Both the position numbers and the translations under genes were made by a program. Shown piece after piece: positions 1 through 64,000 of a stretch of 64,000 bases of DNA. The stretch comes from Macrostomum hystrix. Its lineage: Eukaryota > Animalia > Platyhelminthes. The number at the start of each line of letters is the position of its first letter. Position 1 is the stretch's first letter. The notes under the pieces are model-generated. The model worked only from the letters and a program-made list of their open reading frames with translations. It had not been told where the DNA came from and ran no database searches. The stretch lies in assembly GCA_950097015.1 (NCBI GenBank), contig CATNEN010000024.1:3286001-3350000 (forward strand), in the 5' to 3' direction.

Positions 1-520
1 GCAATGTCCATCAGTAGGATTGGCAGGCTCTGGGTTCCTGCATAACAATTCGTCGATTAGACTTAATGTGAAAAAATGTAATGGCTTGTATTTAGTTTGG
101 ATAACGATCTATACCTGAAGAAAGGATATGAGCTCTATTTTTAGACTTGCTTTCGATTTTTGCACTTTTAGTTGATCAATTAGTAATTAGCATTGTTTTC
201 ATGACTTTCACAGTTTATTGGGGTGCGCTACAGTACTGAGTTGCATTAAGCACACAAAAAATAATTTCTTTAAGCCTTATGCTCGTATCTATTTTTAAAG
301 CGATAGACGTACCACATTTAACATATCAGTTCGGCCTATAGGAATATGAGACTACTCATGTGGTAGGGAAATCATAGACTTGCACAGTTTCATCAATAAG
401 CATGTAGGTCAGTTTTAACTATGCATTAGCGACTCTGGCTGTGCCATTTACCTTCAATTCTACTCTGAGATCCGGATGTATAGCAAAGTAGAAGTCGAGG
501 CGGAAGCGGGGAGATTTTCC
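1..520 (-). CDS. Possible exons of a minus-strand gene running off the left edge
   Basis: Candidate donor GAAG|GTAAAT near 452 (minus strand) after ...SGSQSRIE. Candidate acceptor ATGCAG|GA at 38/37 continues phase-compatibly (GTQSLPILLMDIA). No family recognised. Confidence 0.2.
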
Positions 521-596
521 GAGTTGTAATTTTTGTTTGGAAAAACTGAAAGGAGCGTACAAAATTCTGAATTACTGGGTATGAGTGGCAGATCGG

Positions 597-670
597 TTTG
601 AGAAGGCTTGGCGGCTTGTCGTGCAATTTACGCCCTTGAGGGCCAACCTCCAAGGCACAGTGAGAGTGCA
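597..670 (+). mobile_element. SINE family A, internal fragment
   Basis: GAGAAGGCTTGGCGGCTTGTCGTGCAATTTACGCCC...GGCCAACCTCCAAGGCACAGTGAGAGTG matches the body of the copies at 25211-25517, 39403-39596 and 46313-46790. Confidence 0.75.
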
Positions 671-884
671 AGGACGAATGAAGTGTCGTTTATAGACCCA
701 TATACGAGTGCCATACTCGTATCCATATGACCCACATATTTTAAGAATTTTCTGTTTCTTTGCTGTTACTTTCATATGTTGTTTTCTGCATTTTACTGCA
801 GAAAAAGGCAAACAAAAGTTAGACTACAATTGATTACACCTGCCCCAATCGGGTCATATGTGATGCCGCAGCACAGCCGCAGCT

Positions 885-1115
885 ATTGCGCGGCGCATCT
901 GTAGGCTGCGTACAGCTGTTCAGTCCATGGACTGGGGGACGCCGCACCCACTAATTCAATTATCCCAGCTAATGCTGGTACCATTTAACAGCTGGGTGAA
1001 CTGAAGCAATGCAGAGTCAAGTGTCTTGCTAAATGGCACAAATTGTTCCAGTGGAGTCGGGAATCGAACCTCCGACCTTTAAGTCGTGAGTCCGAAGCCC
1101 TAACCACTACAACCT
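885..1115 (-). mobile_element. SINE family B (tRNA head plus CORE-like domain)
   Basis: The minus strand reads GGTTGTAGTGGTTAGGGCTTCGGACTC...GGAGGTTCGATTCCCGACTCC (pol III A and B boxes). It continues GTGCCATTTAGCAAGACACTTGAC...CACCCAGCTGTTAAATGG, which resembles the CORE motif. Related pieces lie at 39660-39725 and 46800-46945. Confidence 0.7.
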
Positions 1116-1298
1116 CTTGAATTTTTCGTGCAGCAGCAGTGATCCCTTAATTTTTCTTACGAGTTATTTCTAACATGTTTGCCCGCTGACGTTTCCCGCC
1201 AGCATTTCTGTGGATATTTCACCACCGCGATTTTTGCTGAGGTAGAAGGTTTGTAGACCACTGCACTATTTGATTCATTGAAAAGCTAAGTAAGGACC

Positions 1299-1921
1299 CA
1301 GGGACTACTATATACTCGTACTCAGGACGGGAAACGGCCAATTCATGCTTAAAAGTTTATGAGCCCGATTTTCAAAGTTTTCTGCTCGTCTCAACTTTGA
1401 TCGTGGCAAGTCAGTTCTTCACTATTTGCACAAAAGTTATCTCCTATACTATAACTTGCCGTTGTCAGCATTTTTTCTAACCACCTGACGAAAAGATATG
1501 AAGACAGAAGGCAGAAGGCACGAACTGGCAGAAGACAGTTAGTTAATTTTCCAAATTCTGATAACTCTAGAAATGTAAATTCAAGCGTTTTATTATAAAG
1601 TTATATCGCGGTTTGTAGTAAATATAATGTATACTGCGCATGTCACGCAACACAAACAAAGTCAAACTAGGAATTGTAGGCTTTGAAAATTGCAGAAGGT
1701 CATTCAACAAAGTGTACAACAAAAGAAACTAACAATAAGGATTGAATACAGACAACGAACAATGCAGGGAATCAATTTTAAAGATTATAACATAAAACTA
1801 TCAAAAAAGCTAGACTCCCACGAGTAAAATTCTGGTCAGCAGAAAACTTTGAAAATCGGACTCATAAGCTTTTCTGCATGAATTGGCCGTTTCCCGTCCC
1901 GAGTATTTATAGTAGTCCCTG
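1299..1921. mobile_element. Non-autonomous DNA transposon (MITE), about 85-bp TIRs, 9-bp TSD
   Basis: 1299-1386 (CAGGGACTACTA...GGGAAACGGCCAATTCATGC...TTTTCAAAGTTTTCTGCT) is the reverse complement, with few mismatches, of 1838-1921. GTAAGGACC flanks both ends (1290-1298 and 1922-1930). No internal ORF. Confidence 0.85.
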
Positions 1922-3816
1922 GTAAGGACCTTACAGCTAGAAAACAGAACAGCCACGTGACGTGATGCGGGTCGAGACAGGCCCACAGCCTGTTCAGGAC
2001 GTTAGTGGAGGCTAGCAAGGATATTTCAAATTAGGGACAACTAAGTAAACTTTGAATTGAGAAACCACATAACTCGTCGAGTCAGGTCTGTGTGAGAGTC
2101 CGTCTAGCTGAAAAAAATCATTGTAAAGTCGCTGACAAAAATCAAATCATTAGGTCCCTATTTTTTCGTTCGTTTCATTATCGTCTTTCGTTTGGTTTAT
2201 ATTTTCACAATTTGGATATTATGCGTTGGGATTACGAATATGACAAAAAACTTCGAAATGAGCGCCAATTTAAAACCGGACCATCCTGTGAGTTCGTAGA
2301 AAGTCTTCTACTCAAAATATAGACATTTGATCTCGGAAATATGAAACTTCTTAAGATCTATAAAAACTGAATAAGATCTATATGAGCATGGCTTAATAAA
2401 TAAAGATAGTTAAAAGTATAAATAGCCTAGCCAGATGAACTCTATTTTGTCAGCAATTGTGTGGCATTTCTGAAAATAGGCTAGGCCTATGGGCACCCTA
2501 GGAACAAAGTTAATTATACTAAGAACTGTTCAGTTTATAGACTATAGGCTAGCTTCTACACACACCCAAATTTCTAAGCCTTATTAAACAACCATATTGA
2601 TAATAGTACACTTTGAAGCTAAATTAACCAGAATGAAAATAAGGCTTTAGAGTTTAGCCTAGGCCTATCAAACCAGTTTTAAAAAGTAATAAAGATTCAA
2701 GATGTAAATTTAAGATTAAAAAAATCAAATTAATTGGTTAATTATAGCCAATAATTGGTAATTGTTAGTTGTCTCTAGCAAAGATACAAACTTTTGCATT
2801 TAGTTATTTCCATTTCTATACACAGGCTTTTTAAAAAGTGTTAACATTGTAGATATTTCTTTATACTTTCACTAGGGCCTAACATCAATTCACCACTACT
2901 TTTATACCCATTCCTCCTATGCTATGGTTGTATAGAGCTATGTTTTTTATTTCTAATATGAAGTTATGTTTAAAATATTTAGCTAGTACCTAGTAGTAGA
3001 CTTACTAGTTAGGAAACTAAAATTGTATAAACAAGATGAATCTATAAAAGCTCACAGAATGTTCCATATAATATTTTAACAGCATTTGATTTAGTATATT
3101 TCAAGGTTCTATTTTTTGGTCTGTTATCTTAATGCAAGCAATTTTTTGAATCTCTAGATTTATTACTGAAATAGCTCAAAATTTATTACTCAAGCTTACC
3201 ATGACATAAATAAATTTTGGCCTTAAAAATAGTGTCATTAGGCCTAATATTTAATAGTAATTAACATTACTATTTTAAATGATTTTATTAAAGCTAAAAT
3301 TTTCTACTTTTTCTAATTAGGCCTAATCACATATTTTTTAAGAATTCTAGTCAGGTGGCAAAAACGACTAATATATAGGTATAATTTTCTTGGCCACAAA
3401 ACTTTATCCTTTGACCATGCCAGCTATTGTTTTTATCTTATTGTATTTATTATGTTAGTATTTTTATCTTTTTGAACTAAATAGATACGTTATAAAGTTT
3501 AATACAGAGCAATGTTACTTGCCATTCTCACCAGGGTGTTTGACAAGAACCTTGTTCAAATATCTTGATACTCCTAATTGCTGACAATAGAATGCTTTCA
3601 AAGTTAGTTCATTGTAAATGGCAGAAAAGTTAGATTCATATAGTAGACTTTCATGAAAATTGGTCATTCAGTTTGAGAGATATCAATAAGTAGGCAGTGG
3701 GTATTTGAAATACCCCAGGCATGCCACATGCTATGGATTTCATTTTCTCCAAAGCAAACTTTTGGAGTAGATCTCTCTCTTAATACCTGAATCTAAATAA
3801 ACTCTTCAGCTGGGCG

Positions 3817-6800
3817 ATGACTGCAAATCTAGCCGACGATGACGACAAGGAGCTATACATTGACGACTCTGGCTGCACTGGCGCCTTTTATAATCCTCGC
3901 GCTACACTCAGCATGGAGCAGCAGAGACAGGCCCTGCCAGTCTATCGGGTGCGCAATCACCTGCTGCACCTGTTGGAGGTGAAGCAAACTCTGGTGCTGG
4001 TTGGCGAAGCTGGCTCCGGTAAAAGTACTCAGGTGAGAATGATGCCGAACCAATGACCCACTGGGTTAGATAATGTTCAGCACTGTTTTTTCTGTTTAAT
4101 TATTCTGCCTGATAATGTACGATATTTATTTTTGCCTACCTGGGCAGGTGCCGCAGTATCTGGTTGAGGCCGGCTGGACCTCGGATGGCCGTCAGGTGTG
4201 CGTAACGCAGCCACGCCGCGTATCCGCTGTCACCCTGGCCGCCAGAATCTGCGAAGAGGCCGGCTGGCAGCTTGGCGGCATCTGCGGCTACGCCGTTCGC
4301 TTTGCCGACTGTCGGAGCGACGCCACCCGGGTGCTGTTTGCCACCGACGGTGTGCTGGTGCGACTGCTGGCCAGGGACCCTCTGCTGCAGGACTTCTGCG
4401 TTGTCATGGTAATGAGACTATAAATTTAATGATCATGTTTTTTAAGTTTCTTGGAATTAGCAATTTGAGGTAATCCTTCAACCGCCACCAGGTTGACGAG
4501 GCGCACGAGCGCACCTTCCACACAGACTTAGCTCTCTGTCTGCTGCGAAAAGTTCAACGCCGCCGACCCGACCTTCGCGTGATTGTCTCCTCCGCCACTA
4601 TCGACGCCGACGCTTATCTGGAATTCTTCGGTGACTCAGCCGCCTGCCTGTCAGTGGAGGGTCGCCAGTACCCTGTTGAAATTCAGCACTCTCTCAGTCC
4701 TGTGCCCTGCTACATGGCAGCTGCGTTGGACACTGTGCTGTCCATTCACCGGCGCTGCGGTCCAGGCGGTGTACTGGTGTTTCTCACCGGCCAGGAGGAG
4801 GTGCTTCGTCTGGTGCAACAGCTGCGGGAGGCCGCTATGAAGGTGCGGCACTGCGGATATGCTAATAAATGGGGAAAACCCACAGGTTGGGGCTGGAAAC
4901 TGATACGTACGAAGGTCAACCCAGGTGTGTACAAGGCTTCCCAAGCCTTCTGTCAGCGGATGCGTCATAGATGAATATGGCTTCGCGCGGAATCGAGCTC
5001 AGGGACATTGGAGCGAGAGGCAGATGCGTTAGACCGCTCTGCCACTAATGGATTCCCCGCGGGTTTCAGTGCGTGGACTGGTTTAAGGGCTTACTTTGAA
5101 AGGTATGTAACAACCAATAATAGCGTTAGTTATTTTTTTAATTTTTTAACCTCGCCCTCAGAGCACCCAAGGCCAGCAGCTGAAGGTGTTTGCCCTGTAT
5201 GGCAGCCAGAGCGCTCGTCAGCAGCTGCGCGCCTTCGAAAATGTCGGCCAGTCCAATCGCAAAGTGGTGGTTGCCACCAATCTGGCCGAGACGTCTGTCA
5301 CAGTGCCCGGCATTCGCTACGTTGTTGACTGCGGCTTCCAGAAGTTGCGCGTGTTCGATCCTCGGACCGGCCTAGAATCCCTGGCCGTCTGTCCGGTATC
5401 TGCCTCAGCCGCCGAGCAACGCGCCGGCCGGGCGGGCCGGACCCAGTCTGGCGTCGTCTACCGTCTCTACCCCGAGTCCGAGTCGGCCCGTCAGTTGGCG
5501 CACACTCCTGCTGAACTGGAGCGCTGCGATCCCAGCCCGCTGCTACTGCAGCTTCTGTCCATGGGTGTCCGCGATCTGCTCAGGTTTTCTTTTCTAAGCT
5601 CGCCGGCGCCAGCCGCTATGGCGCGCGCATGCGAGCTGTTGCACGCGCTCGGCGCGCTTGACAACGCAGCTAGGCTGACTCCGCTTGGCGCTCGCATGGC
5701 GGAGCTGCCGGTGCCGCCGATGCTGGCTCGCAGCCTGCTGGCTGGAGCCGAACTTGGCTGCGGCGCCGATATCTGCGCTCTGGGTGCCTGCCTTCAGGTA
5801 GGCGTCCAGTCTCATTACATTGTCTTAGGTCGTTAACAAGCATGACCTGGTCTATGCTAAGAAGCATGACCTGGTCTTTGCTAAGAAGCATGACCTGGTC
5901 TTTGTTAAGAAGCATGACCTGGTCTTTGCTAAGAAGCATGACCTGGTCTTTGTTAAGAAGCATGACCTGGTCTTTGCTAAGAAGCATGACCTGGTCTTTG
6001 TTAAGAAGCATGACCTGGTCTTTGGTTGCTGAGCAGCATGACCTGGTGAGGTGAATGATTGGATACTGTGACCTGGTGAGGTGAATGATTGGATACTGTG
6101 ACCTGGTGAGGTGAATGATTGGATACTGTGACCTGGTGAGGTGAATGATTGGATACTGTGACCTGGTGAGGTGAATGATTGGATACTGTGACCTGGTGAG
6201 GTGAATGATTGGATACTGTGACCTGGTGAGGTGAATGATTGGATACTGTGACCTGGTGAGGTGAATGATTGGATACTGTGACCTGGTGAGGTGAATGATT
6301 GGATACTGTGACCTGGTGAGGTGAATGATTGGATACTATGACCTGGTGAGGTGAATGATTGGATACTGTGACCTGGTGAGGTGAATGATTGGATACTGTG
6401 ACCTGGTGAGGTGAATGATTGGATACTGTGACCTGGTGAGGTGAATGATTGGATACTGTGACCTGGTGAGGTGAATGATTGGATACTGTGACCTGGTGAG
6501 GTGAATGATTGGATACTGTGACCTGGTGAGGTGAATGATTGGATACTGTGACCTGGTGAGGTGAATGATTGGATACTGTGACCTGGTGAGGTAAATGATT
6601 GGATACTGTGACCTGGTGAGGTGAATGATTGGATACTGTGACCTGGTGAGGTGAATGATTGGATACTGTGACCTGGTGAGGTAAATGATTGGATACTGTG
6701 ACCTGGTGAGGTGAATGATTGGATACTGTGACCTGGTGAGGTAAATGATTGGATACTGAGACCTGGTGAGGTGAATGATTGGATACTGTGACCTGGTGAG

Positions 6801-7819
6801 GTAAATGATTGGATACTGTGACCTGGTGAGGTAAATGATTGGATACTGTGACCTGGTGAGGTAAATGATTGGATACTGTGACCTGGTGAGGTGAATGATT
6901 GGATACTGTGACCTGGTGAGGTAAATGATTGGATACTGTGACCTGGTGAGGTAAATAATTGGATACTGTGACCTGGTGAGGTAAATGATTGGATACTGTG
7001 ACCTGGTGAGGTAAATGATTGGATACTGTGACCTGGTGAGGTAAATGATTGGATACTGTGAACTGGTGAGGTGAATGATTGGATACTGGGACCTGGTGAG
7101 GTGAATGATTGGATACTGTGACCTGGTGAGGTGAATGATTGGATACTGTGAACTGGTGAGGTGAATGATTGGATACTGTGACCTGGTGAGGTGAATGATT
7201 GGATACTGTGACCTGGTGAGGTGAATGATTAAGAGCACTCAAAACCCCCATTCTCAAGGTGCGCGCCCTGTTCATTGTGCCCCAGCATCGCCGAAAAGCG
7301 GCCAAACGAGCCAAGCGCACCTTCGCCTGCCAGGAGGGCGATCACCTGACAATGCTGAACGCTCTGCGCGCCTTTGAGTCCAAGGCAGCCTCCACTCAGC
7401 AGCATCAGCTGGCCCAGTGGTGCGCCAAGCATTTCCTCAGCCAGCGGGCTCTGTCGCGCGCCTCGGAACTGCGCAGGCGCATTCAATACTCACTCGGCCT
7501 GCCGGATGCTAAACCATCGGCCGACTATGCCAAGATTATCCGCGCCCTGGCTGCTGGCTATTTCTCTCAGGCTGCCCGCCTATTGCCTAACGGTGAGCAC
7601 TATCAGAGCCTGCGGGGCGGACACCCGCTTCACCTGCATCCGGGATCCGTGCTGCACTCCGAGCACTGGCCCCGCTGCGTGGTGTTTACGGATCTGGAGA
7701 GCGCCGGGGATCGATTCCTAATGGAGGCCGTCTGCGCTGTGGAGCCCAGCTTGCTAGTAGAATTGGCGCCGCACTATTATGCATACGGCACTGAGACTGA
7801 GCGACTGGCTGCTGCATAA
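3817..7819 (+). CDS. DHX35: DEAH-box RNA helicase DHX35-like, 5 exons, 674 aa
   Basis: join(3817..4032,4148..4408,4492..4842,5162..5797,7259..7819). All introns are GT-AG and the total of 2025 nt is in frame. Motifs GEAGSGKST, DEAH, SAT, FLTGQEE, TNLAETSVT and QRAGRAGR are present, plus EGDHLTMLN and LHLHPGSVL...ELAPHYY in the HA2/OB region typical of DHX35. Confidence 0.92.
4985..5046 (-). mobile_element. SINE family A, tRNA-like head fragment in DHX35 intron 3
   Basis: GCGGAATCGAGCTCAGGGACATTGGAGCGAGAGGCAGATGCGTTAGACCGCTCTGCCAC matches the head of the other family A copies. Confidence 0.85.
5838..6022. repeat. 24-bp minisatellite in DHX35 intron 4
   Basis: Unit CATGACCTGGTCTTTGCTAAGAAG, about 7-8 copies. 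Confidence 0.95.
6036..7230. repeat. 30-bp minisatellite in DHX35 intron 4
   Basis: Unit GACCTGGTGAGGTGAATGATTGGATACTGT, about 40 near-identical copies. Confidence 0.98.
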
Positions 7820-7844
7820 TACCTTCTCTGACCTTTGCCTGCCC

Positions 7845-8995
7845 TCCGATCCTTCAGGGGTTCAGGCCTTTCATTACCCACCTAACCTTCAGGGATTCTG
7901 GCCTTCCATTACCCACCTAACCTTCACGGTTCAGGCCTTCCATTACCCACCTAACCTTCAGGCATTCAGACCTTCCATTACCCACCTAACCTTCAGGCAT
8001 TCAGACCTTCAATTACCCACCTAACCTTCAGGGATTCTGGCCTTCAATTACCCACCTAACCTTCAGGGATTCTGGCCTTCCTTTACCCACCTAACCTTCA
8101 GGCATTCAGACCTTCCATTACCCACCTAACCTTCAGGCATTCAGACCTTCCATTACCCACCTAACCTTCAGGCATTCAGACCTTCCATTACCCACCTAAC
8201 CTTCAGGCATTCAGACCTTCCATTACCCACCTAACCTTCAGGGATTCAGGCCTTCCATTACCCACCTAACCTTCAGGGATTCTGGCCTTCCATTACCCAC
8301 CTAACCTTCAGGCATTCAGGCCTTCCATTACCCACCTAACCTTCAGGCATTCAGACCTTCCATTACCCACCTAACCTTCAGGCATTCAGACCTTCCATTA
8401 CCCACCTAACCTTCAGGGATTCAGACCTTCCATTACCCACCTAACCTTCAGGGATTCTGGCCTTCCATTACCCACCTAACCTTCACGGTTCAGGCCTTCC
8501 ATTACCCACCTAACCTTCAGGCATTCAGACCTTCCATTACCCACCTAACCTTCAGGCATTCAGACCTTCCATTACCCACCTAACCTTCAGGCATTCAGAC
8601 CTTCCATTACCCACCTAACCTTCAGGCATTCAGACCTTCCATTACCCACCTAACCTTCAGGCATTCAGACCTTCCATTACCCACCTAACCTTCAGGGATT
8701 CTGGCCTTCCATTACCCACCTAACCTTCACGGTTCAGGCCTTCCATTACCCACCTAACCTTCAGGGATTCAGGCCTTCCATTACCCACCTAACCTTCAGG
8801 GATTCTGGCCTTCCATTACCCACCTAACCTTCAGGGATTCAGACCTTCCAGTACCCACCTAACCTTCAGGGATTCTGGCCTTCCATTACCCACCTAACCT
8901 TCACGGTTCAGGCCTTCCAGTACCCACCTAACCTTCAGGGATTCTGGCCTTCCATTACCCACCTAACCTTCGGGGATTCTGGCCTTCCTTTACCA
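7845..8995. repeat. 35-bp minisatellite starting just after the DHX35 stop codon
   Basis: Unit CTTCCATTACCCACCTAACCTTCAGG(G/C)ATTC(T/A)G(G/A)C, about 32 copies. Confidence 0.97.
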
Positions 8996-9410
8996 ACTCA
9001 GATTTTTCGAGTATTTAACTTGTACCTAGGTTATATTGCTCGCATTTAACATATTCGTGTATATTCCAATAAAAGTCTTTTTCTATGATTGTGTTTGTGT
9101 GTGTTCAGCACTGAAAATAAAAAGATGCTTGGAATTCAAATCAAAAGTTCAGGCAATTATATTGTATTATCAAAATAAGCAATAAATGCATTGTCGCTTA
9201 TCTTTTCATTCAGTTATTTTACGAACGGAATGCAAGACTAGCTTTAGAAGACAGGCCGAGCAAGTATTCGATGGAAATCAAACTAACAAACGATGAAATG
9301 CTAGGTTTGACTGTGACGAAACAGTCCAGAAGCACTATGACGACATTGGGAATGGGACTGTAATGAATAAGCATGTCTGAGTCTCAGAATCCTCAAATCT
9401 GGTTCCGCAG

Positions 9411-12400
9411 ACAGAGGAACAGTTGCTCGATGCTGACTTGCCATCGTCGCCACCGCAGATTCGTCTGCTGTGCGTCGGCGGCGAGCTGACGGTGGATCGC
9501 GACGATCTGGTGCGCTCTGGTGGCGCCTACTTCGCCGCTATGCTGGAACGCAGCCGAATGTCTGAGTCCTTGACTGGCATAGTCAGGCTGCCGGACCTTC
9601 AGCGAGATCAGCTGGCTGAATTCCTGCGCGCCGCCCTCACCGACAACTACAACCAGTCGGCCGGGCAGCCGGGCGCGCTCTGGCAGCTGCTGAGGCTGGC
9701 CATGCGATTTCAAGCCGACCGCGTGCTTTCTGGCTGCTGCCAGCTGCTCGCTGACTGCGCCTGCGGTTGTGACGACGGCACACTGGCTGATGAATCAGCA
9801 GACGACGTCGCCAAGCTGTCGATGCCGCTCGCCTGCGGCTTAGCGCGTCTAGCTAGCTGTCGCGTGGCCGGCGCCCTTGTCGCCCTTCGTCGCATCTTGC
9901 GCCGCCTGTCTGGCGCTAATCTGGCGCTACTGGCTGCCAGCCCGGCCTGGCTTCGCTGCCGCCGACGGGGCCTGCACGTCGACGTTCTTAGACGAGCCGG
10001 CGTCGATTGGCCAGCCGATTGGTTGGCCGCCGGGACAGCGTGGTCTAACCGGCATCTAGACCCGGACACCTACTCTAGCGGAGTGGGGTGGGTGGATTGA
10101 AATTAGACGAGTGATGAGGTGGTGTGTGTTTTTATTAGAATAGTTAGGTGGGTGTCTTTTTGTGCAGTGAGGTGGGTGTGTTTTAACGGAGTGAGGTGTG
10201 TGTCTTTGAGTTAGAGGAGTTGTGTGGGTGCTTCTTAATAATCAGTCTGAGTCTCGAAATCGCCATTTTCGCTCATCGCCTAATTTGATCCAGGCTCGTG
10301 GACAAATCCGTTTCCGCTGCTGAGTCGCCTCAACGTATTTTATTCCTTGCTGACTGTCTTCGCCCAGCTGAGCGTTCTGCTTCGCCAGTTGACCCAGTCG
10401 GCTCTTCGCCGATCTTTGAGCGTCGCCTGCTGGCCAGCCGGAAGTCGCCGCTGATTCTGCTGGCGGGTCACTCTAGAACACCGCGCAACACCGCCGGTTC
10501 GGGTCTAGTTGAAGTTGGCCGGCTGATGCCGCTGCGCTCGCCAGATCGGTCCGTGTCTTCACCGTGTCACGTGCTGGAGTCGCGCGATCTGCAAGAGCTG
10601 CATGGATTCTGCCTGCTGTCGCTAGGCGATAGTTGGCTAATTGTCGGTGGAGAGAACGCATACGGCAGGGGCATGTGGGTTCGAGAGGTGCGCGAGTTCT
10701 CACCATTGACCCCCGGTCAGCCGGCGGAAGCTGGGCGCCTGGTGGCGCAGCTCCCTTATCCGGTGCGCGATCACTGCGTCTGCACTGACGGCCTGCGACT
10801 TTTCATTGCGGGCGGCGCAACAACTTATCGAAAATTGTCTAACCGGGTTTGCTATTTGGATCTGAAAACTGGTGAGCGCTAGTGGTTTTTTATTTATTGA
10901 ACCATTGCCTGCTGAAGTGAGGTGAGCGTCATGGGTTAGACATATTTGTGGAGTGAGGTGGGTGTCACTGGCCAGGATTGGCGGAGTGAGGTGGGTGTCA
11001 CTATGTACAAGGATTGGCGGAGTGAGGTGGGTTGTTGCGAAGCAGAAAGCTAGTATTTGCAGCAGATTGCGTCATCAAATCACATTGCGGCAGGCTCCTG
11101 GAGCGAGTTGCCTTCCCTTCCTAGTCGCCTGTACGGGCTTCGATGCGCCTCAGTTAACGACCTGCTGATTGTGTACCACGGCCGCACGCCGCACATTGTC
11201 TTCTGCTGGGATCTTCGCGGCCCGCCTGGTCAGGTGTGGACCCAGCTATCGGCCATCGATCTGCTTTCATTTCTGTACTTTAACCGCAAATCAACCGGCG
11301 AGAAGACTCTGCTTATAGACTTCCTACAGGTAATAATAATAATAATTGCACGAGGGCTGTGGGCAATGGCACCTCATTTGGTGACACTAGACCCGCAGCC
11401 AGCGAGGAAGCAATTCTTCCCATTTCGCTGACTCCTGAGCACACACGCACACAGATACCGTACGCAGGCACACACTCACACAGGTGTGTACATCTGCCCT
11501 GACTTTCTTATCGTCAGACAGTGTACTGTGCCTTGGAGGTTGGCCCTCAAAGGCGTAAACTGCACGATAAGCCCCCAAATGAATGTTGCATCGCCGCGGA
11601 ATCGAGCTCAGGGACCTTGGTGCGAGAGGCAAACGTTAGACCGCTCTACCACCGACTCTTGACTTCCTTGTAGTAAAGTCAAGGCCGCGATATTTGCAAG
11701 CTGAATGAAATAATAACTCGGCCCAGTCAGAGGCTTTAGCATCGATATTTATTGTATTGAAGTTCAGAGTGCGTGAGCTGTTATTACGTAATATTGGAGG
11801 GCCACAGTGTACATTATTTTGGGGCTCAGGTTTGAACGGCACATTGGAGAGAGTAAGAGAATGAGCGTGTGTAGGTCAGTGCATATGGTGCATAAACACT
11901 GTTCTACATTCCTACAGGTGAATACCTTCTCATTTGTCTCCTGCGGCGGCCACATGCTGTTCGCATTCGCCAATGCAGTTCGCGGCCCCTCGCGCTACCC
12001 GGTTGCCATGGTGATGCACTTTGGCGATTTTCGCACCCTTCTCCGCTGCTTCCTGGAGCACCGGGCCTCACTTGATCCCGGTGGAGATCCGCTGGCCCCC
12101 TTCGCCAGGTGGGTCCATCTGCACTACTGCTATAAGTATGCTAGATCTGTGTTCTACCGATTTTCTGATTATTCCTATCCATCTCTTCCTCAACAATCTC
12201 AGATTCACGGGCAGTCGAGAGTTCGTAGTCAACGAACTGATAGTTCGCCTGGCCTCTGACGACATCACCGCCGCCGGCCGACCTGACGTTGCCGCAATGG
12301 CAACGGACAATCGGGACTCAGTCTGGCTGATTGAGTCAGCGCTGGACACCTTGTGCATTGTCCAGTACCACATGGCGGCCACTAGGCCAGAAGTTCTGCG

Positions 12401-12608
12401 CATGGACAAAGAGCCTATTAAAGTGTCCTTTGATTCTCGACGCGATGACCTGCCTGCTCTGACTAGCGCCATGAGCGACGGCCGCCTGCTTCTGCTGCCT
12501 GCTTTGGTGCCTTCGAATGGCGCGGTCGAGGCCGAGGTCGAGCCCGACTATGAAGATGGCTTTTGTGACTGTCCCGAACATAGCGGCTGGGAGATTGACT
12601 GCTTCTAG
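9411..12608 (+). CDS. Divergent BTB/POZ-Kelch-like protein (true start exon unresolved)
   Basis: join(9411..10087,10294..10871,11094..11329,11918..12108,12203..12608), 2088 nt, phases consistent. It has a BTB-like segment (VDRDDLVRSGGAYFAAML...LLRLAMRFQADRVLSGCCQLL) and kelch-like blades (LIVGG, LPYPVRDHCVCTDGLRLFIAGG, YLDLKTGSWSELPSLP). The frame is closed by TGA at 9378, so an upstream exon is needed. Confidence 0.75.
11330..11655 (-). mobile_element. SINE family A, full-length, forming the 5' end of BTB-Kelch intron 3
   Basis: The head at the right reads TCGGTGGTAGAGCGGTCTAACG...GAGCTCGATTCC on the minus strand. The body is conserved and the (ATT)n tail ends exactly at the exon/intron boundary at 11329/11330. 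Confidence 0.92.
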
Positions 12609-12624
12609 TGCGACTTTAGGTAGT

Positions 12625-14775
12625 GTTGTGAGCTGGGTGAGCTGTGTGAGCCGGGTGCTGGGTGAGCTGTGTGAGCTGGGTGAGCTGTGTGAGCCGGGTG
12701 CTGTGTGAGCTGGGTGAGCTGTGTGAGCCGGGTGCTGTGTGAGCTGGGTGAGCTGTGTGAGCTGGGTGAGCTGTGTGAGCCGGGTGCTGTGTGATGTGTG
12801 AGCTGAGTTCTGTGTGAGCCGGGTGCTGTGTGAGCTTGGTGAGCTGGGTGCTGTGTGAGCTGAGTGCTGTGTGAGCTGGGTGCTGTGTGAGCTGTGTGAG
12901 CTGAGTGCTGGGTGCTGTGTGAGCTGGGTGCTGGGTGCTGTGTGAGCTGGGTGCTGTGTGAGCTGTGTGAGCTGAGTGCTGGGTGCTGTGTGGGCTGGGT
13001 GCTGGGTGCTGTGTGAGCTGGGTGCTGTGTGAGCTGGGTGCTGTGTGAGCTGGGTGCTGTGTGAGCTGGGTGCTGTGTGAGCTGGGTGCTGTGTGAGCTG
13101 TGTAAGCTGAGTGCTGGGTGCTGTGTGAGCTGGGTGCTGTGTGAGCTGGGTGCTGTGTGAGCTGGGTGCTGTGTGCTCTGTGAGCTGGGTGCTGTGTGAG
13201 CTGGGTGAGCTGTGTGAGCTGGGTGAGCTGTGTGAGCTGGGTGCTGTGTGAGCTGGGTGCTGTGTGCTCTGTGAGCTGGGTGCTGTATGAGCTGGGTGCT
13301 GTGTGAGCTGTGTGCTCTGTGAGCTGGGTGCTCTGTGAGCTGGGTGCTGTGTGAGCTGGGTGCTGTGTGAGCTGTGTGCTCTGTGAGCTGGGTGCTGTGT
13401 GAGCTGGGTGCTGTGTGAGCTGAGTGCTGTGTGAGTTGAGTGCTGTGTGAGCTGGGTGCTGTGTGAGCTGTGTGAGCTGAGTGCTGGGTGCTGTGTGAGC
13501 TGTGTGAGCTGAGAACTGGGTGCTGTGTGAGCTGGGTGCTGTGTGAGCTGGGTGCTGTGTGAGCTGGGTGCTGTGTGCTCTGTGAGCTGGGTGCTGTGTG
13601 CTCTGTGAGCTGGGTGCTGTGTGAGCTGGGTGCTCTGTGAGCTGGGTGCTGTGTGAGCTGGGTGCTGTGTGAGCTGGGTGCTGTGTGCTCTGTGAGCTGG
13701 GTGCTGTGTGAGCTGGGTGCTGTGTGAGCTGGGTGCTGTGTGAGCTGGGTGCTGTGTGCTCTGTGAGCTGGGTGCTGTGTGAGCTGGGTGCTGTGTGAGC
13801 TGGGTGCTGTGTGCTCTGTGAGCTGGGTGCTGTGTGAGCTGGGTGCTGTGTGAGCTGGGTGCTGTGTGCTCTGTGAGCTGGGTGCTGTGTGAGCTGGGTG
13901 CTGTGTGAGCTGGGTGCTGTGTGCTCTGTGAGCTGGGTGCTGTGTGCTCTGTGAGCTGGGTGCTGTGTGAGCTGGGTGCTGTGTGAGCTGGGTGCTGTGT
14001 GAGCTGGGTGCTGTGTGCTCTGTGAGCTGGGTGCTGTGTGCTCTGTGAGCTGGGTGCTGTGTGAGCTGGGTGCTGTGTGAGCTGGGTGCTGTGTGCTCTG
14101 TGAGCTGGGTGCTGTGTGCTCTGTGAGCTGGGTGCTGTGAGCTGGGTGCTCTGTGAGCTGGGTGCTGTGTGAGCTGGGTGCTGTGTGAGCTGGGTGCTGT
14201 GTGCTCTGTGAGCTGGGTGCTGTGTGAGCTGGGTGCTGTGTGAGCTGGGTGCTGTGTGAGCTGGGTGCTGTGTGCTCTGTGAGCTGGGTGCTGTGTGAGC
14301 TGGGTGCTGTGTGAGCTGGGTGCTGTGTGCTCTGTGAGCTGGGTGCTGTGTGAGCTGGGTGCTGTGTGAGCTGGGTGCTGTGTGCTCTGTGAGCTGGGTG
14401 CTGTGTGAGCTGGGTGCTGTGTGAGCTGGGTGCTGTGTGCTGTGTGAGCTGGGTGCTGTGTGCTCTGTGAGCTGGGTGCTGTGTGAGCTGGGTGCTGTGT
14501 GAGCTGGGTGCTGTGTGAGCTGGGTGCTGTGTGCTCTGTGAGCTGGGTGCTGTGTGCTCTGTGAGCTGGGTGCTGTGTGAGCTGGGTGCTGTGTGAGCTG
14601 GGTGCTGTGTGCTCTGTGAGCTGGGTGCTGTGTGAGCTGGGTGCTGTGTGAGCTGGGTGCTGTGTGAGCTGGGTGCTGTGTGCTCTGTGAGCTGGGTGCT
14701 GTGTGCTCTGTGAGCTGGGTGCTGTGTGAGCTGGGTGCTGTGTGAGCTGGGTGCTCTGTGAGCTGGGTGCTGCTG
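12625..14775. repeat. 16-bp-based minisatellite starting about 17 bp after the BTB-Kelch stop codon
   Basis: GTGAGCTGGGTGCTGT with 9-bp insert variants (GTGCTCTGT), about 2.1 kb. Confidence 0.97.
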
Positions 14776-15082
14776 TGCAGGGTTTGTATTTTTTTATCCC
14801 AATTACCATTTTCTCGCAGACAGTGCTAAGCGGTTTCAATGCCATAAAATAATGTTGCTTTCGATTTTTGCAAAAAAATCCCACTGTGTCTTGATTCTGT
14901 GATGAATTGCATAGAAAATTATAATTGTAAGCGAAGTAAGTTTTAAATGCCTGCATTTCGGTGCCAAGTTTTAACTTTTCGCAATCAGCAATATTACCAA
15001 ATATTCATATTTCTGTTTCATTTCCTAAAAAACCTTTTTTAATAACAATATGAATGAGCATATGAGCAAAGTGAATGTGTGA

Positions 15083-16910
15083 TTGAGCCGCGGAGGAGGT
15101 GGCACTGGGTGGTTGAGCGAAGGTTGCACTGGGTGGTTGAGCGCAGGTGGCACTGGGTGGTTGAGTGGAGGAGGTGGCACTGGGTGGTTGAGTGGAGGTG
15201 GCACTGGGTGGTTGAGTGGAGGTGGCACTGGGTGGTTGAGTGGAGGTGGCACTGGGTGGTTGAGTGGAGGTGGCACTGGGTGGTTGAGTGGAGGTGGCAC
15301 TGGGTGGTTGAGTGGAGGAGGTGGCACTGGGTGGTTGAGTGGAGGAGGTGGCACTGGGTGGTTGAGTGGAGGTGGCACTGGGTGGTTGAGTGGAGGTGGC
15401 ACTGGGTGGTTGAGTGGAGGTGGCACTGGGTGGTTGAGTGGAGGTGGCACTGGGTGGTTGAGTGGAGGTGGCACTGGGTGGTTGAGTGGAGGAGGTGGCA
15501 CTGGGTGGTTGAGTGGAGGTGGCACTGGGTGGTTGAGTGGAGGTGGCACTGGGTGGTTGAGTGGAGGTGGCACTGGGTGGTTGAGTGGAGGAGGTGGCAC
15601 TGGGTGGTTTTCAGTGGAGGAGGAGGTGGCACTGGGTGTTTGAGTGGAGGAGGTGACACTGGGTGTTTGAGTGGAGGAGGTGGCACTGGGTGTTTGTGTG
15701 GAGGAGGTGACACTGGGTGTTTGAGTGGAGGAGGTGGCACTGGGTGTTTGAGTGGAGGAGGTGACACTGGGTGTTTGAGTGGAGGAGGAGGTGGCACTGG
15801 GTGTTTGAGTGGAGGAGGTGGCACTGGGTGGTTTTCAGTGGAGGAGGAGGTGGCACTGGGTGTTTGAGTGGAGGAGGTGACACTGGGTGTTTGAGTGGAG
15901 GAGGTGGCACTGGGTGGTTGAGTGGAGGAGGTGGCACTGGGTGTTTGAGTGGAGGAGGTGGCACTGGGTGGTTTTCAGTGGAGGAGGAGGTGGCACTGGG
16001 TGTTTGAGTGGAGGAGGAGGTGGCACTGGGTGTTTGAGTGGAGGAGGAGGTGGCACTGGGTGTTTGAGTGGAGGAGGTGGCACTGGGTGTTTGAGTGGAG
16101 GAGGAGGTGGCACTGGGTGTTTGAGTGGAGGAGGTAGCACTGGGTGTTTGAGTGGAGGAGGTGGCACTGGGTGTTTGAGTGGAGGAGGAGGTGGCACTGG
16201 GTGTTTGAGTGGAGGAGGTGGCACTGGGTGTTTGAGTGGAGGAGGAGGTGGCACTGGGTGTTTGAGTGGAGGAGGTGGCACTGGGTGTTTGAGTGGAGGA
16301 GGAGGTGGCACTGGGTGTTTGAGTGGAGGAGGTAGCACTGGGTGTTTGAGTGGAGGAGGAGGTGGCACTGGGTGTTTGAGTGGAGGAGGTGGCACTGGGT
16401 GTTTGAGTGGAGGAGGAGGTGGCACTGGGTGTTTGAGTGGAGGAGGTAGCACTGGGTGTTTGAGTGGAGGAGGTGGCACTGGGTGGTTTTCAGTGGAGGA
16501 GGAGGTGGCACTGGGTGTTTGAGTGGAGGAGGTGACACTGGGTGTTTGAGTGGAGGAGGAGGTGGCACTGGGTGTTTGAGTGGAGGAGGAGGTGGCACTG
16601 GGTGTTTGAGTGGAGGAGGTGGCACTGGGTGTTTGAGTGGAGGAGGAGGTGGCACTGGGTGTTTGAGTGGAGGAGGTAGCACTGGGTGTTTGAGTGGAGG
16701 AGGAGGTGGCACTGGGTGTTTGAGTGGAGGTGGTGGCTCTGGTTGTTTGAGTTGAGGTGGTGTCACTGGGTGTTTGAGTGGAGGAGGAGGTGGCACTGGG
16801 TGTTTGAGTGGAGGAGGTGGCACTGGGTGTTTGAGTGGAGGAGGAGGTGGCACTGGGTGTTTGAGTGTAGGAGGAGGTGGCACTGGGTGGTTGAGCGGAG
16901 GAGGTGGCGA
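15083..16910. repeat. 24/27/30-bp G-rich minisatellite
   Basis: GAGT(GGA)nGGTGGCACTGGGT(G/-)GTT. Units differ in GGA triplet number. GGTGGTT predominates on the left and GGTGTTT on the right. Confidence 0.97.
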
Positions 16911-17670
16911 TTGAGAATGGTATAGTTTGCACAGTCACTGTACCAGAACACTGTCGTCTGGCTTTCTAGTCAAGTACTGCTTATGAAATGCAGTATTTCG
17001 CATATGAGTCCTTTGGGGCAGACAACAGGTTTTCGACAGGTTGAGCTTTCATCAACATGTAGCCTTTGCAGCTGGCGAATTTGGTCGCCCTGGCTTATAC
17101 ATAATTTTGAACCAGTGTATCGTTCTCCATTTATTATTGCTACTTTGCAATTGCATTCTAATGCCAGCTATTAAGCAGAAAATAGGCATTGTTGCTTAAA
17201 GAAATTGTCGCGGTGTTGACGCGCAACAACTCATTGCGCACTTTGCTGTCATTGCTTCTACCTGGACGAATTGCCTGTTTATTGAAGCAATTTTCTATCG
17301 CCCGACTGTTTTGTTATTTATAAATGGCAGCAATATTCAGAATTCATTAAATATGAATATTGATTCCAGTTAAATATTCTGCGACGAAAGTTTTGAGCAG
17401 GAATAATCCTTTGTTGCTAGGACTAGTGCCGAGTTTTAAAAAACTATTTTGCCTAATTAAGTGTGAGATATTGGACCAGGCTAGTTGATATTTTAAGGTC
17501 TACAGCGCAACCAGGGTCTAGTTTCGCAATTTATTCGTTGCTATGCAGAGCTGAGTCTCTCCGTCTCTCCGAGGCAGAAATTTCGCATAGCGATTCTCAA
17601 ACGAGGCACAAGCACTAAAAAGCTGTTGGATTTGCAAATCTGAGAGCAGCCGAAAAAGCATCAGCCGACA

Positions 17671-20344
17671 ATGAGGCGACCAACGGACGCAACCCTGACT
17701 AGCCAGCGCTTGAACGGAGGCCCCGGCGGCTCCATGGTTGGGCCTGGCAACGGTGCCAATTCAAAGCAGAAGCGAATGTCGCTGAACAGGCCCGAGAATT
17801 TCAGCAATCTGGCCTGCTACTATGCAATGCTGGTCACCTTGTGCGGCCTGGTGCTGACCATCTGCGTACTGGAGCACAACGGCAACTCCAGGTTCAGCCA
17901 AGTGGCGCAGTGGACTCAGCTCATCTTCTTTCTGCTCGTGCTCACAGGTAGCCTTTTTGGAAGTTCTCCTGCGTGCTGTTTCTTTATGACGGCTGAGCAT
18001 TCTCATCACAGGTTTTGATGGTTTGTGCTCACAGGTGTGATGGTTTGTGCTCACAGGTGTGATGATCTATGCTCAAAGGCGTGATGGTCTGTGCTCACAG
18101 GTTTTGATTGTTTGTGCTCACAGGTGTGATGGTCTGTGCTCACAGGTTTTGATGATCTGTACACACAGGTTTCGAAGATTCGAACTCCCGACCTCTCGGT
18201 TGAGTTTCTCTGTAATTTTAACCTGCCCCGCCCTGAAATATTTAGTGGCTCTGGCCTTCCTGTTGTGGCTGATGGGTCACGTGATGCGCCTGCCACCCCA
18301 GTCGGTGCCGCAGCATCAAATTCAAGAATTCCGCGGCCGCGCCAATTCAATCTCGGTGAGCGCCGGCACAATCCAGGCAGCAAGTTACAGGCGCAACTCG
18401 GACGAACTGCACGAGTACGACAACTTTCGCGACCCCAAGGTGTACACGGTGCCCGAGGTCAGCCAGGAGGAGGAGGAGCGCGGTGATCGGACCAGCGACG
18501 AAGAAGCTGAAGGCGAAACTGCCGGCGACGGTGGCGTCAAGGAAGTCAGCGCTGGGGGTGTTGGCAACGCCGCTTACGCTGTTGATGACGTAACTTCGGA
18601 TCCAAAATCAGCTTCAGCTGCACCATTGGCAGTCGCCGAGTCTTCTTCGACATCGGCTTCTAGTACAGCGACCACAGCGACTGACCTGACTGTCGAACAG
18701 TCGAAGCCGGCTCCCGTGGCGTCGTCTAAGCGGCTGAAAATGCAGCTGCCGAAGCCGCGGTCGATCTTCTCTGCGTCAACTGCGCGCCAGTCAGAGCAGC
18801 AGCAGCAGCGCAAGCACCGCCTGAACACCATCACAATCAACAGCGCGCTGCACCTGCACATCACCGAGATTCCGCCCTACACGGTGCTGACTAAAGGCGA
18901 GGCTCACTCGCCGTCCTTCTTCCTGCGCATCGCCGCAATCGTCTTCGGCTGCGCCGGCATAGTCAACATGCTGGTCAAAGCTGTGGACGCCTCGCTGCAT
19001 CTGGTCAAATCCAGTAGCCAAGCCCTGGAGGTGTTCACCATTTTGCGCTGTCTTATCAACGTGGCCTTCAACGCGGTACAGACCTTCTTCTTGTTCAAGT
19101 ACAGCAAGATCTCCCTGGCTTACAGACAGCGGTCATGCCTGTTCGGCCTCATGCACCTGCTAGCCACCAACCTTTGCCTGTGGATCGGCGACCTAGGCGA
19201 GGAAAAGTTGCACAAGTACAACAAGCTGCACAGCGGCGCCAGCAATGTGACCGGCTCGGACAAGACTCACGGCGGCCTGTCCGCCATCATGGCGCCCTAC
19301 CTGTACCCGTTCAACATTGAGTACAGTCTGATGGCCGCATTCTTCTGTCACGCCCTGTTTCGCAATGTTGGCACCTTCATTAGCCTGCTGGAGGGCCGGG
19401 GCCTCCTAGTCCAACGCAAGAGCCTGTCGCTACGGAATCGAACCAAGACCCGTTTCAGCGTGACGTGTCACAAGTCCACCAAAGGCCTGCTGATAGGCAT
19501 GGGGCTGGTGCTGGCCATTGTCTGTGTATCCGCATACGTACTCAACCTGGAACAGGTGAGTGATCAGAAATATTACGCCGGACAGACTGAGAAGCGTCTG
19601 ATTATTTCTAGCTCGATGCTGACGCTCCAGAGCATCCTACTAGCCATGGTCATTCCCGTGGTTGTTGCAGTCCGGAGACTGCCCCCGGTGCCGAAGAGTC
19701 AACAAGATCCAGGTAGCTACAGGTGTGGACTTTCTGGATGATAATAGACTCTTGATTATTGCATATTTACCTGCACCGCAGGTCATCCTGACTGTGGCGG
19801 AGCCGGCACCGCAGCTGACAAGCTGATGCTGCAGCTAGGCCTATCAGCAGTGCTGGTGTCCCAGCTCTATGTCATTATGGAGGTGGCCGCCACTGCCAGC
19901 CTAAATCAGCCGGTACTGGACCAGGCCGCGCACGCGATTCGAGTCCTTGAAGCTCTGGCCATCATGGTCCAGAGCTCTCTGCAGGTTCTTGTCCTGGATT
20001 TGGGCCTTGACCTCAGCTCTCACCTAACACCTCGGATTAGCCAAGGTCTGGTGACGGCCCTCATACCCGCTAACCTGGCCGTGTGGGTTTTCTACACCCT
20101 GACTGGCCCTGTGAGCACCCAGGACCAGTCTGAGACCAGTAGGGTGATCTCAGCGCTCTGCCTGCCCGTTGCCATCTTCTTCCGCTTCCACTCTGTGGGC
20201 TGCTTCGCCGAATTATGGAAGCTGTTGCAGCGGGCCAGCGAAAATGAAGAGGCCGCGATTGAGGCCAGCTACAAAGGCGGCTTTCCGCTTTCAACAATGA
20301 CCGGAGCTGGCAGGATCAGAAGCAGTCGGGACTCTATGGCATGA
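17671..20344 (+). CDS. OTOP: Otopetrin-family proton channel, 3 exons, 768 aa
   Basis: join(17671..17947,18246..19712,19782..20344), 2307 nt, in frame. It has multiple transmembrane stretches and the otopetrin signatures FFLRIAAIVFG, FGLMHLLATNLCLW, YLYPFNIEYSL and FFRFHS. Confidence 0.88.
18005..18170. repeat. Imperfect about 21-23-bp repeats in OTOP intron 1 that copy the exon 1 junction
   Basis: GTGCTCACAGGT occurs at the real junction (17938-17949) and five more times between 18025 and 18147, with degenerate CACAGGT copies on either side. Confidence 0.9.
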
Positions 20345-20409
20345 ATGCATGCGCTAAGGCGAGAAAGCTGCTTTGTTGGCATCGAGTGTTGTGTTCGAGT
20401 CGAAAGTGT

Positions 20410-20825
20410 CAAGGGGTGAGGTTGGTGTGGCAGGGGGTGAGGTTGATGTTGTAGGGAATGAGGTTGGTGTGGCATGGAGTGAGGTTGGTGTCTAAAGTGG
20501 AAGGAGTGAGGTTGGTGTCTAAAGTGGAAGGAGTGAGGTTGGTGTCTAAAGTGGAAGGGAGTGAGGTTGGTGTCGAAAGTTGATGGGAGTGAGGTTGGTG
20601 TCGAAAGTTGATGGGAGTGAGGTTGGTGTCTAAAGTGGAAGGAGTGAGGTTGGTGTCTAAAGTGGAAGGAGTGAGGTTGGTGTCTAAAGTGGAAGGGAGT
20701 GAGGTTGGTGTCGAAAGTTGATGGGAGTGAGGTTGGTGTCGAAAGTTGATGGGAGTGAGGTTGGTGTCGAAAGTTGATGGGAGTGAGGTTGGTGTCTAAA
20801 GTGGCAGGGAGTGAGATTGGTGAGT
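20410..20825. repeat. 27/28-bp minisatellite after the OTOP stop codon
   Basis: Unit GAGTGAGGTTGGTGTC(T/G)AAAGT(G/T)GA(A/T)G(G), about 14 copies. Confidence 0.93.
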
Positions 20826-21779
20826 GAGATTATGTCTTCAGTTTCAAATATTGAGGAGGGTGTCTTTTCAATGGCATGGGGTGAGATATCCTTTTGATCA
20901 GCTGTCCTTAAATAATTTGACTGTTAAAATAACTCTTTTTGTTTGGTTTTAAATATTTGAAAGTATATTTTTTGATGAAGCAAGTCTCTAGACGCTAAGT
21001 GTTTTTTGCAACTGACATAACTTGCAATATTCCTATTATTGTACTCAAAGCAGTCAGCATCAAACGCTCAAACTTTCTTTCTGGTTACTACCGACTAGAT
21101 TTTTTCGTTTTTCTAAAGTGAATTTTGTCACTAACTTCGCCTTAAAATGTTAATTTCGTTGAAATTGTTAATCACATTTTAGTATTCTCGTGAAATTACT
21201 TGTACCTCTTCACTTTGCTACTTACAAAAGTTATGAGTAGTAGCATGCTGATTTTAAGCACACAATCATATGGCACGGCTTAAATAATATCTTACTTTTA
21301 GTATTACACCGCTTGATTGAAATAAATAGCAAATTCTAGTTTAGTTGAGTTAAGCATGAGCATATGATAGATAAATGATTTATCAATAGAACCTGCTGTG
21401 TACCTTCACAAGCATAAGTTATTCTAAAGAAATTACTCGTATATTATCAATAACCTTCCTGATAAAAATGAGTAACAAACTATTTGATACTTCAAACTCT
21501 CAAGAGTCAGTATTCACACTAGGAAGCATCAGTGTTAGATACAGAGCCAGTTACCACAGCAACGCAAATCATGCAGCAATCAGTTGGTCATTACGGATTT
21601 GTTGAAAATGGTCATTCAAGAGTAACAAGAACAAGCTAGCAAAATATCCGTTTAGAAATATCGAATTTCGAATATTGTGTGTTGGCATTGTTACGATTAG
21701 CATAACAAAATAATTTTACCATAGTTTACTTGTAAGATTGTTGGGTTCTCTGAAATATTGGAAATTTTCATGGGTGGGT

Positions 21780-21948
21780 TTCAGAGCGGTCTAACGCTTT
21801 TGCCTCTTGCGCCAAGGTCCCTGAGCTCGATTCCGCTCATATTCATGTTCATATTTTTTCAGGGCTTGTTGTGCAATCTAGGCTTTTAATTGTAGATGTC
21901 ATGGGAGACATACACACCTGTGTGCGTGTGTGTTCAGGGGTCAGCGAA
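21780..21948 (+). mobile_element. SINE family A, internally deleted and 3'-truncated copy
   Basis: CAGAGCGGTCTAACGC...CCAAGGTCCCTGAGCTCGATTCCGC, then GGGCTTGTTGTGCAAT and GTGTGCGTGTGTGTTCAGGGGTCAGCGAA. Confidence 0.8.
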
Positions 21949-21950
21949 TC

Positions 21951-21998
21951 GGTTAGGGTTAGGGTTAGGGTTAGGGTTAGGGTTAGGGTTACGGTTAG
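21951..21998 (+). repeat. Interstitial telomeric repeat (TTAGGG)n
   Basis: Six perfect TTAGGG units followed by TTACGGTTAG. Confidence 0.95.
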
Positions 21999-22499
21999 CC
22001 TAATTTTCAAGCTAAGGTCGAATCGGGATTTCTTGATAGTTCTAAAAGTCGATTGCTTGGTATTAGTCAGTCTCCAGTTTCATCCCTGATTAAAAATGTT
22101 TGCAAGCATCGGAAAATCTTTTTAAACTTGAAATTCTTATAGAGGGGCTGGAGTCCTTGATTCACTGCTGCATGATTTTGCTACATTGCGGAGCCCAGGA
22201 GAAATCGAGGGAGAGATCTTAGAAGGAGGAAGGCTGGAAAGAGTAAAGTGGGCTAATATACTTCATCAGATTGCTTGCACCGAGGGAAGCAAGTGTGCCT
22301 GCACTTGGAGTTACCTACCAAAAGAGCTTCTTGAGAAAAAAGTTGCAACACCCGCTGCCCTGTGTGTAGCTTTTGATTTTTTTAATTGGCTAATTTCAAA
22401 TTTCACCTCGAGATCTACTCGCTAAAACTTAACCTTACTTCTGTTTTAGTAATCTGCACTAAAGTTACTCACAGTTAAACTTCGCCTAACATATAATAT

Positions 22500-23960
22500 T
22501 GACGAACTGACAAGATCGACGAACTGACAAGATCGATGAACTGAAAGATCGACGAACTGAAAGATCGACGAACTGACAAGATCGACGAACTGACAAGATC
22601 GACGAACTGACAGGATCAACGAACTGAAAGATCGACGAACTGACAAGATCGACGAACTGACAAGATCGACGAACTGACAAGATCGACGAACTGACAGGAT
22701 CAACGAACTGAAAGATCGACGAACTGACAAGATCGACGAACTGACAAGATCGACGAACTGACAAGATCAACGAACTGACAAGATCAACGAACTGAAAGAT
22801 CGACGAACTGACAAGATCGACGAACTGACAAGATCGACGAACTGAAAGATCGACGAACTGACAGGATCAACGAACTGAAAGATCGACGAACTGACAAGAT
22901 CGACGAACTGACAAGATCAACGAACTGAAAGATCGACGAACTGACAAGATCAACGAACTGAAAGATCGACGAACTGACAAGATCGACGAACTGACAAGAT
23001 CGACGAACTGAAAGATCGACGAACTGAAAGATCGACGAACTGAAAGATCGACGAACTGACAAGATCGACGAACTGAAAGATCGACGAACTGAAAGATCGA
23101 CGAACTGAAAGATCGACGAACTGAAAGATCGACGAACTGACAAGATCAACGAACTAACAGTATCGACAAATTGACAATCTCGACGAACTGAAAATATCGA
23201 CGAATCGGGAATATGGTCACAATGACATTCTAAAAATGACTCTGGAGAATTTCTTCACAGGTGAATGAGTCTATGCTCAACTCTGCTGGTTAGAGCTGTT
23301 CAAGATCGACGAACTGACAAGATCGATGAACTGAAAGATCGACGAACTGAAAGATCGACGAACTGACAAGATCGACGAACTGACAAGATCGACGAACTGA
23401 CAGGATCAACGAACTGAAAGATCGACGAACTGACAAGATCGACGAACTGACAAGATCGACGAACTGACAAGATCGACGAACTGACAGGATCAACGAACTG
23501 AAAGATCGACGAACTGACAAGATCGACGAACTGACAAGATCGACGAACTGACAAGATCAACGAACTGACAAGATCAACGAACTGAAAGATCGACGAACTG
23601 ACAAGATCGACGAACTGACAAGATCGACGAACTGAAAGATCGACGAACTGACAGGATCAACGAACTGAAAGATCGACGAACTGACAAGATCGACGAACTG
23701 ACAAGATCAACGAACTGAAAGATCGACGAACTGACAGGATCAACGAACTGAAAGATCGACGAACTGACAAGATCGACGAACTGACAAGATCGACGAACTG
23801 AAAGATCGACGAACTGAAAGATCGACGAACTGAAAGATCGACGAACTGAAAGATCGACGAACTGAAAGATCGACGAACTGAAAGATCGACGAACTGACAA
23901 GATCAACGAACTAACAGTATCGACAAATTGACAATCTCGACGAACTGAAAATATCGACGA
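22500..23960. repeat. 16/17-bp minisatellite in two blocks (part of a segmental tandem duplication)
   Basis: Unit AAGATCGACGAACTGA(C). The blocks 22500-23200 and 23302-23960 are each followed by the same unique segment of about 120 bp. Confidence 0.97.
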
Positions 23961-24033
23961 ATCGGGAATATGGTCACAATGACATTCTAAAAATGACTCT
24001 GGAGAATTTCTTCACAGGTGAATGAGTCTATGC

Positions 24034-27000
24034 TCAACTCTGCTGGTTAGAGCTGTTCACATAGTGAAGAGCGTCAGAAACTCGACCGAATTCTGGCAGT
24101 GGCTCGCTAGAAATGATTCTCGCCGTCTCATCTGCTTGATGTTGAATCTGCTGCTGCTGCTGCTGCTGTTGCCAAGTGACCGCTGCGGCCTGATGCCTGG
24201 CGAAGGTGCTGTACAAATCAGTTGGCACGTGCAGCTCGGCCAGGTCGGTGACTCCGGCGCTGCCAACGGCTCCGCCGACGCCAACGATGCCGTCGCCGCA
24301 ATCGCCACCGTAGTACGAGTAGTTGTAGCCGTAGAAGTCTGGAGTAGCTTCTGTTGCGCGACCCGCAGGATAAGAATAACTGTAGGGGCTGTAGTGAAGC
24401 ATTTCATGCTGCGGCCATGCAATCTGATGTGGCTCCTGCTGCTGCTGCTGCTGCTCCTGCTGCTGCTGCTGCTGCTGCTGATACTGGCTGTGATATTGAT
24501 GCTGGCCATAAAAATGCAAAAACTGCTGCTGCTGTTGCTGCTGTTGCTGCTGTTGCTGCTGTTGTTGATGGGGCTGCTGGTGCTGCAGATGCTGATGATG
24601 ACTCTGCTGACTGTGATACTGAAATAGCTGCTGCTGCTGCTGCTGCTGCTGTTGCTGCATCCTCAGATGGCTTACACTGTAGTAGTTGTCTCCATGGTCA
24701 GCACTGGAAGACGCCGCGGCCGATGTTGCTGCTTCGCTCTGCCAGACTTTGTCCTCCTTTTTCAGCACGGCAGCAACGGCTGCCGCTGCCGCCACCGCCG
24801 CCGCCGAGGCAGCCGCTGCCGCCGCGCCTGAGCCGCCGCCGCAGCCGCTGACGCCTCGACAAGCTGCCGCGGATGACGTCGAAGCCTTTGCCAACCGCTG
24901 CGTCTGCCTTGCCGTCCTTGCGCTGCTGCCGGCGTCACCCCGACCTGATGCTGCCGTTCCTAGCGCTCCCATCGACGCTTTTGACATCGGCGCTGGTAGA
25001 GGCGCCGGCGTTGGTAGCAGCTGTGGTTGAGTCTGCTGCTGCTGCTGAGTCTGTTGCTGCTGTTGTATTGTATTCGCCATCAGCGCAGCCTGCTGTCTGA
25101 ATTTTGGCAGCTCTTGACGGGCCTCCTCCAGAGTTAGCTCTTTGCGGTCAAGCCTGCTGCACAGGCCCTTCAGCTGCGGGATTGTGATCCATTGAAGACT
25201 TTTCGGCTTAGTATTAATAATAATTGCAGGAAGGCTGCGGGCAATGGCGCATCATTTGGTGACACTAGACCCGCAGCCAGTGAGATGGCAATTCTGCCCA
25301 TTTCGCCGACTCCTGAGCACACACGCACACAGATACTGTATGCAGGCACACACTCTCACTGTGCCTTGGAGGTTGGCCCTCGATGGGCATAAATTGCACG
25401 ACAAGCCCCGAAGCCTTCTCTCCGCGGCTGCGCCCCAAGTAAATGTGGCCTCGCCAGCAAATCAAGCTCAGTGACCTTGGTGCGAGAGGCAAACGCGTTA
25501 GACCGCTCTGCCACCGACCCCCAGGAGTTTTGAGCTTCGGAAAGCTATCTGATGAGTGACAATACAAGTTCACGAAAATCTGCTTAGTTGCCTGTACGAC
25601 CAATTAACTCATAACTCGTCAGATAACAGCGAAAAATGAGCGGTGAATATTTTCAAATGCGCAGCTACTGTATCTGGGTCGGTTTTAAACGGAGCTAATA
25701 ATCTCTTTTAAAACAGGATTTCGCTAGCCGTTTAACCCAGTTTCAAAATAATTTTGGCTGCAGAGTTGAAGTGTGTGCAGTTTAGCGGGGCCAAAATCTA
25801 GTTTAACTGCTCCATGTGCTAATAACTCAGCATTGCATGAACAAGCTACAGCAGATGCTAAAACACGACATAGGAAGGGAGGGTACACTTGACAATGTCG
25901 AGGTCTTGAGTTGAACACGGTCGTGAATTTAAATAAATTGAAATTGCATAAACAAACTAATAAAGTTGACAAATCATATAAGGAACAGGTTAGGGACAAG
26001 TTAGGAAGTTCAAGTTATCTGAAGATTTTCCAAATGTATTTTTATGATTTCTTGACAAACGGAGAGATGGAAATGTTCAGTACTTTTTAATATTGAATGG
26101 GTCTATGATTTTTTACCATCGGACACATATTCATTGAGCCATCGGGCCAATAGAATACCTCTATGCACGGCTTGGTTTTTACTTTTCCATTGCAAACAGT
26201 TACTAACAGTAGATCTACCATACGGGAGAAATCCCCCCCCTGACAATTTTTTTGCTGCACCCGAACGGAACAATGCAAGCACACGAAACTCAAGAACACG
26301 GACCAACTTTTTGTTGCGCATCTTCTGAAACAAGAAACAAGTCGCCAGCTCTTCAGACCGTCGAGATATTCAATGTTTCGATTTTTCGAAACATTAAAAA
26401 ACTCGATTTTTCCCATAAGAGCTAGTGTATTTCATACACCCCTATACACGAATTTGCACTGCGCCTCAGTGCGGCCTTGCCAGGCCTTCAAATTTTATCA
26501 GCATGTCACCCGAGTGTGCCTGCATCATCTCCGTCTTCGGTGGTCACCTACCTTTATCTAGACATACTGCTGGACCTTCAAGGGCTACAACAGGTGGAAC
26601 TAAGCTACTATGGTCACCCTGACGCGAATTTCTCAAATTTCAATGCTCAAGCCAAATATTAGGCGCAGCTCAACCACAGGACACCATCGCCTAGTCTGTC
26701 AACCAATCAGTCACCACCCAAAGCTGTTAGCATTCGGGCGCTGCCAAAAAAAATTGTCAGGGGGGGGGAGAAATTCCCCCTGTTCTTAGTTCTTAGTCCA
26801 GTTGTTAACTGCCTTCATAAAGAACTAAGGTTCTTACGAGTAGTGGAGATGTCAATGGTTCTTAGTGGTGTGGTCAATGGTTCTTAGTGGTGTGGTCAAT
26901 GGTTCTTAGTGGAGTGGTCTATGGTTCTTAGTGGAGTGGTGAATGGTTCTTAGTGTAGCTGTCTATGGTTCTTAGTGTAGTTGTCTATGGTTCTTAGTGT

Positions 27001-27477
27001 AGTTGTCTATGGTTCTTAGTGAAAGTGCCTATGGTTCTTAGTGGAGATGTCTATGGGTCTTAGTGTAGTTGTCTATGGTTCTTAGTGGCGATGTCTAGAT
27101 GGGTCTTAGTGGAGTTGTCTATGGTTCTTAGTGGAGTTGTCTGTGATTCTTACAAAACCAATGGTTACTAGTTTTTTAAGTTTAGGGTTAATGGTGTTTA
27201 TACAACGACAAGAAAAATCGGTGGACCTCACCATGTCTAGCTGCAGGTAGAGAGCCTCAATCGCTTTCTCCTCTCTGCGGGCGGTTCTCTCCAGAGTCTG
27301 GTAGCGCAGCTTCTTTCTTTTCCTACACTCTCTAGCCGACTGTTTGCTCTTCTCGTGCACTGTCGACTGCTCGCTGCTTGTTCGACTGTCGCAACTTCTG
27401 GCACGCTCCATCGTCCCGTAGCAGTCAGCCATACTCCGAGGTGGCCGGGCTAGCTTCCTAGAAATCATTCGTCGGTT
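24034..27477 (-). CDS. CREBL2: CREBL2-like bZIP protein with long Q/A-rich C-terminal extension
   Basis: join(complement 27232..27477, 24034..25173). EKSKQSARECRKRKKLRYQTLE...EKAIEALYLQLDM|LKGLCSRLD matches the CREBL2 pattern (RQSARECRARKKLRYQYLE...ELEM|YKQWC). The donor is ATG|GTGAGG and the acceptor CGCAG|CTG, phase 0. An in-frame ATG lies at 27468; an upstream exon is possible. Confidence 0.8.
25211..25517 (-). mobile_element. SINE family A, near full-length, in the CREBL2-like intron
   Basis: The tail AATAATAATTGC, the body GTGACACTAGACCCGCAGCC...AAATTGCACGACAAGCCCC and the head GTTAGACCGCTCTGCCACCGA are all present. Confidence 0.9.
26223..26780. mobile_element. Possible decayed MITE (imperfect inverted repeats of about 40 bp)
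   Basis: CCCCCCCCTGACAATTTTTTTGCTGCACCCGAACG (about 26233-26267) versus CATTCGGGCGCTGCCAAAAAAAATTGTCAGGGGGGGGG (26731-26768). No TSD found. Confidence 0.5.
26850..27140. repeat. 22-bp minisatellite near the CREBL2-like donor
   Basis: Unit GTCTATGGTTCTTAGTG(G/T)AG(T/A)T, about 13 copies. Confidence 0.92.
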
Positions 27478-27589
27478 CTGAGTGCATGCAGCCAGATAAA
27501 TTACGTGAACTGCACCTATGTCTCCTACAGAATTTTCGGCACCTGGGCAGTTCTGCTGCTTCAACCAATGCCTTGAATCCCACTCAATT

Positions 27590-28235
27590 AACAACTCCTA
27601 AACTGCCTCACTCCCTGCCTCCTTACATGTCTTACTCCCCTCCTCCTAATCTTCCTTACTCCAAGCCTCCTTACATGTATCGCTCTCCGCCTCCTAAACT
27701 GCCTCACTCACCGCCTCCTAAACTGCCTCACTCACCGCCTCCTAAACTGCCTCACTCACCGCCTCCTAAACTGCCTCACTCACCGCCTCCTAAACTGCCT
27801 CACTCACCGCCTCCTAAACTGCCTCACTCACCGCCTCCTAAACTGCCTCACTCACCGCCTCCTAAACTGCCTCACTCACCGCCTCCTAAGCTGCCTCACT
27901 CATCGCCTCCTAAACTGCCTCAAAACCGCCTCCTAAACTGCCTCACTCATCACCTCCTAAACTGCCTCAATCACCGCCTCCTAAACTGCCTCACTCATCA
28001 CCTCCTAAACTGCCTCACTCATCACCTCCTAAACTGCCTCACTCACCGCCTCCTAAACTGCCTCACTCATCACCTCCTAAACTGCCTCACTCATCACCTC
28101 CTAAACTGCCTCACTCACCGCCTCCTAAACCGCCTCACTCACCGCCTCCTAAGCTGCCTCACTCATCGCCTCCTAAACTGCCTCAAAACCGCCTCCTAAA
28201 CTGCCTCACTCATCACCTCCTAAACTGCCTCAATC
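27590..28235. repeat. 24-bp minisatellite upstream of the CREBL2-like exon
   Basis: Unit CTCACCGCCTCCTAAACTGCCTCA with CTCATCACC variants. The minus strand reads GCGGTGAGTGAGG. Confidence 0.95.
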
Positions 28236-29014
28236 ACTGTCTCTTCTCGCTGAAAGTTCCATCTTCCCAGATCGCAAACACTGCTGGCTTGTCAAACAAG
28301 CGATTGTTTCGACGCATCTTTAAAGAGCTCATTTGACGACATCTCGAAGCGGTGACGTTAGGATTAAAATTAGACAATTAAATTGGATCAAAAATTTTCA
28401 CCTTCCGTAACGGCTTGGTTTAAAGCGCATGCGGCATATTCTTCAAGCTCCTTTTGATTTTTTTCTCCGCCCAAGCCAGTTTGACTGCATAGCAAGGCCG
28501 CCAAATAAATGTGAACTAAAAAAGGGTTTCTGTCGGTTTCTTTGGAAACAAACCAGGGCGGCCTTCCAAATAATAGGAAGAGAGGCGAGGAAGGGGCGGA
28601 GTCAGAGAAGGATCGAGACAGGAGTCAAGCCGGTGGACCCGGCCGCCCGCCGCCCCCTCTGAACCTTTTTTCATTTTTATTTCGCAGTTTTCACTCTCCA
28701 ACATCGGGTTAGTCTAGTGCGCAATGAAAAAGTAACCTCCCAATTTTGCTCTGCTTTTTCCTATGTATCTTTGGGCCTGCCTATGGATGTGTCTCTTCAT
28801 TCAGTTTCGAGTATACTTGTCTCCTTCAAATTCCTACCGTCTGGGAATTCACATTCTCTTTCTTTGTACCTGAAAATTAATTTCTGAATAAAAGGTCGGC
28901 CTAAATATTTTCCTTGAAGTCAAAGAATATTTCATTTGAAATGATTACTGACCCGCCACTGCGTCTGATGTACTCACTCAACAAATTAGTCTACTTTACA
29001 CCGGCTAGTTCTGA

Positions 29015-31585
29015 CTGGGTCTGTGAGAGTGGCAGGTCTGTGAGTATGTCAGGTCTGTCAGTGAGTGACTGTCAGGTCTGTGAGAGAGTGACTGTCAGGT
29101 CTGTTAGAGAGTGACTGTCAGGTCTGTGAGAGAGTGACTGTCAGGTCTGTTAGAGAGTGACTGTCAGGTCTGTGAGAGAGTGACTGTCAGGTCTGTGAGA
29201 GAGTGACTGTCAGGTCTGTGAGAGAGTGACTGTCAGGTCTGTCAGTGAGTGACTGTCAGGTCTGTGAGAGAGTGACTGTCAGGTCTGTGAGAGAGTGACT
29301 GTCAGGTCTGTCAGTGAGTGACTGTCAGGTCTGTGAGAGAGTGACTGTCAGGTCTGTGAGAGAGTGACTGTCAGGTCTGTGAGAGAGTGACTGTCAGGTC
29401 TGTTAGAGAGTAACAGACAGGTCTGTGAGAGAGTGACTGTCAGATCTGTGAGAGAGTGACTGTCAGGTCTGTCAGTGAGTGACTGTCAGGTCTGTGAGAG
29501 AGTGACTGTCAGGTCTGTGAGAGAGTGACTGTCAGGTCTGTCAGTGAGTGACTGTCAGGTCTGTGAGAGAGTGACTGTCAGGTCTGTGAGAGAGTGACTG
29601 TCAGGTCTGTGAGAGAGTGACTGTCAGGTCTGTGAGAGAGTGACTGTCAGGTCTGTTAGAGAGTGACTGTCAGGTCTGTGAGAGAGTGACTGTCAGGTCT
29701 GTGAGAGAGTGACTGTCAGGTCTGTGAGAGAGTGACTGTCAGGTCTGTCAGTGAGTGACTGTCAGGTCTGTGAGAGAGTGACTGTCAGGTCTGTGAGAGA
29801 GTGACTGTCAGGTCTGTGAGAGAGTGACTGTCAGGTCTGTGAGAGAGTGACTGTCAGGTCTGTGAGAGAGTGACTGTCAGGTCTGTGAGAGAGTGACTGT
29901 CAGGTCTGTGAGAGAGTGACTGTCAGGTCTGTTAGAGAGTGACTGTCAGGTCTGTGAGAGAGTGACTGTCAGGTCTGTTAGAGAGTGACTGTCAGGTCTG
30001 TGAGAGAGTGACTGTCAGGTCTGTGAGAGAGTGACTGTCAGGTCTGTTAGAGAGTGACTGTCAGGTCTGTGAGAGAGTGACTGTCAGGTCCATGTGAGTG
30101 ACTGTCAGGCCTGTGTGAGTGACAGACAGGTCTGTGAGAGAGACAGTCAGGTCTTTGATAGAGTGACAGACAGGTCTGTGAGTGAGTGTCATATCCGTGA
30201 GAGAGTGACTGTCAGGTCTGTGAGAGAGTGACTGTCAGGTCTGTGAGAGAGTGACTGTCAGGTCTGTGAGAGAGTGACTGTCAGGTCTGTTAGAGAGTAA
30301 CAGACAGGTCTGTGAGAGAGTGACTGTCAGATCTGTGAGAGTGACTGTCAGATCTGTGAGAGTGACTGTCAGATCTGTGAGAGTGACTGTCAGATCTGTG
30401 AGAGTGACTGTCAGATCTGTCTGACTGTCAGGTCTGTAAGAGAGACAGTCAGGTCTGTGTGAGTGACTGTCAGGCCTGTGTGAGTGACAGACAGGTCTGT
30501 GAGAGAGACAGTCAGGTCTTTGATAGAGTGACAGACAGGTCTGTGAGTGAGTGTCATATCCGTGAGAGAGTGACTGTCAGGTCTGTGAGAGAGTGACTGT
30601 CAGGTCTGTTAGAGAGTGACTGTCAGGTCTGTTAGAGAGTGACTGTCAGGTCTGTTAGAGAGTGACTGTCAGGTCTGTTAGAGAGTGACTGTCAGGTCTG
30701 TGAGAGAGTGACTGTCAGGTCTGTGAGAGAGTGACTGTCAGGTCTGTTAGAGAGTGACTGTCAGGTCTGTGAGAGAGTGACTGTCAGGTCTGTTAGAGAG
30801 TGACTGTCAGGTCTGTGAGAGAGTGACTGTCAGGTCTGTGAGAGAGTGACTGTCAGGTCTGTTAGAGAGTGACTGTCAGGTCTGTTAGAGAGTGACTGTC
30901 AGGTCTGTGAGAGAGTGACTGTCAGGTCTATGTGAGTGACTGTCAGGCCTGTGTGAGTGACAGACAGGTCTGTGAGAGAGACAGTCAGGTCTTTGATAGA
31001 GTGACAGACAGGTCTGTGAGTGAGTGTCATATCCGTGAGAGAGTGACTGTCAGGTCTGTGAGAGAGTGACTGTCAGGTCTGTGAGAGAGTGACTGTCAGG
31101 TCTGTGAGAGAGTGACTGTCAGGTCTGTTAGAGAGTAACAGACAGGTCTGTGAGAGAGTGACTGTCAGATCTGTGAGAGTGACTGTCAGATCTGTGAGAG
31201 TGACTGTCAGATCTGTGAGAGTGACTGTCAGATCTGTCTGACTGTCAGGTCTGTAAGAGAGACAGTCAGGTCTGTGTGAGTGACTGTCAGGCCTGTGTGA
31301 GTGACAGACAGGTCTGTGAGAGAGACAGTCAGGTCTTTGATAGAGTGACAGACAGGTCTGTGAGTGAGTGTCATATCCGTGAGAGAGTGACTGTCAGGTC
31401 TGTGAGAGAGTGACTGTCAGGTCTGTTAGAGAGTGACTGTCAGGTCTGTTAGAGAGTGACTGTCAGGTCTGTTAGAGAGTGACTGTCAGGTCTGTTAGAG
31501 AGTGACTGTCAGGTCTGTTAGAGAGTGACTGTCAGGTCTGTTAGAGAGTGACTGTTAGGTGTGTTAGAGAGTGACTGTCAGGTTG
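29015..31585. repeat. 23-bp minisatellite with higher-order structure
   Basis: Unit GACTGTCAGGTCTGT(G/T)AGAGAGT. A diagnostic variant (GTCTTTGATAG...GTCATATCCG) recurs at 30151, 30516, 30989 and 31333. Confidence 0.97.
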
Positions 31586-31674
31586 ACAGTTCAAAGTTTA
31601 GCTGAACTAAAATCTGATGGCCTCCTCAAAACAGGCAACTGCAATGATAAACTCGTTCGTAACTAATTGGAATT

Positions 31675-32290
31675 CAGATGGAAAATACATGGAAACTGCA
31701 TGAAAACGGCATGGAAACTACATGGAAACAGGATGGAAACAGTATGGAAACTGCTTGGAAACTGCATGGAAACTACATGGAAACTGGATGGAAACTACAT
31801 GGAAACTGGATCGAAACAGTATGGCAACTGCTTGGAAACTGCATGGAAACTGCTTGGAAACTGCATAGAAACTGCATAGAAACTGCATGAAAACTAAATG
31901 GAAACAGCATGGAAATTGCAGGGAAACTGCAGGGAAACTGCATGAAAACCGCATAAAAACTGCAGGGAAACTGCATGGAAACTAAATGGAAACAGCATGG
32001 AAACTGCAGGGAAACTGCATGAAAACCGTATAGAAAGTGCATGGAAACTGCATGGTAAGTCCATTGAAACAGTATGGGAAACTGCATGAATACCGCATGG
32101 AAACGGCATAGAAACTACATGGAAACGACATGGAAACAGTCTGGAAAAAGTATGACTTTGCATTAAAACGATATGAAAGCATCATAAAAACAGTTCGGAA
32201 GCCTTATGGAAACGTGTCGAAGTCATTAGGAACCCGTATGGAAAATGAATAGAAACCACCGGAAACTGCATGGAAACCGTATATAAACCC
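31675..32290. repeat. Degenerate 11-bp repeat
   Basis: Unit GGAAACTGCAT with many substitutions. Confidence 0.9.
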
Positions 32291-32724
32291 TATTAACTTA
32301 GCATTACGAAGGCAGCAATTAATTTCGTAAGAACTAAATTTACCTGCAGCGGTCTCAGTTCCAGTTGTACTTAATCTCAATGGGAAGCAGTGGATCAGGA
32401 TCTGAATATTTTAGTTGCAGCGTTAGAGTATTTCAAAGCTGCATGCTAACTCTTTCATGGTTTAGTTTTTATAGAACAAAACTGCTGCTGATGCTTTTGA
32501 AACCACTTTTTCATTAGCACTGCGACTGCTTTCTCATCTGCCCGGGTGGGGCAGCAGCCAATCAAAGGCAGTACGGAGGGGGGAAGTAAGGCAGAAGTGC
32601 TTTGTTAAAGGTGGAAGGCGGAGTAAAAAGTATGCATGCTGCATGAGGGGCCCCTCATTTGAGACTGCCGTTTTGCCCTGCAGGATTTCCGCTTCCTCCA
32701 CTTTCCGTACAGTCTCCACATCCT

Positions 32725-33450
32725 CCACTGGATCACCCACCGCATCCTCCACTGCCTCCACAGCATCCTCCACTGTATCATCCATCGCATCTCCCACCGC
32801 ATCCTCCACTGTATCATCCATCGCATCTCCCACCGCATCCTCCACTGTATCATCCACTGTATCATCCACCGCATCTCCCACCGCATCCTCCACTGTATCA
32901 TCCACTGTATCATCCACCGCATCGTCCACCGCATCCTCCACTGTATCATCCATCGCATCTCCCACCGCATCCTCCACTGTATCATCCATCGCATCTCCCA
33001 CCGCATCCTCCACTGTATCATCCACTGTATCATCCACCGCATCTCCCACCGCATCCTCCACTGTATCATCCACTGTATCATCCACCGCATCGTCCACCGC
33101 ATCCTCCACTGTATCATCCATCGCATCTCCCACCGCATCCTCCACTGTATCATCCATCGCATCTCCCACCGCATCCTCCACTGTATCATCCACTGTATCA
33201 TCCACCGCATCGTCCACCGCATCCACCACTGTATCATCCATCGCATCTCCCACCGCATCCTCCACTGTATCATCCACCGCATCGTCCACCGCATCCTCCA
33301 CTGTATCATCCATCGCATCTCCCACCGCATCCTCCACTGTATCATCCAATGTATCATCCACCGCATCCTCCACCGCATCCTCCACTGTATCATCCATCGC
33401 ATCTCCCACCGCATCCTCCACTGTATCATCCATCGCATCTCCCACCGCAT
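32725..33450. repeat. 12-bp-modular tandem repeat
   Basis: Modules CCACTGTATCAT, CCATCGCATCTC and CCACCGCATCCT in mixed order. All modules are multiples of 3, so reading frames stay open. Confidence 0.93.
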
Positions 33451-36438
33451 CAAAGTCATGGATTGAACTGTTAAAATAGATAAAATGGTGCGATGGTGGA
33501 AATCAGGAATCAAATTTTCATATTTAAATTTTGCCACCATTAAACATCCCACAATATTGGATTGATTTTCTTTAACTTTACAATTATCTTTATTCAAGAC
33601 AGCATTTTCTTTCTCGTTGTTGTCTGAGAACCAAGAGATCCTGTAGATCAAACTTATTAATTCATAGGCATGATGCATAGTCTAGACCAATCTGTGAGGC
33701 ATAGTCTAGACCAATCTGTGAGGCATAGTCTAGACCAATCTGTGAGGCATAGTCTAGTCTAGACCAATCTGTGAGGCATAGTCTAGACCAATCTGTGAGG
33801 CATAGTCTAGACCAATCTGTGAGGCATAGTCTAGACCAATCTGTGAGGCATAGTCTAGACCAATCTGTGAGGCATAGTCTAGACCAATCTGTGAGGCATA
33901 GTCTAGACCAATCTGTGAGGCATAGTCTAGACCAATCTGTGAGGCATAGTCTAGTCTAGACCAATCTGTGAGGCATAGTCCAGACCAATCTGTGATGCAT
34001 AGTCCAGACCAATCTGTGATGCATAGTCTAGACCAATCTGTGAGGCATAGTCTAGACCAATCTGTGAGGTATAGTCTAGGCCAATCTGTGAGGCATAGTC
34101 TAGGCCAATCTGTGAGGCATAGTCTAGACCAATCTGTGAGGCATAGTCTAGACCAATCTGTGAGGCATAGTCTAGACCAATCTGTGAGGTATAGTCTAGA
34201 CCAATCTGTGAGGCATAGTCTAGACCAATCTGTGAGGCATAGTCTAGGCCAATCTGTGAGGCATAGTCTAGGCCAATCTGTGAGGCATAGTCTAGACCAA
34301 TCTGTGAGGCATAGTCTAGACCAATCTGTGAGGCATAGTCTAGACGAATCTGTGAGGCATAGTCTAGACCAATCTTTGAGGCATAGTCTACACCAATCTT
34401 TGAGGCATAGTCTAGACCAATCTGTGAGGCATAGTCTAGACCAATCTTTGAGGCATAGTCTAGACCAATCTGTGAGGCATAGTCTAGACCAATCTTTGAG
34501 GCATAGTCTAGACCAATCTGTGAGGCATAGTCTAGACCAATCTGTGAGGCATAGTCTAGACCAATCTTTGAGGCATAGTCTAGACCAATCTGTGAGGCAT
34601 AGTCTAGACCAATCTGTGAGGCATAGTCTAGACCAATCTGTGAGGCATAGACTCCTTCCATAAATTAATTAGCTGCATAAATTTCAGTCAGTGCCTTTTT
34701 TAGGCCAAAAAATGCTTGCGAATGCTTGAGCATCGCAAACATTTGAATAGCTTTTTTCTCAGGAAAAATTATATAAATTTAGTTCATGAACAACCAAATG
34801 AGTTGATTTACACAGGGTCGAAATAGAAAATGTTAATTAATTAACACCAAATCATGAATTTTGACGATGCCATTTGTGTAAGAAAGAATCAGGATATTTG
34901 TATTCTATTTCATTGAAAAGCGCCAAATTTCTTGCACACACAGAATATGTATTATTTCTCTTTAGTTCAGTATCCCAGCAAGCTTGTTAGTCCATTAAAT
35001 ATATGCCCGCGCACTGCTTTAAGATGCATAAGTAGCACTGCAGCCATCGTATTTTGTCCTCAATTGGCGACACAGAAACTGCAAGATTGTTTCACTCTCT
35101 CAGCGACCTCTTTCTGGAGAGAGGGAGAGAGAGCGCAGTTCGACTAGTAAGGTAGACAATTCATCCCGCCGGCCCCTCTAGAGAGTAGAGCATTTAGGTT
35201 CACGTCCCACAGGCTTGCATGTATTAAATCTATACTATATGGTGCAAGTCACTCGTACAGGTGCACCTCCTTGCTAGTTAAATTTGCTACGTAGTTTGCT
35301 GAATATGAAATCGTTTACAGTGAACAATTTTCACGGTCTGAATTCTTAGATTTTTTATTTTGTGCACTTTCTCACACAAAAATTGCATGCTGATGTAATG
35401 TCGGGAAATTTGAAAAATTACTTCTAGCATTTTGGCATTAGAATTCTAGATCCGACATCTCTAGATAGATTGTTTTTATTGACCTTCAGATTCTGGTTAA
35501 TGGACTTCTGGACAATGCCTCACAGATTGGTCTAGACTATGCCTCACAGATTGGTCTAGACTATGCCTCACAGGTTGGTCTAGACTATGCCTCACAGATT
35601 GGTCTAGACTATGCCTCACAGATTGGTCTAGACTATGCCTCACAGGTTGGTCTAGACTATGCCTCACAGATTGGTCTAGACTATGCCTCACAGGTTGGTC
35701 TAGACTATGCCTCACTGATTGGTCTAGACTATGCCTCACAGATTGGTCTAGACTATGCCTCACAGATTGTTCTAGACTATGCCTCACAGATTGGTCTAGA
35801 CTATGCCTCACAGGTTGGTCTAGACTATGCCTCACAGATTGGTCTAGACTATGCCTCACAGATTGGTCTAGACTATGCCTCACAGATTGGTCTAGACTAT
35901 GCCTCACAGGTTGGTCTAGACTATGCCTCACAGGTTGGTCTAGACTATGCCTCACAGATTGGTCTAGACTATGCCTCACAGATTGGTCTAGACTATGCCT
36001 CACAGATTGGTCTAGACTATGCCTCACAGATTGGTCTAGACTATGCCTCAAAGATTGGTGTAGACTATGCCTCAAAGATTGGTCTAGACTATGCTTCACA
36101 GATTGGTCTAGACTATGCCTCACAGATTGGTCTAGACTATGCCTCACAGATTGGTCTAGACTATGCCTCACAGATTGGTCTAGACTATGCCTCACAGATT
36201 GGTCTAGACTATGCATCATGCCTATGAATTAATAAGTTTGGTCTACAGGATGTCTTGGTTCTCAGACAACAACGAGAAAGAAAATGCTGTCTTGAATAAA
36301 GATAATTGTAAAGTTAAAGAAAATCAATCCAATATTGTGGGATGTTTAATGGTGGCAAAATTTAAATATGAAAATTTGATTCCTGATTTCCACCATCGCA
36401 CCATTTTATCTATTTTAACAGTTCAATCCATGACTTTG
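33451..36438. mobile_element. Foldback-like element: long modular inverted repeats around a spacer of about 870 bp
   Basis: 33451-33680 is the reverse complement of 36205-36438 (2 mismatches seen). Each is followed inward by an array of the 24-bp unit CATAGTCTAGACCAATCTGTGAGG (33675-34648, and inverted at 35515-36205). No TSD and no transposase ORF. Confidence 0.75.
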
Positions 36439-37124
36439 CCTTTTCAAGTACTTCATTAACTGCTAAGTAAAATCAATCATGTGTTCTATTTTTAAACCGT
36501 GTAGACAAAAATAATTTGTTTTTTGGAAGAAAAATTTTTTCTGGGGACAGTTTAAATAATGCAAATACTGCAGATATGCATTAATCTGTAACTAAAAAAG
36601 CATGGAAGACAAAATAGGGCATCAATTAATCGAGGCCTTACTGGAATTACTGTGACACAGACAAACAACACAAAAATAATGGGGCTAAAAAACATTAAGC
36701 AATAATGACAACAAAAGAGGCGACACATAATTGATAAAAATTGAGCGAATTTTCAAGGGTTAAAAAACAGCGCCCATGGTGCAGAAAAACTTTAAGTGCG
36801 GCGCATTTTCAAAGTCAGACGAAAAGAGTGGAATCATGATAGGAAATAACTTTGAAGCAGGGAGACAAACATGATATTTTTGCCTGCTGATTCATCAGGC
36901 GCAATGGACACGCATTGTAGTCCACGGAAAGAAATGTGGCATAAAATAATAGTACATTTGAGCCAGGAGTACGGTATTGTTTTAGTATACTTCATTTGCA
37001 ATAGAACTACTCATCAAAAAAGCAAAATACGAGCGTAGTTTGATTTGCTTTTTCAACAGAATGTTTCCCTGCAGTGGAAAGAAGAGGGTTTTTTTAAAAA
37101 GAGAGGAGTGGAAAGTGGGTACCC

Positions 37125-37330
37125 ACGGGGAGTGAGGTGGGTTGTTTAGAAAAAGAAGCACAAATTTCTACCCGCTGGGAGTGAGGTGGGTTGTTTAGAA
37201 ATAGAAGCACAAACTTCAACCCGCGGGGAGTGAGGTGGGTTGTTTAGAAATAGAAGCACAAACTTCTACCCGCGGGGAGTGAGGTGGGCTGTTTAGAAAT
37301 AGAAGCACTAACTTCTATCCGCGGGGGTGA
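37125..37330. repeat. 49-bp repeat downstream of the GLDC stop codon
   Basis: Unit GGGGAGTGAGGTGGGTTGTTTAGAAATAGAAGCACAAACTTCTACCCGC, about 4 copies. Confidence 0.93.
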
Positions 37331-37488
37331 GCAGGATGGTTCGGAAATAAAGCCCACACACTTCTAGCAGTGAGAAGTGAGATAGATGTATGAATAAAAA
37401 TCTAAAGCCTTTTATCGGCCTAGATAGTCGCAGCCAATCAGCGCGCATGAAGAGAATGTGTATAAAAACGCACTTTTCCGCTCGAGTG

Positions 37489-40400
37489 TCACTTGTAGGC
37501 GCTGACTGGCGGGCAGGAGCAGACCAGATGCATGTCGCCGTATTTGTCATCGATGCGAGAGCAGGAAGGCCAGAATTTGTTGTCTGGACGGACGAATGGC
37601 GCCGGGAAGGCGGCCAGTTCTCGAGTGTACGGGTGCGGCCAATGGCTGGCGCAGATCACGGACTGTGGATGGGGTGCATTTCTCAGCGGGTTGTCGTCTT
37701 TGGGCAGCTTGCCATTAACGACGTCATCAATTTCGGCCCGGATGCGGATCAGGGCCTCAACCAGGCGGTCGCATTCCTCACGGCTCTCGGATTCGGTCGG
37801 CTCAATCATCAGCGCGTTTTCAACTGGCCAGGACATGGTCGGACTGTGAAAGCCGTAGTCCATGAGGCGTTTGGCGACGTCAACAGCTTGGATGCCGGAT
37901 TTGCGGAATTCATTCATTGAAATGATAAACTCGTGCGCGCAGAAGCCCGCTTCGTTGCGGTACTCAACCTGGCAAAGGGATATTTCGAGTTTGGGAATTA
38001 AAAAATTTGAGTTCCCAGAAGCTGGGATTTCAGCTTCAGAGTCGAGATTTACTTGTTTTTGTCTATGGTCTTTCCGTATTCGGATGATTTGGCCGTAGAC
38101 AACCATACTTATTTTCATTAAATTTTTCCTAAACAAATTTCTTAACCAGCAGACTTCAGACTCTGAAAGAGGTCGCATTCGGCATAGCGATCAGCAGCCA
38201 ACCTTATAGTGCTTCTCCAATCGCTTCATCATGTAGTTGGCATTCAGGATAGCCACCTCGGATGCCTGGCGCAGGCCCTCGGGTCCCAACATGCGCACGT
38301 AGGCCCAAGGAATCGGCAGGATTGAAGCTGAGCCGTAGGGAGCCGCAGATACTGGCATTGTGGGCAGGTGAGCTAGGTTGCTATGCAGCGAGTGGCCGGG
38401 TAGGAACGGAGCCAGGTGTTTCTTGACACCGATGGGTCCCATGCCGGGGCCGCCGCCGCCGTGCGGAATGGCGAAGGTTTTGTGCAGATTCAGATGGGAG
38501 ACATCGGCGCCGTAGTCGCCGGGACGGCACAGGCCAACCTGGGCGTTCATATTGGCGCCTGGCAGGTAGAAGAGATTGTTTGGCAATCTAGAGCTCATGA
38601 CAATATGCATTAAAAAGCGTTTAGAAATATTTAATTTATAGAAATCGAGAACTAACTTATTTTATTATTAGTCGTATTTATACTTGCTTCTTATGCAACA
38701 AATAGGAGACACGGTGTTTATGTCAGCGATCGGAAGAAAACACAAAAATGCCAGTGTCTACGAGTGAATTTTCACCTTTAAAATATAACCAGACACACAG
38801 ACAGACGCACAGACAGACACAGACAGACACACAGACAGACGCACAGACTGACACAGACAGACGCACAGACTGACACAGACAGACGCACAGACTGACACAG
38901 ACAGAGGCACAGACTGACACAGACAGACGCACGGACAGACCGCACAGCTGAGCTCACCGTCCAGGTAGACCTGGCCGCCGGCCGAGTGCACCACATCGCA
39001 GATTTCACGAATCTCGGGGTCGAACACGCCGTAGGTGCTGGGATAGGTGACCATGATGGCGCCAATCTGATCGCCCAGCCGTTCGGTCAGGTCCAGCAGG
39101 TGGCGCATGTCGATGCTGCCGGTGCGGGTGACATTCACGGCCTCCACCCGCATGCCGGCCATGTGGGCCGAGGCCGGGTTGGTGCCGTGGGCTGACATCG
39201 GGATTAGGCAGATCTTGCGATGACTCTGCCCGATGCTGGCCAGGTAGTGCACGATGGTGCGCAGGCCGGCATACTCGCCCTGGGCAGTGGGCGATTGTGA
39301 TTTTACCAGCATTTTACAATACAGCTTTGGACTCTTTCACGAGATGTCTGAAGTTCGAATCTCAGCCAAAGGGAAACGATTTGCATTTTGAGAAAGGCAC
39401 ATGCACAGGCACACACTCACACAGGTGTGTACATCTGCCATGACTCTCTCATCGTCAGGCAGTGTACACTTCACTGTGCCTTGGTGGTTGGCCCCCAAGG
39501 GCTTAAATTGCACGACAAGCCCCCAAGCCTTCTCTTCGCGGCTGCGCTCCAAATTAATGTGCGAGAGGCAAACGCGTTAGACCGCTCTGCCACTGAACCC
39601 CCGCAAGATGTTAGACGCTAGATAAATTCTTCCGTTCACGCAGCGCCTGGATATTTCGGGTACCCCTGTCCATGGACTGAACAGCTGTACGCAGCCTTTA
39701 GATGCAACAGCTGCGGCCGTGCACTTGTTGTCTGTAAACCTGTCTTACGTCTAATCTGTCTTATCTGTCTTATCTGTCTCACCTGTCTCACCCGTCTCAC
39801 ATGTATCACGTGACTAATCTGTCCCACCTGTCTCACCTGTCCAACCTGTCTCACCTGTCCAACCTGTCTCACCTGTCTCACCTGTCTCATCTGTCTCTAT
39901 TAACGAATGAACTTATAGTAGCTCCAAAAAGCTACTATTACTATCGCACTACTGAAAGTAGCAATAAGTGAATTAAATCGTTGATTCGCACCTGTGCACC
40001 GGAATTCGGCTGCAGCGACACAGCGTCGAAGCCGGTGATCTCGGCTAGCTGCGCCTCCAGCTGCTTGAACAGCGCCCTGTAGCCGCCAGCCTGCTCAGCC
40101 GGAGCAAACGGATGCAGCTGGGCGAACTCAGGCCAGCTGACCGGCACCAGCTCCGTGGTGGCATTGAGTTTCATAGTGCAGCTGCCCAGCGGAATCATTG
40201 AGTGCACCAGCGACAGGTCGCGATTCTCCAATCGTTTCAGGAATCGAACCATGGCTGTCTCGGTGCGATAGGAGTTAAACACCGAATGAGTTAAGTACTC
40301 AGATTGGCGCGCGTGAGGCGAGGCTAGCAATCCTCCGTCTGCAGACAGTTCCTCTGCGAGCTCCGCCATAGTCCGCTTACAGCCCAGGACTCGTAGCAGA

Positions 40401-43400
40401 TCGTCGACATCCGACTCCAAGACAGTCTCGTCTAGGGCGATGCCAAACGTGGATCGATCGTCGTAGAAGCGAAGGTTGATGCGGGCGGAAGCGGCGCGTG
40501 ACCGGATTTCCTCCATGGGCTCCGTCGGGCGGAGGCGAAGCGTGTCAAAGTACAATCCGGTTGGGTTCACCAACTCGCAGCCGGCCTCCGCAGCGCCTGG
40601 GGAGTCGCGAATTGGTATACATTGTGATGATCTCATAGAGATTGTGTAGATCTCATAGAGATTGTGTAGATCTCATAGAGATTGTGTAGATCTTATAGAG
40701 ATTGTGTAGATCTTATAGAGAATGTGAACATCTTAAAGTGATTGTGTAGATCTTATAGAGGCTGGGTAGATCTAATAGAGGCTGTGTAGATCTTATAGAG
40801 GCTGTGTAGATCTTATAGAGGCTGTGTAGATCTTATAGAGGCTGTGTAGATCTAATAGTGATTGTGTAGATGTTATAGAGATTGTGTAGATCTCAGAGAG
40901 ATTGTGTAGATCTTATAGAGATTGTGTAGATCTTATAGAGAATGTGAACATCTTAAAGTGATTGTGTAGATCTTATAGAGGCTGGGTAGATCTAATAGAG
41001 GCTGTGTAGATCTTATAGAGGCTGTGTAGATCTTATAGAGGCTGTGTAGATCTTATAGAGGCTGTGTAGATCTAATAGTGATTGTGTAGATGTTATAGAG
41101 ATTGTGTAGATCTCAGAGAGACTTTAAAGATCTTCAGGAAATTGTGCAGAGACTTTTTGTTCCGATTGTACTGGGTGTGAATATAAGCGATTGTGCTAAT
41201 CGAAAATGATCTAGATTATAGATTTTGTTTTTTTAGATATTGTGTGGTTTGGAGATTATTGATTCTTGATTATCGACTTTTTTGCGTGACAGCATTATCA
41301 AAATTTAGTGGATTTTGCTTATAACGCAATGTTGCTATTTATACTCGTAGGTCTCAGAATTCCTCGCGTGGGAAATCCATAATTCCTTCTCAGCCTAGCA
41401 ACTATAGTTGATGTTAAATGTTTGAACTTCTGGAAGCTAAATTGTTTTCCAACTTCAAAAGCCGTCAAAAAATGGACAGCTTGCAAAAGTTTCCAGAGTC
41501 AATGATTTTCCAGGCAGTGGAAATTTCCATAGAGCAGCCAACCACCCCACGCCCCCAGCCCAGGGACCGACTTTCTAACGGAAATATTTACACACTAAAC
41601 ACTAAACAGCCTGAGATAAGGAAGGCGGGCTTAAAGGCTGAAAGTCGGTCCCACCTGAATGATAATTAGGCCACGAGACGGTTAGATAATCAACGCGCGG
41701 ACCGAACGGTCTCGTGCTAAGATTAGATGCTACGAGTGTTTATATATGTAACATTAATTGAACTTTCAATGTAGGAGAATCCCAAATTATAATTGGTAAA
41801 AAATATGTTAAGCTTAGGTGTAAATGGAAATTTTTCACGATGTACCCATAATTGAGCAATTTTTGCGAATTTCAATGGCGAATTTCTTTAAGTGTTTTTA
41901 GTTATGTTTGTAAGATTGAGAACAAAACAGAGAAGGTGAGAGTTAATAAAGAGACTGGAGTTAATAGAGAGATGGCGAGAGTTAATAGAGAGACGGTGAG
42001 AGCTAAGGAGTGACGGCGAGAGTTAACAGAGAGACTGTGAGAGCTAAGGAGTGACGGCGAGAGTTAACAGAGAGACTGTGAGAGCTAAGGAGTGACGGCG
42101 AGACAGCGAAAGCCAGGTAGCAGCGATGGCCTGACTCACCCTTGGCCAGCACCCTGGTGAAGTTGTGCACGCGTTGGCCAATGCGCCGGAGGCCCTTGGG
42201 TCCGTGGTAGACGGCGAACATGGCGGACATGTTAGCCAGCAGTGCCTGGGCTGTGCACACATTCGAAGTGGCCTTGTCGCGTCTGATGTGCTGCTCGCGA
42301 GTCTGCAGCGCAAGTCGGTAGGCTATGTTGCCATGCCGGTCTCTGGGCAAATGTGCGGGCGAATTCGGCATGTTTTCAGGCTTTTAAAAGGTCGGAGATC
42401 GGACCAGACTAGTCAACAGGATAGGCAACAGGATAGTCAACAGGGTAGGCAACAGGGTGGGCAAGCAACAGGGTGGGCAACAGGGTGGGCAACAGGGTAG
42501 GCAACAGGATGGGCAACAGGGTAGGCAAGCAACAGGATAGGCAACAGGGTAGGCAACAGGATAGGCAACAGGATAGGCAACAGGGTGGGCAACAGGGTAG
42601 GCAACAGGGTAGGCAACAGGGTAGGCAACAATATAGGCAACAGGGTGGGCAACAGGGTGGGCAACAGGGTGGGCAACAGGGTGGGCAACAGGGTAGGCAA
42701 CAGGGTGGGCAACAGGGTAGGCAACAATATAGGCAACAGGATAGGCAACAGGGTGGGCAACAGGGTAGGCAACAGGGTAGGCAACAATATAGGCAACAGG
42801 GTAGGCAACAGGGTGGGCAACAGGGTGGGCAACAGGGTGGGCAACAGGGTAGGCAACAGGGTGGGCAACAGGGTAGGCAACAGGGTAGGCAACAATATAG
42901 GCAACAAGGTAGGCAACAGGGTAGGCAACAGGGTGGGCAACAGGGTGGGCAACAGGGTGGGCAACAGGGTGGGCAACAGGGTAGGCAACAGGGTAGGCAA
43001 CAGGGTAGGCAACAATATAGGCAACAGGGTAGGCAACAGGGTGGGCAACAGGGTAGGCAACAGGGTAGGCAACAATATAGGCAACAGGGTAGGCAACAGG
43101 GTAGACAGTAGGGCAGTCTAGCTATTTGAAAATAAGGTAAGCAACAGGGTAGGCAACAAGGTGGGCAACATGGTAGGTAAGAGAGTAGAAAGTAGGGCAG
43201 TCTAGCTGTTTGAAAATAAGGTTTACAGTATGGTAGATGGTAGTGTAAACTGTAGGGTGGAGAATTGAATAAACAGTAGTGAAGACATCAGGGTAGACAG
43301 CAGGTTGATAGTAGCGTGGACAACAGGGTAGACAATTTGGTGTATAGCTGTGGAGATATTAACCCTGATGAAGGCAGTGAGACGTATCTTTTTATTTTTT

Positions 43401-46400
43401 ATCTATTAGTAACGAGAAAATTGATTTCTTACTACTTAAAGTAGGGGAAATCTGCTTCAAAGTTAGCGTTCTCTATTTTGTATAAAAAAATGGGCAAAGA
43501 ATAGAAGTGACAAAACGGCAAAATGAAAAACCCAAAAAGGTCACAATAGTGTAAGTGAAGAGGTTCAAATTAAACTATCTTAGGCGATAAACAATGAAGT
43601 ACTTGATGCTGAAAAGTGATGATATCTTATATAATAAAAATACAAGGATATACTCAAGCTGAGCTAGAATAAAAGCACTGTAAGCACTACTTCAGCATCA
43701 GCTTCAGTAATCTACGAGTAGAGTAGATTATAGTAGAGTAGAGTAGAGTAGAGTAGAGTAGAGTAGAATAGAGTAGAGTAGAGTAGAGTAGAGTAGAGTA
43801 GAGTAGAGTAGAGTAGAGTAGAGTAGAGTAGAGTAGAGTAGAGTAGAGTAGAGTAGAGTAGAGTAGAGTGGAGTGGAGTGGAGTGGAGTGGAGTGGAGTG
43901 GAGTGGAGTGGAGTGGAGTGGAGTGGAGTGGAGTGGAGTGGAGTGGAGTGGAGTGGAGTGGAGTGGAGTGGAGTGGAGTGGAGTGGAGTGGAGTGGAGTG
44001 GAGTGGAGTGGAGTGGAGTGGAGTGGAGTGGAGTGGAGTGGAGTGGAGTGGAGTGGAGTGGAGTGGAGTGGAGTGGAGTGGAGTGGAGTGGAGTGGAGTG
44101 GAGTGGAGTGGAGTGGAGTGGAGTGGAGTGGAGTGGAGTGGAGTGGAGTGGAGTGGAGTGGAGTGGAGTGGAGTGGAGTGGAGTGGAGTGGAGTGGAGTG
44201 GAGTGGAGTGGAGTGGAGTGGAGTGGAGTGGAGTGGAGTGGAGTGGAGAAGAGGAAAGAGACAAGCAGTTTGATCCTACAAGCTAAATTGCTCAACTATT
44301 TATTACCTGATGAGCTCACAAGTTTCATCAAAATATCTAATATCAAGAGAGTGCAAGCAAACTTCAATGTCACCGTGGACTAGAAATTTCCAGATCTTGT
44401 GTGTTGAGAGGTTAGAATTCGTCTTTTACATAGTAGCTTGTCCCTTTTATCTAGTTTTTTATTCTTTTTATTATACTTATTCCAAACCCGCGTTAGCGAG
44501 CTCTTGGCCAGTAAAAGGTGTGCTTTAGTGCTCTTTGCGGTTCTGCTTAAACTCTGCATAGTTTTGTCTGCGCTCAAAAGCAAAGTTTGCTCACAGATTG
44601 AGAATAAACTCTGACACTAGTTAATTTCAGAACAATATATAGCGCTTCGATTGATTGAAATAAACAAAAGTTCAGATTGCATTAGTCGATTTCTATCGTG
44701 TCTAAAATATGGCTTGCTCTAAACTTAAAGTACATTAGGGTCATTTAAACAAAAACATGATTAATAGCTACACTAATTCATTGATCAGCGATGAAACGAT
44801 CAATGATCGTTAGATTTTTCAGATGCGACACAACACCTCAGTGTGTCTACTAATAGTAATCTAGAACTATCTATTTCTTTCATAAACTCCGCTCCCTCCT
44901 GCATCGGCCAGTCACGTGACAATTACTTGGTTATTATTCAAATTTTGTTGATCTTATGAGGCTGCATATAGATCTTATAGAGATTGTGTACATCTTCTTG
45001 AGAGAGTTCAGATTGTGGAGTCACGTGACACTCACTTGGTCACGCCCACCATGCGGCCGGGCATGTGTCTGATGAATTCTTTGCGAGCGGCGAAGAAGGC
45101 AGCGTGTGGCCCGCCGTAGCCAAGCGGCACCCCGAAGCGCTGGCTCGAGCCAAGGACCACGTCGGCGCCCAGCTCGCCAGGCGGAGTCAGCAGAGTCAGC
45201 GCCAGGAGGTCGGTGGCGACGCAGACCACGGTCTGGACGGAGGAGCAGAGAGGTGAATGTCAGAAAATCGTGGATTGCTAATCTACGCCATCGGAGAAGG
45301 AATATAATGAATTGCTAGTCTATGCTATGGTGAAGAAATAGTGTGGATTGCTAGTCTATCCCATGAGTGAAGGAATAGAATGGGTTGGTAATCTATCCCA
45401 TGAGTGAAGGAATAGAATGGGTTGGTAATCTATCCCATGAGTGAAGGAATAGAATGGGTTGGTAATCTATCCCATGAGTGAAGGAATAGAATGGGTTGGT
45501 AATCTATTCCATGAGTGAAGGAATAGAATGGGTTGGTAATCTATTCCATGCGTTAAGGAATGGAATGGATTGCTAATCTATGCCATGGATTAAGGAATAG
45601 AATGGATTGCTAATCTATGCCATGGATTAAGGAATAGAATGGATTGCTAATCTATCCCATGGATGGAGGAATAGAATGGATTGCTAATCTACGCCATGGA
45701 TGAAGGAATAGAATGGATTGCTAATCTATGCCATGGATTAAGGAATAGAATGGATTGCTAATCTACGCCATGGATGAAGGAATAGAATGGATTGCTAATC
45801 TATGCCATGGATTAAGGAATAGAATGGATTGCTAATCTCTAGCCCATAGAAAATGGGATTGAATTGGAACAGGCAGGCTGTTAGTCTCTGATGTGTGGCA
45901 GTCCGCAGCCCACCTTCTTCTGCTTGGCGGCTTCCACAACCTGGGCCAGGTTGGTCCGGATGCAGCCGTCAGTGTCCGGATACTGCACCAGAATGCCACA
46001 GGCTTCGCGCATATCCAAATCTGGCGTGATGTCGACAATGTTCACCTTGATGCCGAAGCACCTGGATGTTCAAGATAATTATACGAAGCTTACTATATGT
46101 CCCAGATCCCATAAAAACCATATCTGTGTTAAATCATAAGCCGAAAAAAACTGTCTTACTCGGCCCGTCCTTGTACAACGGCAATGGTCTGCGGATGGCA
46201 CTTGCAATCAACTAGGAATGACTTTCGTTTGTTTTGCCTGAAATTTAATTCAAATAATGGGTTTCGAATTTTTTGCTGGTAATGGCATTACCTGCAACAC
46301 AGAAGCTCGGGTGAGTGCCAGAGCGGTCTAACGCGTCTGCCTCTCGCACCAAGGTCCCTGGGCTCGATTCCGCGGCGAGGCCACACTCATTTAGGGCGCA

Positions 46401-49055
46401 GCCGCGGAGAGAAGGCTTGGGGGCTTGTTGTGCAATTTACACCCGTGAAGGCCAACCACCAAGTCACAGAGAAAGTGTACAGTGACTGATAATGCATGAG
46501 AAAGTCAGGGCAGATGTGAACACAAGCTGTGTGAGTGCGCCTGTGTTCGGTATCCGTGTGTGTGTGCGTGTGTGCTCAGGAGTCAGCGAAATGGGCAGAA
46601 TTGCCTCCTCGCTGGCTGCGGGTCTAGTGTCACCAATTGATGTCCTATTGCCTAAAATTTCACTTTTTGACAATGACCTTCAGGCTCTTTGCATAGAGTT
46701 AATTGCCCCGTGGCAATGGGGTTGCTTGAAACTTTAACCAATGATAATCATAGGGCCTCAATTGCTTGCAGCCCTCCTGTAATTATTATTGTTACTATAG
46801 CTCTGCAGTTACCCACTTGCTGGGTGAACGGAAGCACTACCTAATCAAGTGTCTTGCTCAAGGACACATTTTTTCCTTGGGTCGCGATTCAAACTCCCGT
46901 CCTCTCGGTGAGAAATCAGAAGCTCTAACCAATGGACTACATGCTCCATCGCTGGTAGATTGCGTGTTGCGTGATACGCTTTTTACTCTTGGGTTTTTCT
47001 TTATAAAGCTAATTTTCGACTAGAAAATAACTTCGTCTTCACTGGTGCAGCAGAAGTGTACTTTTCGGAGTGAAAATAGCGAAGCACTATTTGACACGTG
47101 ATTAGCTACCGCAAATTCTAAACAGCAGAACGTTTTGCGTTTTAACTTTGATAGCCCCTCCCTGTTACGGTGCACCAGGGCTGGGAAATAAAACATTTCA
47201 TGCAGATTTTGTACTAGGCTTTTCGGCATGATCTGGCCTAGGGCACACTTGCTGCCGTTTGCTGATCTCTTTCTGTCTCTCTTCCACATGTGCCGGCTGG
47301 AACCAGTATGTGACCGGAATGCAAAGCACAAACGCACCCACAATGCTATTGCAGGCTGCATTTCAACTTTTCTGGCAAACTATTTCTTTCTGCTTTATCG
47401 CAACTGTAGATTAGAATGAGCGCGAGTACTTTGAGTTCTTTTTGCTAAGCAATTTAATTAAGTACATTATCATGCATTCCATTCAAGTGACGTACGATCA
47501 CAATTGGACAATAATACGAGCTAGTTGCAATCGTGTCATGTACAAGCCATGCTTGTACAGTCACTGTCAGTACAGTGAGAACACGCACTTCTGGCATGAG
47601 GCAATGTATAGAAACTAACCCGTAGATAATAGATAATAGTCCAAGTAAATAAGCACATTTTCTATCCCCAGTTTAGCAGATCGTGTGCGCTGCTGTGGCG
47701 TGACTGCTGAAGCCGGTGTACGAGCGTACATTGCGTATACTGCAGGCGCTTCCCTCTCCATATGCAATGTGACGAAGCTAACACCTTTCCTGCATTTTGT
47801 TTTCTTTGGGAAAGGGTGAAATAATAACTCTGTGACTCTCTGCTTTTATATTTTCTGCGTTACCCAGGGGCGTTAATGTACGCGTACCAATGGTTGCTAG
47901 TTTAAATGAGGACACCAATACGGTATTGTAATAGTTCAACTGAATTCGCACCTGTAGCACATAGCCATAGCCTCGGCTGCGGCTGTTCCCTCGTCTAGTA
48001 AAGAAGCGTTCGCATTCTCCATAGCTGTTAGATCGCAGATCATGGTCTGGAAGTTTAGCAGACTCTCCAGTCGGCCCTGCGAAATCTCCGCTTGGTAGGG
48101 CGTGTACTGGGTGATCCTTTCAATGGGTGCTTTCAATATTAGCCTTCCAGCATGATTTGCTAAACAATCTCCCAAGTAGCTAAGCTCACCATCCAGGATT
48201 CTCCAACACGTTGCGCTGAATGACGGTCGGGATGAAGCAGTTATAATAGCCCATGCCGATGTAGGAGCGCCAGACGTGATTCTCTGCGGCGAGCTCTTTC
48301 AGTGTGAGCAAAAGTTCTGGCTCACCTGCGCAATTGATATATTTTCGTCAAGACTGCAGCTTTATTTCCAGACGAATTTAGCGATAAGAAATGCATCTGT
48401 GTCAGTTGCTTACCGATCGCAGGGTCCAGCTTCAGTTCGTCAGTTAGTCTGATGCTTGCCGGGATCGCCTTCTGAACAACCTCGTCAATTGACTGTAAAA
48501 GAGATGGTCAGGACACGCGAACTGGGAAGGATCTAGGAGTGTGCGATAAAATTTGTCTCTAATATATTAAATGGTGAGTAGCGCGACGGGGCTATCTTCA
48601 TGACCGAAGAAATAACAATAGAATTAGAGCGTAACTAAGAGCAATAGTATATGTGATAATGCTAAAAACGTGATATGCCGATCCAGCTAATTAAGCAGTA
48701 AAACTCTGCTTGTATAATAACTAAACTTTGTGGGCTTAAATTGGCATTTTTAATGTCCTCAGCTTGTATCATTTCTCATGCATGTTGTTCTGTCACATGT
48801 CGACAGTCGCGCATGGTAGCTAATGCTTACCTTCAATCCCATTTCGTTGACCATCTCATGAATATCTTGTGTTGATGGTCCGATGTGTCGAGCAACAAAA
48901 GTACTTGTCTTAGGAAACTTAGGATCGCTCGAAAATTTCTTGATGCTCGTCGTTTGATATGATGAAGATGCGAGAAAAGTCGAAGAGGTTGTAATCAGAG
49001 TCCGAAAGCTGCTAATGTTTAATGTCTGCCGACCTGACAAAAGAAGACGATGCAT
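37489..49055 (-). CDS. GLDC: Glycine dehydrogenase (decarboxylating), mitochondrial; glycine cleavage P protein; 12 exons, 997 aa
   Basis: Exons (minus strand): 48831..49055, 48414..48492, 48190..48325, 47952..48116, 46160..46237, 45914..46061, 45036..45232, 42140..42342, 39992..40596, 38958..39279, 38203..38558, 37489..37968. The total of 2994 nt is in frame and all introns are GT-AG. Motifs [65 protein letters not shown] (PLP lysine) and [18 protein letters not shown] are present. The Ser/Thr-rich basic N-terminus resembles a presequence. Confidence 0.97.
38785..38945. repeat. CA/GA-rich 22-bp repeat next to the GLDC exon 10 donor
   Basis: Unit ACACAGACAGACGCACAGACTG. Confidence 0.9.
39403..39596 (-). 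mobile_element. SINE family A, partial copy in GLDC intron 9
   Basis: GCACAGGCACACACTCACACAGGTGTGTACATCTGCC...AAATTGCACGACAAGCCCCCAAG...GTTAGACCGCTCTGCCAC. Confidence 0.88.
39660..39725 (+). mobile_element. SINE family B, 3' fragment
   Basis: GTCCATGGACTGAACAGCTGTACGCAGCCT...AGCTGCGGC is the reverse complement of 885-935. Confidence 0.75.
39755..39898. repeat. 9-bp repeat in GLDC intron 9 (sense strand CAGGTGAGA / CAGGTTGGA)
   Basis: The plus strand shows ACCTGTCTC and ACCTGTCCA tandem units. Confidence 0.9.
40625..41120. repeat. 20-bp minisatellite next to the GLDC exon 9 acceptor
   Basis: Unit TAGAG(A/G)(T/C)TGTGTAGATCTTA. The variant AATGTGAACATCTTAAAGTG at 40721 and 40941 marks a 220-bp higher-order duplication. 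Confidence 0.95.
41930..42110. repeat. Short repeat array next to the GLDC exon 8 donor
   Basis: GAGTTAA(T/C)AGAGAGAC...GAGAGCTAAGGAGTGACGGC, with 19-20-bp and 39-bp periodicity. Confidence 0.88.
42410..43170. repeat. 12-bp minisatellite next to the GLDC exon 8 acceptor
   Basis: Unit GCAACAGGGT(A/G)G with GCAACAATATAG and GCAACAGGATAG variants. Confidence 0.96.
43716..44246. repeat. Compound pentanucleotide microsatellite
   Basis: (GAGTA)n to about 43867, then an abrupt switch to pure (GAGTG)n. Confidence 0.98.
45345..45840. repeat. 37-bp minisatellite filling most of GLDC intron 6
   Basis: Unit CCATG(A/G)(G/A)T(G/T)AAGGAATAGAATGG(G/A)TTG(G/C)TAATCTAT(C/G). Confidence 0.95.
46313..46790 (+). 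mobile_element. SINE family A, full-length with an insertion of about 115 bp near the tail
   Basis: The head GCCAGAGCGGTCTAACGCG...GGGCTCGATTCCGCGGCGAGG and the body run to about 46650. The tail GCAGCCCTCCTGTAATTATTATTG lies at about 46767-46790. Confidence 0.88.
46800..46945 (-). mobile_element. SINE family B (CORE-like) copy
   Basis: The minus strand reads GTAGTCCATTGGTTAGAGCTTCTG...GGGAGTTTGAATCGCGACC...GTGTCCTTGAGCAAGACACTTGA...GTTCACCCAGC. Confidence 0.7.
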
Positions 49056-49643
49056 TGCTGCAGCTCAAAATAGTCTTGGTTCCACAATAACAATGTGTTT
49101 TAAAACATATCACCGAGACTAGCTAAGAGTAGTTAGATTCGACAAAACAGTGATTGGCTCTTCGCGCTTTCTTATATAGTGAGCAGTTTAAAAGGGAGAA
49201 AATAGTAGGCCTTAAAACAAAACCTACACGTTGCTAAAACAACTCCTCACTCTTACATTAACAAGTGGCTCAAATGAAACACTTATTTATGAGTTAAAAT
49301 GTGTTTAAAAAGCTATCATTTATTATAACTTTTTCTAAAAAGTTAAGAACAGGTTCAGTTTATCGTTGGACATTTAAGCCGGGCGATTAATTAGCAGTGC
49401 GTGTTTACTTGCGGTTTTGTGCAAAAAAAACGATTAGGCCTACTATTACTTTCGAATTCGATCCAAAAAAGCTTTTTTCTTTAAATCATATGAGCGTTTC
49501 CTTTATTGGCTTTAATAGTCTTTTAAACTGAATATTACGCAATTCACTTGTGCTTTACAATAACATTCTGATTCTTAGTCAAAGAATATAAATTTAAGTC
49601 TAAAGCTAACTAAGATCAGGCCATAAAAGCTGTAACAATAGCC
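49056..49643. promoter_or_regulatory. Probable bidirectional promoter between GLDC and TMEM115
   Basis: The two start codons diverge 588 bp apart. GATTGG (reverse CCAAT) is at about 49152 and a TATA-like TTATATA at about 49172. The TSS position is not determinable. Confidence 0.55.
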
Positions 49644-52600
49644 ATGTCTATTGCTGATAGCATTCTAGCTGCATATAAAAAATGCAGTCTTATCACCAAG
49701 CTTATTGGTGGTTTTCTTATTCTTTTCTATGCTCTCTCATTTTTTAAGGAGTCAAAGAAGCTTCTTGCTATTACTCCAGGCTATTTTATGCCTCCTAATT
49801 ACTATGTGTGGACTCTATTTACTTTCATTTTCTATGATGACCACTGGTACTGTGTTGTCATTGACATTGTAACACTTTTCTTTTCTAACACCTTGCTAGA
49901 ACCCCTCTGGGGCCAGAGAGAGCTCATGAAATATCTCCTGATTGTTACTGTAATGAGTGGGTTGATGTGCTTCTTTCTATGTTATTTTCTCTATTTGTTT
50001 ACTTATTCAACACAGCTAATTTTCAATACTCATATTCATGGCATGATTGCATATGCTGCAGCCATTACTGTCGCAGTTAGGCAGACACTTCCAGATGATA
50101 TTATTTTGTCTCTACCAATTGCAAATATAAAAAATCAACACCTATCTTTTATCTGTATGCTAATTGTCATTTGCATGGCAATTTTCCAACTTGTGAACAA
50201 TGTCTACTGCTTCTTATTCATCTGTGGAATAGTTGTATCTTGGACATATCTACGTTTTTATCAAAAACATGGAAATGGTCATCATGGAGACCATTCTGAC
50301 AGCTTTGAGTTTGCAAGGTAAGCTTTTTTAATTATTGCACCTTTTCACTGTGTTTAGTTTAGTATAATCCTTTTATGCCTCAGGTTATATAATGTTTTTC
50401 TTTTTTATACTATATAGGGGCCTAGTCAATTTAGTTGTTTCGATCAAAGTGTTTCTTTAAGTTTGTATATCAAAATATTTGTATGGAAAGAAATTATAGG
50501 GCCTATTTTATCTTTAAGTTATTGCCTTATTTGGATTGAAGGCATATACTAGGCCTAGTGTAGTTAAGAGGGTTCTTATATATTGCCTAACAGCTACCCC
50601 TATGAATTAGGGCCTAGGCCTACAATTTTTTAGTATCACATGGCAAATCAAATCAACTTATTTGACAAAAAAATTTATTATAATAGGCCTATAGATGGAT
50701 AGATAGATAAAAACACATAAGAGCAAATGAACTCTTATAGACACACAGTTGCAAAACTGACAAGCAGGGCAGGCAGCTGTGGCTTGGAGGCTCAGACCCA
50801 GTACCTACAAGTCAGCCACAAAACAGTCAGTCAGTATTACAGTTTTCCCTTGGCCTCAATGTTTCTGCTCTGTCAGCTAGTATGATAGGATAAGGGCCAA
50901 AGGGACTTGGTTGCTATAGTCATGACTTTGTAGGCAGTGGACTAGCAGCATTTAGTGGCACCAGCAGAGGAGGACACTCAGGTCTAGAATGCTGGTATGG
51001 GCCATCAGGTCTCTGGACAGCAACCTCTTAGGTTAGTGCACGCCTAGGGCATAGCATAGCAGGGACCTGTAGAGTGCGTCTAGGGCTTGCTCTCTGGTAT
51101 TGGTTATTGGCACCACTTCCATGCAATATAGTAGGATTGGCTCTACAGCCACATGGAAGATATGCACATTCAGGCCATCCCTCACAGCTAAGTTGAAAGA
51201 CATTCCTAAGTAGGTGCGGGGCATGCCAGGCCTGATTCCTCCTGTCAGAGACGATGGAGTCCAGGCTCATAATTAGTGATACAATGTACTGAAAGCCCTC
51301 TCACATGGCAATGGCATCTTGGTTGGGCAGCACAAGTAGCCTACTGGGTGGTATCAGTGCCCTCAAGCAACACCTGTCAAATAGGGCATGGCATTACTTA
51401 GGGCATACTTAAAAACATTGATTTTAAGTATAACACAAAACGGATACTCTGAAACAAAGTTTTGTCTATGCTCAAGAAAGCCTAATAACTTTTATGTGCA
51501 AGCTTTGTTACAACTAGGCATTGTTATATTATTCTAGAGACCTGACTAGTTCCTAGACAAAGTAGTTGTGCCATAATTAGAATCATGCTTTTTTGGTAAA
51601 ATAAAGCCACTTTATCAAGTTGTTGGAAGATTAAAGAATAGAGCTAGATATATTATTTTTTTGTTTGTCTAGCTATAAAATATATGCCTATGTACTTATA
51701 GTGAGTAAAGTTAGTAAAGCAATGTGATTATATTGATTATAATCAACAAATTACCTACTGTGGCTGATATATCTGTTTTTGTTCTTGTTGTGATCTTACA
51801 TATGATGATAGCTTCCGTTTTATAAAATTGAAACTATCTCTATTTTTATTTTACTGAGTTATATATTTTTCATTATCATTCTTGCTTGCTACTTATCACC
51901 CTTTTCGCATAGTTCATAGTTTTAAAAAAGTTTCAAGAAGGTTACAGCCCATTGGTTAGAGCTTAGCTAGGAATCCAAGATAGAGGATTGTCAGAACTTT
52001 CAGGTGTTTGAATCTGTGTTTATCTGGTCCAAAAGCTTGCAAATATTAAACAATAGTTGCTGTCTTTTAATCGATCTATTGTTACCATTGGGCCGGCAGA
52101 TTCTTCCCAAACCACCTGGTGCCGCCGGTGTCAATATTGGCCAACGCAGTCTTTTCTGTACTGGTTCGACTGCGCATTTGTCGCAAATTCGAGCGTCAAG
52201 TTAGCGCCACTCCGCTATCTGGCGTGGTTGCGCGCGATCCTGACGAGAGCGAACGACGAAAACAGATGGCATTGAAGGCACTCAATGACCGACTGCTGAG
52301 CGCCGGGCACGAGCCAACGCCGTGGCCAAAGGATGTCGGCGGTCCGGCTTCTTCAGCCGCCGCGGTCGCCTCCTCTGCGGCCTCTGCTATCTTAACTATC
52401 TCCGCTGGCCACGATCATTTAAGCTCCGCCGTGGTTGGTGAGAATGTACTTTTACCTTATTGGACCTACCTGGGGCGTCAGCTAAAACAGATAAATGCTT
52501 AACCCGTATAATAATGCAGTAAATGCGCATATAAACTCTCTTTCCTAAGCCCATGTACTCTGCCCATCCCTCCACAGATCCCATGTACTCAGCCCATCCA

Positions 52601-53161
52601 TCCACAGATCCCATGTACTCAGCCCATCCCTCCACAGATCCCATGTACTCAGCCCATCTCTCCACAGATCCCATGAACTCAGCCCATCCATCCACAGATC
52701 CCATGTACTCAGCCCATCTCTCCACAGATCCCATGTACTCAGCCCATCCCTCCACAGATCCCATGTACTCAGCCCATCCCTCCACAGATCCAATGTATTC
52801 AGCCCATCCATCCACAGATCCCATGTACTCAGCCCATCCCTCCACAGATCCCATGTACTCTGCCCATCCCTCCACAGATCCCATGTACTCAGTCCTTAGA
52901 GACTTCATGAATATCGATTTAGCATCGCACTGCCCCTAATTTTCCCATCCCGAAAATGGCTGTCCAGTCGACCTGTCAGAACAGCAGCAGCACCAGGGCT
53001 CGCCGAGTCACAAGACCCTCAGCTCATCTGAGCTTCGCCAACTGCCTGTGCCAGATTTCAGGCCACAGGCGGTGGCGGCCACCGCGGCTGCCGCAGTTGT
53101 CGCCGCATCGACTGCTTCCGGCCAGGCAGCCAGTAAGTCGAAGCCCGATGCAGGAAATTAG
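49644..53161 (+). CDS. TMEM115: Transmembrane protein 115 (rhomboid-like Golgi protein), 3 exons, 401 aa
   Basis: join(49644..50317,52100..52437,52968..53161), 1206 nt, in frame. Motifs ITPGYFMPPNYYVWT, LEPLWGQRELMKY, SWTYLRFYQKH...GDHSDSFEFARFFP and ERRKQMALKALNDRL match TMEM115. Exon 3 is inferred from phase-compatible GT/AG sites. Confidence 0.9.
50990..51310 (-). mobile_element. Decayed non-LTR retrotransposon (LINE) fragment in TMEM115 intron 1
   Basis: The minus-strand translation HIFHVAVEPILLYCMEVVPITNTREQALDALYRSLLCYALGV resembles the post-RT region of LINE ORF2 (..F...V.P.LLY..E.W........LD..Y..LLR..L). Confidence 0.55.
52550..52892. repeat. 30-bp minisatellite in TMEM115 intron 2
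   Basis: Unit CCCATGTACTCAGCCCATCCCTCCACAGAT, about 11 copies. Confidence 0.96.
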
Positions 53162-53974
53162 GCCTAGCCACAATTTCAATCTGAAATTCTCTTCTCTTTT
53201 ATTCTGACGCGAAATGTATGATTTTTTACTAAATAGCAGAATCTAGCAAATTATAATTGTTTGTAGCCTCAGATTGTGACTATTGATCCTTTGAAAGGGT
53301 GTATATAAGTTTCTTAGAAAGTTGATTTCTTCTCTAGAATCAGTTGTGGGACTGAAGGATTTTGTGGAAGCACAGCAAGCTCTTCTATATCCGACACTTG
53401 TTTTCGTGTTTCTTGTTGCACTACTTTTAGTAGTCTATGCTGCTCTTTTGTGTGTCTAAAATTGGGTTTATAGTGTTGCGTATATTATTTTACGTGCAAG
53501 ATCATTCATATGTAATCCGGTATGTACTGGCCTCTTAAAATCTTTGCTTTGTTTTTTTTCTGTATTTTTCTTTCACATTTATGCTTGACATTCCTTAGCA
53601 GAGCAGAAATTCTAGCATATATACTTTTCTGGGAGAAGGCACTGGATCTAGTATATTTATATAGCTTTCTTGTTTGTCTTTATGTGCTCTGTGTGTCAAA
53701 ATAATCTACCCTCATCGCTAAATTATCGTGAAATATTATCTCAAAAATTTAAAACTTCCCCGCTACCGCTGGAGTTACCAAAGCTTTGGTGACAGGCTCG
53801 CTTCAAATTTTTGCGTAATTTATACTTAGTTGTTGATTATTATGTAAATAATTTTACTCGAGCGATAGGCAATAGAAAACTACGCCTGAGCTAATTGATT
53901 AGATAATTGCCTAGCAAAATTCCCTATGCAGACTTGTCCGATGTAAATCAGAGACTTGACAGCCTGCTTAGATC

Positions 53975-56230
53975 AAAGACCAGCCGCCCTATTTTTATCA
54001 AATATCAGCCGCCCAATGTAGATCAAATATCTGCCGCACTGTGTAGATCAAAGACCAGCAGCCCTATGTAGATCAAAGACTAGCCGCCCTCTGTAGATCA
54101 AAGACTAGCCGCCCTATGTAGATCAAAGACTAGCCGCCCTATGTAGATCAAAGACTAGCCGCCCTATGTAGATCAAAGACCAGCCGCTCTATGTAGATCA
54201 AAGACAAGCCGCCCTATGTAGATCAAAGACCAGCAGCCCTATGTAGATCAATGACCAGCAGCCCTATGTAGATCAAAGACTAGCCGCCCTATATAGATCA
54301 AAAACTAGCCGCCCTATGTAGATCAAAGACCAGCCGCTCTATGTAGATCGAAGACCAGCCGCTCCATGTAGATCAAAGACCAGCCGCCCTATGTAGATCA
54401 AAGACCAGCAGCTCTATGTAGATCAAAGACCAGCCGCTCTATGTAGATCGAAGACCAGCCGCCCTATGTAGATCAAAGACCAGCCGCTCTATGTAGATCG
54501 AAGACCAGCCGCCCTATGTAGATCAAAGACCAGCAGCCCTATGTAGATCAAAGACTAGCCGCCCTCTGTAGATCAAAGACTAGCCGCCCTATGTAGATCA
54601 AAGACTAGCCGCCCTATGTAGATCAAAGACTAGCCGCCCTATGTAGATCAAAGACCAGCCGCCCTATGTAGATCAAAGACCAGCAGCCCTATGTAGATCA
54701 AAGACCAGCAGCCCTATGTAGATCAATGACCAGCAGCCCTATGTAGATCAAAGACTAGCCGCCCTATATAGATCAAAAACTAGCCGCCCTATGTAGATCA
54801 AAGACCAGCCGCTCTATGTAGATCGAAGACCAGCCGCTCTATGTAGATCGAAGACCAGCCGCTCCATGTAGATCAAAGACCAGCCGCCCTATGTAGATCA
54901 AAGACCAGCAGCTCTATGTAGATCAAAGACCAGCCGCTCTATGTAGATCGAAGACCAGCCGCCCTATGTAGATCAAAGACCAGCCGCTCTATGTAGATCG
55001 AAGACCAGCCGCCCTATGTAGATCAAAGACCAGCAGCTCTATGTAGATCAAAGACCAGCCGCCCTATGTAGATCAAAGACCAGCCGCTCTATGTAGATCA
55101 AAGACCAGCCGCACTGTGTAGATCAAAGACCAGCCGCCCTATGTAGATCAAAGACCAGCCGCCCTATGTAGATCAAAGACCAGCAGCCCTATGTAGATCA
55201 AAGACCAGCAGCCCTATGTAGATCAAAGACTAGCCGCCCTCTGTAGATCAAAGACTAGCCGCCCTATGTAGATCAAAGACTAGCCGCCCTATGTAGATCA
55301 AAGACTAGCCGCCCTATGTAGATCAAAGACCAGCCGCTCTATGTAGATCAAAGACAAGCCGCCCTATGTAGATCAAAGACCAGCAGCCCTATGTAGATCA
55401 AAGACAAGCCGCTCTATGTAGATCAAAGACAAGCCGCTCTATGTAGATCAAAGACCAGCAGCCCTATGTAGATCAAAGACCAGCAGCCCTATGTAGATCA
55501 AAGACTAGCCGCCCTATATAGATCAAAAACTAGCCGCCCTATGTAGATCAAAGACCAGCCGCTCTATGTAGATCGAAGACCAGCCGCTCCATGTAGATCA
55601 AAGACCAGCCGCCCTATGTAGATCAAAGACCAGCAGCTCTATGTAGATCAAAGACCAGCCGCTCTATGTAGATCGAAGACCAGCCGCCCTATGTAGATCA
55701 AAGACCAGCCGCTCTATGTAGATCGAAGACCAGCCGCCCTATGTAGATCAAAGACCAGCAGCTCTATGTAGATCAAAGACCAGCCGCCCTATGTAGATCA
55801 AAGACCAGCCGCTCTATGTAGATCGAAGACCAGCCGCCCTATGTAGATCAAAGACCAGCCGCTCTATGTAGATCGAAGACCAGCCGCCCTATGTAGATCA
55901 AAGACCAGCAGCTCTATGTAGATCAAAGACCAGCCGCCCTATGTAGATCAAAGACCAGCCGCTCTATGTAGATCGAAGACCAGCCGCCCTATGTAGATCA
56001 AAGACCAGCCGCTCTATGTAGATCGAAGACCAGCCGCCCTATGTAGATCAAAGACCAGCAGCTCTATGTAGATCAAAGACCAGCCGCCCTATGTAGATCA
56101 AAGACCAGCCGCTCTATGTAAATCAAAGACCAGCAGCCCTATGTAGATCAAAGACCAGCCGCTCTATGTAAATCAAAGACCAGCCGCCCTATGTAGATCA
56201 AATATCTGCAGCACTGTGTAGATCAAAGCG
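53975..56230. repeat. 25-bp minisatellite
   Basis: Unit GTAGATCAAAGAC(C/T)AGC(C/A)GC(C/T)CTAT, about 90 copies. Confidence 0.98.
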
Positions 56231-59029
56231 TAGTATACCGCGCTATAAAAAACATCCGACCCTATAACGATAAAATACCTGACCTCCCTGCTTTGATCTA
56301 AGGCCAGCCGCCTCGACTAAAAATTAAATAAAAAAACTAAATTCATGCACTATTTACAGCTGAAGCTCGCCGTTTTGTAAAAATTATGAAGGGAATTTCG
56401 CCCTTTATAGTTATTTTTCGGGTCGTTTTTTATTTAAATATTTTGGTAATTTTCATTTTTCGCGATAGTAATATTTAAATAACAAAAATTATTCTGCCGC
56501 CTAAGCTGAACTGTTGCTGTTATATTTGTGGTTTATAAAGCAATTGTACTCGTTGGTATAGTTTATATTAATTGATGAGATAATACACAAGCTTATTATA
56601 TCAGTCTAATACTTAACCCGAATTCTATATCCGTTGACATTTTAAATTTGACTAACATCTTCGTTTTTTCTAAGAAAAAAATATTTGAATGTATTTAATA
56701 AGATTAAAATTTAGGAATATGAAGTAGTTAGACTAATTGTGCTTCAAAAAAGAAAAATAAAGTTTCTTGTGCTTTTTGCGCTACTAACAGTAGTCGGATT
56801 GTAATAAATTGTCTTTTCTAACAAAATATGAGCGAAATTCCGTTTTGTTATTTACATTTTGTGTTGTTAATATGCGGTGTATTGTGCGCTGTTATTCTCC
56901 ATAGTTTATCTCACCTTCCTCGCCTCTGACCTTGATATCCAGCAAACACCATAGTAATTAGTTACTCAATAGTCTACAAAACTATCAGTGTAATTACATG
57001 TTCGATTACTTTATTATCCAGTAAGCTTGTTTAGTTTTACTTTTAGCCTTGACCTAATTGCCGTCAGTTCTCTTGGCAACTAAATTTGCTGTTGAATTAG
57101 TGACGCACATTTCGGCTGTTCATTATTTTCCGTACAGTTTATTGTTTTTTTAACGCATCTAAATTCAAGATTCCCAATTAAACTTTGGTTTTCGACCCTG
57201 AAATATTTCTTTTGATCTTACATTCTTTTTTGTTCATTGTTATTTGTAAATTTCTAGCGTCTAAATTTGTTAAAACGTAACAACAATAAAACCATGCAGT
57301 TGTTGCCTATAAACTATAATTAGCTAATTGTCAAACAGTTGCTGTTCAAAATCGAGCCGACCAGTGTGACTCCTGTGCGTTGTGTGAATATATTATTTAA
57401 TTATGATCATACCGATGATGTCACTGGTAATCTTGAAACTATTGTGGACTTGTTGACATAGGTAACAAAGCTGATAAAATGAGAGAGCCGGTTAAAGTAC
57501 ACCCAGCTTAAATGAGCCAGAAACAAAAAAGTGCATAAATTCAAGATTCCTACGAATCTCATAGACGATTGCATGTAATTTGGAAGCTGTGTCACCTATG
57601 GATTGCTACAATTTGCTAAGGGCACATGCTAAGGCACCTCTAATCCCTGGGCACATGTTATCTTAAAAGTACAGATTAGCTGTTGCACCTCGGGTTTATC
57701 TGATCGATCTAAAAATTACTAAACCACCTACTCCAAACTGCATAAATTATAGCATCGAATATCCATATGTACTTTTTGATTCGAATGTACTTTTTGACAA
57801 GCAGCTCGCAACTTGCTCCTAAACGGTCATGTGCCGTCGAGAGCTGTACACTCCAGCAATAGTAAAGCTGCGAAAGTTTTTTCTTCCGTTTTGGGCGAAC
57901 TGCGATCGGCATCTCAGTTCAAGGCAGCTGGGGGCGTGAGTGAAAATGCAACCGCACTCGTGTAAGCTAAAAAAGGGCTTTAGCCACGGATTTGGGAACA
58001 GCCATGCTGGATTATTGACCACTGATGACATTTGCCTTCGCTGGCGTCCTCTGAGCCATCCATCAGACCTGGAAACCGCTTGCACTGTTCCAAGCACTTG
58101 TTTCAAAGATCAGGTCTTTGTTGCACCATACTTGGCCACCTGGTGTTAAAATTTAACCTTTTAATCCCATCTTCTGGTCAAACATTTTTGTACAGTTGGT
58201 CTTATCGATCTTTTCGAGTTTTCGATCTTCGCAGCTTGTCGTCCGTTTTCGTTTATGAAAAGCCGTTGCTATGACCACGCGAAGCTGTACTGAAAAAATT
58301 CGCACTTGTCGAGATTTCGCTCTTCCCAATGGAAACTGTTTCTAAGAAAATGATTCCCTAGCGCTTGCAGTTCGGGTTGATAGCAGGACAAGCAATGCCG
58401 CCGCCTGCATGACCTTCGTTGGTTTATAGTCACCGAAAGAGAGTTGGAGCGATCGCTTTGCGCGTTGGGCACCGCGGCCGTGACCCCGCGACATTGAAGT
58501 GGTCCCATCGCGACTAGCAACAGCTGCAGGTGGATAGACCGGTTCACGACCAAATATAGAATGCAAAGGAGTTCGCGTAGGATGCCCAGAGCGTTTTTAT
58601 AATGCCAAACTCCCCCTGTTTCCCTGTCGAGGTGAAAGTGTATTGCCTGGCGGGTGCATGCATGCAGTTTCATCGATCCCAGTCTGCTCCTCCGCTGATG
58701 TAGGCGTGTTGGCATATTTCTAGATTGTGTTTATATATTTACTTCCTTGCCTAGCAGTCAGCTCTGGGACTGTAGCAGAGCTATCGCGGTGCAAATGCTG
58801 GTGGGCGCCGGTGCCAGTTTGGGCCAGATTAAATTGCGCTTCCTCTCTATCACTCTCTATCCGTCTAGGCAATGCCTACCAATGTCAAAAAACCGTTAAA
58901 TGAATGCTTTCGAAATGAGGCTTGCCTTTTTATTCTTCCTGCTATAAGATGGCGGCACCGACCATTCTTTATGGTATTTATATCTTGGAAGGTGGAATGG
59001 TGGAATAACAATTCTGCTATGCTTGCTTC

Positions 59030-60390
59030 TGTTTACACATATGCTTCATCTCTGTTTACACCTGTGCTTCATCTCTGCTTGCACCTGTGCTTCACTAGTG
59101 TTTACACCTGTGCTTCACTAGTGTTTACACCTGTGCTTCACTAGTGTTTACACCTGTGCTTCACTAGTGTTTACACCTGTGCTTCACTAGTGTTTACACC
59201 TGTGCTTCACTAGTGTTTACACCTGTGCTTCACTAGTGTTTACACCTGTGCTTCACTAGTGTTTACACCTGTGCTTCACTAGTGTTTACACCTGTGCTTG
59301 ATCTCTGTTTGCACCTGTGCTTCATCTCTGCTTGCACCTGTGCTTCACTAGTTACACCTGTGCTTCACTAGTGTTTACACCTGTGCTTCACTAGTGTTTA
59401 CACCTGTGCTTGATCTCTGTTTGCACCTGTGCTTCATCTCTGCTTGCACCTGTGCTTCACTAGTTACACCTGTGCTTCACTAGTGTTTACACCTGTGCTT
59501 CACTAGTGTTTACACCTGTGCTTGATCTCTGCTTGCACCTGTGCTTGATCTCTGCTTGCACCTGTGCTTGATCTCTGCTTGCACCTGTGCTTCACCAGTG
59601 TTTACACCTGTGCTTCATCTCTGCTTGCACCTGTGCTTCACTAGTTACACCTGTGCTTCACTAGTGTTTACACCTGTGCTTCATCTCTGCTTGCACCTGA
59701 GCTTCACCAGTGTTTGCACCTGTGCTTCATCTCTGCTTGCACCTGTGCTTCACCAGTGTTTACACCTGTGCTTCATCTCTGCTTGCACCTGTGCTTCACC
59801 AGTGTTTACACCTGTGCTTCATCTCTGCTTGCACCTGTGCTTCACTAGTTACACCTGTGCTTCACTAGTTACACCTGTGCTTCACTAGTTACACCTGTGC
59901 TTCACTAGTGTTTACACCTGTGCTTCATCTCTGCTTGCACCTGAGCTTCACCAGTGTTTGCACCTGTGCTTCACCTGTGTTTACACCTGTGCTTCATCTC
60001 TGCTTGCACCTGTGCTTCACTAGTTACACCTGTGCTTCACTAGTTACACCTGTGCTTCACTAGTTACACCTGTGCTTCACTAGTGTTTACACCTGTGCTT
60101 CATCTCTGCTTGCACCTGAGCTTCACCAGTGTTTGCACCTGTGCTTCACCTGTGTTTACACCTGTGCTTCATCTCTGTTTACACCTGTGCTTCATCTCTG
60201 CTTGCACCTGTGCTGCATCTCTGCTTGCACCTGTGCTTCACCAGTGTTTGCACCTGTGCTTCACCTGTGTTTACACCTGTGCTTCATCTCTGTTTACACC
60301 TGTGCTTCATCTCTGCTTGCACCTGTGCTTCATCTCTGCTTGCACCTGTGCTTCATCTCTGCTTACACCTGTGCTTCACCAGTGTTTGAT
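59030..60390. repeat. 21/23-bp minisatellite with two alternating unit types
   Basis: CACCTGTGCTTCACTAGTGTTTA and CACCTGTGCTTCATCTCTGCTTG. Confidence 0.97.
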
Positions 60391-61179
60391 AATGTACTTC
60401 TCAATCTTAATCTTCTCTGCAAAGCTAACCAGCTTTGAATGTATACAGACTCGAACCAGCGCAGTTGATGATCGATGCTTTTCCGAGTTCCCTTTCGAGC
60501 TCTCCCACCAGTCCTCAGCGCCAAGTGAGCCCTAGTTTCATAAGGAAATTAGTCGACCGGTCCAACCTTAAAGAGTTCAAGGAAATAGGAAATCCAAAAC
60601 TACAAAAGTTTTACTTGGCTCGCAGAGAGTAAGCAAAACTGCTTCGCAGAGTCTTTGGCCCGGAAAAAAGGAAATGGACAGAAATTCTCTTCGTTTCCCC
60701 TTTCTTTCGGTCAGAAACAGTCCCTACTAAAGGTTCTTGCCGGGTTGCATCGAAAAAAACTGTTTACTTCACCGAAATTTCCCCTCTTTTAAAAAACGCA
60801 TCCATGGCATTTCTAACGAGAAGCTCACCAGTTTCCATCGTTCCTCAGTTTACGATTTTTAGGCCGATTAAATTCGGCCACATAGATAAGGCTAGAAGAG
60901 AGATAGCAGCAGTCACTGCTGGGATTGCCTGGGGAAACAGTACTGCAGTGGAGGGTAATAAAATGACTGCGATTGTTTGATAAGCGAGACCAAGCGATTC
61001 ATCATCATCATCATTCAGATTACAATGTGGCAATCTAAGTGTATATTTATATACGAGAGTCCAAATAGCCCAATCTGGCAGTTCTGTTTAATTGAAGGGC
61101 TTTGCAGATACGAAATTCGCTGCATTAGATAACCGTTTTTCGGTACATTTAGGACTACCAATCGAAAACTGAAGCTGGA

Positions 61180-62915
61180 ATCACAGCTGGATACGAAGCT
61201 AGATTTGCAGCTGGATTCAAAGCTGGATTTGCAGCTGGATTCAAAGCTAGATTTGCAGCTGGATTCAAAGCTGGATTTGCAGCTGGATTCAAAGCTGGAT
61301 TTGCAGCTGGATTCAAAGCTGGATTTGCAGCTGGATTCAAAGCTAGAATCGCAGCTGGATTCAAAGCTGGAATCGCAGCTGGATTCAAAGCTGGATTTGC
61401 AGCTGGATTCAAAGCTAGATTTGCAGCTGGATTCAAGGCTAGATTTGCAGCTGGATTCAAAGCTAGATTTGCAGCTGGATTCAAGGCTAGATTTGCAGCT
61501 GGATTCAAAGCTAGATTTGCAGCTGGATTCAAAGCTAGATTTGCAGCTGGATACGAAGCTGGATTTGCAGCTGGATTCAAAGCTGGATTTGCAGCTGGAT
61601 TCAAGGCTAGATTTGCAGCTGGATTCAAAGCTGGAATCGCAGCTGGATTCAAAGCTGGATTTGCAGCTGGATACGAAGCTAGATTTGCAGCTGGATTCAA
61701 AGCTGGATTTGCAGCTGGATTCAAAGCTAGATTTGCAGCTGGATTCAAAGCTAGATTTGCAGCTGGATACGAAGCTAGATTTGCAGCTGGATTCAAAGCT
61801 GGATTTGCAGCTGGATACGAAGCTAGATTTGCAGCTGGATTCAAAGCTAGAATCGCAGCTGGATTCAAAGCTAGATTTGCAGCTGGATTCAAAGCTAGAT
61901 TTGCAGCTGGATTCAAAGCTAGAATCGCAGCTGGATTCAAAGCTAGATTTGCAGCTGGATTCAAAGCTAGATTTGCAGCTGGATTCAAAGCTGGATTTGC
62001 AGCTGGATTCAAAGCTGGATTTGCAGCTGGATTCAAAGCTAGATTTGCAGCTGGATACGAAGCTAGATTTGCAGCTGGATTCAAAGCTGGATTTGCAGCT
62101 GGATTCAAAGCTGGATTTGCAGCTGGATTCAAAGCTGGATTTGCAGCTGGATTCAAAGCTAGATTTGCAGCTGGATTCAAGGCTAGATTTGCAGCTGGAT
62201 TCAAAGCTAGATTTGCAGCTGGATTCAAGGCTAGATTTGCAGCTGGATTCAAAGCTGGAATCGCAGCAGGATTCGAAGCTGGAATCGCAGCAGTATTCAA
62301 AGCTGGAATCGCAGCAGGAGTCAAAGATAGAATCGCAGCTGGATTCAAAGCTGGAATCGCAGCAGGATTCGAAGCTGGAATCGCAGCAGTATTCAAAGCT
62401 GGAATCGCAGCAGGAGTCAAAGATAGAATCGCAGCTGGATTCAAAGCTGGAATCGCAGCTGGATTCAAAGCTGGAATCGCAGCTGGATTCAAAGCTGGAA
62501 TCGCAGCTGGATTCAAAGCTGGAATCGCAGCAGGAGTCAAAGCTGGAATCGCAGCTGGATTCAAAGCTAGATTTGCAGCTGGATTCAAGGCTAGATTTGC
62601 AGCTGGATTCAAAGCTGGAATCGCAGCAGGAGTCAAAGATAGAATCGCAGCTGGATTCAAAGCTGGAATCGCAGCTGGATTCAAAGCTGGAATCGCAGCT
62701 GGATTCAAAGCTGGAATCGCAGCTGGATTCAAAGCTGGAATCGCAGCAGTATTCAAAGATAGAATCGCAGCTGGATTCAAAGATAGAATCGCAGCTGGAT
62801 TCAAAGCTAGAATCGCAGCTGGATTCAAAGCTAGAATCGCAGCAGTATTCAAAGATAGAATCGCAGCTGGATTCAAAGCTAGAATCGCAGCTGGATTCAA
62901 AGCTGGAATCACAGC
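61180..62915. repeat. 24-bp (2x12) minisatellite
   Basis: Unit GCTGGATTCAAAGCT(A/G)GA(TTT/ATC)GCA. GATTTG units predominate on the left and GAATCG units on the right. Confidence 0.97.
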
Positions 62916-63942
62916 TGGTGCCATTGCTAGCAATTATATTAGCTGGAGCCATTGCTGGAACAATTTTTTAGAAGCAGCTACCACTTTATTGTTATATGGC
63001 TAGATTTGATGCACTTTTAGCAAATGGAATTGCCATGAAATAAATATGACTCAGATTATGACTATATCAAAGTGGCTACTTTCGCTAAGGCTATGTATTT
63101 TGTTCGTAAATGATTTAGTGCGAATGGTTGGCCTAGACCGAAAAATTGAATTTTAATGAGCAGTTTAACAATTTCGAGGGCGCAAAAAGGATTGCTATAA
63201 GTACAACTGCACTGGAGACTAAACTCATAGCTGGTACATCCGGTTTCAATTATTCAATCGTTGAAAGGACACTGAAATTGATGATTGAACTGCTGGTGAG
63301 AAAGTGAATAAAATGTCAAGAAACTAAAAGTGATAGAGCAGAAAAGTGCAAGCTGAGAGTGCCCTGCTTGGCTTGGTTCAGGAGGTGCTCAAATTGAGAT
63401 GCCTCCCCCCTCCTCTTACTCGCCTAGTGCAGGCTGGGTCGAGTGTGTGGAAATCAATTTCTCAGAGCTCTTTCAGGCCTTTCCTAGCGGTCTCGGCAGC
63501 AGCAGCAGCAGCAGCAGCAGCAGCTGCATCGCGTCAACTCCCCTAACTAACTTGTCGCCAAATTTCACAAAAATGGCGAGACGCAGAGGAGGGGAATGAC
63601 GGAGGCGCCAAAGCATAATTGGTGGCTCCAGTCAATACCGACCCCTTTATCCCAGAACTGTCAAGCAAGAACTCACGGCTACTGCTTGCTTGCCGCAATC
63701 CCGTCTCATTAATTATTAATTACGCATAATGCGGCGACAGAAACGCACCTGCGTGTTTTTTAGAATCTCGATTTGAGACAGAAGGGGAGATGGGAATCGA
63801 GAAGGATAAGGATCAGGACAGAAGCCTTTCGGAATAGTTTTAATTAGTGGAAATCTGCTTATTTGCTGGCCGGGACAGCGACAATACTGACTCGCCATGT
63901 ACTTTTATACAGGCCATTTTACCTTTTGCAGGGTTTGGTCCT

Positions 63943-64000
63943 CTGGTCCCTGAGCTCGATTCAGCAGCGAGGCCACATTCATTTGGGCTCGCAGCCGCGG
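63943..64000 (+). mobile_element. SINE family A head fragment at the window edge
   Basis: GGTCCCTGAGCTCGATTCAGCAGCGAGGCCACATTCATTTGGGCTCGCAGCCGCGG. Confidence 0.82.

Follow-up and report, generated by a model that had tools for sequence, protein, structure and literature searches.

Introners are transposable elements (TEs) whose insertion creates a new intron (Gozashti et al., 2022, PMC9860276; 2025, PMC12130899; reviewed in PMC11282704). They have been found mostly in protists, algae and fungi, with only two animal groups represented in the 2022 survey (PMC9860276), and DNA transposons with terminal inverted repeats (TIRs) make up ~82% of introners, while families derived from non-LTR retrotransposons account for ~5% of those classified (PMC12130899). 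The main texts of these two studies contain no mention of flatworms or SINEs (PMC9860276; PMC12130899). The introner elements of Micromonas pusilla belong to the MITE-like DNA transposons, carry TIRs and leave 3-bp target-site duplications (TSDs); one splice site lies inside the element, and the TSD gives the 3' AG alone (PMC11282704).

The origins of spliceosomal introns in animals are still mostly debated on few cases. Here we describe an intron of the flatworm Macrostomum hystrix, located in a 64,000-nucleotide stretch of its genome (the window). It is the third intron of a BTB/Kelch-like gene that is specific to Macrostomum and present in one copy, and we estimate at roughly 88% the probability that this intron 3 was gained by retroposition of an antisense SINE into a continuous exon. 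The initial annotation of this DNA had proposed that a SINE insertion created the intron, and the anatomy of the locus, RNA contigs and an empty site in the sister species M. lignano agree with that proposal. As in introners, the intron consists of a TE plus one copy of its TSD, the splice sites come from the TSD or the element ends, and splicing restores the reading frame.

Anatomy of intron 3

Direct reading of the window confirmed that an exact 11-mer, TTCCTACAGGT, bounds the intron at 11321-11331 and 11909-11919, just as had been claimed. Five further families of direct repeats, 9-16 nt long, occur in the 1.3 kb around the site, and the recurrence of an 11-mer somewhere in such a span is unremarkable; what is rare is for it to fall precisely on the two borders of an intron. 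We agree with the earlier estimate that the naive chance of this match beyond the CAG/GT consensus (the slash marks the splice junction) is ~1 in 4096 per intron. With the nested element described below removed, the repeat is 14 nt long, GACTTCCTACAGGT, and the corresponding chance beyond the consensus is ~1 in 260,000.

The SINE that fills much of the intron (Table 1) has a tail of (ATT)5 at 11332-11346, and the T at 11331 can be assigned to either the tail or the TSD. The head end (11650-11660) is CACCGACTCTT, compared with CACCGACCCCC in the family consensus; four of the head-end bases are TCTT against CCCC in the consensus, a difference of three mismatches. By eye, an A-box-like TGGTAGAGCGG and a B-box-like AGCTCGATTCC can be picked out on the minus strand of the window copy, and in the consensus head TGGCAGAGCGG matches TRGCNNAGTGG and AGTTCGATTCC matches GGTTCGANNCC, each at 10/11 positions and ~45 nt apart; no tRNA or other RNA family was found in the SINE by ARAGORN or Rfam. 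The family is short (~330 bp), non-coding and high in copy number: a first look at the 220-Mb genome gave 4334 candidates, and 32 matches from the worm's own genome cover most of the element (query positions 1/2-327) at 83-88% identity. TSDs of 8-18 bp were detected automatically in 24 of 46 copies and are visible by eye in others, adjoining a plain (ATT)n tail at one end and a ...CACCGACCCC head at the other. The 14-bp repeat at intron 3 is the normal form for this family, and an (ATT)n simple-repeat tail combined with TSDs of variable length is typical of LINE-mediated retroposition.

Between the SINE head and the right repeat, the initial annotation had left about 250 bp as non-SINE and unexplained. 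This sequence is now accounted for by a younger 240-bp MITE-like element, E2, with a 5-bp TSD. E2 combines the features of a MITE, being short, bearing terminal inverted repeats and producing a TSD of fixed length: its termini, TGTAGTAAAGT and TGTAGAACAGT, match at 9/11 positions in the window copy, and a perfect 5-bp TSD flanks 7 of 11 full-length copies, the window copy counted (examples elsewhere are CAACC, TTAGC, CTCCC, ACCTT and GTCAG). The genome holds 15 matches to it at 76-100% identity, again including the window copy. The SINE inserted first and E2 second, because no other order accounts for the ACAGG that separates GACTTCCT from the tail on the left side. We rejected the reverse order, which leaves this ACAGG unexplained and is contradicted by the ages of the elements, E2 lying 2.1% from its own consensus versus 9.0% for the SINE. 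The split that the later MITE-like insertion made in the right TSD copy had hidden the structure of the SINE-derived intron when the sequence was first read.

Once E2 and one TTCCT are taken out, the right TSD copy is identical to the left. The repeat had been identified as a target-site duplication of 11 bp; the identification holds and the length does not, since the nested insertion left just 11 contiguous bases of a TSD of 12-14 bp. It is best read as the 14 bp GACTTCCTACAGGT, because other SINE copies end in plain (ATT)n and the ancestral exon already had the GT. This 14-bp TSD holds CAG/GT, and on this best reading both splice dinucleotides come from it: the donor GT lies in the left copy, the acceptor AG in the right. 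The 588 bp of the intron can be tallied base by base, as 2 (GT) + 329 (SINE) + 8 (GACTTCCT) + 240 (E2) + 5 (TTCCT) + 4 (ACAG); that is, a TE, one TSD copy and a later nested E2 with its own TSD, with a remainder of zero.

Table 1. Coordinates of intron 3, its component elements and the adjoining exons, numbered from the first base of the window
Feature	Position	Strand	Remarks
Exon 3 (ends ...LLIDFLQ)	11094..11329	+	RNA contig joints 10870/1->11093/4 and 11320(+9)->11909(+9)
Left SINE TSD copy, GACTTCCTACAGGT	11318..11331	+	Terminal GT (11330-11331) is the splice donor
Intron 3	11330..11917	+	588 bp, GT..AG, phase 0; skip of 588 (cut +9) in contigs of X1, X3, X4
SINE	11332..11660	-	Antisense to gene; full length versus family consensus; 9.0% diverged from consensus
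Right SINE TSD, left piece, GACTTCCT	11661..11668	+	Last 5 bases, TTCCT (11664-11668), double as the left TSD of E2
E2, MITE-like	11669..11908	.	240 bp; short TIRs TGTAGTAAAGT... and ...ACTGTTCTACA; nested in right SINE TSD copy
E2 right TSD, TTCCT	11909..11913	+	5 bp; from direct reading and family TSDs
Right SINE TSD, right piece, ACAGGT	11914..11919	+	Acceptor AG 11916-11917; GT 11918-11919 opens exon 4 (codon GTG, Val)
Exon 4 (VNTFSFVSCGG...PFA)	11918..12108	+	RNA contigs

Transcripts and the empty site in M. lignano

RNA contigs from X1, X3 and X4 omit exactly 588 bp, bounded by GT and AG, and use the same donor and acceptor as originally proposed. The annotated intron length and the in-frame joining of ...DFLQ to VNTF... 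are thus borne out by both the sequence and the contigs. These contigs match the window at 99.3-100% identity, and they are transcript-derived, since they also skip the gene's other three GT..AG introns. The RNA data consist of contigs only, from four runs that all belong to a single study whose records do not state the library type, and they carry no information on splicing efficiency. The splice signals are canonical (donor CAG/GTAATA, acceptor TTCCTACAG/G), and retention of the intron leads to a stop codon at 11432-11434, 35 codons in (ORF 11057..11431).

The exons were searched and aligned singly, not as a joined gene model, and at this level Pfam returned a weak BTB match (E 0.0018) and weak Kelch matches. 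Searches of the worm's own genome with exons 3 and 4 revealed no paralogue of the BTB/Kelch-like gene; as a single-copy gene, it has no paralogue able to supply an uninterrupted message. With a dN/dS of 0.06, exon 3 is under strong purifying selection, as is exon 4 at 0.11 (dS ~1.2-1.3); the gene is alive.

The only clear relative found was the M. lignano protein PAA71464.1, with a DEAH helicase adjacent as in the window, and a protein search with PAA71464.1 as query returned nothing but itself, providing no orthologue outside Macrostomum as an outgroup. A word-index protein search with exon 2, under a length filter that leaves out full-length relatives, gave no match. Exon 3 aligns to its residues 390-467 with 86% amino acid identity, and the match of exon 4 starts right after, at residues 468-530, with 76% identity. 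An orthologue in which the intron is absent and the coding sequence contiguous had been named as the observation to look for, and it is seen in both M. lignano homeologs: exons 3 and 4 abut at 4587-4820 and 4821-5009 in one (L078) and at 3168-3398 and 3399-3587 in the other (L079), with the junction reading GATTTCCTGCAG/GTGAAA in both. The M. lignano sequence orthologous to the TSD target is GATTTCCTGCAGGT, and the GT, as part of a GTG codon, is found both at this empty site and in M. hystrix exon 4. Introns 2 and 4 lie at positions common to the two species; intron 1 is also missing in M. lignano.

This comparison involves two lineages, for which parsimony alone cannot separate gain from loss; the polarity of gain follows from the TE and TSD anatomy. 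The age of the SINE (9%, set against a dS of ~1.2-1.3 between the species) places its insertion well after the split of M. hystrix and M. lignano. The initial annotation had named three findings that could overturn its proposal, concerning the orthologous intron position, the donor used in RNA and the presence of other introns starting in the SINE tail, and in each case the outcome was favourable or neutral.

We propose that the SINE arrived by target-primed reverse transcription, in which a first nick in the + strand after ...CAGGT and a second, staggered one would have produced the 14-bp duplication of a target containing the proto-splice site CAG/GT. The left copy would then have furnished the donor, CAG/GT followed by the tail bases AATA, and the right copy the acceptor, CTTCCTACAG/GT, with the C-rich antisense head of the SINE just 5' of it. 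The original intron would have been 343 bp long and was probably spliced functionally from the start, its removal taking out the SINE and exactly one TSD copy and thereby giving back the old frame. The later 240-bp MITE-like insertion, at TTCCT in the right TSD copy, would have duplicated 5 bp and extended the intron to 588 bp while leaving both splice sites unaltered.

Alternative origins of the intron

A different source of the donor was favoured by the initial annotation, which described an (ATT)nAC family tail, took the first base of the intron for the last base of the SINE and regarded the tail as a portable donor. In such a scheme the SINE would bring its own donor, as a tail ending in AC reads GT on the coding strand, and the TSD would be the 12 bp GACTTCCTACAG. 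At intron 3 a GT does stand directly ahead of (AAT)n, a (TAA)n tail could be taken to include the T at 11331, and at another locus (L056) an exon ends in CAG/GT with an antisense SINE tail directly after it. We nonetheless consider a built-in donor unlikely, because a pattern search for CAGGT, tail and body gave 203 matches in which the bases before the tail vary freely. Neither these matches nor 33 other copies have a conserved AC, the TSD abutting plain (ATT)n instead, and the GTA ahead of the tail in one copy (L020) belongs to its TSD. The GT moreover already occurs in M. hystrix exon 4 and at the site that is empty in M. lignano, and a second SINE-derived intron (L064, below) has its GT and its AG within the TSD, at a distance of 8 bases from the tail. 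The GT of intron 3 thus belongs to the duplicated exon and not to the tail, and what survives of the portable donor is that the tail supplies positions +3 to +6 (AATA) only.

The remaining alternatives concern the insertion itself. Were the insertion polymorphic, with a disrupted reference allele, the transcripts lacking 588 bp would come from worms with an empty allele; spliced mRNA and empty-allele mRNA are indistinguishable, and the few differences of the contigs from the reference imply non-identical individuals. A long-lived empty allele is improbable, however, because the divergence of the SINE (9.0%) and of the nested E2 (2.1%) is above that of the contigs from the reference (at most ~0.7%). 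Together with the canonical signals CAG/GTAATA and TTCCTACAG/G, the strong constraint on a single-copy gene and a reference line described as strongly inbred, this makes a polymorphism very unlikely. We give slightly less credence still to an ancestral intron that disappeared from the M. lignano lineage and merely received the SINE and E2 in M. hystrix: intron loss is common, only two lineages are compared and intron 1 is also missing from M. lignano, but zero non-TE intron sequence remains, and the intronic right repeat equals the 12 bases that end the preceding exon, which fits the TSD of an exonic target and not an old intron. Double-strand-break repair has reportedly been proposed as the origin of intron gains in Daphnia, and introns gained in this way are also flanked by short direct repeats. 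Here a staggered break would yield the direct repeat and the SINE would be part of the filler, an origin that we regard as scarcely credible given that the insert is a complete SINE, with its tail at one repeat copy and its 5' end at the other, and that the repeat length falls within the normal TSD range of the family, the signature of ordinary retroposition.

Other SINE copies and comparison with known introners

A second site, L064, carries a copy of the same SINE family, likewise antisense, with the TSD copies CCAGGTAAGCAGA and CCAGGCAAGCAGA, and both of its splice sites come from the TSD. Among 46 near-full-length copies no further clear SINE-made intron was found, using a crude and unspecific test for ORFs on both flanks, which 19 and 31 of 165 control positions passed. 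Rejected candidates include L055, which is a nested SINE, and L048, L034 and L058, which are non-coding or without a TSD.

It is possible, if doubtful, that the family is a recurrent retroposon 'introner' in an animal, one to which the M. hystrix lineage owes dozens of introns. In that event antisense insertions at AG/GT exon targets would be spliced at once, with the TSD giving both dinucleotides, the A/T-rich tail completing the donor and the C-rich antisense head turning into the polypyrimidine tract. If this were true, intron gain by retroposition would be experimentally testable in Macrostomum. Intron 3 and L064 together suggest that the genus may be a workable animal system for retroposition-driven intron gain.

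Intron 3 illustrates cleanly, in an animal, a route of intron gain that is known but rarely documented. Each step of the gain is legible, from the ancestral CAG/GT exon preserved in M. lignano, through the SINE with its 14-bp duplication and the removal from RNA, to the nested insertion, by the time of which the new intron already behaved as neutral intron space. One-off insertions of TEs into exons, tolerated through being spliced out, are comparable in outcome; to these the M. hystrix locus adds anatomy to the base, RNA support, two homeologs in which the orthologous site is empty, and a second, nested insertion that can be dated. As in Micromonas pusilla, a splice site comes from the TSD and the body of the intron is a short non-autonomous element, but the M. 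hystrix element is a retroposon and its 14-bp TSD carries both sites. Unlike in introners generally, the GT and AG in M. hystrix are both taken from a long TSD of variable length and not from the element, and the family itself is a SINE of the genome at large, present in thousands of copies.

Intron 3 in M. hystrix RNA and in M. lignano

The initial annotation described intron 3 of the BTB/Kelch-like gene as bounded by an exact direct repeat, and both copies are present in the window sequence (see table). Removal of the intron joins ...LLIDFLQ to VNTFSF..., and its retention leads to a stop codon at 11432-11434, 35 codons in (ORF 11057..11431). We aligned contigs from four RNA runs (X1-X4; one study, library type not on record), each containing 36-51% of the gene's sampled words, to window positions 9000-13000 (4,001 letters). 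These contigs match the window at 99.3-100% identity and skip four GT..AG intervals of 206, 222, 588 and 94 bp, indicating that they are conspecific and derived from transcripts, respectively. The 588-bp interval is absent from RNA: contigs of X1, X3 and X4 pass from 11320 to 11909, with 11 ambiguous letters and GT..AG at cut +9, and those of X2 stop on each side of it.

Coordinates of intron 3 and of its components (window positions)
Feature	Position	Orientation	Description
Intron 3	11330-11917	+	588 bp, GT..AG, phase 0
Boundary repeat TTCCTACAGGT	11321-11331 and 11909-11919		exact 11-mer, two copies
SINE	tail 11332-11346; head end CACCGACTCTT at 11650-11660	antisense to gene	full length relative to family consensus
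E2	11669-11908		240 bp; start TGTAGTAAAGT and end ACTGTTCTACA form short inverted termini

An own-genome search of the M. hystrix assembly (220,453,370 bases in 42 contigs; Wiberg et al. 2023, PMC10468722) found no paralogue of the gene, and Pfam returned only weak BTB and Kelch matches. An exhaustive protein search with exon 2 revealed one clear relative, M. lignano PAA71464.1 (73% identity, E 1.6e-76), whose 90% cluster includes the product of a second locus, PAA89358.1; upstream of each locus is a DEAH-helicase gene, matching the arrangement in the M. hystrix window. Exons 3 and 4 correspond to residues 390-467 and 468-530 of PAA71464.1 with no gap between them, and are contiguous in the DNA of both homeologs (4587-4820 and 4821-5009 in L078; 3168-3398 and 3399-3587 in L079), where the empty site reads ...ATTGATTTCCTGCAG|GTGAAAAGT... 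Thus, in both homeologs the intron is absent and the flanking coding sequence uninterrupted, the outcome that the initial annotation had named as a check on intron gain. Introns 2 and 4 occupy positions common to the two species, so true orthologues are being compared. Judged from its substitutions, the gene is under constraint (dN/dS 0.06 for exon 3 and 0.11 for exon 4; dS ~1.2-1.3, computed per exon).

Neither M. lignano homeolog has an equivalent of intron 1 (10088-10293): their exons 1 and 2 share a frame and are separated by 12 nt. This intron may be a second lineage-specific one, gained by a different route. Introns 1 and 2 (10872-11093) both consist largely of GGAGTGAGGTGGGTGT-like units, each with a donor-like GAG|GTGGGT. 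Just downstream of the gene, on the minus strand, a 783-codon stop-free frame of HPAHTAPSSHSTQLTQ-like repeats (12605-14956) could be a minisatellite or encode a repetitive protein.

A SINE insertion and a later, nested MITE

Searched against its own genome, intron 3 falls into two repeat families with no relation to each other. Its first part (query 1/2-327, window 11330/1-11656) matched a very abundant element, with 4334 first-look candidates at 83-88% identity, and alignment of copies defined a ~330-bp SINE that, in window orientation, starts with (AAT)n, the (ATT)n tail of its own strand, and finishes ...CGCTCTGCCACCGACCCC(C). Other copies have target-site duplications (TSDs) of 8-18 bp in direct contact with tail and head; the window copy diverges from the consensus by 9.0%. 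The SINE head shows good A-box and B-box matches by eye, yet ARAGORN and Rfam call no tRNA, so we label the family only tentatively as tRNA-related. At ~6.390-6.394 Mb of contig C34, three near-identical copies spaced 1.25-1.65 kb apart within a TAGCCTGTTGTAGGTGG-type satellite (L005, L006 and L011) suggest that the SINE was amplified within a tandem repeat. In both M. lignano homeologs, a ~160-bp stretch between the DEAH-helicase and BTB genes (L078 2646-2797; L079 1152-1300) is 73-75% identical to the SINE mid-body; a related SINE or a common core may exist in that species.

The second repeat family is small, and query positions 340-579 match it with 93-97% identity. This element, E2, accounts for the roughly 250 bp to the right of the SINE head that had been considered unexplained, and is flanked by a 5-bp TSD. 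The family has 15 matches in the genome, the window copy included (L013, L029, L066-L077), with TGTAG...CTACA termini; 7 of 11 full-length copies have perfect 5-bp TSDs (CAACC, TTAGC, CTCCC, ACCTT and GTCAG; TTCCT in the window). E2 is a MITE-like DNA element, and its window copy lies 2.1% from the consensus, the youngest family copies at 1-3%.

With E2 and one TTCCT taken out, the sequence past the SINE head is GACTTCCTACAGGTGAAT and that ahead of its tail GACTTCCTACAGGTAATAAT; the SINE TSD is therefore 14 bp, GACTTCCTACAGGT (12-13 bp if GT or T is assigned to the tail). These parts tally without remainder (2 + 329 + 8 + 240 + 5 + 4 = 588). Had E2 inserted first and the SINE second, the SINE TSD would be GACTTCCT, leaving ACAGG between TSD and tail without a source, so that only the SINE-first order fits; the divergences of 9.0% and 2.1% agree. 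The SINE inserted into the exon at a CAG|GT site and the MITE later nested within the intron, which is why only 11 repeat bases are contiguous on the right. An mRNA from a persisting empty allele would be indistinguishable from a spliced one, and could in principle account for the transcripts lacking 588 bp; however, the contigs stay within ~0.7% of the reference, against 9% divergence for a SINE that already holds a nested element, making such an allele an unlikely source. With SINE divergence of 9% set against dS of ~1.2-1.3, the insertion is much younger than the species split.

Origin of the splice sites

According to the initial annotation, an (ATT)nAC tail served as a portable donor. In the SINE copies compared, the TSD instead meets a plain (ATT)n tail (at L020, the GTA ahead of the tail is part of the TSD), and the bases preceding the tail vary freely across 203 genome matches that cover tail and body. 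The donor GT is the start of the exon 4 valine codon GTG, and is also found at the M. lignano empty site. Both splice dinucleotides therefore come from duplicated exon sequence: the TSD supplies both splice sites, and the SINE tail gives only donor positions +3 to +6 (AATA), yielding CAG|GTAATA. The core reading, intron gain by SINE insertion, is right, with a different donor origin and no unexplained segment.

We propose that target-primed reverse transcription inserted the SINE and that the + strand was nicked first, after ...CAGGT. In most other copies the TSD-tail junction ends in A or T, as would fit priming on the (AUU)n tail. The C-rich antisense head would have been the original polypyrimidine tract ahead of CTTCCTACAG, and splicing may have been adequate from the start, so that a single-copy, constrained gene survived.

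Other SINE sites and known intron gains

Among 46 SINE copies sampled we found no further clear SINE-made intron; the ORF-flank test was too unspecific for counting. At L064, another copy of this SINE, again antisense, lies within an open reading frame, flanked by CCAGGTAAGCAGA and CCAGGCAAGCAGA, with GT and AG within the TSD and outside the tail. L056 (C38 ~8,734,479-8,734,508, minus strand) carries an open frame of 195 codons whose last residues, ...DRFIMYQ, run up to a CAG|GT. The tail of an antisense SINE (GTAATAATTATAA...) adjoins this CAG|GT directly, with more SINE fragments beyond; a TSD was sought downstream and none was found. L056 may be another intron with its donor at the SINE tail.

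Introns made by transposable elements ("introners") are established, most of them from TIR DNA transposons, with ~5% of classified families being non-LTR retrotransposons (PMC12130899); a 2022 survey found introners in only two animal groups (PMC9860276). Our literature search found no paper tying intron gain to SINEs in Macrostomum. Intron 3 is a well-documented further case of this known kind of event, unusual in that a long TSD holds both GT and AG.
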